Assembly: GCA_051745735.1 (NCBI GenBank)
Contig: JBNJEJ010000003.1
Location: 13,656 to 77,655 of the forward strand
Reading direction: 5' to 3'
From: Pseudomonadota bacterium
Lineage (GTDB): Bacteria > Pseudomonadota > Gammaproteobacteria > Enterobacterales > Alteromonadaceae
Length of the DNA: 64,000 nucleotides
Part shown: piece by piece, positions 1 through 64,000 of the stretch
Layout of the letters: the number at the start of each line of letters is the position of its first letter
How positions within the stretch are numbered: the stretch's first letter is position 1
Notes under the pieces: generated by a model
What the model was told of the DNA's origin: nothing
Databases searched by the model: none
The model's input: the letters and a program-made list of their open reading frames with translations, nothing else
Program-made: the position numbers and the translations under genes

Positions 1-515
1 GCTGGACCGACAAATTTGTCCGGGTTCCACCAAAATGATGGGCAGGACGTCGAACAGCAAGCACACAAAATGCACTCATAAAGACCGTCGAGCTTAGCAC
101 GATCTTCTGGCGACTGCAGCCGTTCACGAGCTGGCGGCGTTTTGTCGTCATTAATCAAGAAGGGTTTAATCTTCTCGTACTGCTTGTAAAACTGACTCAT
201 GTCGACGACCAAGTCACGAATGACCGGTAAGCCTGGCAGTGGACGAATAACAATCTTATCGGTTTTTAACGACGATAAGTGGGTTATGCAGCCCAGACCA
301 TTTTTACCATTGATGTTCATGCCGTCAGAACCACAGACACCTTCGCGGCATGACCGACGAAATGCCAGGGTTGGATCCTGCTCTTTCAACTTAATTAATG
401 CTTCCAGCACCATTAAATCCTGATTATCTTCAACCTCCAGGCTGTACTCTTTCATGTGCGGAGCGTTGTCTACATCCGGATTGTAGCGATAAATTGAAAA
501 CGTATATTTTTTCAT
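1..515 (-). CDS. sdhB: Succinate dehydrogenase iron-sulfur subunit (partial, runs off the window start; absent from the ORF track)
   Basis: Manual translation from ATG at 515 gives MKKYTFSIYRYNPDVDNAPHMKEY...SCREGVCGSDG (2Fe-2S motif); lies directly downstream of sdhA. Confidence 0.96.
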   Translation of the reverse strand, partial: MKKYTFSIYRYNPDVDNAPHMKEYSLEVEDNQDLMVLEALIKLKEQDPTLAFRRSCREGVCGSDGMNINGKNGLGCITHLSSLKTDKIVIRPLPGLPVIRDLVVDMSQFYKQYEKIKPFLINDDKTPPARERLQSPEDRAKLDGLYECILCACCSTSCPSFWWNPDKFVGP

Positions 516-528
516 AGTACCCTCCAAC

Positions 529-2295
529 TTAGTAGGTACGAGCTTTCGGAGGGAAAGCTTCACGCAACTTAGGTGCCAGATTAACTTCTCGCGTTACCAT
601 ATCTTCCTTTTCAGGACGGTAAACGGTGTGCACGAGCCATTTTTCATCGTCACGGTCAGGATAGTCTGCACGACTATGAGCACCACGGCTTTCGGTCCGG
701 AAGCTTGCTGACACAGCGGTTGAATACGCTGTTTCCATCAAGTTTTCCAGTTCCAGACACTCGACACGCTGAGTATTAAACTCTTTCGAAGTGTCGTCTA
801 ACCGAGCATTATTCAGCCGCTCGCGGATTTCACGTAACTCTTCCAGCCCAGTTTCCATTGACTTGCCTTCGCGGAATACCGAGAAGTTAAGTTGCATGCA
901 CTGTTGCAAATCTTTCTTAATTTGCGCCGGGTCTTCACCTTTCTGGGTATTTTCCCAACGGTTGTAACGACTCAAAGCAGCATCAATATCATCACTGCTG
1001 GCTTCGCGGGACTCAACGCTTGCCGCCAGGGTTTCACCCAGATGCATACCGGTCGAGCGACCAAATACCACCAAATCAAGTAACGAGTTACCACCTAAAC
1101 GGTTGGCACCGTGCACAGATACACAAGCAATTTCGCCGCAGGCGAACAACCCTTTCATATGAGAGGTTTGGCCATTATCGTCGACCGTTAATACTTGACC
1201 ATTCACATCGGTAGGTATACCACCCATCATGTAATGGCAGGTCGGAATAACCGGAATCGGTTCTTTAACTGGATCAACGTGAGCAAACGTCCGTGACAAA
1301 TCACAGACACCCGGCAACCGGCTTTCCAGCGTTTCTTTACCCAAGTGATCAAGCTTAAGCTTAAGGTGAGTTCCCCACGGACCTTCACAACCACGACCTT
1401 CACGAATTTCTGTCATCATTGCGCGTGATACTACGTCACGTGATGCCAAATCTTTCGCGTTGGGTGCATAGCGCTCCATGAAACGCTCGCCATCTTTGTT
1501 CAACAGGTAGCCACCTTCACCGCGGCAACCTTCGGTTACCAAAGAGCCGGCGCCGGCAATACCGGTTGGGTGGAACTGCCACATTTCCATGTCCTGCACC
1601 GGTACACCCGCGCGCAATGCCATGCCAACACCATCGCCGGTGTTAATGTGAGCGTTGGTTGTCGACGAATAGATACGTCCAGCGCCGCCCGTTGCTAATA
1701 CAACAGCTTTTGCCTTAACGTAGTAAACTTCGCCGGTTTCAATATCCATGGTGGTGACACCACAAACCGCACCGTCTTGATTTTTTACGATATCAAGCGC
1801 GTACCATTCAGAAAAAACCGTGGTTTTCTTTTTTACGTTCTGCTGATACAACAAGTGCAATAGCGCATGGCCGGTACGGTCCGCTGCTGCTGCGGTACGA
1901 GCTGCCTGCTCGCCACCAAAGTTTTTCGACTGGCCACCAAATGGACGCTGATACACTTTACCGTTTTCAAAACGTGAAAAAGGTAAGCCCAGGTTTTCCA
2001 TTTCAAGTATGGCTTCAGGGCCAGCTTTACACATGTATTCGATGGCATCCTGGTCGCCGATGTAATCGGAGCCTTTGACCGTGTCGAACATGTGCCATTG
2101 CCAGTTGTCTTCGTGGGCGTTACCCAAGGCAACCGTAATACCACCCTGCGCTGATACAGTGTGTGAGCGCGTTGGAAACACTTTTGACATCAACGCACAG
2201 CTGAGTCCTTCCTGGGATATTTGCAGAGCTGCTCGCATTCCGGCGCCGCCGGCGCCAATCACTACTGCATCAAATTCTAAAGTTTTAACGTTCAC
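529..2295 (-). CDS. sdhA: Succinate dehydrogenase flavoprotein subunit
   Basis: GAGGAG FAD motif, [10 protein letters not shown] covalent-FAD His motif, [13 protein letters not shown]; operon context. Confidence 0.98.
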
Positions 2296-2643
2296 TTAAA
2301 CACCCCACAGTACAAACAAGCCAGTGAGCCACACGACGATTAATCCGACGCTGAATACGAATTGAATGAAGGCTCTAACGCCTGACGCCTTAACGTAGTC
2401 CGTTAGTACCTGCCAGATACCAATCCAACCGTGAATAAGCACAGCGGTCAGTGTCAGCAAAGTGAACACTTTCATCCAAACGTTTGAGAACAATCCACTC
2501 CAGTTTTGATAGGTGACATCTGCAGTAAATGCAAAGAAACCAACCATAAACAGAGTGAATAAAAAGATAATAACGGACGATGCACGGACTAGCAGATAAT
2601 CGTGCGAACCAGTGCGTCCTAAAGTTCCAGCTGCTTTTACCAT
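2296..2643 (-). CDS. sdhD: Succinate dehydrogenase hydrophobic membrane anchor
   Basis: Three TM segments, HGWIGIWQVLTDYVK motif; start probably ATG at 2643. Confidence 0.95.
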   Translation of the reverse strand: MVKAAGTLGRTGSHDYLLVRASSVIIFLFTLFMVGFFAFTADVTYQNWSGLFSNVWMKVFTLLTLTAVLIHGWIGIWQVLTDYVKASGVRAFIQFVFSVGLIVVWLTGLFVLWGV

Positions 2644-3011
2644 AACCAAACTCCTGCAAGTACAGCCCAGATCACTGATAAAGCAATAAACACATTGGCA
2701 CTGGTGCGTCCTGAGTCAAGTTCTTCCCAGTAGCCTAAATCCATCACCCAATGACGGATGCCGATGATTAAGTGGAATCCTAACGCTGTCAAAATACCCC
2801 AGCCAATGAATTTGGCAACAAAGCCAGTCATCAGGCTTTCAACTTGAGCGAAACCTTGTGGACCGTCTAGAGAGGTCGCAAACGCCCAGGTTAAAAAGGC
2901 CAGCGCAATGAGCATAACCACACCAGAAACCCGGTGCAAAATGGATGCTTTGGCAGCGGCAGGAAGTTTAATAGTTGATAAGTCTAAATTTACAGGTCTT
3001 TCTTTTTTCAC
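2637..3011 (-). CDS. sdhC: Succinate dehydrogenase cytochrome b556 subunit
   Basis: RPVNLDL...SILHRVSG, H-x-x-x-GIRH motifs. Confidence 0.96.
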   Translation of the reverse strand: MKKERPVNLDLSTIKLPAAAKASILHRVSGVVMLIALAFLTWAFATSLDGPQGFAQVESLMTGFVAKFIGWGILTALGFHLIIGIRHWVMDLGYWEELDSGRTSANVFIALSVIWAVLAGVWLW

Positions 3012-3272
3012 GATAGCTTGCCTTTCAATAAAGCACTAAAGAAATGTAAAGAATGCCCGGCGCATCTTTAAGCTTGTATGATAACCCAAATGTCACCTCG
3101 ACGGAGCTCAGTATATCTAGCCTGCCGTGCGATTACAACGACAAAACTAGTAACGCAAAAGCGACCGAATTGGATTCATCAAGAATGTAAGACTAAAGTC
3201 TAATTAACTAAAATTGAGTAATCCTCTTATGGTTCTGACAACGTATATAATGAACAAAATGACACTCACTGT

Positions 3273-3313
3273 TTGACATAAATTGACATTTGGCACCAAT
3301 TTAGCGTTAAATT
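3273..3313 (+). promoter_or_regulatory. Probable gltA promoter region with two TTGACA hexamers 10 bp apart (3273, 3283)
   Basis: gtTTGACAtaaaTTGACAtt in the divergent sdhC/gltA spacer; the -10 element is weak; RBS AAGGAG precedes gltA. Confidence 0.35.
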
Positions 3314-3351
3314 AGCGCACTTTTCAAAAGTAGAATCAAGGAGATTTCCTT

Positions 3352-4632
3352 ATGGCTGATCGCAAAGCCACATTACAGATTGAGGGGCAATCAATCGAAT
3401 TGCCGGTTTTGTCTCCGACAGCCGGCAAAGACGTAGTCGATGTTCGCACGTTAGGAAAACATGGTTTTTTCACCTTTGATCCAGGCTTTCTGGCAACAGG
3501 CTCTTGTGAGTCGGCTATCACTTACATTGATGGTGAACAAGGCATGTTATTGCATCGTGGGTATCCCATCGGTGAACTGGCCACCCAGGCAGATTACCTG
3601 GAAGTCTGCTACATGCTGTTGCATGGCGAAGCGCCCGACGAGCAGGAATATCAGAAATTTAAAGACACCATCACTAATCACACTATGGTGCACCAGGGCC
3701 TGCATAACTTTTTTAACGGTTTCCGCCGTGACGCGCACCCAATGGCAATGCTCTGCGCGGTAACCGGCGCATTATCGTCGTTTTACCATGACGACCTGGA
3801 CATTCATGACGAAAATCAGCGTTTGCGCAGTGCCAACCGTTTGATCGCTAAAATTCCGACGATAGCGGCAATGGCGTACAAATTCAGCATGGGTCAACCC
3901 TTTGTCTATCCACGCAATGATCTGGGTTACGCCGAGAACTTCCTTAACATGATGTTCTCGGTACCGGCAGAAGATTATAAAATCAGTCCAGCCGTTGCCA
4001 AGGCCATGGATCGTATCTTTATCCTGCATGCGGATCACGAGCAAAATGCGTCCACCTCAACCGTACGTCTGGCTGGTTCATCGGGTGCTAATCCATACGC
4101 CTGTATCGCTGCCGGTGTGGCATCTTTGTGGGGGCCCGCTCACGGTGGTGCTAACGAAGCGTGCCTGCGCATGCTGGCAGAAATCGGCTCGGTCGAGAAT
4201 ATTCCTAAATTCATCGAAAAAGCCAAAGACAAAGATGACCCGTTCCGCTTAATGGGCTTTGGACACCGTGTTTATAAAAACATGGATCCACGCGCCACCG
4301 TAATGCGCGAGTCATGTCACGAAGTACTGAAAGAATTAAACCGTGACGATCCTCTTTTGGATGTGGCGATGGAACTGGAGCGCATCGCGCTGTCCGATGA
4401 TTACTTCGTTGAGAAGAAACTGTTCCCGAACGTTGATTTCTACTCAGGCATCGTGTTGAAAGCAATTGGTATTCCGACCAATATGTTTACCGTCATTTTT
4501 GCGCTATCGCGCACCGTTGGCTGGGTATCACATTGGCACGAAATGATGAGCGAGAAAAGCCAGAAGATTGGCCGTCCTCGTCAGCTGTATACCGGTTACA
4601 CAGCACGTGAATTTACCCCGATTAAAAAGTAA
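3352..4632 (+). CDS. gltA: Citrate synthase (type II)
   Basis: [36 protein letters not shown] motifs; divergent from sdhC. Confidence 0.98.
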
Positions 4633-4654
4633 ATTTCGGTGTTAAACAGAACAG

Positions 4655-4683
4655 AAAAACGCCTCTTATGAGGCGTTTTTTTT
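4655..4683. terminator. Bidirectional rho-independent terminator
   Basis: aaaaacgcctc-ttat-gaggcgtttttttt between convergent genes. Confidence 0.9.
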
Positions 4684-4691
4684 GCTTATGA

Positions 4692-5579
4692 TCACCACCG
4701 ACTGACAAATCGATTGGTGATAATTGATATCAGCATACCCAGCATAAAATAGCCCAGTACATTAAGAGTTGTCTGCGCCACACCATTGGTAGCCAAGCTA
4801 AATTGGCCTTGGTTTATAAAGTGTAAAAGCGCGTGATGCCAGGCACCGGTATAATCCACAAAAGCGGTTTTTTTCATCAGCACAAAATACGCCGCGAAGG
4901 TGCTGATCATCAACAGCGCCGAAGCTAACCAGCGCGACAACGAATGGCCGAAATCTGACACCAAACCAATTAACGCCGCAAACAGTATCCGCGGCAATTT
5001 TCGATAAAACGGCAGCTGCTCGATTTCAAGCAGCAATAAAGATAAACGGTATTCGCGTGAGCAATATTCAATAAATGGCGAGAGTTCGGTTCCTGAGGTA
5101 AAAATTGTATGCTTGGCCGTACGCTTTTGCTTAAGCAAGCGCAAAAAATGGCGGGTACCTGTAGTTAACGCCGGCCGAAATTCAACCCGTAACACCTTAA
5201 CATTGCGAAAACTCGCTAAATCAAAGTCGACCATGGCAAAATTCACATCGTCTAAACGCGATTCATCCCACTGAGAATTACGTGCTGTTGCGCCTTTTAC
5301 CGTGCTGTTTCGTATCTTAGCTGCAGTAAGATTAGCATCATCGAAATCGGCATTTTCAAGTCGGCAACCATGCCAGTGCGAACCGCTTAAATTGGCCATT
5401 GAAAACTTGGTAAAACTATTGGTATTGCAGCAACAGCGATTAAAGGTTGCACCTGCCAGGTTTGCTTCTGCAAACGACGTATTGGTCAGGTCGCATTCCT
5501 CAAAAACGCAGCCACTGAAATCTTGACGGCTCACGTTTTTACCTTTCAATTCATCCCCGTAAAATGTTTTCTGAGTCAT
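4692..5579 (-). CDS. Pentapeptide-repeat protein with C-terminal membrane domain
   Basis: N-terminal (A/C/S)(D/N)(L/F)xx repeats (ANLAGATF, ANLSGSHW, ADFDDANLTAA); C-terminal hydrophobic helices. Confidence 0.8.
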   Translation of the reverse strand: MTQKTFYGDELKGKNVSRQDFSGCVFEECDLTNTSFAEANLAGATFNRCCCNTNSFTKFSMANLSGSHWHGCRLENADFDDANLTAAKIRNSTVKGATARNSQWDESRLDDVNFAMVDFDLASFRNVKVLRVEFRPALTTGTRHFLRLLKQKRTAKHTIFTSGTELSPFIEYCSREYRLSLLLLEIEQLPFYRKLPRILFAALIGLVSDFGHSLSRWLASALLMISTFAAYFVLMKKTAFVDYTGAWHHALLHFINQGQFSLATNGVAQTTLNVLGYFMLGMLISIITNRFVSRW

Positions 5580-6556
5580 TTTTTAAAGAACTCCGATAAG
5601 GTGTTATCCAGCTCGACCGGGACTCGGCGCTGGCTGCCGCCCTCAAGAATATTTTGGAAAATTTCCTGTTGCAGTCCGTACGGGTCCCAGACCGGCTCTG
5701 TCTTAGACTCATTGACTACTAGGCCCACCTCACGATTAAGCTCTATAAAACTTTGATAAGCGTCGGAGTCAGCGCGCAAACCGTCCGCGCTCAACAGCGC
5801 TCCATTCGGCTTTAACCAAGCAGCGTAATTAGCCCTAATCGGTTTTATCATGTCGAAGTTTTTATACAATAATGAGGTCATAAAGTGTTCTGTTATCAAA
5901 TCAAACTGTGCGGCTGGAAACGCGGAATACTCACTCAAATCGCCCCGTTGATAATGTATTGAAATTTGGTTAAGTGCCTGGCGCTTGTCACGAACCGCCT
6001 TGTCCAAACCCTTTACACAGCTGTATTTATCGTTACCAATTTTAAATTTGTAGCGAAAAAATGTTTTATTTTTAATCGTCTCTAAAAAGCCAGCTATTTG
6101 CTGCAAAGGAAACTCACAGCGGTCGACAAAGGTTATTGTAATGTTCACTTTCGCTGCTGATTCTTCGAGGGCTTCAAGATAAATCAGCAGTTGCCCCATG
6201 GCGTGGACATAACTAGCAACACCTGCGACCATAACTTCGATAGTAGCGCCTGGGCTTGCCGCTTTTAGCTGTTCAAGTAGCCGGTTTTTTAACCAGATAC
6301 GCTGTTCTTTAACTAAGTACCAGCTGCCTGCGGGCAAGTGCGTGGCAGAAAACCATTTTGCCAACTGTGTGGTCGCTGAACCTTTTTTCAGGAATCCATG
6401 AAAACTGTCGCCGGATGTTTCCAGCAGATCATCTTCGATAGCGGCAAACTGACAATGAACACGGCTCTGATGATAACCACAGGGTATGCTCTTGTCACCG
6501 TTATGGGTACAGATGTGAGCGCTGTCGTTTAGTTTTGTCTGAATTTTCTGGCTCAT
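5576..6556 (-). CDS. Hypothetical protein, class I SAM-dependent methyltransferase-like
   Basis: Order of VMVAG, FVD, RGDL, FDLITEHF and WLKPNG segments matches class I MTase motifs; 4-nt overlap with downstream gene. Confidence 0.55.
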   Translation of the reverse strand: MSQKIQTKLNDSAHICTHNGDKSIPCGYHQSRVHCQFAAIEDDLLETSGDSFHGFLKKGSATTQLAKWFSATHLPAGSWYLVKEQRIWLKNRLLEQLKAASPGATIEVMVAGVASYVHAMGQLLIYLEALEESAAKVNITITFVDRCEFPLQQIAGFLETIKNKTFFRYKFKIGNDKYSCVKGLDKAVRDKRQALNQISIHYQRGDLSEYSAFPAAQFDLITEHFMTSLLYKNFDMIKPIRANYAAWLKPNGALLSADGLRADSDAYQSFIELNREVGLVVNESKTEPVWDPYGLQQEIFQNILEGGSQRRVPVELDNTLSEFFKK

Positions 6557-6745
6557 AGGCTTTTTATCAGGTGTTGTAGAGAAACTCTAGCTTGATGATA
6601 CGGCATAGCAGAGCAAGCTCAAGCAATTCATGCTTAATCAATCAGTTAGACCGCAAACCAGGGTCAGAAAGTTGATTAATGGCAAATAGTGCTGTTTTTA
6701 TTTATACTAGCGCGCATCATAGCTGAATAAATAACAGAGAGGCTT

Positions 6746-8092
6746 ATGCAGCAAGTAGTCAAGGTACAAGAACCGATCATCAAACCCCGGCGCTTTAAGG
6801 TTTATCAGCATCGCCAGCTTGATAAGATCGAAGCGCTTAATAAAGTTCCCGCAGACATGCGTTTTGAAATGAAAGTTGTTGCTAATGTGCTGCCCTTTCG
6901 TGTAAATGAGTATGTTTTTAACGAACTGATCGATTGGGAAAACGTACCTAATGACCCGCTGTTTCAGCTGACTTTCCCACAAAAAGATATGCTTGAACCC
7001 AGCGCCTTTCAGCGCATGGCCGATTTAATGTCAGGCAAACATACCACTAATGAAGTCTTTGATTTAGCGACACAATTGCGCGAGGAAATGAATCCGCATC
7101 CGGCCGGGCAAATGCAAATGAACGTGCCCCATGTAGACGGCGAACCCTTGGCCGGCATGCAGCATAAATACCGCGAAACGGTGTTATTTTTTCCTGCTCA
7201 GGGCCAGTATTGTCACGCTTATTGTACCTTCTGCTTCCGCTGGGCGCAGTTTGTCGGCAAGGCAACACGCTTTAATTCTAACGATGCCGATCAACTGCAT
7301 CGCTATCTGGCACAGCACAAAGAAGTGACCGACTTATTGGTTACCGGTGGTGATCCCATGGTGATGCGTACCCACAAGTTACAACACTACCTTGAGGGTC
7401 TGCTGCAGCCGGAATTTGAACACATCAAAACCATTCGCTTAGGCACCAAGGCACTGACATTTTGGCCCTACCGTTTTCTTACGGATCCGGATGCCGATGA
7501 CTTACTGCGACTACTGGAAAGACTGGTCAGAGGCGGCAAACACGTTTCCATCATGGCCCATTTAAACCACCCCAATGAGCTGCGCACCGATGTTTGTCAA
7601 GAAGCGGTCCGTCGCCTGCGCAGCACCGGTGCCCAGATTCGCTGTCAGGCACCTTTGCTGCGCCATATCAATGACGACCCTGACGCATGGGCAAGCATGT
7701 GGACTAAACAAGTGAGCATGGGGATGATCCCCTATTACATGTTTATCGAGCGCGACACCGGCGCCAAACGGTATTTTGAAGTACCGCTGGAGCAAACTTG
7801 GCAGATTTTCCGTAAGGCTTATCAACAAGTGTCTGGAATCGCTCGCACGGTAAGAGGCCCCTCAATGAGTGCCGGGCCGGGTAAAGTCGAAATTCAGGGC
7901 GTTACTGAAATTGCCGGCGAAAAAGTATTTGTTCTGCGCTTTATTCAGGGCCGTAACCCCGACTGGGTGCAGCGCCCCTTCTTCGCTCAATACGATGCTA
8001 AGGCAACCTGGTTACATGATTTAAAGCCAGCTTTTGGCGAAGATAAGTTCTTTTTCGAAGACGAATACGCAAAAATGGCTTCCAGCGACTGA
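6746..8092 (+). CDS. KamA-family radical SAM/PLP 2,3-aminomutase-like protein
   Basis: HKYRETVL, CHAYCTFCFR (CxxxCxxC), VTGGDPM, QAPLLRHIND, PYY, GPGK (PLP lysine position). Confidence 0.88.
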   Translation: MQQVVKVQEPIIKPRRFKVYQHRQLDKIEALNKVPADMRFEMKVVANVLPFRVNEYVFNELIDWENVPNDPLFQLTFPQKDMLEPSAFQRMADLMSGKHTTNEVFDLATQLREEMNPHPAGQMQMNVPHVDGEPLAGMQHKYRETVLFFPAQGQYCHAYCTFCFRWAQFVGKATRFNSNDADQLHRYLAQHKEVTDLLVTGGDPMVMRTHKLQHYLEGLLQPEFEHIKTIRLGTKALTFWPYRFLTDPDADDLLRLLERLVRGGKHVSIMAHLNHPNELRTDVCQEAVRRLRSTGAQIRCQAPLLRHINDDPDAWASMWTKQVSMGMIPYYMFIERDTGAKRYFEVPLEQTWQIFRKAYQQVSGIARTVRGPSMSAGPGKVEIQGVTEIAGEKVFVLRFIQGRNPDWVQRPFFAQYDAKATWLHDLKPAFGEDKFFFEDEYAKMASSD

Positions 8093-8116
8093 GGTCGACA
8101 GAAGCCATTTGGCTAT

Positions 8117-8875
8117 TTAGCCCAGTAACCGGCGGGCGTGCTCGAGATCGTCCGCCGTATCAATGCCGGACTGAGGCGCTTTTATTGCTTCAGCGACATG
8201 AATACGCTCTCCGTGCCACAATACCCGCAGCTGTTCTAACGATTCGATTTGCTCCAGCGGCGACACTGGCCATTCAATATAGCGACGGACAAAGCCCGAA
8301 CGGTAGGCGTACAGCCCGATATGACGTTGATAAACATCATCATCAAACTCCGCTGTGCTGTTCTCCGTATCAAAGTTTTCGCGGTTCCAGGGGATAGCAG
8401 CGCGGCTGAAATACAACGCATAACCTGCTGAGTCACGCACCACCTTAACCACGTTTGGATTAAACATCTGCTCGACGCTTTCAATCGGTACCGATAAAGT
8501 CGCCATTGGTGCCTGCCGTTGATTGGCTAGGTTATCAGCAACCTGGCGAATAATTTCCGGTGGTATAAACGGCTCGTCACCCTGCACATTAACGACGATC
8601 TCGTCTTCCGCCAGCGCCAGCTGTTCTACGACTTCTGCCAGGCGTTCGGTTCCTGACTGATGCTGGGGCCCGGTTAGCATCGCGCGCCCGCCAAATTGAC
8701 TGACAGCGCTTTCGATACGGGGATCATCGGTAGCAACAATAACCTCGGCAGCGCCACTTTGCAGGGCGCGCTCGACAACATGTTGAATCATCGGTTTACC
8801 GGCAATATCAGCCAGTGGTTTGCCGGGTAGCCGGGACGATTGATAGCGCGCCGGAATAATGACCGTAAAACTCAT
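8117..8875 (-). CDS. kdsB: 3-deoxy-manno-octulosonate cytidylyltransferase
   Basis: [30 protein letters not shown]. Confidence 0.97.
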
Positions 8876-9069
8876 GATGGAATTTGCTCCAAATCCGCCG
8901 ACTCAATAGTTCGTGCTTTATCAGCTATAAGTACCGGAATTCCTTCCTCGACGGGGTAAGCAAGTTGCTCCCCACGGCAGACTAATTCGTTGTTAGACTG
9001 CCAGTACACCAATTTGCCTTTACAACTTGGGCAAGCAATAATTTCTAACGTGCTGCTGTCAATACTCAT
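8872..9069 (-). CDS. ycaR: Trm112-like protein
   Basis: [11 protein letters not shown]...[11 protein letters not shown]; conserved position between lpxK and kdsB. Confidence 0.9.
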
Positions 9070-9079
9070 CGGCTGTTCC

Positions 9080-10060
9080 TCATTTTATTAATTGATCCAA
9101 CCGCTTTAATAAAGCGGCAGTAAAGTGACCGGGGAGTTGCGCCTCTATGGGTTGATAGTACCAGTCGCTGGAGGCAAAATCGCGACATTTTGCAGCATCT
9201 TTTTCAGTCATCAAAACCGGCTTATCAGCCAGATGTGCAAAATCTTCCGGACTGAATAAATGATGATCAGGAAAAGCCAGAGACTCCGCCAGTTCCAGAT
9301 TCTGTTCGCGTAGACTGTGAAAAAAGCGATGCGGATTACCGATTGCCGCCACCGCATAACACGCCTCTTGAGGTACCGACACCGAACTGTCATCAGTAAC
9401 TCGCCGCCACCCCTGCAGGGTGATCTCGCATACATAGCGGGCAAACGGATGCTGAGCGTACAGTGATATCACCCAGGGTGCACCTTTCAGCCGCCAGGGC
9501 CCCTCGCGCAACGGGCCACAGGGCAACAGCCAGCCATTGCCGATACCACGCTCTGCATCAATTAAAATCAACTCAATATCACGCTGTAACGCGTAATGCT
9601 GCAGGCCGTCATCACTGATGATCAGATCAATGTCCGGGTAACTCTGCAGCAGCTTTTTAACCGCAGCCGGGCGCTTTGGAGAAATCACCATCGGGCAGTT
9701 GTTCTTGAGCCGTAACATGAGTGGCTCATCGCCAACCACATCAGCACTGTCATCAGGCTTAACCTCATGCGGATAACGGGTTGTTGAACCATAACCGCGA
9801 CTGACAATCCCCGGTTGGTAGCCCTCTTGCTGCAGAAACTCTACCAATGCCTGTGTCAGGGGCGTTTTACCGGTTCCACCGACACTGATATTACCAACAA
9901 CAATGACCGGTACCGGAGCGCGATAACGGGGTAACAGGCGCAGTACGTAAAGCGAACGACGTAAGTTAGTCACTAACCAGAATAACAACGACAGCGGTGT
10001 TAACAGGTAAAGAGCCGGATGTAAGCGCTTCTGATACCAAAGGCTTTGTAGCCACATCAT
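9080..10060 (-). CDS. lpxK: Tetraacyldisaccharide 4'-kinase
   Basis: VGNISVGGTGKTP, SRGYG, DDGLQH, MTEKDAAK. Confidence 0.97.
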   Translation of the reverse strand: MMWLQSLWYQKRLHPALYLLTPLSLLFWLVTNLRRSLYVLRLLPRYRAPVPVIVVGNISVGGTGKTPLTQALVEFLQQEGYQPGIVSRGYGSTTRYPHEVKPDDSADVVGDEPLMLRLKNNCPMVISPKRPAAVKKLLQSYPDIDLIISDDGLQHYALQRDIELILIDAERGIGNGWLLPCGPLREGPWRLKGAPWVISLYAQHPFARYVCEITLQGWRRVTDDSSVSVPQEACYAVAAIGNPHRFFHSLREQNLELAESLAFPDHHLFSPEDFAHLADKPVLMTEKDAAKCRDFASSDWYYQPIEAQLPGHFTAALLKRLDQLIK

Positions 10061-10063
10061 TTT

Positions 10064-11809
10064 TTAGCTACCACTAAATTGCAGGTTATACAGTTGGCTA
10101 TAAGGCCCTTCGTGTTCTAACAATGTCTGATGATCACCGCGCTCTACGATTTCACCATTGTCCATAACCAGAATTTCATCAGCGTTTTCGATGGTCGACA
10201 ATCGATGTGCAATTACCAGCGAGGTACGATTTTTACGCAGCGCCCCCAGTGCTTGCTGAATGTGCCGTTCCGACTCGGTATCCAGTGCCGAGGTCGCCTC
10301 ATCAAGAATCAAGATGGGGGCGTCCTGCAGCAATGCCCGCGCGATGGCAATGCGTTGTCGTTGGCCACCTGACAGCATAACGCCGTTTTCACCGACAATG
10401 GTGTCCAGGCCGTTGGGCATGGTCTCGGTAAATTCAGTGACATAAGCCTGCTCGGCTGCACGGATGATATCTTTTTCTGACACGGCATTGGCAGCGCCGT
10501 AGGCAATATTGTTGGCAATGGTGTCATTAAATAAGGTGACATGCTGGGATACCAGTGCAAACTGGCGGCGCAAACATTTCAGGTTGTAATCTTGTATGTT
10601 GTGGCCATCCAGCAATATTTGCCCATCGTTGACGTCATAAAATCGGGTCAGCAAACTGGAAACGGTCGATTTACCGCTACCTGAGCGCCCGACCAGAGCT
10701 AAGGTTTTACCTTGCTGCAAACTGAAGCTGATGTCCTGCAGCGCCGGTTCGTCGCCATCCTGATAACAAAAGGTCACATGATCGAATACCAGATTGCCTT
10801 TTGCACGGTCCACTTGCCGTGTGCCTTTATCGATTTCGACGGGCTCGTCTAAAATATCAAACACACTGGTGGCCGCTGCGATACCACGTTGAAAATCACT
10901 GTTAATGTTGGTCAATTGCTTAAGCGGTCTCAACAGCATGATCATGGCTGTGAGCAAGGTGGTAAAAGCGCCGGCCGACAGATTTTCCAGCATTTCAGGA
11001 AAACTCGCCAGGATCAGCACCATCGCGAGGCTGAGTGAAGCAATAAACTGTATCACAGAGGTACTAATGGCACGGGTGTTGACTAGCTTCATGTTCTGGT
11101 TACGTGTGTTGTTATTAATTTCGGCAAAGCGTTTTGATTCCACTTTTTGCCCTTCGTGCATAACAACCACTTTGTGGCCATTGATCATTTGCTCAGCGGT
11201 CGTGGTGACATTACCCATTGCAGTTTGAATGCGGCCACTGACCACACGAAAGCGCTTGGATACCACCGCTACAATTTTGGCAATGAGCGGGCCGACCACC
11301 AAAAACACCAACGACAGTTGCCAGCTTTGGTAAAACATCAAGGCCAGTAATCCAATAACAAAAGCGCCGTCTTTAACCAGAATCAATACCGCCCGGCTGG
11401 TCGCCTCGGCCACCTGCTGAGTGTCATAGGTAATTTTTGAGATTAGCTCGCCGGTGGAGTGTTGGTCATGAAATTTAACCGGCACTTTCATCAGGTGTTC
11501 AAATAGTTGCTGTCGCATGCGGGTAACAACTTTAAAACCCACATAATTTAAAAAATAAGTACTGGCAACATTAAACAGACCCCGCACGATAAAAAATATC
11601 GGTACAATCAGGCCACCGTAAAACAGGATACTGGAGTTTCCTTTGGCTAAACCGTCATCAATCAAGGTTTCAATTTGAGAAAAAAACCAGGTATCGATTG
11701 CAGAAAAGCCAATCATTCCCAAGATCGCAAAAGCAAAGGTTAACTTGTACGGTTTAATGTAACTGAGTAAACGTTTAAACGTTTTTTTCTTTAGGCTCTG
11801 AGAGTCCAT
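10064..11809 (-). CDS. msbA: Lipid A export ABC transporter
   Basis: TM domain plus GRSGSGKS, LSGGQRQR, DEATSALD; adjacent to lpxK. Confidence 0.96.
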   Translation of the reverse strand: MDSQSLKKKTFKRLLSYIKPYKLTFAFAILGMIGFSAIDTWFFSQIETLIDDGLAKGNSSILFYGGLIVPIFFIVRGLFNVASTYFLNYVGFKVVTRMRQQLFEHLMKVPVKFHDQHSTGELISKITYDTQQVAEATSRAVLILVKDGAFVIGLLALMFYQSWQLSLVFLVVGPLIAKIVAVVSKRFRVVSGRIQTAMGNVTTTAEQMINGHKVVVMHEGQKVESKRFAEINNNTRNQNMKLVNTRAISTSVIQFIASLSLAMVLILASFPEMLENLSAGAFTTLLTAMIMLLRPLKQLTNINSDFQRGIAAATSVFDILDEPVEIDKGTRQVDRAKGNLVFDHVTFCYQDGDEPALQDISFSLQQGKTLALVGRSGSGKSTVSSLLTRFYDVNDGQILLDGHNIQDYNLKCLRRQFALVSQHVTLFNDTIANNIAYGAANAVSEKDIIRAAEQAYVTEFTETMPNGLDTIVGENGVMLSGGQRQRIAIARALLQDAPILILDEATSALDTESERHIQQALGALRKNRTSLVIAHRLSTIENADEILVMDNGEIVERGDHQTLLEHEGPYSQLYNLQFSGS

Positions 11810-11867
11810 GCGATCTCATTAAGTTGCTAAATATCTCAGCATTCTACCCGTTTTATAGTGCAGGTGG

Positions 11868-14162
11868 CTAGTCATCATCGCGATAGATTAAGCGGCTTCG
11901 CTTTTCTGCAAAAGGTAACGACAGCTGCCATTGATAGCCATCAGTAACCAAACTTAACTGGCCGTAATCCTTACTACTGAACCAATTCCGTTGCATTTGC
12001 CGGTATCGCCGCGTAGTTGTGGGATGGGGGAAGTTATAACCTTTATGTTGTCCATTGCTGATTAAAATGACTGACGGCTGCGCCTGCTTCAGTAACAACC
12101 AGCCGCTGGATGTCTTGCTGCCGTGGTGTGGTGCCAGCATCAGGTCAACCGGTGGAAACCCCTGGTTTTCCGCAATTTTTCGTTCCGCTGCGAATTCAAT
12201 ATCGCCCGGCAGTAAGGCGCTGAAATTTCGATAACGCAGGTACAGCACACAGGATCGGTTATTCGAGCTCATCGTCTGCGCCCCGTCGCCGGGCCACAAT
12301 ACAGCCCAATGCACCTGGTTCCAATTGCCGCTCATACCCTGCTGACAAGGCTGACCCGTTAACGCACCAAACCATGAGATGGCTGGGTAGCGTTGCTTCA
12401 GGTAATCCAGTCCGCCGCTGTGATCACGATCTTTATGACTCACCCAGACAGCCTCTAACTGCAATTGACGAGCCTGCAAAAACGGCTCAATGACACTGGC
12501 CGCAAGGGTATAACCACTGCGATAACCAATTGCCGTATCAATCAACCAGGCTCTGCCGTCTCGCTCGACAACTACGGCCTGCGACTGGCCAACATCCAGT
12601 ACGTGCAGGAAAAACCTGTCATCGCGTGGATTACTGACATTAAAAGCGTAACTGGCCAGTGGTAACGAACCTAACAACACACACTTATAAAGACGTCTGC
12701 CGATCGGCAGCAGTGCAATGATAATAACCATCATCAAGATAGCCAGGGGGATATCATGCTTTGGCTGCCACCAGTTAAAATCCAGATTGGCAGTAAAATC
12801 AAGCAATGGGGTGACAAGCTGCAGTGGCAGCGCTGCCAGCAGCCACAGGTTATCGGCGAATTGGTGAGCATAAAAAACTTCTGCCAGGGTGCCGGCTAAG
12901 GTTAAAGGCAACAGCCAAAGACTGATAACCGGTAACACCAACAGGTTGATCAACGGTGCCAACAACGACACCCCCCCAAACCAGTGCAATGACAGCGGTG
13001 CCATGACGATCAGAAACATCAGTTGTAAGCGCATTAAGCTGACGGCAGCAGCAGTGCCGGTTTGTTGCCAGCGCCACAACGTCGTAAAAATGGTCAGTAA
13101 GGCGCTGACCGATAACCAAAAACCGACGTCCAGCCAGGCTAAGGGGTCAAAAAATAACAACACCGCTACCGTTCGCAAAACCAACTGCCAGCTGCTGATG
13201 CGTAAAGCCAGTGCCTGGTGCAAGACCAATACACTGAACATAATTAGTGCGCGCACGGTCGCAATAGCAAAATCAGCCAGCCAGGCATAACCGATTGCAA
13301 TCAGCAGCGCGAACAGCAAACTCAGCCACTGCACGCTAACGCGCTCTAATTGTTGGGCACTGCAGCGCCAGCTGAGCAGGCGGCCAACGATAACGCGGCC
13401 CAATAACACCCCCGCCCAGGCAACCAAACTGAGGTGCAAGCCGGAAATGGCCAGCGCATGCATCAGGCCATTATATTGCCAGTGCTGGCGTTGCTCCGCG
13501 CTCATGAAATGTCTGACACCAATACTCAGCGCGGCTAAGATAGCACCCTGCTCATCCGGATGTTGCGCCAGGCGACGCGCTACCCGGGCCCGTAAATGCG
13601 TGCTCTGCTGCTGTAACTGACCCGACTCAACGCTCGCCAGAGCAACAATTCCCTGCCGTCTTAATCGCAGCAGGTAATCATCGCTGCCCTGGTTCCAATA
13701 ATTTTTAGCCTGCTTCACCTTTGTGCTAAGCTGCCAGCGTTGGCCGAGAGCAAGGTTGTCGGGCGCATCACCATACCAGGTGAATCTGAGCCGTGGTGCC
13801 AATAGAAAACTGACATCACGTGCTTGCCCACCGACAACCTTACCGACAAAACGGGTGTGAGTAGTAAACTTAACCGGCAGGCTTGTCACAACCACGGTCA
13901 TCTGCTGAGGACTATTGGACTGGATCAACTGCTGTTGCTGGTGATGTTGCCAATTTATATTTGCAGTGGCGACCACGATGCCGCAAAATACAGCAACGAT
14001 TAATGTCGCCACTGACCGTACTCTCGGTGCAGCTGTTGGTGACAGCAACATAACCAGCAGCGCAAAAGTCAGTGTCAGCCATAGGCCGGTAAACGAGCTT
14101 TCCGCTGATGTACGCAGACCCAAGCCGACGCCTAAAATAAACGTGATTAAACAACGATCCAT
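11868..14162 (-). CDS. comEC: DNA internalization competence protein ComEC/Rec2
   Basis: HALAISGLH competence motif, multiple TMs, C-terminal MBL domain (DVGQ, SHKDRDH, PHHGS). Confidence 0.92.
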   Translation of the reverse strand: MDRCLITFILGVGLGLRTSAESSFTGLWLTLTFALLVMLLSPTAAPRVRSVATLIVAVFCGIVVATANINWQHHQQQQLIQSNSPQQMTVVVTSLPVKFTTHTRFVGKVVGGQARDVSFLLAPRLRFTWYGDAPDNLALGQRWQLSTKVKQAKNYWNQGSDDYLLRLRRQGIVALASVESGQLQQQSTHLRARVARRLAQHPDEQGAILAALSIGVRHFMSAEQRQHWQYNGLMHALAISGLHLSLVAWAGVLLGRVIVGRLLSWRCSAQQLERVSVQWLSLLFALLIAIGYAWLADFAIATVRALIMFSVLVLHQALALRISSWQLVLRTVAVLLFFDPLAWLDVGFWLSVSALLTIFTTLWRWQQTGTAAAVSLMRLQLMFLIVMAPLSLHWFGGVSLLAPLINLLVLPVISLWLLPLTLAGTLAEVFYAHQFADNLWLLAALPLQLVTPLLDFTANLDFNWWQPKHDIPLAILMMVIIIALLPIGRRLYKCVLLGSLPLASYAFNVSNPRDDRFFLHVLDVGQSQAVVVERDGRAWLIDTAIGYRSGYTLAASVIEPFLQARQLQLEAVWVSHKDRDHSGGLDYLKQRYPAISWFGALTGQPCQQGMSGNWNQVHWAVLWPGDGAQTMSSNNRSCVLYLRYRNFSALLPGDIEFAAERKIAENQGFPPVDLMLAPHHGSKTSSGWLLLKQAQPSVILISNGQHKGYNFPHPTTTRRYRQMQRNWFSSKDYGQLSLVTDGYQWQLSLPFAEKRSRLIYRDDD

Positions 14163-14206
14163 CGTTGCTCCCGATCAGCGGTTAATTCAATTTAGCAGGT
14201 AGTTTC

Positions 14207-14725
14207 ATGGCAAGACGGCTAATTAAAAAATTGGTACCTGATCACAACAAGATTAGACAGTATCGGGTAATCCAGCTGTTCGGCAGCTTGTTGCACGATG
14301 CTAACCTCTGGCATTTAAACCGCCGTTCGGCCTCGGGTGCTTTTGCGGTCGGACTTTTTACTGCTTTTATCCCGGTGCCTTTTCAAATGGTAGTTGCTGC
14401 CGCAGCCGCTATCCCGTTTCGGGTTAACCTGCCCTTATCAGTAGGCCTGGTATGGGTATCCAATCCCGTTACCATGCCGCCTATGTTTTATCTGTGTTAC
14501 CGCCTGGGAAACTGGATGCTTGCCGCTCCACCCCACCCCTTTACCTTTGAATTAAGCTGGCAATGGCTGGCAGAAAGCGTATCAACAATCGGTCCGTCAC
14601 TGTTGTTAGGTTGTCTGGTCATGGGTACAGCCGCCAGCGTTATCAGTTACCTGGGTATACGGGTACTATGGCGACAGTCGGTGGTTAATGCCTGGCGCAG
14701 TCGCCCCGGTTCACGCCATTCCTGA
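14207..14725 (+). CDS. DUF2062-family membrane protein
   Basis: LWHLNRRS, WVSNPVTMPP; usual position between comEC and lolE. Confidence 0.85.
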   Translation: MARRLIKKLVPDHNKIRQYRVIQLFGSLLHDANLWHLNRRSASGAFAVGLFTAFIPVPFQMVVAAAAAIPFRVNLPLSVGLVWVSNPVTMPPMFYLCYRLGNWMLAAPPHPFTFELSWQWLAESVSTIGPSLLLGCLVMGTAASVISYLGIRVLWRQSVVNAWRSRPGSRHS

Positions 14726-14734
14726 TGCAAAAGC

Positions 14735-15967
14735 TCAGCGACCGCCGTGTAAGGCTTTGGCAGGTGCAACGCGGGTAGCCCGCCAGGCCGGATAAATAGT
14801 TGCCAGTAAACTCATCAGTAAGGCCACTGAGGTTACTAAAACGACATCTTGCCAGTGCAGTTGCGACGGAATCTGACTGACAAAATAGACATCATCGTTC
14901 AGTAACTGCAGTGCCAGAGCCTGTTCCAGCCAAAGCATTAAACTGGGTAAACTAACAGCCAGCAGGCTACCGACAGCTGCGCCCCAGAAAGCCCCCCATA
15001 AACCGTTTTGAAAGCCCTGCCACACAAAAATCATAACGATTTTGCGGTCAGCAAGTCCCATGGTTTTCAACATGGCAATTTGCGACCGCTTTTTAGCGAC
15101 CGTTAAAACCAGTGTTGAGACAATATTAAAGCAGGCGACAGCCATAACTAACACCAGCACCAGGTAAATAACGGTGCGCACTAACTCGATATCGCGGTAT
15201 AGATGACCGTGAGTGCGCATCCAGTGATTAACATAGACTAAATCGGGCAGTTGATTGCCAACACGTTGCGCAACCTGGGGTGCGTTAAATACGTCTTTTA
15301 GCGTCAGCTGAATGCCGGTAACACCGCTGGAGATACCGGCCAGCTGGCGGGCAGTCGCCAGCGACACATACGCATTCTGATGATCAATTTCGCCACCAAA
15401 TTCAAACAAGCCGACAATGTTGAGTTTGTGCCGCCGCGGAGATTGAAATGCCTGTTCGCCCTGTTCGGCAATCAATAAGGTGATTTGCTCGCCAACGGTT
15501 AACTGCAGCTCGTCCGCAAGGCCCGCCCCCAGCACAACACCTGCCGTTGACTGCTGCAGGGCGCGCAATGCCGGGGCCGTAATAAAGTCAGCAATTCCTG
15601 CCGGTGCAGCCGTCGGTTCAATACCTTGCAGAATAATCCCTTTAAACCGTCGGCCTGCCTGCACCATGGCGGTTTTTTGAATTGCCGGATTAACAGCCAG
15701 CACAGCCTCATCGGCCTCGGCAATTTTTGCAATCTCCCGCCAGTCATCAAAGGTGCCGGAAACACGCTGGTATTCCACGTGGGGAACTACTTTCAGTAAC
15801 TTATCCTGCAAAGCACTTTGAAAGCCATTCATCATTGACAGAGCCGCAATCAGCACCGCACAGCCCAGTACGATTCCCAGCGTGGACGACGTCGAAATGA
15901 AGGACAGAAAACCATGCGCCGATGTGTTTTTCCTGAATCGTCGGGCAATGCTCCAACTTAACACCAT
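14735..15967 (-). CDS. lolE: Lipoprotein-releasing ABC transporter permease
   Basis: MMNGF, FNIVSTL, ATIYPAWRA; third gene of lolCDE. Confidence 0.92.
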   Translation of the reverse strand: MVLSWSIARRFRKNTSAHGFLSFISTSSTLGIVLGCAVLIAALSMMNGFQSALQDKLLKVVPHVEYQRVSGTFDDWREIAKIAEADEAVLAVNPAIQKTAMVQAGRRFKGIILQGIEPTAAPAGIADFITAPALRALQQSTAGVVLGAGLADELQLTVGEQITLLIAEQGEQAFQSPRRHKLNIVGLFEFGGEIDHQNAYVSLATARQLAGISSGVTGIQLTLKDVFNAPQVAQRVGNQLPDLVYVNHWMRTHGHLYRDIELVRTVIYLVLVLVMAVACFNIVSTLVLTVAKKRSQIAMLKTMGLADRKIVMIFVWQGFQNGLWGAFWGAAVGSLLAVSLPSLMLWLEQALALQLLNDDVYFVSQIPSQLHWQDVVLVTSVALLMSLLATIYPAWRATRVAPAKALHGGR

Positions 15968-16663
15968 TTATGCCTCTTGTGGGTCGGTCACTTGCAGTTG
16001 CCCGCGCTGCAGACGTTCAACACGCTGTAATTGAGCGGCCAGCCGCTCATCGTGAGTGACTACAATAAACGCGGTACCGCGTTCCTGATTCAGTTGTAAC
16101 ATCAATTGATAAACCGCTTCTGCCGCTTCGCCGTCAAGATTACCCGTCGGTTCATCAGCAATTATCAATTGCGGCCGGTTAGCAAAAGCCCGTGCCACAG
16201 CAACCCGTTGCCGTTCGCCACCGGACAACTGCGCCGGTCGGTGGCGCATGCGCTCTGCTAATCCTACCCGCTGTAATAATTCAGCCGCCTGTTGCTCGGC
16301 ATCAGCGCTGCTTTGCCCGGCAATTAATAACGGCATAGCAACGTTTTCCAGCGCATCAAACTCAGGCAACAAATGATGAAACTGGTAAACAAAACCCAGA
16401 TTCTGATTGCGCCAACGCGCCAGTCGGCTGGCACTCCAGCCGGTTAGCCGCTCGCCGCGAAACACCACCTGCCCCGAGGTAGGCTGATCCAGCCCCGCTA
16501 AAATGTGCATCAGTGTGCTTTTCCCCGAGCCGGAGGCTCCGACGATAGCCACCATCTCGCCCTCATTGACGCTAAAGTCAACCTGGTTTAATACCGTAAT
16601 TTGACCGCTGCCGTCGTCAAATATTTTACTGATTTTTTGTCCCGCTAACAGCTGGTCAGTCAT
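15968..16663 (-). CDS. lolD: Lipoprotein-releasing ABC transporter ATP-binding protein
   Basis: [18 protein letters not shown] LolD motif, LSGGE. Confidence 0.96.
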
Positions 16664-17894
16664 AGCGTAATGCCTCCGAGGGTTGAGTTTTTGCAGCCAT
16701 TAAGGCGGGGTAAACCGTTGCCGCTAAACACAGCAGCAGTGATACGACAGCAACTGATACCAGTTGCCACGGTTGCACAACAATGGGTAAACCGGTGGCG
16801 TTAATGGTCATTAGGTCTACCCCTAATAAGGTGAGTAACGGATTCAGATAATAACTGACCAGCAAGCCCAGCAATAAGCCAATTGCCGTACCGACCACTC
16901 CGTTGTAGCTGCCCTGCAACAAAAAGACCTGCCGAATCTGCGCTTGTGTCAGGCCCAGGGTCTGTAATATCGCAATGTCGTGGCGTTTCTCATTAATCAC
17001 CATGATTAAAGCGGACAGGGTGTTAAAGGCCGCCACGGCAATAATCAATGCCAGCATCAGCCACATCATGCGTTTTTCCATTGCTACAGCATCAAACAGC
17101 TGACCGAATTGCTGACGCCAGTCACTGACCTGGTAATCGGTCAGCTGACGATAATGGTCGGCCACTTTAGGGGCAGCAAAGGCGTCATCCAGTTGTAGCT
17201 GAAAACCATCGACCGAAGTGGACGGCTGGCGAATCAACCGATTCAAATCCTCAGCGTTAGCGACAACCAGGTTATTATCCAGTTCTGACTGCAATGCAAA
17301 AATACCCGTAACGGTAAAGCGACGTTGCGCCGGTACCATACCAAAGGGGGTATAAACGGCACCCTGCGATGTGATCAATCGGATTTTATCACCCAAGGTC
17401 ACGCCCAGCCGGCTGGCGACCCCTTCGCCAATGACAAGATGATAGCGACCGCTTGCTAATTGCTGCCACTGGCCCACTTGTAAGGCATTGCTTAACACCT
17501 TGGGCAAACTGCTTGAGCTGTTATCGGCCGGCGTTGCAGCCAATCGCCCCCGGGCAATGGCAACCACCATGTCGTTAGGGGTCTGCAACAACGCCTGAGT
17601 CTGAACATAGGGCATGATGGATTTGACCTGCTGGTGTTCGGGTAACTGCTGCTGCAAGGTTGACCAATTTTTCAGTGGTGCTGACTGGCTCAGCTTAACG
17701 TGCGGAACCGCACCCAGGATGCGCTGTTTTAATTCGTTTTCAAAGCCGTTCATTACGGACATGACAACCACCAGTGCCATCAGTCCCAACGCAATACCAA
17801 ATAAAGCAAAGCGATTAATAAAGCGGGTAAAAGCCGAGCTTTTTTGGGCGCGCCCATAGCGTAAGGCGATAAAAAGCGATACCGGTTGAAACAT
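16656..17894 (-). CDS. lolC: Lipoprotein-releasing ABC transporter permease
   Basis: [28 protein letters not shown]. Confidence 0.93.
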   Translation of the reverse strand: MFQPVSLFIALRYGRAQKSSAFTRFINRFALFGIALGLMALVVVMSVMNGFENELKQRILGAVPHVKLSQSAPLKNWSTLQQQLPEHQQVKSIMPYVQTQALLQTPNDMVVAIARGRLAATPADNSSSSLPKVLSNALQVGQWQQLASGRYHLVIGEGVASRLGVTLGDKIRLITSQGAVYTPFGMVPAQRRFTVTGIFALQSELDNNLVVANAEDLNRLIRQPSTSVDGFQLQLDDAFAAPKVADHYRQLTDYQVSDWRQQFGQLFDAVAMEKRMMWLMLALIIAVAAFNTLSALIMVINEKRHDIAILQTLGLTQAQIRQVFLLQGSYNGVVGTAIGLLLGLLVSYYLNPLLTLLGVDLMTINATGLPIVVQPWQLVSVAVVSLLLCLAATVYPALMAAKTQPSEALRYD

Positions 17895-17978
17895 TACCCT
17901 CTCAAAATCTAATGTTGCGTAATCATTACCAGCAAGGATAATGAGTTACGCTAAGGCTGACAACTAAAAGGGCGGAAT

Positions 17979-18593
17979 ATGACGAATTCCCCAATCATGC
18001 AAACACAACATATTGGTGACTTTTTTACCGTTAACGAAGCATTTTCGGTCAATCTGCTGCCATTAAATGACGGTGTTACCGTACCGGACGACGATGCGTT
18101 TGAACAGCAAATGCCGGAGCTGTTTAAAATGGCGTCGGATATGGCCGGTGCTGATAAAGACCTGCTGGACAAATTGCAGATGGATAATAAGCAGCCCCCT
18201 GCATTGGTTATGTTTTTAGAGCATTTGAACCAACGTATGGTAACCATGTTGGGTTACTTATTGCGCTATGAAGATGAGCCGCAGCATCGTTTCAATGGTA
18301 TTGAGTTTGGCGGGGGCGGCATACGACTCGAAACCCAGCAGCCCTTTCAGACCGATCAGCTGTTTCAGGCTAAACTTTTTTTAAAAGCGGAATCGTTAGC
18401 CATTTTTTGTTATTTACGCTGTACCCAGAGTACGGCCAATGAGGCTTTGAATGGGCACCAGGTGACACTGGAATTTGCACAAATCAGTGAGCAGGATCAA
18501 GAACACTTAATCCGCGCCAGTCTGCATGCCCAGAGCCGCCAGTTAAAACGTCGGGCGCAACACCGAAAACGAGAAAACGACGAAAACAGCTGA
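17979..18593 (+). CDS. PilZ-domain-like protein
   Basis: EFGGGG motif and C-terminal beta-barrel pattern; conserved position between lolC and mfd in Vibrionales/Alteromonadales. Confidence 0.7.
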   Translation: MTNSPIMQTQHIGDFFTVNEAFSVNLLPLNDGVTVPDDDAFEQQMPELFKMASDMAGADKDLLDKLQMDNKQPPALVMFLEHLNQRMVTMLGYLLRYEDEPQHRFNGIEFGGGGIRLETQQPFQTDQLFQAKLFLKAESLAIFCYLRCTQSTANEALNGHQVTLEFAQISEQDQEHLIRASLHAQSRQLKRRAQHRKRENDENS

Positions 18594-18671
18594 ATTATCC
18601 ATTGCGAGGCATCCAAAATCGTGACGAGATCAGTATAATGCTCACATCTTTGTCCGGGTAATCGAGTTGTC

Positions 18672-21600
18672 ATGCCAAACGTTTCTGTATTAAAGCCTCC
18701 CTTTCCTGATTCTGCTGAGCGTGATGTCAGTTGGGTTAACCTGCGTGGCAGCTCAGAAGCCCTGGCCATCGCCAAACTGATCGATCAAACACCGGGGCGT
18801 GTCCTAATCGTCACCGCAGACGCCAATCAGGCGCACCGGTTAGAGCAGGAAGTCCGTTATTTTGCCGGTGAAGATACCGAATACCATGACGATATTACGT
18901 TGTTCCCGGATTGGGAAACCCTGCCCTACGACAGTTTTTCGCCCCACCAGGACATTATCTCGGAACGACTGAGTGTGCTGGCCCGCTTACCCGCGGCAAA
19001 GCGCGGTGCATTGATTGTCAGTGTTAATACGCTGATGCAGCGCATTGCTCCGAAAACTTTTGTGCAAAGTCAGGCGATGGAGTTTACCGTAGGTCAGCAG
19101 CTCAACAGTCTGGCCCTTCGTGAGCAGCTCGAGCAGTCTGGTTATCGTGCGGTTAACCAAGTCATGGAACACGGCGAGTTCAGTTCCAGAGGTTCGATTT
19201 TAGACTTGTTTCCTATGGGCAGTTCACAACCCTACCGGCTGGATTTTTTTGACGACGAGCTAGACACCATTCGGCCTTTTGACCCGGAAACTCAGCTCTC
19301 GCAACAACCGGTTAATCAAGTGACATTGCTGCCGGCCCATGAATTCCCGTTGACGAAAACAGGCATCGAATTGTTCCGTAATCAGTTTCGTGAGCGGTTT
19401 GAGATCACCGCCGAACGGGATTCGGTGTATCAACAAGTCAGCAAATCTCAGTTACCCGGCGGCATCGAATATTATTTACCGTTATTTTTTGAACAAACCG
19501 CTACCTTATTCGATTATCTGCCGGACAATACGGTATTGGTTTCGTTTGGCGACATTCAGGGCGCTCTGGAGCGGCTCTGGACCGATATTAATCACCGCTA
19601 TGAACAACGCCGTTACGACAAATCACGACCCTTATTGCCCCCCAATGAACTGTATTTACCCGTCGATGAGGTGCATTCCGGCTTTAAAAAATTACGCCGA
19701 ATTCGTACGGCTATTCCGGCCGATAAACCGACCCCCGGGGCAACTCAGTTTGATACTGAGCTGGTTACAGAGGTGGCGGCTAATCATCAGCATAAAGAAC
19801 CTTTTGCATCGCTGGCTAAGCTGATTGAGCAGGCAGTCGCTAATAACGAACGGGTGTTGTTATCGGCTGAAAGTGCCGGCCGCAAAGAAACATTGCGTGA
19901 AAATGTCAGTCGTTTAGGTTGGCGCCCGACGTCCGTTGCTAGCCTGGATGACTTTTTAGCCGTTGATGACGCGGTCGGCCTGCTGGTCAGTCCCATTGTC
20001 AATTCGTTCCGTCTGTTAACCGACAAGCTCTGGTTTATTACCGAAACCGAACTGCTGGGCAATAAAGTTGCTCAGCGCCGGCGGCGTGATCAAAAAGCTA
20101 CGGTGAGTCCGGATACCCTGATCCGCAATTTAGCCGAGCTACAAACCGGTCAGGCTGTTGTTCACATTGATCATGGGGTCGGCCGTTATCAGGGGCTGAC
20201 CACCCTGGATGCGGGGTCTGTTACCACGGAGTTTGTTACCATCGAATACGCTGGCGGCTCAAAACTCTATGTGCCGATTTCCTCCCTCGACGTATTAAGT
20301 CGTTACAGCGGCGGTGAAGACAATCACGCCCCGCTGCACAAACTGGGTAACGACAGTTGGGAGAAAGCTAAAAAACGAGCCGCCGAAAAAATACGCGATG
20401 TAGCTGCCGAGTTGCTGGACGTTTATGCACACCGGGAAGCAAAATCCGGCTATGGCTTTAACATTAACGAGGATGATTATCAGCGCTTCGCCAGCGGTTT
20501 TCCATTTGAGGAAACTCTCGACCAACAACAGGCCATTAATGCGCTGAAAACTGACATGCAACAACCTCAGCCAATGGATAGGTTGGTATGTGGCGATGTT
20601 GGATTTGGCAAAACCGAAGTTGCAATGCGCGGCGCTTTCATCGCCGTTAATGATGGCAAACAAGTTATGGTACTGGTGCCGACAACGCTGCTGGCGCAAC
20701 AGCACTATGAAAACTTTAAGGACCGGTTTGCTGACTGGCCAGTGCGGGTCGAAGTATTGTCCCGTTTTAAAACCGCGAAGCAGTCCAAACAAATACTGGC
20801 TGATATGGCATCAGGCCAGGTGGATATCGTTATTGGTACCCATAAGTTGCTGCAGGAAAACGTTAAGTGCAACGATCTCGGTTTATTAATCGTTGACGAA
20901 GAACACCGCTTTGGCGTGCGTCAAAAAGAAACCATAAAGCGCATGCGTGCCGATGTCGATATTTTAACTCTGACCGCTACGCCGATTCCCCGAACGCTCA
21001 ATATGGCAATGAACAACATCCGTGATTTGTCGATTATTGCAACGCCTCCGGCCAAGCGCCTGGCGGTCAAAACCTTTGTTCGCGAATTTGATGATGCCAC
21101 GGTCCGCGAAGCGGTATTGCGTGAGATTTTACGCGGTGGACAAGTCTACTTTCTGCATAATAATGTCGAGACCATCGAAAAAATGGCCCTGGATCTCGAA
21201 GCACTGGTGCCCGAGGCGCGTATCACTCTGGCCCATGGCCAAATGCGAGAGCGCGATCTGGAACGCATTATGTCCGACTTTTATCATCAGCGCTTTAATG
21301 TACTGGTCTGTACTACCATCATCGAAACCGGTATCGATGTGCCGAGCGCTAATACCATCATCATGAATCGAGCCGACCACCTCGGTCTGGCGCAAATGCA
21401 CCAATTGCGTGGCCGCGTCGGTCGTTCTCATCATCAGGCCTACGCTTATCTGCTGACACCTCACCCTAAGCGCATGACCAAAGATGCTGCTAAGCGGTTA
21501 GAAGCCATAGCGCAACTTGAAGATCTCGGGGCTGGATTCATGTTGGCGACTCATGATTTGGAAATTCGCGGGGCTGGTGAATTGCTGGGGGACGAGCAAA

Positions 21601-22148
21601 GCGGCCAAATTGAAAGCATCGGCTTTAGCCTTTATATGGACATGCTGGAACAAGCTGTAACGGCATTAAAAGAAGGCAAACAACCGTCATTAGAGGGATT
21701 AACACGTAGCCGCTCAGAAATTGACTTGCGCATTCCGGCCTTACTGCCGGATGACTACATCCCCGACGTTAATAACCGATTGAGCCTGTACAAACGCATT
21801 GCCAGTAGCGATAGCGAACAGCAACTGCAGGATATTCAGGTAGAACTTATCGATCGCTTTGGTTTGCTGCCCGACGCAGCTAAAAATTTGATCCGCCAGA
21901 CCAGTTTGCGTAACCACGCAGAATTGTTAGGAATTCGAAAAGTTGATATGGCCAATCAGGGCGGTATGATTGAATTCAGCAATGACACCAAAGTCAAACC
22001 CGAGGCAATCATCGGATTAATCCAGCAGGCGCCCAAACATTATAAACTGGATGGTCCCAGCCGCCTGCGTATCAGTCAGCCGCTGGAGGATACTCAGAGT
22101 CGGCTAAAACTGGTAGAGTCATTATTAACTGAGTTTTCACAGGAGTAA
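18672..22148 (+). CDS. mfd: Transcription-repair coupling factor
   Basis: PDWETLPYD, CGDVGFGKT, DEEH, QLRGRVGR, HDLEIRGAG. Confidence 0.98.
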   Translation: MPNVSVLKPPFPDSAERDVSWVNLRGSSEALAIAKLIDQTPGRVLIVTADANQAHRLEQEVRYFAGEDTEYHDDITLFPDWETLPYDSFSPHQDIISERLSVLARLPAAKRGALIVSVNTLMQRIAPKTFVQSQAMEFTVGQQLNSLALREQLEQSGYRAVNQVMEHGEFSSRGSILDLFPMGSSQPYRLDFFDDELDTIRPFDPETQLSQQPVNQVTLLPAHEFPLTKTGIELFRNQFRERFEITAERDSVYQQVSKSQLPGGIEYYLPLFFEQTATLFDYLPDNTVLVSFGDIQGALERLWTDINHRYEQRRYDKSRPLLPPNELYLPVDEVHSGFKKLRRIRTAIPADKPTPGATQFDTELVTEVAANHQHKEPFASLAKLIEQAVANNERVLLSAESAGRKETLRENVSRLGWRPTSVASLDDFLAVDDAVGLLVSPIVNSFRLLTDKLWFITETELLGNKVAQRRRRDQKATVSPDTLIRNLAELQTGQAVVHIDHGVGRYQGLTTLDAGSVTTEFVTIEYAGGSKLYVPISSLDVLSRYSGGEDNHAPLHKLGNDSWEKAKKRAAEKIRDVAAELLDVYAHREAKSGYGFNINEDDYQRFASGFPFEETLDQQQAINALKTDMQQPQPMDRLVCGDVGFGKTEVAMRGAFIAVNDGKQVMVLVPTTLLAQQHYENFKDRFADWPVRVEVLSRFKTAKQSKQILADMASGQVDIVIGTHKLLQENVKCNDLGLLIVDEEHRFGVRQKETIKRMRADVDILTLTATPIPRTLNMAMNNIRDLSIIATPPAKRLAVKTFVREFDDATVREAVLREILRGGQVYFLHNNVETIEKMALDLEALVPEARITLAHGQMRERDLERIMSDFYHQRFNVLVCTTIIETGIDVPSANTIIMNRADHLGLAQMHQLRGRVGRSHHQAYAYLLTPHPKRMTKDAAKRLEAIAQLEDLGAGFMLATHDLEIRGAGELLGDEQSGQIESIGFSLYMDMLEQAVTALKEGKQPSLEGLTRSRSEIDLRIPALLPDDYIPDVNNRLSLYKRIASSDSEQQLQDIQVELIDRFGLLPDAAKNLIRQTSLRNHAELLGIRKVDMANQGGMIEFSNDTKVKPEAIIGLIQQAPKHYKLDGPSRLRISQPLEDTQSRLKLVESLLTEFSQE

Positions 22149-23242
22149 TGCAGGTGGCGCGAGGACGTAAATTAACAACAGCAATTGCGGCCGTAGTCTG
22201 TGCGTTGCTCTCCGTCAGTGCTTATGCCGAATTACCCGAGCGTGATTACTGGCGCTGGTTTGAAGTCGAAGTGCTGTTGTTTAAACAAACCCAGCAGCAG
22301 TCTGTCAGCGAACAATTTCCGCTGCAAGTCAACGCCATAGAGAGTTTGCGTGGCCGGGATCTGCTGAGTTCTTATTTTGCTCCGAACTTACGGGCTTTGC
22401 GTAATGCGCTGCAACCCTGCCAGCCCTGGTCAAGCGCAACAGACTGGCAATTTACTCTGAGCTGCCGTTATCCCCACGAAAACCCCTTGATTCCGATTCC
22501 GGGCAGCCCTTTCGAAACACCGCCTGCGCTCAACCGGTTACAGCAGGCTGCCGTGGTAGTTAATGGCACAGGCGGCAACATTGCTCACGCCCGGCGGCCA
22601 TTTTTAATGCCCGCTTCCAGTCATGTTTTAACCGAAACACGCACAACACTGCAGCGCAAAAATTTAGCCGAACCACTATTGCACCTTGCCTGGCGTCAAC
22701 CCGTTTTTAACGAGGACGATCAACAAAGGCTGCGCTTATTCGGCGGTCGTCAATTTTCTGATAGCTTTCGATACGATGGTTTTGAACGCGTTACTGAACA
22801 ACACGATGGGTCAGCTGAAAACCCGCCAGCGGATATAATGGACAGAGTACAGAGTCTACTGAACCGGGTGGAAAACGACAAACTGGTTTTTCAAACTGAA
22901 AATAACAACGCACCCGGGCCATTATCTGACCATCAGCAAGTGCCCGAACGGGTTTGGCAGCTTGATGGCTTACTGCACATATTTTTAGTCGGTAACTATC
23001 TGCACATTGAGCACGATTTTAATTTACGCGAGGCAGTCAGCATTGCTGCCCCCGCTAAAAGCCTGGCGCAACAAGCTGAACAAGCGTTAAGCACAGACCG
23101 TCAAACTGAACCTTTTTTGCGCGCCTATCGGTTTAACCAGCGACGCCGCGTGATCAGTCACGAAACACACTACTTTGATCATCCTAAAGTGGGCATGGTC
23201 ATCCAAATCAGACGAACTAAATTATCACCCCGGCGTTTTTAA
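22148..23242 (+). CDS. CsiV-family periplasmic peptidoglycan-binding protein
   Basis: Signal peptide, WFEVEVLLF, HLAWRQP, HYFDHPKVG; TAATG overlap with mfd. Confidence 0.8.
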   Translation: MQVARGRKLTTAIAAVVCALLSVSAYAELPERDYWRWFEVEVLLFKQTQQQSVSEQFPLQVNAIESLRGRDLLSSYFAPNLRALRNALQPCQPWSSATDWQFTLSCRYPHENPLIPIPGSPFETPPALNRLQQAAVVVNGTGGNIAHARRPFLMPASSHVLTETRTTLQRKNLAEPLLHLAWRQPVFNEDDQQRLRLFGGRQFSDSFRYDGFERVTEQHDGSAENPPADIMDRVQSLLNRVENDKLVFQTENNNAPGPLSDHQQVPERVWQLDGLLHIFLVGNYLHIEHDFNLREAVSIAAPAKSLAQQAEQALSTDRQTEPFLRAYRFNQRRRVISHETHYFDHPKVGMVIQIRRTKLSPRRF

Positions 23243-23257
23243 ACTAAGGATAGGACA

Positions 23258-23743
23258 ATGGAAAAGCACGATGAGCTATTACTTGCTCTGCGTAAAGTCA
23301 TTCGTGCTATCGACCTGCACTCCAAGCAATTAAATAAGTATTCAGGACTGACCGCTCCGCAGTTACTGATATTACGGGAAATTATTGCAGGTGATGGCAT
23401 TACCGCCAGTCAGGTAGCACAAAATATCACCTTAAGTCCGGCCACCGTATCTAACGTTATCGAACGGATGGAACTGCGCGGGTTAATCCACCGGCAACGC
23501 AGTGCAACGGATAAACGGCGTGTTTTATTATACTTAAGTGACTATGGGCAGACGTTGCTGGACAAGGCACCACAGCCACTGCAACACGATTTCATACAAA
23601 AGTTCCAGGCGCTTGAGCAATGGGAGCAGTCGTTGCTGCTGTCTTCGATGCAACGCATTGCCACCATGATGGATGCCGAAAGACTGCAGGTTTCACCCGT
23701 ACTGGAAATGGACAGTTACCACACCATGGACTCAAACTCATGA
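23258..23743 (+). CDS. MarR-family transcriptional regulator (EctR/CosR-like)
   Basis: LRKVIRAIDLHSKQL, GLTAPQL, wHTH and DKRR wing. Confidence 0.9.
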   Translation: MEKHDELLLALRKVIRAIDLHSKQLNKYSGLTAPQLLILREIIAGDGITASQVAQNITLSPATVSNVIERMELRGLIHRQRSATDKRRVLLYLSDYGQTLLDKAPQPLQHDFIQKFQALEQWEQSLLLSSMQRIATMMDAERLQVSPVLEMDSYHTMDSNS

Positions 23744-25488
23744 CTAAACTCAGCACTCTCGCCGTTGCTTTGCTTTTGAGCAGCACTGCCGCGGCACAAA
23801 ATTGTCAATTAAAAAGCGATGTAACCCCCATCAGCGCGGTACAGGGTAAAACGGCCCAGTCGCCGCTGCTAAGTGACAGCGTCACGGTTGCTGGCGTTGT
23901 CACCGCTGACTGGAGTCAGCAAGGCCAGCTGAACGGTTTTTTTCTGCAGTCACTGGCCGATCACGAAGATCAGGACCCGTCCACCTCAGAGGCCTTGTTT
24001 GTTAACACCGGACACAACGCCGACGCCGTTAAAGTGGGTACTATTGTCAAAATCAGCGGAACCGTTAACGAAACCAACAACCTGACTCAATTAACCGACA
24101 CCAGCCGCTTTTACGAGTGCGGCAGCAGTGAGTTGCCGGCAGTGGTAAGTTTAAACTTACCTTTTTCCTCACAACTGCAGGCCGAAACCGTTGAAGGCAT
24201 GCGGGTGAAGGTCTCGGGCGAACAGCCGTTGACCATTTCGGGCCAGTATCAGTTCGCCCGACACGGCTTTTTTGACCTCTCCGCGGGTCGTTTGTGGACC
24301 CCCTCACAAATTGCCGAGCCAGGAGCTGCAGCTAAGGCTCAGGCGGCCAGTAACCGCTTGAATCGGCTGCAGGTTGACGATAACAGCAATCAACGACCGC
24401 AGCCGCTGCCCTACCAGGATCTTTTTCATGGGCCGAACAACAGTTTGCGCAGTGGCTCGACCCTGCAACCGATAACCGGTATCTTATCGCAGTACGGCGA
24501 TAACTATCGTCTGCAGCCGACCGCTGAACTGCAGTTGCTGCAACGCTCAAAGATTACACCGATTCAGCCTAAGCGTTCTGATCGTCTGCGCATCGCCAGT
24601 TTTAACGTACTGAATTATTTTAACGGTAACGGACAAGGTGGCGGGTTTCCTACTGACAGAGGAGCCAAAACATTAGATCAGTTTAAACGTCAGGAAGATA
24701 AAATTATTGCCGCCCTCAAAGCGTTGGATGCCGACGTATTCGGGTTAATGGAAATTGAAAACGACGGTTTTTCTGACAACAGCGCGATTCAGCAGTTGGT
24801 TAACGCTTTGAATCAAGCTCAGGATATACCTTACGCCATTGCTCAGCCACGGTCTGAGCGTGTTGGCGGTGATCAAATCAGCGTCGCGATCATCTACAAC
24901 AAAAACCGCTTAAAACCTGAAAACCATGCGCAAACCCACCAGCAAGGTCCTTTTCAGTGGGGCAGTCGCGTTCCTCTGGCACAGGTGTTTACGGATAGGG
25001 ATTCCGACCAGCGCTTTACTGCCGTGGTAAACCACTTTAAATCGAAAGGCGGTTGTCCGGAAGATGGGGCTAATGCAAATCAGCGTGACGGTCAGGCCTG
25101 CTGGAATGCGTTGCGACTTCAGTCTGCTGAAGAATTGGTGGCCTGGCTAAATGAGGAGCAGCTGCCTAACCCGGTTTTGATCGGCGACTTTAACGCTTAC
25201 TACATGGAAGACCCCATGCAGTACATGACAGCAAACGGCTACCATAACGTATCATCCGCTCGCGATTATTCTTACGTGTACAACAGCCAGGCAGGGGCAC
25301 TGGATCATATTTTGGTGAGCGACTCGTTAACCCAAAAAGTGGCGCTGGTTCAGCACATTAACTTTAATGCTGATGAGCCAACCATTTACGATTACCGCGA
25401 CCCGCACTATTATCAGCCAAACCCTTATCGCTCTTCGGATCATGATCCCTTATTGCTTGACCTGGACTGGCGAGATTCGGGTAAATAA
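23740..25488 (+). CDS. ExeM/NucH-family extracellular endonuclease
   Basis: Signal peptide from ATG 23740, OB-fold GFFLQ, EEP motifs FNVLNYF, NHFKSKG, GDFN, LDH, SSDHDP. Confidence 0.9.
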   Translation: MTKLSTLAVALLLSSTAAAQNCQLKSDVTPISAVQGKTAQSPLLSDSVTVAGVVTADWSQQGQLNGFFLQSLADHEDQDPSTSEALFVNTGHNADAVKVGTIVKISGTVNETNNLTQLTDTSRFYECGSSELPAVVSLNLPFSSQLQAETVEGMRVKVSGEQPLTISGQYQFARHGFFDLSAGRLWTPSQIAEPGAAAKAQAASNRLNRLQVDDNSNQRPQPLPYQDLFHGPNNSLRSGSTLQPITGILSQYGDNYRLQPTAELQLLQRSKITPIQPKRSDRLRIASFNVLNYFNGNGQGGGFPTDRGAKTLDQFKRQEDKIIAALKALDADVFGLMEIENDGFSDNSAIQQLVNALNQAQDIPYAIAQPRSERVGGDQISVAIIYNKNRLKPENHAQTHQQGPFQWGSRVPLAQVFTDRDSDQRFTAVVNHFKSKGGCPEDGANANQRDGQACWNALRLQSAEELVAWLNEEQLPNPVLIGDFNAYYMEDPMQYMTANGYHNVSSARDYSYVYNSQAGALDHILVSDSLTQKVALVQHINFNADEPTIYDYRDPHYYQPNPYRSSDHDPLLLDLDWRDSGK

Positions 25489-26453
25489 GCATTGTTGGTA
25501 CCAAAGTGGACTTCGAACTCGAGGCCCAACATCCAATGGCCCTGGCGCGACTCGTTGAGATGTTCGCGGGGCCAGTGGTAGCCGATCCAGGATTCAACAA
25601 ATAACCACTCATGCAGGTAACGCTGACGATTTAAAAACCGCAGGCCGTAATCATTCACCGGCACATTATGGTCGGTCTGCCCTTCTATCCAGGTTTCAAT
25701 AGCCATCGCTTTTTGCTGGTCATAGAGTTTATAAGTTCGCAAGGTGCTGCTCCAGCGCAGGCCTTTAGTTTCCTGGGCCAAGGTACCAAGAGATGACCAG
25801 CGCATCAGGATAGTATCCGTTAACGTTGCTTCCAGATCGACTCGTTGTGAAGCGCCAAAACCGTCGCTGTCACGCCAAAACACCGAACTTTGAAGTCTTG
25901 CCAGAACCGAGTCCGCTGCTGTGATGTCGGTTCGGTAGCGGCTCCTCACGTAGGTATCAAAATCCAGCCCACCCCGAAAACCGATGCTGTACGAGAAGCG
26001 GTGCTTCTTGTTCATGTGCGGATCAAAGCCAAGCCCCACCAGCCACTCTTCATCGGCGCCTGGCGAACGGATAATCGACGGCCTACCGGCTGATGCATCA
26101 TCCAGAAACTCGTCGCTATCAACGCGGCCAATAAAAGCAGAGAATTCTTCTTTTGCGTGGGGCAAATTGACCCGCGCACGAAATCGTGACTTTAACTCAA
26201 AGCCATCGTAGCCGCTCCATTGTGGAGCCAGCGACAAACGACCATAGGAGTGGTAGGAATCATCAAGGCGGCCCTCGGTAAAAAAGCCGTCAACCCAGCG
26301 TGCCGAAATTTCGACGGAGTTTTCCAGGCCCAACCGAAAACCATTAAGCCAGGCCGAATCCGATGGCTCATCAGACTCAGTTTGATCTTTGGCATCAACC
26401 TGCGCTGAGCTCAGTAATAAAAATAAAAGCAGACCCAAAGAAAACTTTTTCAT
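25440..26453 (-). CDS. Hypothetical exported protein, probable outer-membrane beta-barrel
   Basis: Signal peptide, amphipathic beta-strand pattern; overlaps the 3' end of the nuclease gene. Confidence 0.6.
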   Translation of the reverse strand: MKKFSLGLLLFLLLSSAQVDAKDQTESDEPSDSAWLNGFRLGLENSVEISARWVDGFFTEGRLDDSYHSYGRLSLAPQWSGYDGFELKSRFRARVNLPHAKEEFSAFIGRVDSDEFLDDASAGRPSIIRSPGADEEWLVGLGFDPHMNKKHRFSYSIGFRGGLDFDTYVRSRYRTDITAADSVLARLQSSVFWRDSDGFGASQRVDLEATLTDTILMRWSSLGTLAQETKGLRWSSTLRTYKLYDQQKAMAIETWIEGQTDHNVPVNDYGLRFLNRQRYLHEWLFVESWIGYHWPREHLNESRQGHWMLGLEFEVHFGTNNAYLPESRQSRSSNKGS

Positions 26454-26498
26454 CCAATCGCCTCTATTACACTATAGTCAATACGTTTTGGAGGACTT

Positions 26499-27629
26499 AT
26501 GCGCATATTACCAATGTTAAGCACATGCCTGCTGTTGGTTAGTAGCTTTAGCATGGCACAAAATCAGGCCGCAGAAAAGCAGGCCGATGAGCGGGTTGCA
26601 ACCCTCGCCGGCGGCTGTTTCTGGTGCGTCGAAGAAGCATTTGAACAGCTTAATGGCGTACGTGAAGTGGTTTCAGGTTATGCTGGAGGCACCGAACGTA
26701 ACCCCACGTACCAGCAAGTGTCAGGCGGTCAAACCGGCCATACCGAAGCCGTACAGGTGTATTACAATCCGAATATCATCAGCTACGCGGGCTTGTTACA
26801 AAAATTTTGGCGGATCATGGATCCAACCGATAGCGAGGGCCAGTTTGTCGACCGTGGAAAACAATACCGCCCCGAAGTTTTTGTGCACAATAGCAGACAG
26901 CGCAGAGTCGCCGAACAGTCTAAACAGTGGTTACAGGAGCACGGCCCCTTTCAGCAGCCCATTATTGTGCCGATCACCGATTTCAGCAGCTTTTACGTAG
27001 CTGAAGACTATCACCAAAATTATTACGACAAGAACCCCGTCCGGTACAAATTATACACGTACAATTCCGGGCGCTATGATTTTGTCGATAAACACTGGGG
27101 CGACACCGACGATATTGACTACCAGCAATTTACGAACAGTAACCCGGGCGGTGCCGAGCAGAGCGTGAGAAGCAACCCCTGGCAGAATTTTACCAAACCA
27201 TCTGAAGAACAGTTAAAACAGCAGCTTACCCCGTTGCAGTATGCTGTAACCCAAGAAGATGAAACGGAAGAGTCATTTAACAACCCTTACTGGGATAACA
27301 AACGGGCTGGTATTTATGTCGACATTGTCAGTGGTGAGCCGTTGTTCTCTTCGGCCGACCAATACAAATCCGGCAGTGGCTGGCCCAGCTTTACTCAGCC
27401 GATACAATCGGATGCGGTGGTAGAAAAAGAAGACAACAGTTGGTTTTATTCGCGTACCGAAATTCGCAGTCGCTACGCTGATTCCCATTTGGGGCACGTT
27501 TTTAGCGATGGCCCACAACCCACAGGACTGCGGTACTGTATGAATTCAGCAGCACTGGAATTTATTCCGCTGGATGAGATGAAAGAGCGGGGTTATCAGG
27601 CGTACATGCAATACGTCGAGGGTGATTAA
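26499..27629 (+). CDS. msrAB: Exported peptide methionine sulfoxide reductase MsrA/MsrB fusion
   Basis: Signal peptide, GGCFWC (MsrA), [14 protein letters not shown] and RYCMNS (MsrB). Confidence 0.95.
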
Positions 27630-27659
27630 CGGCCGGCTGGCAGCCGACCGTTAATCACC
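27621..27659. terminator. Long inverted repeat between convergent msrAB and the AsnB-like gene
   Basis: ggtgattaacgg-c-cggctg/cagccg-a-ccgttaatcacc near-perfect hairpin; no U-tract. Confidence 0.6.
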
Positions 27660-27674
27660 TTAAAGTCGGTACCC

Positions 27675-29690
27675 CTAAACCTGCCAGTTCAGCTCTCGCG
27701 CCCTCTGTGCAGCTTGTTTAGGCACATCGGTGGCAACAAAATGATGGTGCAACACCTGCACTCCCAGCATGTGATTGATGACCGCATCCAGTTGTACCTG
27801 TTCTTCTCCCTTAACCTGCGGGTTTTGATGCCGTTGAAAGGTTTTTACAACGGTATCGTAATCCAGTAAGCCAGCCTCTTCAACGGCTTGCTTATTGAGG
27901 AATTGCTCTGCCAATTGCTCAACGGCCTTCCATTTTTCCGGATCCGTGTGAGCGGGTGGCGCCATAAAAGCAAATTTTTCACGCTTGTACAGAGTCTCTG
28001 GTAACAAGCCCTTCATTGCTTCGCGTAACACGTACTTTTCTTTATTGCCTTTGATGCGCAAGTGCGGGGGAACTGTGAACGCATACTCTGCCAGATGATG
28101 GTCCAGAAAGGCAGGTCTTGCCTCCATCGAATTGGCCATATCGACCCGATCGCCACCCCAGGTGAGTATTTGTCCTTCGAGCATGGTTTTGATCCAGACA
28201 TACTGCGCTCGATCCAAAGGATGCCGTCCTTCCAGCATGGATTGATCCAGAGTCGCCGCAATGGCGCTGCTGGGATCGTAATGCTCGACCTGCTCACGCA
28301 TGGCTTCAGACATTAACGGTAAAGCAACGGAGCTGCATGAAAGCCATGGCTGCACACAACTGGGGGTAAAACCCACTTTTTGATTAAAGGCGTCACTGAC
28401 AAACTCTTCCCGCGCCAGCATTGCGCCTTTAAACAGTTTGTTGTTTTCTTCCAGTAACTTTTGCCATTCCAGTCGCTCAATTTCCGGCAAGTGGTCCAGC
28501 CCATGAAAAAACATATCCTTACGAAAGGCCGGGTAACCGGCAAACAACTCATCCGAACCTTCGCCCGTCATCACCACTTTATAGCCGGCTTCGTGAACTT
28601 GCTGGCTCATAAGATATTTAGCAACACCCAACGTATTGTATATGGTGCGTTCGGTATGCCAGAGAGTTTTAACAAAGTGGTCGTACAGATCATTAGCCTT
28701 TAATGCCATAATGTGATGGTCAGCATCCGTCGCTTCCGCCATTTCCCGGGCTATCGGCGTTTCATCATACTCGGCCGAATCAAAACCAATCGTAAACGCT
28801 TTAACCGATGTCTGCGTAGAGGCTGAGGCAAGACCCAAAATTGAGCAGGAGTCGATGCCACCAGACAAATAACAACCCACCGGCACATCAGCCGTCATAC
28901 GGTGCTGCACCGCCTCTAACAACTTAGCTCTGACGCCCTCGACATACTGTTCTTCGTCCACATCGTCAGCGGGATAATCCTGTTCGTTAGGGAAATTAAC
29001 ATCCCAGTACTTATGCTCGCTGATTGATAACTGACCATTGCGCCTGGCTACTTTTACCACATGGCCGGGCTGTACCTGATGAATACCCGCAAACGCCGTT
29101 GAACCGGGTACCATCACCTGAATTAACTGATGATAAACTCCCTCGGCTGAGAATTCTCGCTTAACGTCCGGGTGGGCGAACAGAACTTTTAACTCAGAAC
29201 CAAACACCACGCCGTTGTCCGTTTCGGTCCAGTAAAGAGGTTTGATACCAAATCGGTCGCGAACCAGGTACAAGCTGTCCTCAGCTTCATCAAATAAGCC
29301 AAAAGCAAACTCTCCACGCAATTCCTTCAATGCGCTTTCTAACCCATAACGCTCGAATAAGTGCAGCACGATTTCTGAATCGCTTTTGCTGTTGAAGCGG
29401 GCTCCGCGCGCTGTTAGGTCAGCCCGAATGCGCTTAAAATCATAGAACTCACCATTGTGAGTTAACATGAGCCGTTGATCGGTGGATAAAAACGGTTGCT
29501 TACCACGATTCTCGTCCAAATCGATAATCGACAGACGGGCATGGCTAAAACCAATGCCTCGCTCAGGTTTAATTTGATAACCAAAACCATCGGGACCGCG
29601 GTGATGCATAATGGCAGCCATATTAACCAGCGTCTGCGGGTCTATCGAGCGCTCGGCCTGATGATGAAAAACTCCAGCTATTCCGCACAT
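27675..29690 (-). CDS. Asparagine synthase (glutamine-hydrolysing)-family amidotransferase
   Basis: N-terminal MCGIAG (catalytic Cys2), HRGPDG, HNGEFY, RDRFGIKPL, SGGIDS PP-loop, TGEGSDELFAGY. Confidence 0.92.
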   Translation of the reverse strand: MCGIAGVFHHQAERSIDPQTLVNMAAIMHHRGPDGFGYQIKPERGIGFSHARLSIIDLDENRGKQPFLSTDQRLMLTHNGEFYDFKRIRADLTARGARFNSKSDSEIVLHLFERYGLESALKELRGEFAFGLFDEAEDSLYLVRDRFGIKPLYWTETDNGVVFGSELKVLFAHPDVKREFSAEGVYHQLIQVMVPGSTAFAGIHQVQPGHVVKVARRNGQLSISEHKYWDVNFPNEQDYPADDVDEEQYVEGVRAKLLEAVQHRMTADVPVGCYLSGGIDSCSILGLASASTQTSVKAFTIGFDSAEYDETPIAREMAEATDADHHIMALKANDLYDHFVKTLWHTERTIYNTLGVAKYLMSQQVHEAGYKVVMTGEGSDELFAGYPAFRKDMFFHGLDHLPEIERLEWQKLLEENNKLFKGAMLAREEFVSDAFNQKVGFTPSCVQPWLSCSSVALPLMSEAMREQVEHYDPSSAIAATLDQSMLEGRHPLDRAQYVWIKTMLEGQILTWGGDRVDMANSMEARPAFLDHHLAEYAFTVPPHLRIKGNKEKYVLREAMKGLLPETLYKREKFAFMAPPAHTDPEKWKAVEQLAEQFLNKQAVEEAGLLDYDTVVKTFQRHQNPQVKGEEQVQLDAVINHMLGVQVLHHHFVATDVPKQAAQRARELNWQV

Positions 29691-29708
29691 TATTGACTTT
29701 TCCTTATG

Positions 29709-30776
29709 TTAAACAACGTCGATAACGCGCTCAGCGCGCTGTACCATGCAGGTCAGTAAAGCCATTCTTAAAAAAACAGCGCCGCGTGCCTGACTAAAGT
29801 ACCAATTATGCGGCGTGTGGTCCAAATCAGTATCCAGTTCGGGGCCTCGCGCTAACGGGTGCAGAACAATGGCATCGTGTTTTAATGGCGAGGCCGCTGA
29901 CAAACTGAATGACTTACCATAAGAGCTAAAGGTTTCGCCCTCCCAGGAAATCGCATTAATATAAACAACATCCAAATCCGGCAGGCTTGCGTCTAAATCG
30001 GTAGCGGTACGAATGCTGATACCGGCCTGTTCTATCTGCTCTCGTTGCTCTGCTCCAAATAACGAGTCATCAACGGAGTCGTCGTGAATGATGACCAGCT
30101 CTTTGACTGCATCCGGAAACGTACATAAGGACTTTATAAAGCTGCGCACTGTACGCATTTTATTCGGGATACCAATAATACCGATACTGACCGCTGCACT
30201 TTTTGCCTGGTCTGTTGCAAGTTGCGGACGCCATTTAAACAGCGCATACAAATCGGCTAAAGCTTGCGTTGGATGTTCATCACAGCCGTTACCGGCATTA
30301 ATAATTGGTATTCTTAAGGTATCAATCATCTCCTCTAACGAGGTATCGTTATTATCCCGCAGTACCACACAATCACCGTAATTATTAAACATCTCGGCCA
30401 CATCGGACAAGCATTCGCCTTTGGCGATACCGGTGGTAGATCGATCGGTAATGGACATGATGTCGCCACCCAGGCGGTGCCAGGCGCTTTCGAACGACAG
30501 GCGCGTCCGGGTGCTGGGTTCATAAAATGCAGAAATTAAAATTTTGCCCTGCAAAGAAGTACTAAAGCGACTTGGATTTGCCTCGTATTTTGCTGCTAAC
30601 CGAAACAACTGCAGCATCGTATTGGCACTGAATTGGTCCGAGGATACTACGTGCTGACTGGCTAACTTAAGAAGGTAGTCGCCATCTTCCTGAATCGCCC
30701 GCAACAATGCTTTAGGGTGCGCATCACCACACACATCGGGCCGTTCCCTTTTAAACGACACATCTTTTATGTTCAT
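29709..30776 (-). CDS. ATCase/OTCase-superfamily carbamoyltransferase, aspartate-type fold with altered acceptor site
   Basis: FYEPSTRTRLSFE, AKGE, NAGNG..EHPTQ, HPLAR; lacks RxQxER. Confidence 0.88.
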   Translation of the reverse strand: MNIKDVSFKRERPDVCGDAHPKALLRAIQEDGDYLLKLASQHVVSSDQFSANTMLQLFRLAAKYEANPSRFSTSLQGKILISAFYEPSTRTRLSFESAWHRLGGDIMSITDRSTTGIAKGECLSDVAEMFNNYGDCVVLRDNNDTSLEEMIDTLRIPIINAGNGCDEHPTQALADLYALFKWRPQLATDQAKSAAVSIGIIGIPNKMRTVRSFIKSLCTFPDAVKELVIIHDDSVDDSLFGAEQREQIEQAGISIRTATDLDASLPDLDVVYINAISWEGETFSSYGKSFSLSAASPLKHDAIVLHPLARGPELDTDLDHTPHNWYFSQARGAVFLRMALLTCMVQRAERVIDVV

Positions 30777-30780
30777 AGAG

Positions 30781-30903
30781 TTACCATATCGTTTTAGAAA
30801 AATAATCTTTCACGAATAACACCACTAGCACCAGCGGCGTTAACATGGTCGCTGCCAGCGCAGTTATAATTAATATCGAAAAAATGAGTTCGGAGATTTG
30901 CAT
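30781..30903 (-). CDS. 40-aa single-TM small membrane protein (not in ORF track)
   Basis: ATG at 30903 to TAA at 30781: MQISELIFSILIITALAATMLTPLVLVVLFVKDYFSKTIW; GAGGA RBS in the upstream gene's 3' end; fills the operon gap (1-nt and 4-nt spacers). Confidence 0.8.
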   Translation of the reverse strand: MQISELIFSILIITALAATMLTPLVLVVLFVKDYFSKTIW

Positions 30904-30904
30904 C

Positions 30905-32323
30905 TCAATTGTCCTCGCTCAATTGTTGCCAATCGAATTGCTGCTGACTGCGCACCACTCCCAACCAGCAAATCAAGCCCGATACCGCACAGGCAGTTAA
31001 AGCCGCTACGTAAAAACCGATCATAAAATAACTGACTAAGCCACTTAGGGTACCGATAGCCATCCCCAGGGCGGCGTACTTACCGGTTAAACGACCAAAA
31101 TACAGTCCCAGTACAATTGGCCAAATCGTACTGGCAACGAAAGCGCCGGCAAAATTTAGCAGTCCACCTAAAGTCGCTATGCGCGGCAGACACAGCAGCC
31201 AGGTCATGATACCCAACGCCAAAATGCATAACCGGTTAAAGCGCATCAGGGTTTTATCGCTCGCCGCAGGCTTAATTTTTTTATGGAACAGATCCTGAGT
31301 CACCAGATCGGAGGTAGCAGCCAGTAATGAATCCAGGCTGGATGCCAATGCCGAAAAAATAACAATAAACACAATCACCGCACCGGCTTTTCCCAGTACC
31401 GCGGCGGCTACTGTTGGACCTATCATATCCGGACTGGGTGGAAAAATCCCCAGTTTAGGTGCCGCCAAAGCGATAAAACCGGTCACAATCGGGATCGGCA
31501 ACCACATTAAACCGGCGGTAACATAGGCTTTATAGGCAACGTTTTTCTTGAACGACAAGGCCCGTGACCACCACACATTGGAATGAAAGATTTCGCCCAG
31601 ACCAAAAAAAATATTATTAAATAAAAACATGACCGCTGCCGGAAACAGCACATCCAGCAGTTTCGGGCTACGTTGCGACAGGTTGTCATGAATACTGCTT
31701 AAACCGACGTTATCGATAAGCCAGTACGCAATAACACTCACCCCGATGATGATGATCAGGGCCTGAATAAAGTCCGTTGCAATGACTGCCCGCATGCCGC
31801 CAAATAACGTGTAGCCAACACAAATCAGCAAAATGGCCGACATACCAACGTGATAATCGAGTCCGCTCAGAGATTCCAGCAAAATACCGCCAGCCATGCC
31901 CAGGCTGATCAACCAGGCAAATGCGTAAACCAGCGAAATAACAATAAAAACCCACCAGGCGGCAGGCCCGTATCGTAACCGGATAAAGTCGCCTGAGGTG
32001 TAGCCGTTAGGGAGCAGCGCCTTGATGCGCTTTGCCATCGGCGCAAATAATAACAACCCCAGGGCGGCAAACGAGTAGCCAACCATACCCCATAAACCAA
32101 ACTGATAGGTCAACTGTGGTGCCACCAGCGTCGTATTACTGGTGACCCAGGTTGCCATGGCTGTCGCAGCGGCAAAAGCAAAGCCCACGTTACGTCCGGC
32201 CAGGGCAAAATCTTCGTGGCTTTTATTCTTCCGGCCCAGCCAGTAACCAAACAAAACCCAGGCAACACCAAAAACTGCCACAATGGTCAAACCCAACCAG
32301 CGATCCAGTGCAAATTCGGTCAT
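30905..32323 (-). CDS. Sodium:solute symporter (SSS/SLC5; DUR3/urea-transporter-like)
   Basis: About 13 TMs, EDFALAGRNVG, YTLFGGMRAVIATD.IQ, SSLDSLLAATS. Confidence 0.88.
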   Translation of the reverse strand: MTEFALDRWLGLTIVAVFGVAWVLFGYWLGRKNKSHEDFALAGRNVGFAFAAATAMATWVTSNTTLVAPQLTYQFGLWGMVGYSFAALGLLLFAPMAKRIKALLPNGYTSGDFIRLRYGPAAWWVFIVISLVYAFAWLISLGMAGGILLESLSGLDYHVGMSAILLICVGYTLFGGMRAVIATDFIQALIIIIGVSVIAYWLIDNVGLSSIHDNLSQRSPKLLDVLFPAAVMFLFNNIFFGLGEIFHSNVWWSRALSFKKNVAYKAYVTAGLMWLPIPIVTGFIALAAPKLGIFPPSPDMIGPTVAAAVLGKAGAVIVFIVIFSALASSLDSLLAATSDLVTQDLFHKKIKPAASDKTLMRFNRLCILALGIMTWLLCLPRIATLGGLLNFAGAFVASTIWPIVLGLYFGRLTGKYAALGMAIGTLSGLVSYFMIGFYVAALTACAVSGLICWLGVVRSQQQFDWQQLSEDN

Positions 32324-32835
32324 TAGCTTGCTTCCCTGCTTGTTGCCGCTTTATGCTGATGCTGTATATGCGAACGGATAATGGTGACAACTAAGGCGAC
32401 AAACATCAGCAGCCCGACAGTAAACAAGCCGAGTGCTTGCCACAACGGATAGTGCTGCACGGTTACCTTGATAACGTTGCTGGGTTGTTCAACAGGTTCG
32501 GCTGTGGCCCTTAAAAAATACGTGCCATTGCTAAAACCGCTTAAGGAGAGCTGTTGAAAATCGTTAAGTGCAGGAAATCGACGGACGTTTTCGCTAAACT
32601 TGGGATCCTGAGCAGCTTCTATGATCAAACCGGGTGAAGCACTGCTGCCATTACCGCCGCGCACCGTAACGGTTACCGTAAAGTAGCCTTCTTTTACGGT
32701 CTGCTGAGGGCCGCTGAGCTGCAATTGGCGAGCACAGGCATCCTCAGCAAGAAGCATAAAAAAGCATAGGCTCAGCAGGCTGTATAAACACTTAGCACCG
32801 ATTAAGGCTTTCCCCATGGGCCGCTTTACTCGCAT
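32323..32835 (-). CDS. Hypothetical exported protein with beta-sandwich-like domain and C-terminal TM anchor
   Basis: Signal-like N-terminus, GTYFLRA beta-strand motif, C-terminal TM; TAATG overlap with the symporter; exact start uncertain. Confidence 0.7.
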   Translation of the reverse strand: MRVKRPMGKALIGAKCLYSLLSLCFFMLLAEDACARQLQLSGPQQTVKEGYFTVTVTVRGGNGSSASPGLIIEAAQDPKFSENVRRFPALNDFQQLSLSGFSNGTYFLRATAEPVEQPSNVIKVTVQHYPLWQALGLFTVGLLMFVALVVTIIRSHIQHQHKAATSREAS

Positions 32836-32987
32836 GTAAAATAGGAAAACTCAGGCTATCAGCCCGGTATGTCGATTTCAACTTATTGACCGCCAGCTAA
32901 AAAATCAAAAACTTTTTCGCACCGGTCAACGTAATGTTTAGCAGGATCAATAGCGCTTATTAATTAACTACAGGACGCGGCCCAGAT

Positions 32988-33359
32988 ATGATGTATCTTT
33001 GCAGTTTAGGTTCGAACATCGAACCGGAGATTCACTTTTCCAGAGCAAAACATTACTTAGCCAAGCTTTCCGAACAGCTGGAGTTTTCCCGTGATATTGT
33101 TACGCAACCCGTTGGTATTCAAACCAACAAGCCTTTTTTAAATGCGCTTTTCACCCTCGAAACACCGCTTTCTGAACAGCAACTTAAGCAGCAATTTAAT
33201 GCCATAGAGGAAACTCTGGGACGCGACCGCTCAGATCCCGACTGCAGCATCAAAGATCGACCCATCGACATTGATATCTTAGGCGAAGTTAATGCTAATC
33301 CCGAAGTTCCTCATTATTTAAACTCGTTAGAAACTGAATTGTTAGGTGACCAAATATGA
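32988..33359 (+). CDS. HPPK (FolK)-like pyrophosphokinase, short form
   Basis: SLGSNI, FLNA, IEETLGR, RPIDIDIL. Confidence 0.82.
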   Translation: MMYLCSLGSNIEPEIHFSRAKHYLAKLSEQLEFSRDIVTQPVGIQTNKPFLNALFTLETPLSEQQLKQQFNAIEETLGRDRSDPDCSIKDRPIDIDILGEVNANPEVPHYLNSLETELLGDQI

Positions 33360-34063
33360 CCAAAGTGGCTTTAATTACAGGTGCCGGCAGACGGTTTGGC
33401 TATCAACTGGCTGACACCCTGCTGGACCAGGGCTATACCGTATTTGCCCATTACAACAACTCCAAACAGGGTGTCGAAAAACTGGAGCAAAAAGGTGCTA
33501 TTGGTTTACAGGCGGACTTTAACAATAACCAGGCCATTGATGAGCTGATCAGTCGTGTCAAAGAACAAACTAAACATCTGGATTTGCTGGTTAACAACGC
33601 CTCCTGCTTTTTTGATAATGAAGCCGTTAACACCAGTAATGATAACCTTGCTGCTGTATACCAGGTTCATGCGGTAGCTCCCTACAAACTGATTCATGGC
33701 TTACAGCATCTGCTGGCCGTTGCCAATGATGGTCTGGTCATCAACATCACAGATATTTACAGCGACCGCCCCTCTACGGATTACATCGCTTATTGCGGCG
33801 CAAAATCGGCTTTGGCTAATATGACCCTTGGTTTTGCTAAAAGTCTGGCTCCTAATATCCGTGTTAACGCCATACAGCCCGGGCCTATTTTATTTTTACC
33901 GGAACATGACGACGAACACCGCCGAACGGTTTTGGCAGAAACGCCGCTGAACATTGAGGGTGGCCTGCAGCCTATGATTGAAACAGTAAAATTTTTGCGT
34001 GACAACCCGTTTTTAACAGGCGAATCGATTAAAGTGGATGGTGGTCGAGCTTTGAAAATTTAA
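33356..34063 (+). CDS. Pteridine reductase/FolM-like SDR
   Basis: TGAGRRFG, VNNAS, INITD, YCGAK, VNAIQPG; ATGA overlap with the FolK-like gene. Confidence 0.82.
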   Translation: MTKVALITGAGRRFGYQLADTLLDQGYTVFAHYNNSKQGVEKLEQKGAIGLQADFNNNQAIDELISRVKEQTKHLDLLVNNASCFFDNEAVNTSNDNLAAVYQVHAVAPYKLIHGLQHLLAVANDGLVINITDIYSDRPSTDYIAYCGAKSALANMTLGFAKSLAPNIRVNAIQPGPILFLPEHDDEHRRTVLAETPLNIEGGLQPMIETVKFLRDNPFLTGESIKVDGGRALKI

Positions 34064-34081
34064 GTCTTCTGTTGTCGGTAA

Positions 34082-34117
34082 AATAAAAAGGCCTTCACAA
34101 AGAAGGCCTTTTTTATT
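34082..34117. terminator. Bidirectional rho-independent terminator
   Basis: aataaaaaggccttc-acaaa-gaaggccttttttatt. Confidence 0.9.
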
Positions 34118-34143
34118 CACTTTAAATTGCAACCCTGCGTTTG

Positions 34144-36816
34144 CTATTTGAGCATTTCACGCAGCACATAATGCAGAATGCCGCCATTTTTGTAGTAACT
34201 CATCTCGTTGCCGGTATCGATACGACATTTAACCGGAAACTCAACTTGCTCACCATTTTTACGCTTGGCAACAACGTTCAGCATTTGTCCTGGCTTGAGC
34301 TCATTATCCAGCCCCAATACCGATATTTCTTCGTCACCGGTAAGGCCGTGAGCTTCTATACCCTGACCGTCTTCAAACTGCAGCGGCAGAACACCCATGC
34401 CAACCAGGTTGGAGCGATGGATCCGTTCATAGCTTTCAGCAATAACCGCTTTGACGCCCAACAAACGAGTACCTTTAGCAGCCCAGTCGCGACTTGAACC
34501 GGTACCGTATTCTTTACCCGCTAAAACCACCAGCGGCGTATCGTTTTCCATGTACTTCATGGCCGCATCGTAAATGGCCATTTGTTCACCAGTTGGAATG
34601 TAGCGGGTAAAACCACCCTCAACATCATCCAGCATTTGATTTTTGATGCGAATATTGGCAAAAGTACCGCGCATCATGACTTCGTGATTACCCCGGCGCG
34701 AGCCGTACGAGTTAAAGTCTTTAACCGCGACCCCATTTTCCTGCAGATATTTACCTGCCGGAGAGTCACCTTTTATCGCCCCTGCCGGAGAAATGTGATC
34801 GGTGGTAATCGAGTCGGCAAAGACAGCCAGTACGTTAGCGTTTTCAATATTACCTGGCTGGACCAAGGGTTGATCAATGCCTTCAAAGAAAGGCGGATTT
34901 TTAACGTAAGTTGAATCCTCGCGCCAGTCATACACGTTACCCTCGGCAACGCTAATGCTTTGCCATTCGTCATCACCTTCGAACACTTCGGCGTATTCTT
35001 TGCGGAACATTTCATTGTCCACAGTTTTTACTGCTTCAGCAATTTCTGCCGAGCTCGGCCAGATGTCTTTTAAATAAACATCCTTACCGTCACTGTCCTG
35101 ACCCAGTGGGTCTTTACTTAAGTCAGTGCGTGTTGTTCCAGCCAGGGCATAAGCAACAACCAAAGGTGGTGACGCTAACCAGTTAGCTTTAACGTCGGGA
35201 TGCACCCGCCCCTCAAAGTTACGGTTGCCCGAAAGCACTGAGGATACTGTCAGGTCACCTTCCTTTATGGCCTCACCAATTTCATCGTCAAGGGGGCCTG
35301 AGTTACCAATACAGGTAGTGCAACCATAGCCCACCAGATGAAATCCAAGGTCTTCCATGTAAGGCGTGAAACCGGCTTTATCAAGATAATCGGTGACAAC
35401 CTTCGAGCCTGGCGCAAATGACGATTTAACCCAGGGCTTACGCATCAAACCTTTTTCGATGGCTTTTTTAGCTACCAATCCGGCCGCCATCAGAACACTG
35501 GGGTTTGAGGTGTTGGTACAGGATGTGATCGCAGCAATTACAACGTCACCATGTTGCAGATTGTAATCTTTACCGGCAACCGGGATTTCTTTATCTTTTT
35601 CTGCTGCTTTGCCGTTATTTTCGAGCAGTAAATCAAAGTTGCTGCCAAGCTGTTCCATGTCCACACGATCCTGCGGACGTTTAGGTCCTGCCAGACATGC
35701 GCTGACAGAGCTCAGGTCCAACTCCATAGAATCGGTAAACTCAGGTTCATTGTCGTTTGAACGCCACAAGCCCTGCGCTTTACAGTAATCTTCAACCAAT
35801 GCCAGGGTTTGCTCATCCCGGCCAGACAGACGCATATAGTTGATGGTCTCATTATCGACCGGGAAGAAACCACAGGTTGCGCCGTACTCAGGTGCCATGT
35901 TCGAAATGGTAGCGCGGTCAGCCAGCGGCAGGTTATCCAGCCCGGGACCGTAAAACTCGACAAACTTACCGACAACGCCTTTTTTCCGCAGCATTTGGGT
36001 AACCGTCAGTACCAAATCAGTCGCTGTTACGCCTTCGGGTAATTTGCCGGTCATGCGGAAACCAACGACTTCAGGGATCAGCATCGATACCGGTTGGCCT
36101 AACATAGCGGCCTCAGCTTCGATTCCGCCAACACCCCAGCCTAATACGCCCAGCGCGTTGATCATAGTGGTGTGCGAATCGGTACCGACTAAGGTATCGG
36201 GATAAGCGACGGTGCTGCCGTCTTCTTGTTCTTTGGTCCAGACGCTTTTGCCTAGATATTCCAGATTAACCTGGTGGCAAATCCCGGTACCCGGTGGTAC
36301 AACGCGGAAATTTTTAAAGGCGCCCTGCCCCCACTTTAAAAATTCGTAGCGCTCGTTATTGCGCTCCATCTCAATTTTTACGTTCTGTTTAAAAGCTTCC
36401 GGCGTTGCGTATTTGTCGACCATGACGGAATGGTCGATTACCAAGTCGACCGGTGACAGCGGGTTAATCACTTCGGGATTATGACCCGCTTTATTAACCG
36501 CATCGCGCATGGCCGCCAAATCGACAATACCGGGTACGCCGGTAAAATCCTGCATCAGTACCCGCGCTGGGCGATACTGAATTTCACGGTCAATTTTCTT
36601 TTCTTTCAACCAATTGACCATAGCCTGCAGGTCGTCTTGGGTAACCGTTTCACCATCTTCATTGCGCAGTAAGTTTTCCAGCAATACTTTCATCGAAGCC
36701 GGAAGCTTATCGATATTTCCTAATGACTTAGCTGCTTTAGGCAAACTGTAGTAGTTGTAACTTTTGCCCTTAACATCCAATGTACTTAACGTATCCAGAC
36801 TGTTTTTGCCTGACAT
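34144..36816 (-). CDS. acnA: Aconitate hydratase A
   Basis: [45 protein letters not shown]; start at ATG 36816 with GGGAGA RBS. Confidence 0.97.
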
Positions 36817-36994
36817 AGTACTCTCCCATTCGCTGTGAGCATTTATCGTGCTTAAAGCATAACACACTGTTAACTGACTTAAATATAGTCAATCAGCAGC
36901 CATTCAGCCATACTTTTAATCACAACAGTCAAAGACGTTTTACAACCAATTCGATACACTATCGCAAGGAATTAGAAAACAAAGGATCGTCGTC

Positions 36995-37870
36995 ATGAGT
37001 CAAGTACTGGATAATTTATTAAACTTACTGAAATTGGAAACCATTGAGCAGGGCATTTATCGCGGTAACAGTCAGGATCTTGGCTTTGGTGCTGTATTCG
37101 GTGGTCAGGTTATTGGGCAAGCGTTGTCGGCAGCTAAAGAAACCTTACCGTCGGAACGTGGCGCGCATTCTTTTCACAGCTACTTTTTGCGGCCCGGCGA
37201 CCCTCGCAAGCCCATTGTTTACGACGTTGAAGTGATTCGCGACGGCAACAGCATTTCTACCCGGCGGGTTAAAGCCATTCAAAACGGTAAACCGATTTTT
37301 CATATGACAGCGTCCTTTCAGCAGGACGAAATCGGTTTTAATCACCAGGATGCCATGCCGGTTGTACCCGGCCCTGAAGGGCTGGAATCCGATATCGACA
37401 TTTATCTGCAGCACCAGGACTTAATCCCGGCTTCGATCCGCAATAAATTTATTTGTGAAAAGCCAATCGAGATGCGTTTCGTCACCGCCTACAATCCGTT
37501 TAAACCAGAACCTGACGAAGCCAAACGTTATGTCTGGCTTAAAGCCAACGGCGAAATGCCAACTGATCTGCGGGTGCATAAATATCTGTTAGCTTACGCT
37601 TCAGATTTCAATTTTCTACCCACTGCACTGCAACCCCATGGCGTAAGCTTTGCGCAACCGGATATGCAAGTGGCTACCATCGACCACGCCATGTGGTTTC
37701 ATCGAGATTTTCGTATGGATGACTGGTTGCTGTATGCCATTGACAGCCCATCGGCCAGTGGAAACCGCGGCTTAGTGCGTGGTCAGTTGTTCAGCCGCGA
37801 CGGGTCACTGGTGGCGTCAACGATCCAAGAAGGGGTCATGCGCAAAAAACACGCTAAGCCCGAAGCCTAG
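36995..37870 (+). CDS. tesB: Acyl-CoA thioesterase II
   Basis: [36 protein letters not shown]. Confidence 0.95.
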
Positions 37871-37871
37871 G

Positions 37872-39080
37872 TTAGCTTAACGAGAAAAAGAAGCCGGCAA
37901 TTGCGGCACTCATCATGTTGGCCATGGTAGCCGCAAGTAAGGCTCTCATACCTAAACGGGCAATGTCGTGACGGCGACTGGGGGCCATGCCACCCAGTCC
38001 GCCAAGCAAAATCGCAATGGATGAAAAGTTCGCAAAGCCGCACAAGACAAAAGTAACGATAACGCGCGAGTGTTCGCTCAGCTGTTCTTTATAATTAACA
38101 AAGTCCAGAAAGGCAACAAACTCATTGATCACCAATTTTTGACCAATAAAGCTGCCTGCTAACTGTGCTTCATCCCAGCTGACACCCAATACGTAAGCAA
38201 CAGGGCGAAAAACATAACCAAAAATTTCCTGCATCGTCAGCTCGGGGTAACCAAACCAACCACCGACCATACCAAACATGCCGTTAATCAATGCAATTAA
38301 GGCCACGAAAGCCAGCAGCATGGCACCAACGTTCATCGCTAACTGCAACCCGCTGGATGCGCCCGAAGCCGCGGCATCAATCACGTTGGCTGAGTTGTCG
38401 TCAACCTCTACTTCTTCCAGGTCGTTGCGCGGCTCCTCGATTTCAGGAATCATCATCTTAGCCATCAAAAAACCGGCCGGAGCTGCCATAAAGCTTGCCG
38501 CGATCAAATATTTTAATTCGACTCCGATGCCCGCGTAACCGGCCAATACCGAGCCCGACACAGAACTCATACCTCCCACCATGACAGCAAACAGCTCACT
38601 GCGTGTCATGGTGCCGACAAAAGGCCTTACCATCATCGGAGCTTCGGTCTGGCCAACAAAAATATTAGCGGCCGCCGACATCGATTCGGGTCTGCTGGTG
38701 TTTAATAGTTTTTGCAAACCGCCGCCCAAAATGCGGATCACCCACTTCATAATGCCTAAGTAATACAACACCGATATCAGTGAAGAGAAAAATACAATGA
38801 CACTGAGTACCTGAATGGCAAAGACAAAACCGAACTCTTCCGAAGCTAAACCACCGAACAGAAAGTTAATACCCGCCTGGGTATAGCCAATAACTGTCGA
38901 AACACCCTCAGCAAAACTGAACAACATTTCACGACCCAGCGGTACATACAAAACAAAGCCTGCCAGGGCCAGCTGAATTGCGAACGCCCCCAGCACGGTG
39001 CGCCAGCGAATCTGTTTACGATTGGTAGACAATAAATAAGCAACGAAAAAAATAATGGCAATACCGAGTACACTATTCAT
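37872..39080 (-). CDS. NupC/CNT-family nucleoside transporter
   Basis: [30 protein letters not shown]. Confidence 0.93.
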
Positions 39081-39091
39081 AATTGACCAAC

Positions 39092-39724
39092 TTATTCCGC
39101 CAGTAACTGGCGTATTTTTGTTTTTATAATATCGATGGCAATCTCATTTTGCCCACCACGGGTTACCACTAAATCGGCGTGTTGCTTGGATGGAAAAATG
39201 TAATCAAAGAATGCAGGGCGAACATAGTTTTCATACTGTTCAGCCACAGATTGTAGCGTCCGACCGCGTTCTTCAATATCTCTTTTTATACGCCGCAACA
39301 GACAAATATCCAACGGAGTGTCCATAAAAACTGCGATATCAAACGCCTGCCGCAAGGCCGGGTCAGTTAACAGCAAAATACCCTCCACCATCAGTACTCT
39401 GGCCGGTGCCACCTGAATGGTATCCGTCACTCGGGTATGAGTGGTATGACTGTACTGGGGCATTGCAACAGAATCGCCGTTACACAAAGCTTGGATATGT
39501 GCTAACAGCAAGTCGTGTTCAAAAGCCGACGGTTGATCGTAGTTGGTCAACACCCGCTGCTCCATGGTCATATGGCTTTGGTCGCGGTAGTAAGCGTCTT
39601 CGGCAAGTATTGCGATACCGTCGCTGCCCAATTCGGCAACCAGTTCCTGATATACGGTCGAAGCAAATAAACTTTTACCAGACGCTGACGCACCGGCAAT
39701 TGCAATAACGGTCGTTTTACTCAC
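39092..39724 (-). CDS. udk: Uridine kinase
   Basis: [30 protein letters not shown]. Confidence 0.95.
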
Positions 39725-39913
39725 AGGTTGGTGTTATCCCTTTAGCGGTTGATAGCAGTTGAACGCGCGCAATTATCCTTGATTGTGGCGACAATTAAAA
39801 CCCTGCCACTGAATTTGCTTTGTCTAATTTCGTTACAATTTTGTAACTCGATTTTGTACTGTTATACAAGCTCACTCGTTATAGTGGCAATGCAAAACAT
39901 TCGTTAAGGAAAC

Positions 39914-42700
39914 TTGGTGACCATGAAAATGATAAAAACTTTAACCGCCGTTGCGGTTACGACCGCTCTTCTGGGCGGCTGTCAAATGACGCAAACAGCA
40001 AACACAGAAACTGCTGACAAGCAGCAGGTACAGCAACAATTCCCAAGTGTCACTGTTGATTACCAGACATTCACTCTGGATAACGGCTTAACTGTCGTCG
40101 TGCATGAAGACCGAAAAGCACCGATTGTAGCCGTTAACGTCTGGTACGACGTTGGTTCAAAAGACGAAAAGCCCGGTAAAACAGGGTTTGCGCACCTATT
40201 CGAACACCTGATGTTTAACGGCACTGAAAACTACGATGACGAGTATTTTGGCCCGTTTGAGCGCGCTGGTGCCACCGAGATGAATGGCACAACCAACAAT
40301 GACCGCACCAATTACTTTGAGAACGTGCCCACGCCGGCCCTTGATATGGCATTGTGGATGGAATCCGATCGCATGGGTCATTTGCTTGGTGCCGTTACCC
40401 AAGAAAAGCTCGACGAGCAACGCGGCGTTGTACAAAACGAGAAACGTCAGGGTGAGGCCCAACCTTACGGCAGAGTCTGGGGCTATCTGGCCGAGCAAAC
40501 CTTTCCTGAAGGCCACCCCTACTCATGGTCGGTGATTGGCTCGATGGATGATTTGAACAATGCGTCACTTGACGATGTTCATCAGTGGTTCAAAGATTAT
40601 TACGGCGCTTCCAATGCCGTTATTGTATTAGCGGGTGATATCGACGTTGCCACCGCTAAAGAAAAAGTAGAGCGCTATTTTGGCGATATCGAGCCGGGTA
40701 AACCGTTGAAAAAACTGGACACCTGGGTTGCTAAGCGTGATGCAACCAAACGTGCTGTCATGCAGGATGATGTGCCGGCCGCACGTATCTACCGGCTTTG
40801 GAATACAGCACAACTGGGTACTGCCGATCATGAGTATCTCAGCTTATTGTCAGATATTTTAGCCAACGGCAAAAACTCGCGACTGTATGAACGCCTGGTT
40901 TATGAAGACCAACTGGCCAGTTCTGTGGGTGGCTTTCAATTTGGCCGCGAGCTGGCAGGCCAATTTTTTATCACCGCAGATGCCAAAGCGGGTGTCGACC
41001 TGGATAAAATTGAACAAATCATTGACGAGGAACTCAACCGACTACTAGCCGAAGGCCCAACAGCGGAAGAGCTGCGGCGCACCAAATTTGGCACCACGGC
41101 CCAGTTTGTCCGACAAACGGAGAAAGTGGGTGGATTTGGCGGTAAATCTGACCTGCTTGCATCGGGTATGGTTTATCACGACAACCCGGGTTTTTATCAG
41201 CAAGAGATGGAATGGCTGAAAAATGCAACCGCAGCCGACCTGAAAGCTGCCGGTCAGCGCTGGCTGTCAGAGGGTGACTTTATTTTACATGTTGAACCTG
41301 AGCCGGATTATCAAGCTAACGAGGCCCAAGCCAGTCGCGACTCGGTTCCCGACGTGGGTGATTTACCTTTACTTGACCTTCCGCAGCTGAATACCTTCAC
41401 GCTGTCAAACGGACTCGAAGTGTACCTGGCTGAGCGCAGCGATACGCCCACCATTGAGTTCAATATGATCTTTGATGCCGGCTATGCAGCCGACGTTGCG
41501 GGCAAACCGGGCACGGCCAGTTTTGCCATGTCGATGCTGAAAGAAGGTACCGATAATTACGGCCCGATGGAGTTAGCAGCTCGACTGGAAAACTTAGGCA
41601 CCAGTTTGTCGTCAAGCGCATCGTTGGATACGTCCAACATTCGCATGGACAGCCTGACAGTTAATCTGACAGAAAGCCTTTCATTAATGAATGAAATTTT
41701 GCAGCGGCCTACCTTTCCAGAAGAAGAAATCGAGCGTAAACGGTCAATTTGGCTGGAAAAAATTGCCAAAGAACAAGCCCGCCCGCAAACCCAGGCCTTA
41801 CGGGTTTTACCTAAACTGATGTTTGGCAATGAGCATGCTTACAGCCAGCCTTTCACCGGTTCAGGTACCGTGCAGTCGATTAACGCACTGACCCGCACCG
41901 ACTTGGTCGAACACGTTACAACATGGATGCGGCCGGATAATGCGCGCTTAGTTATCGTGGGTGACACCTCCGAAGAGCAAATTAAACCATTGCTGGAACA
42001 ACAATTTGCCAGCTGGAATGCTCCGCAAGCCTCAGCGCCGTCGAAACCATTGGATCGCCCGGCACAACAGACTGATGGGCGGGTATTTTTAATCGATAAG
42101 CCCGGAACACCGCAGTCACTGATCATTGCCGGACAACTGGCACCGTCAGGCATGGTTGATAACGCCGACACCATTGATGTGATGAACACCATACTGGGTG
42201 GTAGCTTTACCAGTCGCCTTAACATGAACTTGCGCGAGGACAAGGGCTGGTCTTACGGTGCCCGGTCCATTTGGTTAGACAACTTAGGTCCCGGTTTGCT
42301 TATGGCACTGGCGCCAGTGCAAACGGACAAAACCAAGGAGTCGATCGAAGAAATCGTTAAAGAGTTTTCTCAGTACGAAGCTAAACAGCCGGCAACCGCG
42401 GACGAATTGGCGAAAGTTAAAGCCAACAAAACGGCCAAATTGCCCGGAGCTTATGAGACCAAGGGCGCATTACTGGGCGCGGTAACCGAAACCTTAAATA
42501 AAGGTAAGGATATGCAATACCTCGAGGCCTACGCACAGCGTGTTCAGGCTATCGATCTGGACAGTGTTAAAAACACCGCTCAGTCAGTGTTGCGTCCCGA
42601 TGCCATGACCTGGGTTATCGTCGGAGATTTATCACAAATTGAAGATAAAGTCCGCGAACTTAATTTGGGTGAAGTGACCATTCTGCAGGACATTGAATAA
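39914..42700 (+). CDS. M16-family zinc protease lipoprotein
   Basis: Lipobox LLGGC, HLFEH (HxxEH) motif, LREDKGWSYG; start could be 39917 or 39923. Confidence 0.92.
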   Translation: MVTMKMIKTLTAVAVTTALLGGCQMTQTANTETADKQQVQQQFPSVTVDYQTFTLDNGLTVVVHEDRKAPIVAVNVWYDVGSKDEKPGKTGFAHLFEHLMFNGTENYDDEYFGPFERAGATEMNGTTNNDRTNYFENVPTPALDMALWMESDRMGHLLGAVTQEKLDEQRGVVQNEKRQGEAQPYGRVWGYLAEQTFPEGHPYSWSVIGSMDDLNNASLDDVHQWFKDYYGASNAVIVLAGDIDVATAKEKVERYFGDIEPGKPLKKLDTWVAKRDATKRAVMQDDVPAARIYRLWNTAQLGTADHEYLSLLSDILANGKNSRLYERLVYEDQLASSVGGFQFGRELAGQFFITADAKAGVDLDKIEQIIDEELNRLLAEGPTAEELRRTKFGTTAQFVRQTEKVGGFGGKSDLLASGMVYHDNPGFYQQEMEWLKNATAADLKAAGQRWLSEGDFILHVEPEPDYQANEAQASRDSVPDVGDLPLLDLPQLNTFTLSNGLEVYLAERSDTPTIEFNMIFDAGYAADVAGKPGTASFAMSMLKEGTDNYGPMELAARLENLGTSLSSSASLDTSNIRMDSLTVNLTESLSLMNEILQRPTFPEEEIERKRSIWLEKIAKEQARPQTQALRVLPKLMFGNEHAYSQPFTGSGTVQSINALTRTDLVEHVTTWMRPDNARLVIVGDTSEEQIKPLLEQQFASWNAPQASAPSKPLDRPAQQTDGRVFLIDKPGTPQSLIIAGQLAPSGMVDNADTIDVMNTILGGSFTSRLNMNLREDKGWSYGARSIWLDNLGPGLLMALAPVQTDKTKESIEEIVKEFSQYEAKQPATADELAKVKANKTAKLPGAYETKGALLGAVTETLNKGKDMQYLEAYAQRVQAIDLDSVKNTAQSVLRPDAMTWVIVGDLSQIEDKVRELNLGEVTILQDIE

Positions 42701-42726
42701 CACGTTCTGAGCTTTTTTAAGCCCAA

Positions 42727-42755
42727 AGGCCGCTCTTTTGAGCGGCCTATTTTTT
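42727..42755 (+). terminator. Rho-independent terminator
   Basis: aggccgctc-tttt-gagcggcct followed by atttttt. Confidence 0.85.
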
Positions 42756-43212
42756 AAGTAAAAAGATGATTTCCAAAAACCAGTAACTGGCAAACAATAA
42801 CGGCAACGGTCAGCGACAGACGCATCGGATAATAGCCCAGCTGTGTTGTCATGGTCGAACCTCGCGCTAATTTGCGCTCGAACATTAACAGCAAAGCAAA
42901 ACTCACCATTTGTACCAGCAAAGCCCAAAAAACGCTGTTGAGAAGCAAAGTCAACCACGCTAACAGCGCAAACATATTGCTTAATAACAACAGGCCGTTG
43001 GTCGGCTCACTGTCCGCCCGATGTAAGGCACGACCCCATAATACGCCCGCTAAAAAAGTCAGAATAATTGCACCGTATGTTACTAATAACGTCACCGGCT
43101 GCAATTGATAGGGCAATGATAAATTCATTAATTCCGCTAAAGCGGAACCCAGGAAAGGAAGGATCCCTGCGGCACCCAGAATATGAATCAGTTTTTGTTT
43201 TAACGTTGTCAT
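42754..43212 (-). CDS. DUF3429-family membrane protein
   Basis: LGAAGILPF, YGAIILTFLAGVLWG, Y..MR..LT. Confidence 0.82.
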   Translation of the reverse strand: MTTLKQKLIHILGAAGILPFLGSALAELMNLSLPYQLQPVTLLVTYGAIILTFLAGVLWGRALHRADSEPTNGLLLLSNMFALLAWLTLLLNSVFWALLVQMVSFALLLMFERKLARGSTMTTQLGYYPMRLSLTVAVIVCQLLVFGNHLFT

Positions 43213-43285
43213 AAATAAGACGTCCAAATTAAAATAACTACCGTAGTGTATAACGTAATTAGCAGCCTACAAGCCTTAGTATCTT

Positions 43286-44608
43286 ATGAAACCCTATTCG
43301 TCCGGTCTTTTTTGTTTTTCCGATGACCTACGCGTCAACGACAATGCCGCGCTAACACTGGCACAACAGCAATGCCAACAACTGAGCTATTGTTATGTTA
43401 TTGACAAGACAGCCTTAGTCAGAGGCCGTTATGGCATCCCTGCGCTTGGCAAACACCGTCTCAATTTTATTTTGCAATCGCTGCAACAGCTACGGGTGAC
43501 ACTCAATCAGCAGGGCCATTCGCTGGCTGTATATGTTGGTGAACCATTGGAAATTCTGACAGCTTTGACCGGTCAGTATCAGTTCGATGCCATTTTCAGT
43601 GGTGAGCGGGCCGGTGTCTACGAGCAACGCCGCTGGCAAAAGTTACAAGATCGGTTCCGTTTTTTAAACTTCCATCAAGTCAGTAACTTTACGTTGTTTA
43701 ATGAAGCTCGTTTACCCCTTGAGCTCGAGCAGTTACCTTCAACCTTTAGTAAATTTCGTAAGCTGCTGGAACCCCTGTCCCAGTCCGTGCCCGCAGACGG
43801 CCTGGCAGCTCCTGACTTTAACCATCATCCGTTGTTGCTACCCAGCCATCAGGACTTGCCAAGCATTGACCCCGATTTAAACACCCTGGTCAAAGGCGGC
43901 GAGCACTCTGCTCAGCAACATCTGCAGGATTACTTTGCTTCGGCAGCACCTCACAGTTACAAAGAAACACGCAATGCACTGGATGGCTTTTCCAATTCGA
44001 CTAAGCTGTCCGCCTATCTGGCACGCGGTAATCTGTCTCCGCAACAGGTTGTCAACGCGGTCCGCTCTTACGAGCAACAGTATGGAGAAAATGATTCAAC
44101 TTACTGGATTATTTTTGAGCTGCTATGGCGCGAATACTTTTATTGGTACCTGCAGCGATATCAGGAGCACGTCTTTTCGTTTCAGGGGTTAGCAAAGCAA
44201 AAACCACAAACCAGTTTTTATCCGACACGCTTTAAGCACTGGTGTGAAGGCAAGACGCCCTACCCTCTGGTTAATGCGTGCATGAAGCAGCTTAACAGCA
44301 GCGGCTACATATCAAACCGCGGCAGGCAGATTGTGGCCAGTTGCCTGGTTCACGAGCTCAGCGTTGACTGGCGTTACGGCGCCGCCTACTTTGAACAACA
44401 ACTGGTGGATTATGATGTCGGGGCTAATTGGGGAAACTGGCAGTATATTGCTGGCGTAGGTGCCGACCCCCGGGGCGGCCGCCGTTTTAATATCGATAAA
44501 CAAAGCAAAATTTATGACCCGGATAATCGGTTTACCGACCATTGGGGTGGCTCTGAGACCTCAGCTGTCGATCATGTTGATGCGGCTGACTGGCCGACCT
44601 CCGGTTGA
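43286..44608 (+). CDS. Cryptochrome DASH-family protein
   Basis: DLRVNDN, YKETRN, FELLWREYF, SNRGRQIVAS, DYDVGANWGNWQY.AGVGADPR. Confidence 0.9.
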   Translation: MKPYSSGLFCFSDDLRVNDNAALTLAQQQCQQLSYCYVIDKTALVRGRYGIPALGKHRLNFILQSLQQLRVTLNQQGHSLAVYVGEPLEILTALTGQYQFDAIFSGERAGVYEQRRWQKLQDRFRFLNFHQVSNFTLFNEARLPLELEQLPSTFSKFRKLLEPLSQSVPADGLAAPDFNHHPLLLPSHQDLPSIDPDLNTLVKGGEHSAQQHLQDYFASAAPHSYKETRNALDGFSNSTKLSAYLARGNLSPQQVVNAVRSYEQQYGENDSTYWIIFELLWREYFYWYLQRYQEHVFSFQGLAKQKPQTSFYPTRFKHWCEGKTPYPLVNACMKQLNSSGYISNRGRQIVASCLVHELSVDWRYGAAYFEQQLVDYDVGANWGNWQYIAGVGADPRGGRRFNIDKQSKIYDPDNRFTDHWGGSETSAVDHVDAADWPTSG

Positions 44609-44641
44609 TACGACAGCATCTTTCGCAGCGCTTGGAGTAAA

Positions 44642-45208
44642 CTAAAAGCGGTATTGCAAACCGACGTTGAGCCCGGATAGCTGGCCCGGGTCTTCGTCTA
44701 TCAGGCGCAGCCAGTCAACATAAAAAGCGAGGTCTCTGGTGGTTCTGATCGATACCCCGGCACCAACACTCAGGCCACTATCAGCCGTTGACTCACCAGC
44801 AATGGAAAGTTCAGCGCGAGACCAGCCCGCCAGCGCGTACAGGCTCAGTTGCTCGGTTAAGTTAAGTTGCGGTTTGAGCAGCACACTGAGCGCATAATCC
44901 AGCTCTGTTTCGGCTTCAGTTGCAAGATTCGTATCGCCACCGGGTGTATAAATTAAATCGTCGTCCGCAACGCCAAAACCTAGCCGGGCCTCAACAGCAA
45001 CGTGTGAGTTAACTTGCTGACCAACAGCAAAGGAAAGTACATTTGGCCTGGCATCGGAGTAATCCTGAACTTCAGGGTCAAACCTAAACTGGCTGGCCTG
45101 TACGCCCATATAATAGTTATCCCAATCGACCGTATAGGATTGTGCTGCAGCAAAAGTAGAACAACCGGTTAGCGCACTGAGTAAAACAAGCTTTTTTAGC
45201 ATCATCAT
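44642..45208 (-). CDS. Outer-membrane beta-barrel (OmpA-like TM/porin family) protein
   Basis: Signal peptide from ATG near 45208, AVEARLGFG, terminal GLQYRF beta-signal. Confidence 0.82.
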   Translation of the reverse strand: MMMLKKLVLLSALTGCSTFAAAQSYTVDWDNYYMGVQASQFRFDPEVQDYSDARPNVLSFAVGQQVNSHVAVEARLGFGVADDDLIYTPGGDTNLATEAETELDYALSVLLKPQLNLTEQLSLYALAGWSRAELSIAGESTADSGLSVGAGVSIRTTRDLAFYVDWLRLIDEDPGQLSGLNVGLQYRF

Positions 45209-45301
45209 TCGTCCTTGAATTAATAAACTGGCAGTGAAAATCACGACTAAGATTAACAAAAAAAGAAAATTTCGCGAGCGAAATCTTCTCATTACGTTGT
45301 C

Positions 45302-46663
45302 TTATTTTAGATGGTAAACCGCTTGGTAGTCGGCAATATCAACCTCAAAATGAGTGACCTGGCGCAGATGATCGCGAAAAGCTTCCAGCGCGTCCGGCTC
45401 GCCGTGAACCAACTGAATGGGCGTATTTTCGCGCAACTCGGATTGCTTTAACCAATCGGAAATTTCTTGGTAATCCGCATGACCCGATAAACCATCCAGT
45501 TGGCGGATACGTGCTTTAACGGGCAGCCATTGGCCGTGCAGTTTAATTGATTCGACCCCTTGCAACATTTTGGCACCGCGGGTGCCTCCGGCCTGATGTC
45601 CACTGAACAGCACAGTCGCGCGATGGTCAGTCAACCAGCGTTTAAAATGATGCAAAATTCGCCCGCCGGTTGCCATCCCGCTGCCGGCAATAATAATGTG
45701 CGGACCGGATTGTGAGGCAATGGCTTTTGACTCATCAACAGACCGGGTATAAGTCACCTGATTAAACGCCCGGTGACAATCATGCTGAGACAAGCGATGA
45801 AGTGCGTGGTGACGCCGGTAAATGTGCGAAACATTAATCGCCATCGGGGAATCTAAAAAGATCGGTTGCCGGGGAATCTGTTTTTCGTCCATTAATTTAA
45901 CCAGCAAGTGCTGCAACAGTTGCGCCCTACCGACCGAAAAGCTGGGAATTAATAACACACCGCCACTGCGGCTGCATTCATTCACTACCTCGGCCAGTTG
46001 TTGTTCAGCACTGTCGGTTTGCTCGTGGCGACGATCTCCGTAGGTAGACTCCAGTAACAACAAGTCGACGTCGGGTAAGGCCTGCGGCGGATACATCATA
46101 ATATCATTAGGCCGGCCAATATCACCGGAAAAAGCCACTCGCTTACCTTCTGCCTCGATAATCACAGAAGCTGCGCCCAATATGTGCCCGGCGGGTTGCA
46201 GGCTAATTTTTATGTCACCAACAAAAAACGTCTGGTCAAACACCACTGGCTGCAATAATTTCAGGCTAGCTAAAGCTGTTGCCTCATCATAGAGAGGCTG
46301 CGGCGGTTGGTGCTTACTCAGGCCGTGCTTACCTAAAAACTTGGCGTCTTCTTGCTGTATGCGGCCACTGTCTGGCCACATGATGTGACACAGGTCGGCA
46401 GTTGCCTCGTGGGTAAATACGGGGCCGCGATAGCCTGATTGGTACAGAACGGGAATAAAGCCAGAATGATCTAAGTGAGCATGAGTCAACACTACACCAT
46501 CAACCGCATTAATCCCCATAGGTATCGGCTGCCAGTTGCGCTTACGCAACCACTTATAGCCCTGAAACAAACCGCAGTCCAGCAATAGCCTTGTGGTGGC
46601 CGTTTCTACAAGATATTTAGAGCCAGTAACCGTTTCCGTTCCACCCAAAAAGACTATTTTCAC
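45302..46663 (-). CDS. MBL-fold beta-CASP nuclease
   Basis: VTGSKY, DCGLFQG, THAHLDHSG, AGHILG, ESTYG, LSGHAD. Confidence 0.92.
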   Translation of the reverse strand: MKIVFLGGTETVTGSKYLVETATTRLLLDCGLFQGYKWLRKRNWQPIPMGINAVDGVVLTHAHLDHSGFIPVLYQSGYRGPVFTHEATADLCHIMWPDSGRIQQEDAKFLGKHGLSKHQPPQPLYDEATALASLKLLQPVVFDQTFFVGDIKISLQPAGHILGAASVIIEAEGKRVAFSGDIGRPNDIMMYPPQALPDVDLLLLESTYGDRRHEQTDSAEQQLAEVVNECSRSGGVLLIPSFSVGRAQLLQHLLVKLMDEKQIPRQPIFLDSPMAINVSHIYRRHHALHRLSQHDCHRAFNQVTYTRSVDESKAIASQSGPHIIIAGSGMATGGRILHHFKRWLTDHRATVLFSGHQAGGTRGAKMLQGVESIKLHGQWLPVKARIRQLDGLSGHADYQEISDWLKQSELRENTPIQLVHGEPDALEAFRDHLRQVTHFEVDIADYQAVYHLK

Positions 46664-46683
46664 AGCAGCACCTCTTTACAGAA

Positions 46684-47598
46684 TCAACGAAGAAACTTAA
46701 GAGCCCCGACAACAGCTGCAACTTGAGCCTGATTACATTGCTCGGAAGAAGCTCTCGGGCTATCTGGATAAACCTCTGTTGTTGTAGCATACATTGCATT
46801 GGTCAGACTAATACACAAGCCCAACTTATTCACCGGAAAACTGATTAAGCCGGGCAGGTCAATGTTTGCGCCGATCAGTTTACCCTCTTCGTCTGGCTCG
46901 GCAATGTGTGTCACCTGAGCGACTTCATCCAATACCGCCTGCTGAAAATCGGCTTGTAAATTTTCGGAGTTACCCACCAGATAAAAACCGTCGGGGATGT
47001 TCCAGTTAGTATTGACTTCGCCCTCACGGGCCGCTTTGGCTGGCCGAAATTCGGTGTTATCCGTGTCTGTGGTTTCATGTAAGTCAATGTGTGCTAAAAA
47101 ATCGACCGCTAGCTCCTGCAAATAGTCCATAACCAGGGCACACTCTGAGGCCGGACTGTCATCAATGAACGACCGATTAGGATCAACCGCGTCGGGATTC
47201 CAGCGGTTTATGGTTTCATAACCCCAGGGGCTCAGGCAAGGAAAAACAACCAGGTTAAAATCGCTGCTGTATTTTTCCATTTCACCCTCGATAAACAACA
47301 ACGCGCCTTGCACACCACTGGTTTCGTAACCGTGTACGCCCCCCGTTACCAACACAGCGGGTTTATCATCATCCCAGTGCTTTGATTTAACCACAAACAA
47401 GGGGTAGTGGCCGGCGGAATAATTTAATTCGCCGTATTGCTCAACCACAAACTGTTCGCTCAAATCGTCCAGCTTACTGATCACCTCTTGTTGATACGAA
47501 CGCTTTTTGCTTTGCTGCGCCAGCCACTCTGCTTTTTCTGCTTCGCCCCAGGGTTTACCTACGGTGCCAATGGGATAAATTGTGGTTTTGCTGGTCAT
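46684..47598 (-). CDS. M14-family metallocarboxypeptidase/deacylase
   Basis: GGVHGYE, DPNRSF, DLHET, TTEVYP; start at ATG 47598. Confidence 0.85.
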   Translation of the reverse strand: MTSKTTIYPIGTVGKPWGEAEKAEWLAQQSKKRSYQQEVISKLDDLSEQFVVEQYGELNYSAGHYPLFVVKSKHWDDDKPAVLVTGGVHGYETSGVQGALLFIEGEMEKYSSDFNLVVFPCLSPWGYETINRWNPDAVDPNRSFIDDSPASECALVMDYLQELAVDFLAHIDLHETTDTDNTEFRPAKAAREGEVNTNWNIPDGFYLVGNSENLQADFQQAVLDEVAQVTHIAEPDEEGKLIGANIDLPGLISFPVNKLGLCISLTNAMYATTTEVYPDSPRASSEQCNQAQVAAVVGALKFLR

Positions 47599-47720
47599 TA
47601 ATTTTTTCCTCTTTACAACGTGTGATAGTACAAAGTTTAACATAAAGTATCGCGCTGATAGCGATAAGCCGTCTGGTGCGATAAACTCTGCCGCCACAAG
47701 TGCTTAGCTTATGGTTCATC

Positions 47721-48902
47721 ATGTCTTACACAAAAACTCAAGTCGGTCTGGCTATTTTTGCCATGGCAGTGGGGACCTTCTCCATTGGTATCGGCGAATT
47801 CGTTATGATGGGCTTGTTACCTAACGTTGGTCAGGAATTTGCCACCTCATCACAGCAGACCGGTCATCTGATCAGCCTGTATGCACTGGGCGTAGTCATC
47901 GGAGCTCCTTTTATAACCATCACCTTTGCGCGAATGGAAAAAAAACGATTACTGCTGATCCTGATGGCGGTTTATGCCACCGGCAATCTAGCCAGTGCAC
48001 AGGCCAGCAGTTTTTATGAATTACAATGGCTACGTTTTTTAACCGGTCTGCCGCACGGAGCATACGGTGGCATTGTCTGCATACTGGCTGCCGGGATGGT
48101 GCGTAGCGAGCATCGTGGCAAAGCCGTAACTCTGGTGATGATGGGACTTACGCTGGCCATCTTAATTGGCAACCCCCTGGCAACCTGGTTTGGACAGCTG
48201 TTAGATTGGCGCTGGGTTTATCAAGGGGTTGGTTTCATCGCTCTGAGTGCCGCTGTGTTAATTGCCCTGGTTGTACCCAACGACCAGACACAACAGCCTG
48301 CTCGCACGCGGACGGAATTAACGGCCTTAAAAAATCCGCAGGTGTTGTTAACACTGGCCATTGGCAGTGTCGGTTTTGGTGGCATGTTTGCGGTTCTCAG
48401 TTACCTTGCGCCCACTTTGCTGCAGGCCACCCAGGTTGCTGAATACTGGATACCTATTGCTTTACTGGTCTATGGCATTGGCTCATTAACCGGCAGTTTG
48501 GTCGGCGGCTGGGCCACAGACGTGAATATCAAGTGGGCGATTGGCGGATCATTAGCCTGGTCTGCCTTAGTTTTGTTTGTCTTTCCATTCAGCATTGGCC
48601 AACTAATAACCGTGTTACCCATGGTGTTTCTATTGGGCTCTACTGCAGCCCTGGTACCCACCCTGCAAGTCCGGCTGATGGACGTAGCCGGGCAAGCACA
48701 AACACTGGCTGCCTCGCTGAATCACGCGGCCTTTAATATCGCAAATGGTATCGGCGCATTTTTGGGTGGCCTTGCCATCGCCTCACCATTGCAATTTCAG
48801 GCAACCGGCTGGGTGGGCTGCGCATTGGCAAGCGCGGGGCTACTGTTATTTTTTATCACTAAACGCCACAGTCGCCGAATCAGCCCCACTAAAAGCCTGT
48901 AG
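47721..48902 (+). CDS. MFS transporter (DHA1/AraJ-like)
   Basis: 12 TMs, EFVMMGLLP, RFLTGLPHG, LNHAAFNIAN. Confidence 0.9.
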   Translation: MSYTKTQVGLAIFAMAVGTFSIGIGEFVMMGLLPNVGQEFATSSQQTGHLISLYALGVVIGAPFITITFARMEKKRLLLILMAVYATGNLASAQASSFYELQWLRFLTGLPHGAYGGIVCILAAGMVRSEHRGKAVTLVMMGLTLAILIGNPLATWFGQLLDWRWVYQGVGFIALSAAVLIALVVPNDQTQQPARTRTELTALKNPQVLLTLAIGSVGFGGMFAVLSYLAPTLLQATQVAEYWIPIALLVYGIGSLTGSLVGGWATDVNIKWAIGGSLAWSALVLFVFPFSIGQLITVLPMVFLLGSTAALVPTLQVRLMDVAGQAQTLAASLNHAAFNIANGIGAFLGGLAIASPLQFQATGWVGCALASAGLLLFFITKRHSRRISPTKSL

Positions 48903-48918
48903 GCACTGCGGTTAGCGA

Positions 48919-49059
48919 TTATTTCCTCTTTTTTTCGGCCCTGAGCATTTTCCGGTAGAAGAAGATAGCGTAAAAAACACACAGTCCAATAACGATAGCC
49001 AAACCCACAAATGAAAGAAAAATTACCGGGTCATTAAAAAACTCTTGCCACAAACTCAT
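48919..49059 (-). CDS. 46-aa small membrane protein, DUF3149-like (not in ORF track)
   Basis: AAGGAG RBS then ATG 49059: MSLWQEFFNDPVIFLSFVGLAIVIGLCVFYAIFFYRKMLRAEKKRK. Confidence 0.8.
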   Translation of the reverse strand: MSLWQEFFNDPVIFLSFVGLAIVIGLCVFYAIFFYRKMLRAEKKRK

Positions 49060-49166
49060 GGTTAAATCTCCTTATCTAAGCTATGTTTTTAGTGTATGGG
49101 CTTACATCGGTACAAGTATTGATTTAAGTCAATGAACAAACCGTCCTTAGCTTAGGAGCACTCATT

Positions 49167-49553
49167 ATGAAAAATTCATTAGTAACAATAGCAGCCGTTA
49201 CCTGCGTTTTCACACTGGTTGGTTGCAGTCAGGAATCCGCTGACAGCGAAACAGAAGAAGCCCTCGATTCAGCCGAGCAAACCGCTGAAAAAATGGGTGA
49301 CGCCGCCAGTGCGCAAATGGAAAAAGCTGAAGATTACTTTACCGATGCTGCCGTGACCGCACGCGTTAAAACAGAATTGTTTGATAACGGCGCACTCGAT
49401 AGCTCTAAAATTAGTGTAGAAACTCGTGATGGAACCGTTTATCTGTCCGGCACTGTAACTGCCGACGTTCAGTCCGAAACAGCGCAACAACTTGCTGAAG
49501 GCGTTGATGGTGTGCAAAGCGTTGAAAATAATCTGGTCGTTTCTGGTTATTAA
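49167..49553 (+). CDS. BON-domain (OsmY-like) lipoprotein
   Basis: Lipobox LVGC, DAAVTARVKTEL, V.LSG.V, GVQSVENNL. Confidence 0.9.
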   Translation: MKNSLVTIAAVTCVFTLVGCSQESADSETEEALDSAEQTAEKMGDAASAQMEKAEDYFTDAAVTARVKTELFDNGALDSSKISVETRDGTVYLSGTVTADVQSETAQQLAEGVDGVQSVENNLVVSGY

Positions 49554-49560
49554 GTTGCAG

Positions 49561-49605
49561 CGCAGGAGATCAGCGAGCCAGCATCAGGCTGGCCCGCCTC
49601 TTGCG
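49561..49605. terminator. Imperfect hairpin between convergent genes
   Basis: cgcaggag..gcgagccagc/gctggcccgc..ctcttgcg. Confidence 0.45.
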
Positions 49606-49638
49606 ACGGATTTTATCCGTTAAATGGCAGTTAATCGC

Positions 49639-50664
49639 TCAAAATGTTAAGCAAATTTTGCCAAAGTGCTGGCCTGATTCTTCATAACGGAAGGCTTCGC
49701 TTAAATCTTGCATAGCAAAAACTTTATCAACTACCGGTTTAATGCCATTAACCTCTAACGCCCGGATAAAGTCTTGTTGGTGTTCCCGGCTGCCGACAAT
49801 AAGCCCCTGCAAACGTGCCTGTTTAGCCATCAATTGAGCCGTCGGAACCTGACCTTCATTACCGGTTAGTACACCAATCAGCGCTATGTGTCCGCCAATA
49901 GCTACTGCATTGATCGACTGCGGCAGAGTACCCGGACCACCCACTTCGATGACATGGTCGACGCCCCGGCCAGCAGACGCCTTGCGAACACTCTCACCCC
50001 ACTCAGGGTCATCTTTGTAATTAAACACATAATCAGCACCCAGCTCCTTATAACGTTCCAGCTTGGCATTGGATGATGACGTTGCAAACACCGTAGCGCC
50101 CAAACTTTTGGCAATTTGGCAAGCAAATACCGAAACGCCGCCACTGCCGAGTACCAATACGGTATTGCCCGGTTTAACCTGACCATCAACCACTAAGGCG
50201 CGCCAGGCTGTCAGGCCAGCCGTCGTCAAGGTCGCCGATTCAGCGTGAGTATAGCCAGCCGGCTGATGGGTAAAATACTCCGTTGGCCGGACCACGACCT
50301 GTCTTGCGTAACCGTCGATACCGTCGCCGGGCGTGTTGCTAAAGTCGCCAACGGTCGCGGGGCCTGTCAGCCACTGGGGAAAAAATGTGGAAACAACGGC
50401 ATCACCGACAGCAAAATCCTCAACCCCCGCACCAACAGCTTCGACGACCCCGGCTCCATCTGACATGGGGACACGACCGGTTTCTGCAGGAATAGCACCT
50501 GTCGCTACAGCATAGTCGTGAAAATTTAACGAGCTGGCTTTAATACTGACCCGGATTTCTCCCGGTCCTGGCTGACCCGGATCCTGAAGTTCAGTAACTT
50601 GTATATTGTTTAAGCCAAACGGCTCATTTAAGCGTAATGCTTTAATAGTATCCGACATAACCAT
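49639..50664 (-). CDS. MDR-family NAD(P)-dependent oxidoreductase
   Basis: SLNFHD, SDGAG, AGLTAWRAL, GSGGVS, HFGKI; start 50658 or 50664. Confidence 0.9.
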   Translation of the reverse strand: MVMSDTIKALRLNEPFGLNNIQVTELQDPGQPGPGEIRVSIKASSLNFHDYAVATGAIPAETGRVPMSDGAGVVEAVGAGVEDFAVGDAVVSTFFPQWLTGPATVGDFSNTPGDGIDGYARQVVVRPTEYFTHQPAGYTHAESATLTTAGLTAWRALVVDGQVKPGNTVLVLGSGGVSVFACQIAKSLGATVFATSSSNAKLERYKELGADYVFNYKDDPEWGESVRKASAGRGVDHVIEVGGPGTLPQSINAVAIGGHIALIGVLTGNEGQVPTAQLMAKQARLQGLIVGSREHQQDFIRALEVNGIKPVVDKVFAMQDLSEAFRYEESGQHFGKICLTF

Positions 50665-50760
50665 TTTTCCTTTCGTGGTAAACCCTATGCAGCAGATAAA
50701 CACAAAGCCGACTGTTGTTCAAATGAACCTATGCTGTCTAGTCAGAGTAGCCCGCTGATC

Positions 50761-52218
50761 ATGCCCATTAACATTGTCTGGTTAAAACGTGATTTAAGAT
50801 TACACGACCATGCTCCGTTAAAGGCCGCTGCCGAGAGCAGCTACCCGGTATTGCTATTGTATGTTTTCGAACCCGAAATGGAACAGGATCCGCATTTAAG
50901 CCTGCGCCACTTTCGCTTCATTTCTGAAAGCCTGAACAGTTTGACCGAACAGCTGCCTGACATAGCGCTTACGGTGCAACGGGAAGATATCGTCAACTGT
51001 CTGGCCCGACTGCACCAGCAACACCACATTGCCGGCTTGTACAGTCACCAGGAGACGGGGCTTAATTACACCTTTCAACGCGACGTTCGGGTAAACAAAT
51101 GGTGTCGGGAACAGCAAATTAGCTGGCACGAATTCCCAACCGGAGCTGTTCAACGGGGCCTGTCCAATCGTAAAAGCTGGGATAAACACTGGCAGCAAAC
51201 CATGCGCAGCCGCGCCGACAACACCGACTTAAATACCGTGCGATGGTTAGCCAACCCTCCACCAGGTGCGGCAATACCCGCTGAATGGCAGCAATCGGAC
51301 CAAAATTTTCAACGCGGTGGTGAACAAGCGGCCTGGGCGGTACTTAATGACTTTTATAGCGGTCGTGGTCAATATTATTATCGACAACTCTCCAGCCCGC
51401 TGACTGCAGAACGAGCCTGTTCACGGTTGTCACCCTACCTGGCCTGGGGCAACATCAGCTTACGTCAGGTTTATCATACGGTATTGCGCTCATGGCGGCG
51501 GCCCGGCTGGCGACGAACCTTACAGGCGTTCAGTTCACGCTTGCATTGGCACTGCCATTTTATTCAAAAATTTGAAAGTGAGTGTCGCATTGAGTTCGAC
51601 AATCTCAACAGCGGTTATGACAACATGCCATTGACCGATAAAGAGCAGGCGAAACCCCTGTTAGCAGCGTGGAAAGCGGGTCAAACGGGGGTGCCGATGA
51701 TTGATGCCTGCATGCGTTGCCTGTGGCAAACTGGATACATTAATTTTCGCATGCGAGCGATGCTGGTCAGCTTTTTGACCCATCACCTGGCGATAGACTG
51801 GCGCTGTGGTGTGCAACATCTGGCGCGGCTATTTCTTGATTTTGAACCGGGCATTCATTACGCACAATTTCAGATGCAGGCAGGTGTTACCGGCATTAAC
51901 ACCATCCGCATTTACAATCCGGTAAAACAGGGACAGGACAAAGACCCCGAGGGTCAATTTATCATTCGCTGGTGCCCCGAGTTAGCTCAACTACCGTCAG
52001 CCTTTGTGCATCAACCCTGGTTGCTCACCCCGATGGAGGAGCAGCTGTATGACTTTAAACCCGGCACCGATTATCCGGCCCTGATTGTTGATTTAGAAGC
52101 CAGCGCCAGGCAGGCCCGGGAACGCCTTTGGTCATGGCGCAAAAAAACCGAAGTGAAAGCTAATAAGCAGGAGATTTTAAAACGTCATGTCGCATCAAAA
52201 ACCCAATCTGCCCAGTAA
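50761..52218 (+). CDS. Cryptochrome/photolyase-family FAD-binding protein
   Basis: [51 protein letters not shown]. Confidence 0.9.
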
Positions 52219-52360
52219 AACCTGTGTTGTCTGTCAGCGACCTTTCAGCTGGCGTAAAAAGTGGCAGCAATGCTGGGGGCAGGTAACGTATTGCTCAGAG
52301 CGCTGCCGGCGGCAGCGCCATAACTTAAACAAGCAGAGTAAAACGCCGAATTAACAGCGC

Positions 52361-52987
52361 TTATTGCCGGTTAGGAATAATGTTCAGTTCGACCCGACGG
52401 TTCTCCTGCCGGCCACTGGCGGTATTGTTATCCGCAATGGGCTGGTTCTCGCCGTAGCCGTAAGTCGTCAGACGACGTTCATCAATGCCGTTGCCAACCA
52501 TGAAGTTGCGCACTGCCATGGCACGATTTAACGACAGTTGCTGATTGTATTCAGCGGCCCCGGTGCTGTCCGTATGCCCCTCGACCATCATGGTTGTTTT
52601 TTCATACTTTTTCAGTACTTTGACAACATCGTTTAAAACCGGGTGAAAATTTTGTGAGATCGACGCACTGTCGGACGCAAAGGTCACATTACCCGGCATC
52701 TGCAGCCGAATGTTGTCGCCATCACGAATCACCTCGACACCGCTGCCGGCCAGCTCATCGCGGAATTCCTGTTCCTGTTTATCCATGTAGTTACCAATCG
52801 CCGAACCGGCTAGAGCCCCTACCGCAGCGCCCCAGATGTAGCGACTTTTATCGTGATCACCAGTGCCTTTACCTAATAGCGCACCGGTTACTGCGCCAAT
52901 CGCGGCACCTTTTTGGGTATTACTCATGTTCGCGCAACCAGCAACCACAAAGGATGCTACCGCGGTAACTAAAATGACTTTTTTCAT
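52361..52987 (-). CDS. OmpA-family lipoprotein (YiaD-like)
   Basis: Lipobox VAGC, glycine zipper, GHTDSTG, LS..RA, NRRVE. Confidence 0.92.
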   Translation of the reverse strand: MKKVILVTAVASFVVAGCANMSNTQKGAAIGAVTGALLGKGTGDHDKSRYIWGAAVGALAGSAIGNYMDKQEQEFRDELAGSGVEVIRDGDNIRLQMPGNVTFASDSASISQNFHPVLNDVVKVLKKYEKTTMMVEGHTDSTGAAEYNQQLSLNRAMAVRNFMVGNGIDERRLTTYGYGENQPIADNNTASGRQENRRVELNIIPNRQ

Positions 52988-53087
52988 AGCAACTTATCCT
53001 TATCGAAATGATGTCTTATTACCATAGCACATGACAGCATTTGCAAGACGCAGGTTTACGCTTACTTTACTTGCAAAGCATCAAACA

Positions 53088-54620
53088 TTACGCGGCATAT
53101 AACGACCACCGCTGTTGCTCGATTAATTCCAGCAGTTGCCGTAATTCCGACTCCAATGGCCGATCCTCTGTTAACAGCGGAAACGAGCAAACCAGGTCGG
53201 TAATAAAATTCTGCGCGTTATCAGCTAACGGCAATGTCGCGGACTGCCGACGTAAACAACAGCCGTGAACAGCGCCCAGCAAAGCAGCAGCAACAACCTG
53301 CTCAGTCAGCGTGATGACCCGGCGGCAATCCCGCGCGGCGATGGTACCCATACTCACTTTATCCTGATTGTGGCACTCGGTAGAGCGCGAAAAAACACTC
53401 GCCGGCATGGTTAGTTTTAAAGCCTCAGCAGCCCATGCCGAGCAACCGATCTGCACCGCTTTAAATCCATGACTGAGTGATTTCTGGCCGCCCTCAGCCG
53501 CGCTTAAATTGGCCGGCAACCCCTGATTGCTTTTGGTGTCCAGTAACAGCGCCATTTGTCGATCATGCAAATCAGCAACATTAGCGACTTGTGTTTTTAA
53601 CAAGTCCATCACCATTGCCACGTGGCCACCATAAAAATGACCGCCATGATGAATTCGCTGCGCCTGTGCATCAACAACAGGATTATCGTTTACACTATTG
53701 AGTTCGTTAAACAACGTGGTTTCAATCCACGGCAGAGCATCTTTCAGCGCCCCAATAATGTGTGGTGCGCACCGAATAGAGTAGCGATCCTGCAGTCTTG
53801 ATTGTTTCGGTGGTGGATTTTGCAAAACCAGGTCACCCGCTATCCATTTTGCCACTTGCTGTTGCCCCAGGTGAGGTTTTACCTGATGCAAGGCTGAGTC
53901 AAAATGATAGGGGTTACCTTTGACCGCAGCTAACATCAGGCTGGTGATACGACTACTCAGCTGACAAAGGTAATGCGCCTTGTTATAGGCAATGCATGCC
54001 AATGCCGTCATCACGGCGGTACCATTCATCAGTGCCAGAGCTTCTTTCGGTCGCAACGGGTAGGGCTGCAGACCCAATTCGGCAAACGCCGATTTGCTGC
54101 TCTGCACACGACCACGAAACCTAACGTCGCGTTCGCCAATGAGTGCGCCGGCCACATAGGACAAAGGCGTCAGGTCACCACTGGCGCCAACACTGCCTTC
54201 TTCGGGGATCAACGGCAATAAGTCTTCTTGTAACATTAACGCTAACCGCTGCAGCAGTTTATAACTCACACCGGAATAACCTTTACACAATGAAGCTAAC
54301 CGAACGGCCAGGATGGCGCGGGTTTCATGATCGGAGAAATGCTGGCCCAGACCGCAACCGTGAAATCGGGTTAAGTTAACCGGTAACTGCTCGACAGAAT
54401 GCAGTGGTACTGACACTTCACAACTGTCACCATAACCCGTGGTAACACCGTAAATTCTGCCATCCTGCTGCAGACATTGCTCAATAAACTCGGCGCCGGA
54501 GTTAATAAACGACTGATAGTTTTCACTGTCATCTAATTTTACTAAACAGCGCTGTTCGCTGATTAACAGGATATCGTCAATACTGACAGGGTCACTGCTA
54601 AAAATTACTGCATTTTGCAT
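53088..54620 (-). CDS. MIO-dependent aromatic amino acid ammonia-lyase, presumed tyrosine ammonia-lyase for the PYP chromophore
   Basis: YGVTTGYG, GSVGASGDL (MIO), QDRYSIRC, HNQDKVSMG; co-oriented with pyp and the ligase. Confidence 0.9.
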   Translation of the reverse strand: MQNAVIFSSDPVSIDDILLISEQRCLVKLDDSENYQSFINSGAEFIEQCLQQDGRIYGVTTGYGDSCEVSVPLHSVEQLPVNLTRFHGCGLGQHFSDHETRAILAVRLASLCKGYSGVSYKLLQRLALMLQEDLLPLIPEEGSVGASGDLTPLSYVAGALIGERDVRFRGRVQSSKSAFAELGLQPYPLRPKEALALMNGTAVMTALACIAYNKAHYLCQLSSRITSLMLAAVKGNPYHFDSALHQVKPHLGQQQVAKWIAGDLVLQNPPPKQSRLQDRYSIRCAPHIIGALKDALPWIETTLFNELNSVNDNPVVDAQAQRIHHGGHFYGGHVAMVMDLLKTQVANVADLHDRQMALLLDTKSNQGLPANLSAAEGGQKSLSHGFKAVQIGCSAWAAEALKLTMPASVFSRSTECHNQDKVSMGTIAARDCRRVITLTEQVVAAALLGAVHGCCLRRQSATLPLADNAQNFITDLVCSFPLLTEDRPLESELRQLLELIEQQRWSLYAA

Positions 54621-54641
54621 GGTGTAAGGCCCTATTTAACG

Positions 54642-55883
54642 TTATTCCACTTCCCAGTCCTGCTCTTTGCCCATCTCATTGGTCGGCACTTGATCGGCAA
54701 TCGTGAAATTTTTCGGTATTTCGTGCGGCTGCAATTTATCGCTTAGCCAGCCCGGTAAATCGATCAACAAACGCTCTTTTTCCGACTCTTTACAAGCCTC
54801 ATTCACAATCAAAAGCGCTTTTAATCCGTAATCCGAGTCTGACAACAGCCGCACCCGTGCGGCCTTTACCTGAGGATGCTGTTCGATTAGCGCTGCAATC
54901 CGCGCGGGGTAAACGTTTACACCGTTAACCTGTACTGCCTGATCAGCTCTTTTAAGTGGGCGAAAAAGAAACTCATCACACCACGCCACAATATCCGGTA
55001 AGCTGATGTATTGGTTACTGTCGGTATCCAGCAGTTGCTGTTCGTCGTGGCGCTGCCATCGCGGCAGTAATCGGTACCAACCGTTACGCTGCAGCCGGTA
55101 GCCCAGACCCGAGGTTTCGGAACTGCCGTAAACTTCTAACACTGCAGCCAAACCGCGTTGCTGTAATGTTTGCAACACCGCTTGCGAAGCCGGACCGGAC
55201 GAATTAACCGCAAAGGCGGTAACTGGAAAGTTAACCCCGCGCTCAGCTAATTGCTGGTACCAGCCAGGAAAAGCAATAATCGCATCATGATCCTGCAACT
55301 GCTGAGCTTGGCTTACAGTAAATGCTTTAAGCCCGCGCACCACTTCAGTGTCTAATCGCTCGGGCAACAGCACCGAAAAAATAAAGCCATAAATGTGATG
55401 TGCGGGCACAACGCTGATAAAACGCTCGGGGTGCAGCTGATGCTGTTGTAATAGCCCCGCAAAAAATTCCACTTCGGCAAGTAATGAGTCCCAGCTGTGC
55501 GTTTGTTTTTGCGGCTGTCCGGTCGTTCCGGATGAACTGAAGGTAATGTCTTTGCTGGCCTGGTCACGGCTGGTCAAAACCACCTGAGCCCATTCGTCCA
55601 GGGTAACCGACCTTAACAAATAGTCTTCCAGACCACTGCTGGCAATCTGAAAAAACTCAACCACCCGCCCGGCAATGGACATCCATTCGAAGGAATCCAC
55701 TACCACCTCGTCCCCCTGGCCGCGCACTTTGTTATCCGTGGTTATGATGGTGTTACCGGACCATTGACGGCCCTGCAGGTATTGGCGTTGGTGTCGACCC
55801 GAATCGGTCTGCTTGCGGTTCAGCTCATCGGCGATAATTGCACCGATGACGCTGACAATAGATGAGGATGTTAACGAGGGCAT
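54642..55883 (-). CDS. 4-coumarate ligase, PYP-activation family (AMP-binding)
   Basis: FSSSGTTGQP P-loop, EVYGSSET, PTNEMGK; TAATG overlap with pyp. Confidence 0.85.
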   Translation of the reverse strand: MPSLTSSSIVSVIGAIIADELNRKQTDSGRHQRQYLQGRQWSGNTIITTDNKVRGQGDEVVVDSFEWMSIAGRVVEFFQIASSGLEDYLLRSVTLDEWAQVVLTSRDQASKDITFSSSGTTGQPQKQTHSWDSLLAEVEFFAGLLQQHQLHPERFISVVPAHHIYGFIFSVLLPERLDTEVVRGLKAFTVSQAQQLQDHDAIIAFPGWYQQLAERGVNFPVTAFAVNSSGPASQAVLQTLQQRGLAAVLEVYGSSETSGLGYRLQRNGWYRLLPRWQRHDEQQLLDTDSNQYISLPDIVAWCDEFLFRPLKRADQAVQVNGVNVYPARIAALIEQHPQVKAARVRLLSDSDYGLKALLIVNEACKESEKERLLIDLPGWLSDKLQPHEIPKNFTIADQVPTNEMGKEQDWEVE

Positions 55884-56260
55884 TACAGGCGTTTTACAAA
55901 CACCCAGTAGCTGTCACCAGACAACGCTTTTTTCATGTGAACTTTAACTTTTGTCGGTTTCATCTCGTAATCAAACGTGTATTCAAACATGGTGTTGAGG
56001 TTACCTGTTTTTACACCTTCGTCAAACTTGCCTTTAAACTCTTTACTGTCGGTGCATGGAGCAACCTCGGTAAAAAAGTTTTTGCCGATCACTGTTGACG
56101 GATCACGACCGGTGATGTCGCCCTCGGCGGCATTGTACTGGATAATTTTACCCTTATCATCAAGTTGTATGGCTCCAAAGGCAACATCATTCAGTTGCGA
56201 GTCGTCCATTGACGCCAGCTTGTTTTCGATGTCATCAGAGCCGAATTTTACCATTTCCAT
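55883..56260 (-). CDS. pyp: Photoactive yellow protein
   Basis: 125 aa from ATG 56260; Y42, E46, T50, R52, C69 (VAPCT) and M100 conserved relative to the Halorhodospira PYP as recalled. Confidence 0.97.
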
Positions 56261-56392
56261 AGATTTCTCCATCTATTTTCCATTCGATTTTTCAGAACTC
56301 GTATGCAAATTAATCGAGTCAGTGTTTAATATCAATGATTTTCTTTAACAACATTGGTATGCTAAATAACAGATTAACGAAAGGAGCAACTG

Positions 56393-57592
56393 ATGTCGTT
56401 AAAACCCTTCCCCTCGATGGCGGTGTGCGCTGCATTAGTTTTTACTGCAGGGCTTTCTGCCCAAGCAACGGATGCCGCAGAAATCGACAGCCACCAACTG
56501 CTTAAGTCAACGCAACAACATTTGTCCAATTCATCGGCAACCTTACCCTCCGTCAGCAATTTCTCCAGCCGTCGGTGGTTGGCAGACGAACCAACCCTGT
56601 CAATTATGCGCTGGCAATCTAATGATAATCAGACGGGTACTGATGAAACCGAAGTCACTCTCGATTTAACTATACTGACGCCAACGCAGCGCCAACTCAT
56701 TGGCCGCTTTGACACACTCTCGGCCCGCTTAAAAGAGACCGAACAACGGCAGTTTCAGTTACACATTTCGGCATTTTTACGTGACCACTTCTGGCGTGCT
56801 AATCGCGCCCGGTTAAGGCTACAGTTTTATCAGGACGTCATAGATCAGTTACAACAACTGGAACAACAAATTGAGCAGCGCTACCAGGCACGTAATGCCA
56901 CCGACTTTGACCGCATTCTGATCCAGCAGCGGCTAATAACCTACCAGACCAAGGTACAGCAGCAACAACTTATGCTGCAGGCACTGACGCAACAATGGCA
57001 ACGAGTGACCGGTCAAAGTGAACTGCCCGCGACCTTGTCCGAGCCCGAAAAAAAATCAATGCAACTAACCCAACACCCGGTGTTAATGCAACTTCAGCTG
57101 CAATGGCAAATCGCCCTTGCCGCGGCTAAAAACGAAGCAGAAAAAAGTCAAAACTGGGCTTTATCAGCGGGTTTTAAAAAAACCGAAACCAGCAACCTCA
57201 GCGACAACCAAGTTGGTTTGGGGGTCAGCATTCCCTTGTCCTTGTCAGGGTCACTTTCCGCGGTATCTTATCAATCACTACAAAGCCAGCGCCAACAGAC
57301 CCTAACGGCGTTACAACAACAACAATTGACGCTGCAATTGCGCGTGCAAAACCAAATCAGCCGGGTACAACAAGCCAGGCAACAAGTAAAACTGACCCAG
57401 CAAAATAAAAAATTAAGTACCCAGGCAATAAGTCAGTTACAGCAGCTATATAAAGCTCAACAGATTAATACCCGCCGCTTTGTCGACCGGTTAATTGAGC
57501 AATGGCAGTACCGCCACCAATATCAAATCGCTGAAATTGAACTGCAATTCGCCCGCGCGCAATTAAATCAAGCAAAAGGAATTATTTTATGA
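56393..57592 (+). CDS. TolC/CzcC-like outer-membrane efflux protein (divergent)
   Basis: Signal peptide, long Q-rich coiled coils, VGLGVSIPL strand; first gene of the RND operon. Confidence 0.7.
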   Translation: MSLKPFPSMAVCAALVFTAGLSAQATDAAEIDSHQLLKSTQQHLSNSSATLPSVSNFSSRRWLADEPTLSIMRWQSNDNQTGTDETEVTLDLTILTPTQRQLIGRFDTLSARLKETEQRQFQLHISAFLRDHFWRANRARLRLQFYQDVIDQLQQLEQQIEQRYQARNATDFDRILIQQRLITYQTKVQQQQLMLQALTQQWQRVTGQSELPATLSEPEKKSMQLTQHPVLMQLQLQWQIALAAAKNEAEKSQNWALSAGFKKTETSNLSDNQVGLGVSIPLSLSGSLSAVSYQSLQSQRQQTLTALQQQQLTLQLRVQNQISRVQQARQQVKLTQQNKKLSTQAISQLQQLYKAQQINTRRFVDRLIEQWQYRHQYQIAEIELQFARAQLNQAKGIIL

Positions 57593-58605
57593 CATCAGCT
57601 AAGCCTTTAGTCTCGACTTTAAAATGTCTGACCTTGCTATTTTTTGTCGGCTCTGGTGCGGCAGTTGCCGTCGAAACGGTAAGCGCTGATGACATGAAAA
57701 ACTACCAGCTGGGATTATCCGATCCAACCCCGGCAGAGAACGTTGTGCTAGCACCGGTTATCGCTCAATGGACGTTTGCCCCCGGCAGTCCACTGAAAAT
57801 TGCGCACCCTTTTGAGCAAGCAAAAATTGATATCTTGGTGGCCGATAGCCAGTACCTGAATAAGGGTACTCAGGTTGCCACCATCAGCGGTCCCTCAGTT
57901 ACCCATTTCTATCACCGACTGGACGTGGTCGAACAACAATTCAAAGTTGCTGAGCAGCGCTACCAAAGTAATCAACGCTTATTTGAAGACAACGCCATCG
58001 CTGCTGAACAATGGCAACAGACATTAACCCATTTTTTGCAGCAGGCGGACCAGTATCACGAAATTCAGGTGTTTGCCGAACGCTTTCAACAAATTGATGA
58101 CAACCGGGCCTCGTTCTCGATGCCAGCAGACGGTATCTGGCAACTGAGCGACAGCGCTGACGTGTTAGGTATGGTGATGGCGCAAGAAGATTTAAGAATT
58201 GGTGCTCAGGTGCCTCAGCAAATAGCGCCACATGTCAGGGCGTTGGTCGTCGGTAATAACCAGTACAACGTCAGTTTTCGTGAGCAAAGCTCGAACAATG
58301 GTATGGTCACCCTGTGGAGCGAACCCGCCCGGCAAGACCCTTGGCGGATCAACCAAATACTATCCGCAAAACCCAGTATTACCGTAGAAAATGCGGTACA
58401 AATACCGGCAACCGCACTCACCTCGTTAGCCGGCCAGGCGACCGTTTTTGTTGTCCGCAACAATGAATTTATTCCTGTTGCCGTTGATGTGGTCGCTCAG
58501 CGCTCTGACTTTTACGTGGTGGTGCCACAACAGACGCTCGGTGGTCAAATTGTCACCGAGTCAATTGGTGCCCTTAAAGGGATTTACAGCGACGAGGAGC
58601 AGTAA
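57589..58605 (+). CDS. RND periplasmic adaptor subunit
   Basis: Alpha-hairpin with RY..N..L...AIA, QIPATAL...VFV tail; ATGA overlap. Confidence 0.72.
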   Translation: MTSAKPLVSTLKCLTLLFFVGSGAAVAVETVSADDMKNYQLGLSDPTPAENVVLAPVIAQWTFAPGSPLKIAHPFEQAKIDILVADSQYLNKGTQVATISGPSVTHFYHRLDVVEQQFKVAEQRYQSNQRLFEDNAIAAEQWQQTLTHFLQQADQYHEIQVFAERFQQIDDNRASFSMPADGIWQLSDSADVLGMVMAQEDLRIGAQVPQQIAPHVRALVVGNNQYNVSFREQSSNNGMVTLWSEPARQDPWRINQILSAKPSITVENAVQIPATALTSLAGQATVFVVRNNEFIPVAVDVVAQRSDFYVVVPQQTLGGQIVTESIGALKGIYSDEEQ

Positions 58606-58607
58606 GC

Positions 58608-61600
58608 ATGGTTAGCAAAGTTCTCGCTTTCTCGTTAAAAAACCGCTTGTTTGTTTTTGTTTTATTTGGCCTGTTGATTGGTCTTGGAGTCCAGTCACTG
58701 CGGACTCTGCCCGTTGATGCGTTCCCTGAAATTTCGCCAACTCAAGTCAGTATTATTTTACGTGCTCCCGGTATGTCCGCAGAACGCGTCGAAAATCAAG
58801 TAACCCATCCTTTAGAAACCGAACTGCTGGGTATTCCCAGACAAAGTATTTTACGTTCCACCACTAAATACGGTATTACCTCCATCACTCTGGACTTTGA
58901 GGAAGGCACCGATATTTACTGGGCTCGGCAACAAGTGGCTGAAAAACTTGCAGCCGTACAGGATCAGTTCCCCGCCACTATCGAAGGTGGAATGGCGCCG
59001 ATGAGCACGCCATTAAGCGAAATGTTCATGTTTACCCTCGAAAATGACGGTCTGGATTTAACTGAGAAGCGTCATTTGCTTGACTGGGTTATCAGGCCGG
59101 CACTGCGCACAGTAGAGGGGGTTGCTGATGTCACTAACCTGGGTGGTAAAGTCAGGACATTCGAATTCAGTCCCGACGCGCAACGGCTGGCGGAAGCGCA
59201 GCTGTCGTTGCAGCAAATAAAAACCGCCTTAGACGATGCTAACCAAGTGGGCAATCTGGGTCGCGTGGTTATTGGCAGCGAAACTTTTAGTGCACGAGTC
59301 AGCGGACGTATTGTTAACCTTAACGATCTCAAGCAACTGAGTGTCAGTAACGGTCAGGGGCAGGTCTATTACCTAAAACAATTAGGTGACGTCAGCATAA
59401 GTTATTTGCCCCGCTTTGGTGCCATCACCAAAGACGGCAAAGAAGCGGTTGAAGGGTTAGTTGTTGGTTTACGCGGGGCTAACGCAGCAGCTGTCGTCGA
59501 AGCAGTACAGGACAAATTAACACAGCTCGAACCCAGTCTGCCGCAGGGCACAGACATTAACGTCTTTTATAACCGTAAAAAGCTGATCGACACAGCAATT
59601 GAGTCCATCTCTACTGCGTTGATGCAGTCGGTTGTGCTGGTCATTGGCGTGTTAATTTTCTTTTTGCGTAATTTGCGGGCATCCATTCTGGTTTCGCTGT
59701 CCATCCCCATTGCCGCCTTAATGACCTTTATCAGTCTACAGCTTTTAGGGCTTTCAGCTAACCTCATGAGTTTGGGGGGGCTGGTTATTGCGATTGGTAT
59801 GATTGTAGATTCCTCCGTGGTGCTGACCGAAAAAATAGAAAGTCAGCTTACTCAGGGTCATAAATTGCCACTGCTGCACGTAATTTTTCGCTCCTGTCAG
59901 TCAGTAGCCCCCTCGGTACTGACCGGTACAGTGGTCATTATTCTGGTCTTTTTGCCGTTACTGACGTTAACCGGTCTGGAGGGCAAGTTGTTTTCGCCGG
60001 TTGCTTTAACCATTGTGATTGCCATTACCGCGGCATTGATGATTGCCTTAACCTTAGTGCCGGCGCTGGCTTCGTTGCTGATTAAACCCAAACAACGAAA
60101 TAATCCCTCGCTGGCCAAACTGCAACGCTTTTACCGCACCATCCTGACTTCTGCCAGTCGCCATAAAGGGTTTGTATTTGCCGGCTTCGGTGTGGTCTTT
60201 TTGCTCAGCATCCTGAGTTTTGCCATGGCCGGTAAAACCTTTATGCCGACCATGGACGAAGGTGACATCATCGTGCAATTAGAGAAAGCCCCTACTGTCT
60301 CACTGCAAGAGTCGATAAATTTGGACAAGCAGGTTGAACAACAGTTACTGCAACAGGTTCCTGAGATCAAACAAATTGTCGCCCGCACCGGATCAGATGA
60401 ACTGGGACTGGACCCGATGGGCTTAAACGAAACTGATGTGTTTATGGAGCTTGAACCACGTTCTGAATGGCGCTTTGACAGTAAACAAGAGCTCATCGCT
60501 GCGATTCGGGATGTTGTCAGCGGCTATCCGGGCATGAAAATCAACTTTACCCAGCCGATACAAATGCGAATTTCTGAGATGTTGACGGGCAGTACCGGCG
60601 CGGTCAGCATTAAAGTATTTGGTGACAATATTGGCCGGCTGTCTGAATTTGCTAATCGCATCGTAGCTGAGGCGGAGCAACTTAAAGGCAGTGTTGACGT
60701 TCAGGCAAGTGTGATTACCGGAGCTGAATTTGTCGACATTGTTCCCAACATGCAAAAAATGGCTTACTACGACATCAGCAAAACGCAGCTGACCGAATTT
60801 GTGGTATCGCAACTTTCTGGCTTTACCACCGCTAAAGCTGTTGAAGGAAAGGTACGTACTCCCATTACTATTGCTACGCTCGATGGAGATACCAGTTACC
60901 AAGCGCTGCAGACTCTGCGCCAAATGACCCTGATCAGCGATCAGGGTGAAGCCATTGCGCTGGCAGAGCTAGCCGAGGTTACCACCAGCACAGGTCCGGC
61001 GATTATTGAACGTGAAAATGGCAACCGCTACGCGCTCATTACCAGTAATGTGGAAAATCGTGACATCGTCGGGTTCGTCGAGGAGTTAAAAGGTAATGTA
61101 TCGGACAACATCGCGCTTGATGCGGGCTACTTTGTTGAATACGGAGGTGAATTTGAAAATCAGGCGCGTGCCAGTGCTAACTTACTGATGGTGATACCCA
61201 TTGCACTGCTGCTGATCGTCATCTTATTGTTCTCATCACTCGGCTCGTTTAGCTTAACTCTCATGGTATTAACCAATATACCCTTCGCGCTAAGCGGTGG
61301 TGCCATTGCTTTATGGGTTAGCGGTGCTTATATGTCGGTTCCCGCTTCGGTTGGCTTTATTGCGTTAATGGGCGTCGCTATCCTTAACGGGGTGGTTATG
61401 ATAAGCCACTTTGAACAAACCAAAATTCATTTTAGCGACCTGCACGAACTGGTTTACCAGGGAGCTATCGATCGTTTGCGTCCGGTACTGATTACTGCCG
61501 TCACAGCAATTTTTGGTTTGATTCCGCTACTCATGGCAGCAGGTCCCGGCTCGGAAATACAAAAACCGTTGGCTATTGTGGTTATCGGTGGCTTGATCAC

Positions 61601-61673
61601 TGCGACTCTGGCCACCCTGGTGCTGCTGCCACTGTTGTACTTAATTGCCCACAGAAGGTCCACTCATGTCTGA
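58608..61673 (+). CDS. CusA/CzcA-family heavy-metal RND permease
   Basis: LPVDAFPEIS, ANLMSLGG, FMPTMDEG, RLRPVLITA, GSEIQKPLA. Confidence 0.93.
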   Translation: MVSKVLAFSLKNRLFVFVLFGLLIGLGVQSLRTLPVDAFPEISPTQVSIILRAPGMSAERVENQVTHPLETELLGIPRQSILRSTTKYGITSITLDFEEGTDIYWARQQVAEKLAAVQDQFPATIEGGMAPMSTPLSEMFMFTLENDGLDLTEKRHLLDWVIRPALRTVEGVADVTNLGGKVRTFEFSPDAQRLAEAQLSLQQIKTALDDANQVGNLGRVVIGSETFSARVSGRIVNLNDLKQLSVSNGQGQVYYLKQLGDVSISYLPRFGAITKDGKEAVEGLVVGLRGANAAAVVEAVQDKLTQLEPSLPQGTDINVFYNRKKLIDTAIESISTALMQSVVLVIGVLIFFLRNLRASILVSLSIPIAALMTFISLQLLGLSANLMSLGGLVIAIGMIVDSSVVLTEKIESQLTQGHKLPLLHVIFRSCQSVAPSVLTGTVVIILVFLPLLTLTGLEGKLFSPVALTIVIAITAALMIALTLVPALASLLIKPKQRNNPSLAKLQRFYRTILTSASRHKGFVFAGFGVVFLLSILSFAMAGKTFMPTMDEGDIIVQLEKAPTVSLQESINLDKQVEQQLLQQVPEIKQIVARTGSDELGLDPMGLNETDVFMELEPRSEWRFDSKQELIAAIRDVVSGYPGMKINFTQPIQMRISEMLTGSTGAVSIKVFGDNIGRLSEFANRIVAEAEQLKGSVDVQASVITGAEFVDIVPNMQKMAYYDISKTQLTEFVVSQLSGFTTAKAVEGKVRTPITIATLDGDTSYQALQTLRQMTLISDQGEAIALAELAEVTTSTGPAIIERENGNRYALITSNVENRDIVGFVEELKGNVSDNIALDAGYFVEYGGEFENQARASANLLMVIPIALLLIVILLFSSLGSFSLTLMVLTNIPFALSGGAIALWVSGAYMSVPASVGFIALMGVAILNGVVMISHFEQTKIHFSDLHELVYQGAIDRLRPVLITAVTAIFGLIPLLMAAGPGSEIQKPLAIVVIGGLITATLATLVLLPLLYLIAHRRSTHV

Positions 61674-61974
61674 ACAACTGATTAAATTATACTTTACCGC
61701 TGAACAGCACCCGGACATTGTTGATGCCCTGATGCAGGTGGAAAACCTAAGTGGCTTTACCCTTTATGCGGTCGAAGGATTCAGCCACCGGCAACAACGT
61801 TTCGATCTCAACGAGCAAATCAAAGGATCGCGTTCAATGTACAGTGCCGAGGTGATTTGTAACGCAGAAACTTTTGCGGCAATCAAAGAGTCTTTATCAA
61901 ATCTTCACTTTAATGAACCATTGCGCTATTACATTACTGAGCTACACGAACAAGGTTGCATTGAAGCTAGCTGA
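61666..61974 (+). CDS. DUF3240/PII-like small protein
   Basis: LSGFTL..VEGFS, EQIKG; usual position after heavy-metal RND genes. Confidence 0.75.
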   Translation: MSEQLIKLYFTAEQHPDIVDALMQVENLSGFTLYAVEGFSHRQQRFDLNEQIKGSRSMYSAEVICNAETFAAIKESLSNLHFNEPLRYYITELHEQGCIEAS

Positions 61975-61982
61975 CTTTGTAT

Positions 61983-62579
61983 TCATTTAGCCCGACTTTT
62001 ACCAACCCCTGCACTGATGGTCAGTTGCAGGGCATCGGCTGGCTTCATATCAAGAGACTCAATACAGTCGCGAGGCACTATGACCATATAGCCACCAACC
62101 ATGTAGCTCATGGGTAAAAAAACAGCAACTTGGTCATCGCCTAAAATTTTTGAAAAACGGTCATTATTATGGCCGCCCTTTTTCGTCACGATGCCAATTA
62201 ACCGAGTGTTGCTTTGCGGTAATGTCACCATAACCACCGACTCGTCGGCAAAGTCCTTACCCGACATCATTTCAAAAATATCATTAACGGTGCCGTACAA
62301 ACTGCGCAGTAACGGCAGTTTGTTCATTAAAAGACCCGGTAATTGCCACACCCAATTGACCGTACGCCAGCGCGCACTAAAGCCAATTAATACCGCGATA
62401 ACCAAAAAGCTGATGAAAGCCAAGCCGGGGAAATAATAGGTTTCGCCTAAAATAGCAATCCAGATAGGACTTAACCAAGCTTCTATGGTCACCAGTAACC
62501 ACTGAACCAAAAATATCGTAACGATAATGGGTAGTAATATGGCGAAGCCTTTCAACATTGATTGAATAATAGTTTTCAT
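61983..62579 (-). CDS. DUF502-family membrane protein
   Basis: G.AILLPI.VT, LP.LRSLY, VFLPMSY.VGG. Confidence 0.85.
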   Translation of the reverse strand: MKTIIQSMLKGFAILLPIIVTIFLVQWLLVTIEAWLSPIWIAILGETYYFPGLAFISFLVIAVLIGFSARWRTVNWVWQLPGLLMNKLPLLRSLYGTVNDIFEMMSGKDFADESVVMVTLPQSNTRLIGIVTKKGGHNNDRFSKILGDDQVAVFLPMSYMVGGYMVIVPRDCIESLDMKPADALQLTISAGVGKSRAK

Positions 62580-62762
62580 CGCAGCGTTTTCATCCTGTTT
62601 GCGGCATAATGTCTGAACCTAACACTGGTTTTTATTAAATGCATGGATTTTACCGTTTTCACGGCCGTACTAGAGCCTCACAACGCCAGCCGCAGAAAAC
62701 TCAACGAAAGCTAACCAAAGCCGAGCGCCTGTTCAATTGCTATGGCAAGTAGTCACTAATTT

Positions 62763-64000
62763 TTACCTGGTGTTGTAAACCACAACAACCGCGTTACGCC
62801 CCTGATGCTTAGCTTCATAAAGTTGCTGATCTGCACGGCGAATGGCTTCAGCGGGTTGTTCCCCTTGTCGTATCGGAGCAGCCCCCATACTGATGGTTAA
62901 CACCGGAGGGTGCGCCTGTTTGGATTGATGCTCAATAGCCAGTTGGGCTATCCCTTCGCGCAATTCATTCAGTTGCTGTTCAAGCTCAGCCGGGCTGGCC
63001 GCCGGTAAAATCATCGCCAATTCTTCACCGCCATATCGATAGACTTTAAACGGTGAGTGTTTTTGTAAATAATCGGCAATTTTCTTCAATGCCTGATCAC
63101 CGGCATCGTGGCCGTAATGATCATTGTAGGGCTTAAATTCGTCGATATCCGCTATCATTAAGTACCTTGCCTGGTGGTCTTGAGTTGCCGCCAACAAATC
63201 GCGGTCAAAAGCCCGACGGTTGAATAAACCCGTTAACCCGTCCAGATGCGCCAATGCATCCAGTTGCCGGTTAGCCGCAGCCAGTTCGGCGGTTCTTGTC
63301 TCGACCTGACGCTCCAGCTGTTGTTGCGCAGCAATAAAGCGGCCAGCCATGTGCTTAAAAGCGGTAAGCGCTTGTTTCACCTCTCCTTTCGCTTTTATAT
63401 TCGCCGGTTGATCATCAAGTACGTCCTGGTAGTTACGTTGCCCCATCATCGAAGCCACCTTAGCCACTACACGCAAAGGCCGCGACACTTCGCGATTGAT
63501 CAGCCAGTAAATAATCAACAAAATAATCAGCATTAAAATAACGCCCGCCGTTACCAGCTTGATGGGTAATTGTAAGGCTTGCTTTTTTATCTCAGCCTGT
63601 GGATACACCGTCACGTGCCACCAATTTGGTCCTTCAATTTTATTAATAATCAGGACATGCTCAGCCAGGCTTGACTCAAGCACCAACGGCGGCTCAGGTA
63701 ATTTATTATCGGTAATAATCTGAGTGACTGCCTGGTACACCGGTTCATCATAACTTTCCGGCACCAAAGTGTTTCTGTTGCTCATTTCGGTCACGGATAA
63801 ATTAGAGGCGGCGATCAAGGCGCCATCCTGATTAATCACCATATGGTCAGAATTAGGCCGCTTTTTTTCGGTCAAGTCGGTCAATAACTGGTCTAAGTTG
63901 ACATCAAAACTCGCATTCACCAGATGTTGCCCGTTCAAGTCAACCGGCCTTTGATAGGTAATTGTCCAGAGATCCGCAGAGATATCATGATAGAGGCCGG
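62763..64000 (-). CDS. Sensor diguanylate cyclase (Cache-HAMP-GGDEF), 5' part beyond the window
   Basis: Frame stays open to the window edge (GLYHDISADLWTITYQRPV, Cache-like); TM, HAMP, DGLTGLFNRR, DIDEFKPYNDHYGH..GD, RYGGEEL. Confidence 0.9.
   Translation of the reverse strand, partial: GLYHDISADLWTITYQRPVDLNGQHLVNASFDVNLDQLLTDLTEKKRPNSDHMVINQDGALIAASNLSVTEMSNRNTLVPESYDEPVYQAVTQIITDNKLPEPPLVLESSLAEHVLIINKIEGPNWWHVTVYPQAEIKKQALQLPIKLVTAGVILMLIILLIIYWLINREVSRPLRVVAKVASMMGQRNYQDVLDDQPANIKAKGEVKQALTAFKHMAGRFIAAQQQLERQVETRTAELAAANRQLDALAHLDGLTGLFNRRAFDRDLLAATQDHQARYLMIADIDEFKPYNDHYGHDAGDQALKKIADYLQKHSPFKVYRYGGEELAMILPAASPAELEQQLNELREGIAQLAIEHQSKQAHPPVLTISMGAAPIRQGEQPAEAIRRADQQLYEAKHQGRNAVVVVYNTR

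Follow-up and report, generated by a model that had tools for sequence, protein, structure and literature searches.

Five genes on the minus strand were found, together with associated features, in a 64,000-nucleotide stretch of DNA (the window), as follows.

32853-32882, minus strand: sigma70-type promoter-like site (TTGAAA, 17 nt, extended -10 TG-n-TAGCCT)
32835-32323, minus strand: gene for an exported anchored protein (170 aa as the given open reading frame)
32323-30905, minus strand: gene for an SSS-family symporter (472 aa)
30903-30781, minus strand: gene for a 40-aa transmembrane peptide
30776-29709, minus strand: gene for a carbamoyltransferase of the pseudo-ATCase type (355 aa)
29690-27675, minus strand: gene for an AsnB-like amidotransferase (671 aa)
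about 27621-27659, no strand assigned: 18-bp hairpin, found by folding, between the convergent asnB-like and msrAB genes
23258-23743, plus strand: gene for a MarR regulator (Pfam MarR), outside the operon

The genome hosting the operon is Idiomarina-like. The first-pass annotation had described five co-oriented genes with very short junctions, and the open reading frames indeed share one strand, with a 1-nt overlap followed by gaps of 1, 4, and 18 nt. Pfam families across the operon are SSF (PF00474), OTCace_N/OTCace, and GATase plus Asn_synthase with an N-terminal MCGI. As also stated there, neither pyrI nor pyrC was recognized nearby among the open reading frames of at least 100 aa at 20 to 40 kb, which were inspected by eye, four flanking ones being domain-scanned. 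The operon had been said to end at a hairpin. The 18-bp hairpin is present (-34.8 kcal/mol for a 66-nt stretch; z, -5.4; 0 of 200 shuffles equally good), but it lacks a U-run on the operon strand and is absent from the terminator scan list. The hairpin overlaps the stop codon of the convergent msrAB gene. Of 10 relatives whose sequence was folded, several, though not all, have a strong hairpin after the asnB-like gene.

The site at 32853-32882, just beyond the five-gene span, is predicted to be the operon promoter. Across 103 loci, a pattern derived from those loci themselves precedes the first gene in 47, every one of them of the Idiomarina/Pseudidiomarina type; it has a single match within the window and none in 100 shuffles. 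A default promoter scan of the window missed this conserved site. The true start of the first gene is most likely 32817 (164 aa), because, like 32817, an ATG in 12 of 18 relatives examined lies 33 to 37 nt past the conserved -10 box. The MarR protein is 45% identical to a MarR adjoining the module in locus L093, and it is a candidate regulator of the operon. Among Idiomarinaceae loci, 24 of 55 have such a gene near the module, as do 7 of the 25 other named loci and 8 of the 20 distant ones.

The carbamoyltransferase shares with PyrB the ATCase fold (predicted structure; pLDDT, 90.8; TM, 0.78 versus the E. coli PALA complex), the carbamoyl-phosphate site, and Arg167, whose equivalent in the window protein is R208; the STRT, KGE, EHPTQ, and HPLARG motifs are kept in 100 of 100 loci. 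In contrast to PyrB, the aspartate ligands R229-x-Q231 are gone in all 100 loci and are replaced by AIS, AIA, SIA, or rare variants (A275-I-S277 in the window protein, AIA in that of Kangiella, L059), P268 has become Ala, identity is about 30%, and the protein falls under all ATCase cut-offs (189.7 versus 236.95 bits). In a tree built by a quick method it falls outside the RxQ clade; of the 32 outside proteins put in from a search of 50%-representatives, 14 were left unused, since their catalytic motifs are decayed and they look like error-ridden sequences. A separate canonical pyrB, which the first-pass annotation had asked for, lies at G000:C8:26244-27263 in the host genome (G000) and passes its cut-off (652.7 versus 512). 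The loss of R229 and Q231 excludes aspartate alone as the acceptor, and we infer that the enzyme acts on another amino acid. Sequence does not distinguish glutamine from asparagine, glutamate, or others in this role, which counts against N-carbamoyl-L-glutamine 1-amide (NCGA) as the product. ESM Atlas neighbours added no function for the carbamoyltransferase. A plasmid search returned 46 records, all below 60% identity, and no pseudo-ATCase relative of this type was seen among them (best 20 at 28 to 33%). A cluster look-up of ten distant representatives gave one organism name, Actinophytocola, in which the motif differs.

The AsnB-like enzyme carries the N-terminal Cys and SGGxDS ATP site of asparagine synthetase B. 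The intact glutaminase Cys2 claimed earlier was seen as MCGI in the window protein, and across the family MCGI is present in 94 of 95 and LSGGIDS in 95 of 95 sequences. The enzyme scores below the cut-offs for AsnB (NF006949; 284.7 versus 499) and for the NAGGN amidotransferase (TIGR03104; 306 versus 570). It passes TIGR01536 (453.6 versus 267.1), but a NAGGN-type amidotransferase scores the same on that model (456.6), which therefore does not show asparagine synthesis. The best PDB match is the hydroxyamidotransferase 7ylz (E, 1e-53), with E. coli AsnB at 1e-38. Arg325 of E. coli AsnB, whose role in the synthetase site has been described (PMC12018205), aligns to Gly355 in the window protein and to Gly or Ala across relatives; a conserved Arg348 near Gly355 could substitute for it. 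The carboxylate that it is predicted to amidate is not the one on free aspartate.

The symporter's best PDB matches are plant DUR3 (E, 8e-33; next family, 8e-10), a urea:proton symporter with defined functional residues (PMC11840088). By a correspondence read by hand from the alignment, W93, T98, Y117, and W338 of DUR3 are kept, whereas W95 is changed to T, Q124 to G, N305 to G, and Y461 to L. The Trp dyad W95/W338 thus corresponds to T61/W274 and the proton pair D312/E402 to S248/L333, all invariant among 52 sequences. The window symporter is shorter than DUR3 and has Na2-type residues: S328, S329, D184, and Q187, which we take to be the Na2 site, are invariant in 52 sequences. It is predicted to be a Na+-coupled carrier of a substituted urea, with a larger pocket and a Na+ site. 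The 40-aa peptide has one hydrophobic segment, an invariant W40, and nearly invariant P23, L26, and D33 (52 sequences); a small hydrophobic open reading frame lies between symporter and carbamoyltransferase genes in 95 of 97 loci, and the peptide may be a small subunit of the symporter. The first gene product, with hydrophobic segments at 11-29 and 135-153, is exported and C-terminally anchored. It has no Pfam or NCBIfam match, its Atlas neighbour is "fibronectin type III domain-containing" (0.94), and it is predicted to be FN3/Ig-like. Homologs occur in 77 of 80 named loci, and the protein is presumably an accessory part of the transporter; where the symporter is absent (3 of 20 distant loci), so are this protein and the 40-aa peptide.

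Co-conservation of the enzyme pair, proposed earlier as a check, was found throughout. The asnB-like gene lies beside the carbamoyltransferase gene in all 80 named loci (55 Idiomarinaceae and 25 others, selected as those nearest the query, two of them truncated at contig ends), in 19 of 20 distant loci, the 20th stopping at a contig end, and in two further loci, L102 and L103; it follows the carbamoyltransferase gene in 99 of 100 loci, the exception being truncated at a contig end. Of 400 genomes from the class, 24 encode the carbamoyltransferase; within the genus, all 28 genomes have the asnB-like gene. Named host genera are mostly marine, hypersaline, or soda-lake organisms. In 19 of 20 distant loci an M20 carbamoylase and an isochorismatase-family hydrolase are added. 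Here the M20 gene is unlinked (G000:C27:11469-12701), and 26 of the 28 genomes from the genus retain its ortholog. The best equivalog of the M20 protein is N-carbamyl-L-glutamate amidohydrolase ErtE, below its cut-off; its top match overall, above cut-off, is a subfamily named allantoate amidohydrolase, which counts against the NCGA reading. The enzymes are kept without the transport trio in the same 3 of 20 distant loci, which fits synthesis. Osmolyte-type neighbours occur, as raw counts, in 4 of 20 distant loci and in none of the other 16, which count against the osmolyte reading. The four are glycine/sarcosine methyltransferases-MetK-ProV directly downstream (L094), sucrose synthase and MscS (L084), MscS (L082), and an MPG-phosphatase family member (L087). 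Four salt-lake metatranscriptome runs from one study contain the stretch as contigs. These were set aside as expression evidence, since DNA carry-over is possible and contigs show neither level nor strand.

We lean toward reading the operon as one for synthesis and recapture of an amide osmolyte, probably N-carbamoyl-glutamine amide. The pseudo-ATCase would move the carbamoyl group from carbamoyl phosphate onto the α-amine of glutamine (or glutamate); because R208 would hold a free α-carboxylate, carbamoylation would precede amidation. The AsnB-like enzyme would then amidate the α-carboxylate with ATP and glutamine (both carboxylates, if glutamate is the start), an amidation analogous to that performed by AsnO for NAGGN. 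The DUR3-like Na+ symporter and its two small partners would recapture leaked or external solute, and the M20 carbamoylase and, in other lineages, a cysteine amidase would remove both caps. Gene order, conservation, active-site changes, and distribution are established; the substrates, the product, and any salt response are proposals.

NCGA has been reported as a minor solute of one organism (PMC3857566), Ectothiorhodospira marismortui, which is E. mobilis (PMC1224877). The operon is widespread while NCGA is known from this one organism, which counts against NCGA. The suggested look at the sole reported producer, made at species level and for the carbamoyltransferase alone, found the enzyme: three E. 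mobilis proteins bear that name, and the one compared shares the motifs and is 61% identical. Betaine and ectoine synthesis are reportedly lacking in Thiorhodospira sibirica, Ectothiorhodosinus mongolicus, and E. magna, and NCGA was named a candidate solute for the first two (PMC7824335); all three carry the carbamoyltransferase. Presence in Ectothiorhodospira and Thioalkalivibrio largely reflects kinship, so that E. mobilis is one consistent case and not a correlation. The anticipated co-occurrence with salt tolerance did not appear with two gene proxies: among 22 of the 23 other carriers in the 400-genome set and 58 non-carriers picked by handle number, nqrA was found in 2 of 22 versus 10 of 58 and ectC in 1 of 22 versus 4 of 58, with no enrichment. 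The pathway put forward by the first-pass annotation is partly supported: the separate pyrB, the co-conservation, and the E. mobilis enzyme speak for it, and the two salt proxies add nothing. In the literature searched, where most subscription papers were out of reach, no paper tied these genes to NCGA or salt.

The same chemistry might yield another osmolyte, the corresponding amide of N-carbamoylated asparagine, alanine, or a different neutral amino acid or amine. We regard this as rather unlikely: the motif change rules out aspartate alone, and NCGA is reported from one organism despite the widespread module, but the known producer carries the carbamoyltransferase, the best equivalog of the linked carbamoylase is N-carbamyl-glutamate hydrolase, and motifs near uniform across the family suggest one product. 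It is unlikely that the compound, with 4 N per 6 C, instead serves to store nitrogen, is an overflow product, or is scavenged as a nitrogen source. Against this stand the osmolyte or MscS neighbours at 4 of 20 distant loci and the mostly marine, hypersaline, and soda-lake habitats of named hosts, for 80 loci chosen by query closeness; on its side are the unenriched nqrA and ectC, the co-encoded dedicated hydrolases, and the minor share of NCGA in E. marismortui (PMC3857566).

Two further alternatives assign the enzymes to known pathways, and asparagine supply and purine catabolism both fit the operon poorly. Catabolism of an imported ureide, with DUR3-like uptake, a pseudo-ATCase acting in phosphorolysis like ureidoglycine carbamoyltransferase, and hydrolases downstream, would accord with the transporter, with the M20 match to the allantoate amidohydrolase subfamily, and with Rxyl_2847, a related pseudo-ATCase described in PMC4016543 as phosphorolysing allantoate; this sole characterized pseudo-ATCase works catabolically, which counts against NCGA synthesis. 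The context of that route was not found, however: carbamate kinase was detected neither in the host genome nor in any of 5 complete carriers, and allantoinase of either type is above cut-off in 0 of the 5. The ATP-consuming amidotransferase, the most fixed partner, would be left unexplained, and the enzymes occur without the transporter, making this route very unlikely. Housekeeping, with the AsnB-like enzyme supplying asparagine and the carbamoyltransferase as a second PyrB, is highly improbable. It draws on the TIGR01536 match, the absence of canonical AsnB from 28 of 28 genomes of the genus, the failure to find AsnA or GatB in the host genome (87% complete), and one Aliidiomarina genome lacking all three other asparagine routes. 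Yet 24 of 47 carriers have gatB, 10 others have canonical AsnB, and AsnA is present in 4 of 5 tested among the remaining 13; moreover, Arg325 is replaced by Gly or Ala and a true pyrB is present.

A broader proposal, which we put forward tentatively, is that NCGA may be in wide use as an osmolyte among marine and soda-lake bacteria. About 1 in 20 of the gammaproteobacterial genomes sampled would encode the two-enzyme route to it, and the compound would be traded by way of a dedicated three-part Na+/ureido-solute transporter. Listed since 1991 as a curiosity of a single organism, it would then be a nitrogen-rich currency (4 N per 6 C) of saline waters that has been overlooked. A solute without assigned genes in the papers searched becomes a two-gene expression experiment, a testable function is offered for a widely distributed family that annotation mislabels as pyrB and asnB, and an osmolyte candidate is provided for T. 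sibirica, E. mongolicus, and E. magna, where a genome survey found none.

The gene block has been in print since 2013, when Barba, Dutoit, Legrain, and Labedan described a marine pseudo-ATCase subgroup and its synteny block; they assigned it no function, "osmo" is absent from the main text, and we found no functional link to an osmolyte in print (PMC4016543). The first-pass annotation took account neither of this earlier description nor of the two hydrolases added in distant copies. Table 1 of that paper labels the motif row "pseudo-ATCase 1," whereas its text and Fig. 5 legend make the marine group subgroup 3. The window protein matches the marine subgroup in having STRT and HPTQ, with HPLA and AIA/AIS/SIA replacing HP[LG]P and RxQ; Kangiella and Nitrosococcus are among its members, and a Na+ symporter on one side and a genuine pyrB elsewhere recur in the host genome. 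The other neighbour is a "putative asparaginase" in the paper and an AsnB-type synthetase here, probably the same gene under a different word. A HyuC-like carbamoylase is adjacent in "nearly all cases" in the published subgroup, whereas this adjacency is absent from the window and from the 55 Idiomarinaceae loci, the ortholog here being unlinked on C27.

In the NAGGN pathway, AsnO amidates the α-carboxyl of an N-capped glutamine compound. The NAGGN system (AsnO, TIGR03104, plus Ngg) resembles the proposed route in that an AsnB-like enzyme would amidate such a compound to a neutral solute. The cap is acetyl in NAGGN, a compound reported previously (PMC1224877), and would here be carbamoyl from the transcarbamylase. 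NAGGN needs the peptide ligase Ngg, whereas there is no ligase among the five genes of the window; and unlike NAGGN, the window module has its own transporter and, in distant loci, hydrolases.

The five ORFs of the minus-strand operon at 27675..32835, with the lengths and junctions given them in the first-pass annotation, were reproduced on the sequence, and the operon belongs to the marine pseudo-aspartate carbamoyltransferase (pseudo-ATCase) block of Barba et al. (PMC4016543). In the passages of that paper on the marine group, a Na+ symporter and a HyuC-like gene neighbor the enzyme, as does a gene called a "putative asparaginase"; the only enzyme assayed, from Rubrobacter, belongs to another subgroup. 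Its motif table for ATCases and pseudo-ATCases (Table 1) has subgroup numbers that seem swapped relative to the text and the Fig. 5 legend. A separate canonical pyrB, expected elsewhere in the genome (G000; 2.09 Mb, 87% complete), is present on contig C8 with the motif YQTRIQ. The operon's carbamoyltransferase is predicted to have an ATCase fold; at active-site positions whose roles are established, it retains S88-T-R-T, K119, R140, H168, Q171, and R208 (E. coli Arg167), with R229-V-Q231 replaced by A275-I-S277 and HPLP by HPLA.

The carbamoyltransferase was found in 24 of 400 genomes evenly sampled from the class (G000 and the unpublished G296 counted; one genome unscored) and in 3 of 401 from the phylum (G000 counted). 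The proposed co-conservation with the asnB-like gene held in each of the 80 named loci (the 80 best among 383 matches), where the symporter, carbamoyltransferase, and asnB-like genes keep the order of the window, and in 19 of 20 distant loci, the last stopping at a contig end; these 20 come from the 23 class-sample carriers other than G000. Because the exported protein, symporter, and 40-amino-acid peptide are missing together from three distant loci (symporter present in 17/20), and an M20 carbamoylase and an isochorismatase-family hydrolase are added upstream in 19/20, the module comprises three units: a synthesis pair, a transport trio, and the hydrolases. A divergent copy (locus L103, genome G653; 45% identity, motif YMNAIAF) has an unchanged symporter-enzyme-amidotransferase order. 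The nearest named relatives are Idiomarina (carbamoyltransferase identity, 80 to 92%), and the GC content of the module genes (0.48 to 0.50) matches that of the window (0.49). The flanks, folK-folM-acnA and msrAB, are common to close relatives only. A promoter-like sequence at 32853-32882 is conserved, and the first gene's true start is likely 32817; the hairpin reported at the operon end is there, with 18 bp, 3' of the last gene, but lacks the U tail of a classic terminator. Features outside the operon are as follows.

Window 23258-23743, plus strand: MarR regulator
Window 26499-27629, plus strand: exported MsrA-MsrB fusion, its gene running toward the operon
G000:C27:11469-12701 (L105): M20 carbamoylase, unlinked to the operon, ortholog of the module-adjacent copies

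MarR regulators of its family also flank the module in distant genomes, and it may resemble the osmolyte regulators EctR/CosR. At loci L009 and L010, the match to the MsrA-MsrB fusion is a 75-amino-acid piece only.

The closest solved relative of the symporter is DUR3, with which residues were compared by hand using a sequence alignment together with the residue list of PMC11840088; in computations given there, W93, T98, and Y117 contribute most to binding urea. On this hand reading, the symporter retains these three residues and W338, four pocket residues are smaller, and the proton-coupling pair is gone. Ser-Ser in TM8 and TDxxQ in TM5, candidate Na+-site residues, are invariant among the symporter sequences compared. 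The kept urea-site residues, smaller pocket residues, lost proton pair, and Na+-type residues together predict that the symporter uses Na+ to carry a substituted urea. N-Carbamoyl-L-glutamine 1-amide (NCGA) is a substituted urea.

In the amidotransferase, the glutaminase Cys, already noted as intact in the window, is intact at 94 of 95 loci and the ATP motif at all 95; loci whose matches were short or interrupted are not in these counts. The enzyme passes the broad TIGR01536 model, on which the NAGGN-type enzyme of G000 scores equally, fails the AsnB equivalog model, and has Gly at the position of Arg325, an AsnB residue treated in passages of PMC12018205. Plain asparagine supply was at first favored, since canonical AsnB occurs in 0 of 28 genomes of the genus; a second AsnB-like gene occurs in only 2 of the 28. 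That explanation then became unlikely: 34 of 47 carriers have gatB or canonical AsnB, and AsnA was found in four of the five tested among the other 13, all five having AsnRS. The NAGGN-type amidotransferase (L104, G000:C50:180-3940; TIGR03104, 855 versus a cutoff of 570) is encoded divergently from two other genes, one for a RimK-family ligase and one for a class II amidotransferase resembling EgtC; no Ngg was seen in the 4.2 kb covered, and the cluster is possibly a variant amide-dipeptide system.

Ureide catabolism draws on the M20 protein, which passes the cutoff of a subfamily named allantoate amidohydrolase, a point against the NCGA reading. Neither carbamate kinase nor allantoinase was found in five complete carriers. 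Within the genus, 26 of 28 genomes carry the M20 ortholog; that of G000 is 55 to 62% identical to copies next to the module in, among others, Kangiella, Bowmanella, and Ketobacter. The isochorismatase query used found no ortholog in G000.

NCGA is a solute of Ectothiorhodospira marismortui, alias E. mobilis, according to PMC1224877. The suggested search for the gene pair there succeeded as far as the carbamoyltransferase goes, with three proteins of the family under the name E. mobilis, one of which, when compared, was 61% identical. The family also occurs in E. magna, E. lacustris, E. shaposhnikovii, E. marina, Ectothiorhodosinus mongolicus, Thiorhodospira sibirica, Thioalkalivibrio, and Nitrosococcus oceani; NCGA is proposed as a possible solute of E. 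mongolicus and T. sibirica in passages of PMC7824335, which assign no gene to it. Against the link, the Ectothiorhodospiraceae cases are kin, and NCGA is reported from one organism, as a minor solute, according to PMC3857566. No connection of the module genes to NCGA was found in the literature searched. Osmolyte or MscS genes lie beside 4 of 20 distant loci (98 flanking ORFs scanned). At L094:1474-5414, the asnB-like gene is followed within about 50 nt by co-oriented genes for glycine betaine synthesis (GSMT, SDMT-like, and MetK) and ProV. The anticipated co-occurrence with salt tolerance did not emerge, there being no enrichment of the weak proxies nqrA (2/22 carriers versus 10/58 noncarriers) and ectC (1/22 versus 4/58). 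Contigs in salt-lake metatranscriptomes that match the stretch do not amount to evidence of expression.

The operon product is probably some N-carbamoyl amide osmolyte. The operon is the best candidate found for NCGA synthesis, and we lean slightly toward NCGA itself as the product. Most likely it resembles the NAGGN system in its proposed way of working, but differs from it by a carbamoyl cap.

What the first reader, a model, noticed from the sequence alone, without database searches (positions are those of the whole stretch)
29709..30776. ATCase paralog keeps the carbamoyl-phosphate site but has lost the aspartate beta-carboxylate anchor
Seen: STRT, the Lys84-equivalent (AKGE), Arg105-equivalent (VLR), HPTQ and an Arg167-equivalent (MRT) are present. 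The TRxQxER loop is replaced by YINAISWEG, HPLP becomes HPLA, and there is an N-terminal extension of about 40 aa. The OTCase SMG and HCLP motifs are absent. Established: in E. coli PyrB, Arg167 binds the alpha-carboxylate and Arg229/Gln231 bind the beta-carboxylate. Inference: a new specificity for an alpha-amino acid with a neutral side chain such as Gln or Asn.
Basis: partly seen in the sequence, partly recalled or inferred. Interest (0 to 1): 0.72.

Follow-up and report, generated by a model that had tools for sequence, protein, structure and literature searches.

The report
Marine pseudo-ATCase, candidate osmolyte-synthesis enzyme
This gene resembles the pyrimidine enzyme aspartate transcarbamoylase but lacks the residues that hold aspartate's side chain; it belongs to an untested marine family described in 2013, and with its constant amidotransferase partner it likely makes a carbamoylated, amidated amino acid that probably protects cells against salt.

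Summary
The 355-aa ORF keeps STRT, K84, R105, H134 and R167. Its R229-x-Q231 reads A-I-S and HPLP reads HPLA, and these changes are fixed across 389 relatives. The genome also has a separate canonical PyrB.

The protein is not new as a family. It matches the motifs and context of the marine "pseudo-ATCase" subgroup of Barba et al. 2013, whose function was not tested.

It lies in a five-gene cassette with a DUR3-like symporter and an intact glutamine-dependent AsnB-type amidotransferase (100 of 100 loci). An N-carbamoyl-amino-acid hydrolase and a CosR/EctR-like repressor are frequent neighbours. No carbamate kinase was found in 6 genomes.

Best reading, inferred: the enzyme carbamoylates a non-aspartate amino acid, most likely glutamine, and AsnB then amidates it to the osmolyte N-carbamoyl-glutamine-1-amide (CGA). 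I found no genes for CGA in print. Named Ectothiorhodospira species carry the gene, but I did not see the CGA producer E. marismortui by name.

Against: an NMR solute survey of Rhodopirellula baltica, a family member, reports no such compound. The substrate (Gln, Glu or Asn) is unresolved.

This scan found the same family before on other DNA.

The parts
29709..30776 (-). Pseudo-ATCase (marine subgroup), 355 aa: carbamoyl-phosphate site intact, aspartate side-chain anchor replaced (N274-A-I-S-W278), HPLA
   Evidence: motifs match Barba 2013 Table 1
27675..29690 (-). AsnB-type glutamine-dependent amidotransferase, 671 aa, 18 bp downstream; Cys1 and PP-loop SGGIDS intact; family-specific ERTIYNT segment where E. 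coli AsnB has ETYDVTTIRAS
   Evidence: TIGR01536 453.6 bits, over cut-off; NAGGN AsnO model TIGR03104 306 bits, under its 570 cut-off; motif counts 96-99 of 100; spacing
30781..30903 (-). 40-aa single-transmembrane micro-protein, likely a small subunit of the symporter (inferred)
   Evidence: a hydrophobic micro-ORF lies between symporter and carbamoyltransferase in 93 of 98 loci
30905..32323 (-). Sodium:solute symporter family transporter, 472 aa; closest solved relatives are DUR3 urea transporters
   Evidence: PF00474; PDB hits E about 1e-32 to DUR3 against >=1e-10 for others; present in 98 of 100 loci at >=200 bits
32323..32835 (-). 170-aa protein with predicted N-terminal signal and C-terminal membrane anchor, FN3/Ig-like by language-model features; first gene of the cassette
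   Evidence: no Pfam or NCBIfam hit; ESM Atlas look-alikes 0.93-0.97, one named fibronectin type III; tblastn match in 85 of 100 loci
23258..23743 (+). MarR regulator of the CosR/EctR kind, about 3.9 kb beyond asnB; probable salt-responsive repressor of the cassette (inferred, binding untested)
   Evidence: 48% identical to a MarR beside ectAB/proVWX and the only such hit in this genome

Best explanation
The protein is a member of the marine pseudo-ATCase family and likely transfers a carbamoyl group from carbamoyl phosphate to the alpha-amino group of a non-aspartate L-amino acid, most likely glutamine, which the adjacent AsnB-type amidotransferase would then amidate to give the uncharged solute N-carbamoyl-L-glutamine-1-amide (CGA), probably an osmolyte.

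Shown: intact carbamoyl-phosphate site and R167; loss of R229/Q231; fixed pairing with an intact amidotransferase; a separate canonical PyrB and CarB in the genome; no carbamate kinase found.

Inferred: the biosynthetic direction; the order of steps (R167 is kept, so the alpha-carboxylate is still free at carbamoylation); glutamine as substrate (R229>Ala and Q231>Ser/Ala leave a larger, uncharged pocket); re-uptake by the DUR3-like symporter; breakdown by a cysteine amidase plus the M20 carbamoylase; salt control by the CosR/EctR-like MarR.
For: 1. AsnB lies next to the gene in 100 of 100 loci (within 400 bp in 97) and the symporter in 98. The AsnB catalytic motifs are intact in 96-99 of 100.

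2. An M20 hydrolase, closest solved relative N-carbamoyl-L-amino acid hydrolase, lies in 39 of 100 loci, and an isochorismatase-family cysteine amidase in 20 of 100. This genome holds the M20 orthologue on contig C27, 55-62% identical to the cassette copies of the closer lineage.

3. No carbamate kinase scores over the cut-off in 5 carrier genomes or in this one; the control rang over the cut-off in 2 of 14. Barba et al. state that the equilibrium favours carbamoylation and that their catabolic subgroup lies beside carbamate kinase. CarB is present here.

4. A MarR lies within about 2 kb of the cassette in 15 of 50 loci L053-L102. All 4 plasmid-collection relatives that I opened (of 450 records matched) lie beside osmolyte genes: divergent from a BCCT transporter at 60% identity, the CosR arrangement; after ectAB/proVWX; divergent from ectABC-ask.

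5. Osmolyte genes flank 3 of 33 loci screened: BCCT plus proBA-like genes (L072), sucrose synthase plus MscS (L086), MscS (L084).

6. Named members occur in several Ectothiorhodospira species, Ectothiorhodosinus mongolicus and Thiorhodospira sibirica. Imhoff et al. name the last two as lacking betaine/ectoine synthesis genes and suggest CGA as one candidate solute. CGA is reported from E. marismortui. In family f123, 41 of 41 near-complete genomes carry the gene, and 11 of 11 genomes of genus g124 carry both enzymes.
Against: 1. No enzyme activity or product has been measured.

2. Rhodopirellula baltica carries a member (RB13301 per Barba), yet an 800-MHz NMR survey across salinities names only sucrose, glutamate, trehalose and mannosylglucosylglycerate; 'carbamoyl' has 0 hits in the text. 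RB13301 does not appear in the regulated-gene file of a salt-shock transcriptome.

3. I did not see E. marismortui or E. mobilis by name in any hit list.

4. The cysteine amidase orthologue was not found in this genome or in four relatives, so the proposed breakdown route lacks a step there.

5. The AsnB falls below the cut-off of the NAGGN AsnO model.

6. Leptonema illini, not a known halophile (recalled), has a member.

7. The specificity loop is the least certain core part of the model (pLDDT 73-83 for residues 271-290), and conserved R211 and K/R206 could favour glutamate.

8. Osmolyte neighbours are missing in 30 of 33 loci screened.
Confidence: 0.5

Rival explanations
1. Same biosynthetic chemistry but another amino acid or product. 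The enzyme would carbamoylate glutamate, asparagine or another L-amino acid, and AsnB would amidate one carboxylate, giving a CGA-like solute used for osmotic balance or nitrogen storage.
For: R211 (384/389) and K/R206 (371/389) are conserved basic residues near R167. The best named-substrate NCBIfam model for the linked M20 enzyme is N-carbamyl-L-glutamate amidohydrolase ErtE (367-376 bits). In picocyanobacteria the cluster tracks N- and P-depleted waters. No CGA was reported in R. baltica.
Against: The ErtE score is under its 520 cut-off. CGA is the only natural product of this type that my searches turned up. The R. baltica survey shows no other ureido solute either.
Confidence: 0.27
2. Nitrogen scavenging. 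The DUR3-like symporter imports a ureido compound and the pseudo-ATCase splits it by phosphorolysis to release carbamoyl phosphate, as the Rubrobacter ureidoglycine carbamoyltransferase does.
For: The transporter's closest solved relatives are urea transporters. Ureido-hydrolysing enzymes are linked. A different pseudo-ATCase subgroup is a proven catabolic enzyme.
Against: No carbamate kinase over cut-off in 6 genomes. The invariant partner is an ATP- and glutamine-consuming synthetase, while the hydrolases are the dispensable part (39 and 20 of 100 loci). An M20 hydrolase would make phosphorolysis redundant.
Confidence: 0.12
3. A second true aspartate carbamoyltransferase serving an alternative pyrimidine route ('pyrB2', as suggested for the Synechococcus/Prochlorococcus asnB-pyrB2-pydC cluster).
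For: The fold is closest to ATCases (Z about 38, rmsd about 2 A over about 300 residues). The best sequence hits are ATCases. Dore et al. 2023 suggest it.
Against: R-x-Q is absent in 389 of 389. Scores are under all ATCase cut-offs while the genome's own PyrB passes them. A canonical ATCase coexists in 11 of 11 genomes checked. The recurring neighbours include no other pyrimidine gene that I recognised.
Confidence: 0.07

Closest known systems
Marine pseudo-ATCase subgroup (Barba, Dutoit, Legrain & Labedan 2013, PMC4016543)
   Same: Motifs STRT, HPTQ, HPLA and AIS. Na+ symporter on one side. Position at the base of ATC II. Clusters with Nitrosococcus oceani ATCC 19707, a named member, and occurs in Kangiella.
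   Different: Nothing that excludes membership. The paper calls the downstream gene an 'asparaginase'; here it is an AsnB-type amidotransferase. The paper's table and text number the subgroups differently. It proposed no function for this subgroup in the parts I read.
Aspartate carbamoyltransferase catalytic chain PyrB (EC 2.1.3.2)
   Same: Fold (Z about 38), about 31% identity, all carbamoyl-phosphate ligands, R167/T168.
   Different: R229>Ala, Q231>Ser, T228>Asn, K232>Trp, R234>Gly, P268>Ala; 34-aa N-terminal extension; under family cut-offs; separate clade; non-pyrimidine operon.
Ureidoglycine carbamoyltransferase Rxyl_2847 (the only assayed pseudo-ATCase in that paper)
   Same: ATCase-derived, R-x-Q lost, acts on a non-aspartate substrate.
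   Different: Different subgroup. Catabolic, beside carbamate kinase and allantoinase; neither is linked here, and no carbamate kinase was found in 6 genomes.
NAGGN (N-acetylglutaminylglutamine amide) pathway, AsnO plus Ngg, with hydrolase and MarR (pathway details recalled; model names)
   Same: Logic: cap the alpha-amino group, amidate a carboxylate with an AsnB-type enzyme, giving an uncharged glutamine-based osmolyte.
   Different: The cap is carbamoyl, not acetyl-peptide. The AsnB scores under the TIGR03104 cut-off. No GNAT/ATP-grasp partner among the recurring neighbours. A DUR3-like symporter is present.
Picocyanobacterial asnB-pyrB2-pydC gene cluster (Dore et al. 2023, PMC10119275)
   Same: The same trio of gene types: AsnB, PyrB-like and carbamoylase.
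   Different: Interpreted there as alternative pyrimidine synthesis, without a test. I did not align its sequences; the link rests on Barba naming Synechococcus WH 8102 as a member.

Membership tests
Marine pseudo-ATCase (Barba 2013) | STRT and HPTQ carbamoyltransferase signatures | tested here: met
Marine pseudo-ATCase (Barba 2013) | HPLA and AIA/AIS/SIA in place of HPLP and R-x-Q | tested here: met
   HPLA 306-309 and AIS 275-277; Table 1
Marine pseudo-ATCase (Barba 2013) | Na+ symporter on one side, Asn-related gene on the other, carbamoylase usually adjacent | tested here: met
   the carbamoylase is elsewhere in this genome
Marine pseudo-ATCase (Barba 2013) | Clade with named members, at the base of ATC II; genuine PyrB elsewhere in the genome | tested here: met
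   groups with N. oceani P0461 (99/96), family clade 100/99; PyrB on contig C8
Canonical ATCase (PyrB) | R229-x-Q231 and HP[LG]P | tested here: not met
Canonical ATCase (PyrB) | Score above curated family cut-offs | tested here: not met
   189.7 against 236.95 (TIGR00670) and 189.9 against 263 (PRK00856)
Canonical ATCase (PyrB) | Carbamoylates L-aspartate | not testable with these tools
   needs an enzyme assay
OTCase / PTCase / AOTCase | DxxxSMG and HCLP motifs; placement in the OTCase clade | tested here: not met
Ureidoglycine carbamoyltransferase (catabolic pseudo-ATCase) | Carbamate kinase and allantoinase context | tested here: not met
   no carbamate kinase over cut-off in 6 genomes; context; Rubrobacter context
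NAGGN amidotransferase AsnO (partner gene) | TIGR03104 cut-off 570 | tested here: not met
   306 bits
CGA biosynthesis pathway | Present in the known producer E. marismortui | tested here: inconclusive
CGA biosynthesis pathway | Makes N-carbamoyl-L-glutamine-1-amide | not testable with these tools
   needs reconstitution or metabolite analysis

The most novel reading that the evidence does not exclude
The cassette is the missing biosynthesis, uptake and recycling system for N-carbamoyl-glutamine-1-amide. The pseudo-ATCase is a glutamine carbamoyltransferase, a specificity not yet assigned in this superfamily. The compound is then a widespread, overlooked osmolyte of marine and soda-lake bacteria (Idiomarinaceae, Kangiella, Ectothiorhodospiraceae, Nitrosococcus, marine Synechococcus), under CosR/EctR-type control, rather than a curiosity of one species.
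Probability: 0.42. Interest if true: 0.75.

Novelty: new member of a known kind. Interest (0 to 1): 0.52.

Why it matters
The gene is annotated as aspartate carbamoyltransferase in public databases, which is very probably wrong for a family found in 24 of 400 Gammaproteobacteria genomes sampled and in marine cyanobacteria. If the CGA reading holds, a two-gene expression test would assign genes to an osmolyte known since 1991 and add a new carbamoyltransferase specificity. It would also point to an unrecognised nitrogen-rich solute in marine bacteria, and offer a solute for Ectothiorhodosinus and Thiorhodospira, which lack betaine and ectoine synthesis genes. The family itself, its motifs and its core gene context are already in print.

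Tried and rejected
Literature. Searches for a published function or for CGA genes found none: 1 paper, a mention only; 0; 5 papers, mentions; only Barba 2013; 0; 0. The library lacks most subscription journals and theses, so absence from print is not proven. The search for the R167/R229/Q231 roles gave 0 papers. Barba's supplementary trees and alignments could not be read; they may list more members. Dore's Fig. S8 and datasets were not seen.

E. marismortui and E. mobilis were sought by name in three capped homologue lists and three cluster look-ups and not seen. The lists show only the top 120, so this is not absence.

The ectoine synthase search in five carrier genomes rang nowhere, controls included, so it is uninformative.

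The promoter scan found 5 sites against 7.2 expected by chance.

R. baltica salt-shock file: RB13294 and RB13300, two small hypothetical genes numbered near RB13301, are in the 'salinity_up' sheet. I did not verify that they belong to the cassette, so I do not count them.

RNA: contigs of four salt-lake metatranscriptome runs, all from one study, cover most of the gene, and two contigs bridge it to asnB. Contigs cannot show level, strand or co-transcription, and DNA carry-over is not excluded.

No family member turned up in the plasmid collection; the best hits were about 32% identical.

No complex prediction was run because no binding claim is made.

A frameshift or decayed-gene artefact is rejected: the substitutions are fixed across the family. 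A lactam- or hydantoin-forming role for the AsnB is less likely because Cys1 and the glutaminase motifs are kept in 97-98 of 100.

Full report
OBSERVATION. The ORF at 29709-30776 (minus strand) encodes 355 aa with both carbamoyltransferase Pfam domains. Its best NCBIfam models are ATCases, but it is under every cut-off (189.7 against 236.95 for TIGR00670). Against E. coli PyrB it keeps S52-T55, K84, R105, H134, Q137, R167 and T168. The 240s-loop segment maps without gaps as T228>N274, R229>A275, Q231>S277, K232>W278 and R234>G280, and P268 is Ala. The OTCase motifs are absent. The extension is about 34 aa. An AlphaFold model (mean pLDDT 91; loop 271-290 only 73-83) matches solved ATCases at Z about 38 and rmsd about 2 A. 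That R167 binds the alpha-carboxylate and R229/Q231 the beta-carboxylate is recalled knowledge; my search for a paper stating it returned none, although Barba et al. list R-x-Q as the ATCase motif.

A FAMILY, NOT A DECAYED COPY. The closest named relative is 92% identical, from Idiomarina seosinensis. Among 389 near-full-length proteins at >=50% identity (of 515 matched; includes the query and redundant cluster members), STRT, K119, R140, H168, W278 and HPLAR are 389/389, N274 is 388/389, and none has Arg or Gln at the 229 or 231 positions. A 74-row maximum-likelihood tree puts the family in one clade (bootstrap/SH-aLRT 100/99, stem 0.76) with no R-x-Q member. With one unrelated long-branch row it is sister to the ATC II group, which has moderate support (89/92); OTCases and the Pseudomonas-type ATCases fall outside. 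The tree used 22 of 68 R-x-Q representatives, drawn at random. This genome has a canonical PyrB on another contig (TRIQ, HPLP; over four ATCase cut-offs), as do 10 of 10 other carrier genomes. The gene was found in 24 of 400 Gammaproteobacteria sampled (this count includes the own genome and one unpublished genome, G260), 16 of 121 in the own family, 3 of 401 in the phylum sample and 49 of 55 in family f123, including 41 of 41 near-complete genomes.

ALREADY DESCRIBED. I read passages and parts 2-3 of 7 of its main section; its supplements were unreadable. The paper defines 'pseudo-ATCases' at the root of ATC II. One subgroup has HPLA and AIA/AIS/SIA; the marine subgroup (Rhodopirellula RB13301, Nitrosococcus oceani, Synechococcus WH 8102, Kangiella) lies between a Na+ symporter and a 'putative asparaginase', usually next to a carbamoylase. 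The table and text number the subgroups differently, but the N. oceani protein has SIA and HPLA and groups with the query. Only the Rubrobacter enzyme of another subgroup was assayed, as a catabolic ureidoglycine carbamoyltransferase beside carbamate kinase. Dore et al. 2023 (passages) list an asnB-pyrB2-pydC cluster in picocyanobacteria and suggest alternative pyrimidine synthesis, untested.

ANATOMY. Five minus-strand genes follow each other with a 1-bp overlap and gaps of 1, 4 and 18 bp: a 170-aa FN3-like membrane-anchored protein, an SSS transporter closest to DUR3 urea transporters, a 40-aa membrane micro-protein, the pseudo-ATCase and a 671-aa AsnB-type amidotransferase. I examined 100 loci: the best 80 of 383 GTDB matches, biased to Idiomarinaceae, and 20 of the 23 other class-sample hits. 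AsnB was present in 100, the symporter in 98, the 170-aa gene in 85, an M20 carbamoylase in 39 and a cysteine amidase in 20, all 20 in the class sample. The micro-ORF was found in 93 of 98. AsnB keeps Cys1 (97/100) and the PP-loop (98/100) and has its own ERT[IV]YN segment (96/100) where E. coli AsnB has ETYDVTTIRAS. The Idiomarina genome holds the M20 orthologue on another contig but no amidase orthologue. A more distant member at 45% identity keeps symporter, carbamoyltransferase, AsnB and a nearby M20.

DIRECTION. No carbamate kinase passes the cut-off in five carrier genomes or in this 87%-complete one, CarB is present, and the equilibrium favours carbamoylation. The invariant partner spends ATP and glutamine, while the hydrolases come and go. 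I infer biosynthesis. Because R167 is kept, carbamoylation likely comes first and amidation second. An amidase and a carbamoylase would reverse the two steps.

OSMOLYTE LINK. A MarR lies within about 2 kb of the cassette in 15 of 50 loci L053-L102, 12 of them 36-54% identical to a MarR found beside ectAB/proVWX. All four relatives that I opened, of 450 plasmid-collection records, sit beside osmolyte genes. One is a 158-aa MarR divergent from a BCCT gene, the arrangement that Gregory et al. describe for the compatible-solute repressor CosR (passages). The window's MarR at 23258-23743 is of this kind. Osmolyte genes flank 3 of 33 loci screened. [quoted passage not shown] The product predicted from carbamoylation plus amidation of glutamine is that compound. 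Named members occur in E. magna, E. shaposhnikovii, E. lacustris, E. marina, strain PHS-1, Ectothiorhodosinus mongolicus and Thiorhodospira sibirica. Imhoff et al. 2020 (passages) single out the last two as lacking betaine/ectoine synthesis and list CGA among the candidates. All 11 genomes of genus g124, one of whose proteins is 82-83% identical to named Ectothiorhodospira proteins, carry both enzymes. E. marismortui itself, a distinct species per Imhoff et al. 2022 (passages), was not seen by name.

AGAINST. In R. baltica an NMR survey reports only sucrose, glutamate, trehalose and mannosylglucosylglycerate (passages), and RB13301 is not in the regulated-gene file of a salt-shock study (passages and supplement search). 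A description of Idiomarina aminovorans explains salt tolerance by betaine, proline and glutamate genes, from genome annotation only (passages). Leptonema illini has the gene. Conserved R211 and K/R206 and the ErtE-like M20 score leave glutamate open. Nothing has been assayed.

VERDICT. The family is published and uncharacterised, so this is a new member of a known kind. My odds: biosynthetic carbamoylation coupled to amidation about 0.8; CGA as osmolyte about 0.5; another amino acid or product about 0.27; catabolic scavenging about 0.12; true ATCase about 0.07. I had written down the CGA idea before consulting the scan's notes; eight earlier notes on other genomes reach the same reading and are not independent evidence. 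No paper linking these genes to CGA turned up.

Noticed in passing
proteins P0133, P0136, P0138-P0141, P0143, P0144, P0147-P0151, P0159; loci L139-L166: A sister clade (100/99 for the 9 rows in the tree) has lost STRT, K84 and HPLA and looks catalytically dead. In 27 of 28 metagenome loci no cassette gene lies beside it (many contigs are short, and the one exception is an ordinary family member). L140 has it among CoA-ligase-like and DAHP-synthase-like genes (by eye). Possible pseudo-enzyme of unknown role.
   Followed up: partly
proteins P0128-P0131, P0137, P0187; L133:8444-9601: A second sister clade keeps STRT and HPLA, with loop variants such as NSIA, NALV, NVIA and NSLT, and includes an Actinophytocola protein. 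The one 45%-identity locus read (L133, not placed in the tree) keeps the symporter, AsnB and M20 context. It may have other specificities.
   Followed up: partly
G000 contig C27:11469-12701 (outside the window): An orphan M20 N-carbamoyl-amino-acid hydrolase, 55-62% identical to the cassette-linked copies of related genera; the cassette's hydrolase has apparently moved.
   Followed up: yes
window 23258-23743 (+): A CosR/EctR-like MarR, the only one found in this genome, directly upstream of an extracellular nuclease-like gene (23620-25488).
   Followed up: partly
window 30781-30903 (-): A conserved 40-aa membrane micro-protein that a 60-aa ORF cut-off would miss; often ends in a K/D-x-x-x-K-x-x-W-like tail.
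   Followed up: yes
L100 (G148:C6), L074, L065: The L100 cassette looks broken: a TGA inside the carbamoyltransferase match and a split AsnB and symporter. L074 and L065 only seemed to lack genes because of antisense ORFs in my gene calling; tblastn found them.
   Followed up: partly
G000 contig C50:399-1961 (outside the window): A second AsnB-family gene, 28% identical to the cassette's, possibly the housekeeping or polysaccharide-amidating copy.
   Followed up: no
R. baltica RB13294 and RB13300 (PMC2754498, supplement 1): Two small hypothetical genes numbered next to the pseudo-ATCase RB13301 are in the 10-min salinity-up list; their sizes (182 and 62 aa) resemble the cassette's small genes. 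Identity not checked.
   Followed up: no
window 32988-34063 (+): folK and a folM-like pteridine reductase lie divergent from the cassette in most Idiomarina and Pseudidiomarina loci but not in other genera, so this is local synteny only.
   Followed up: partly
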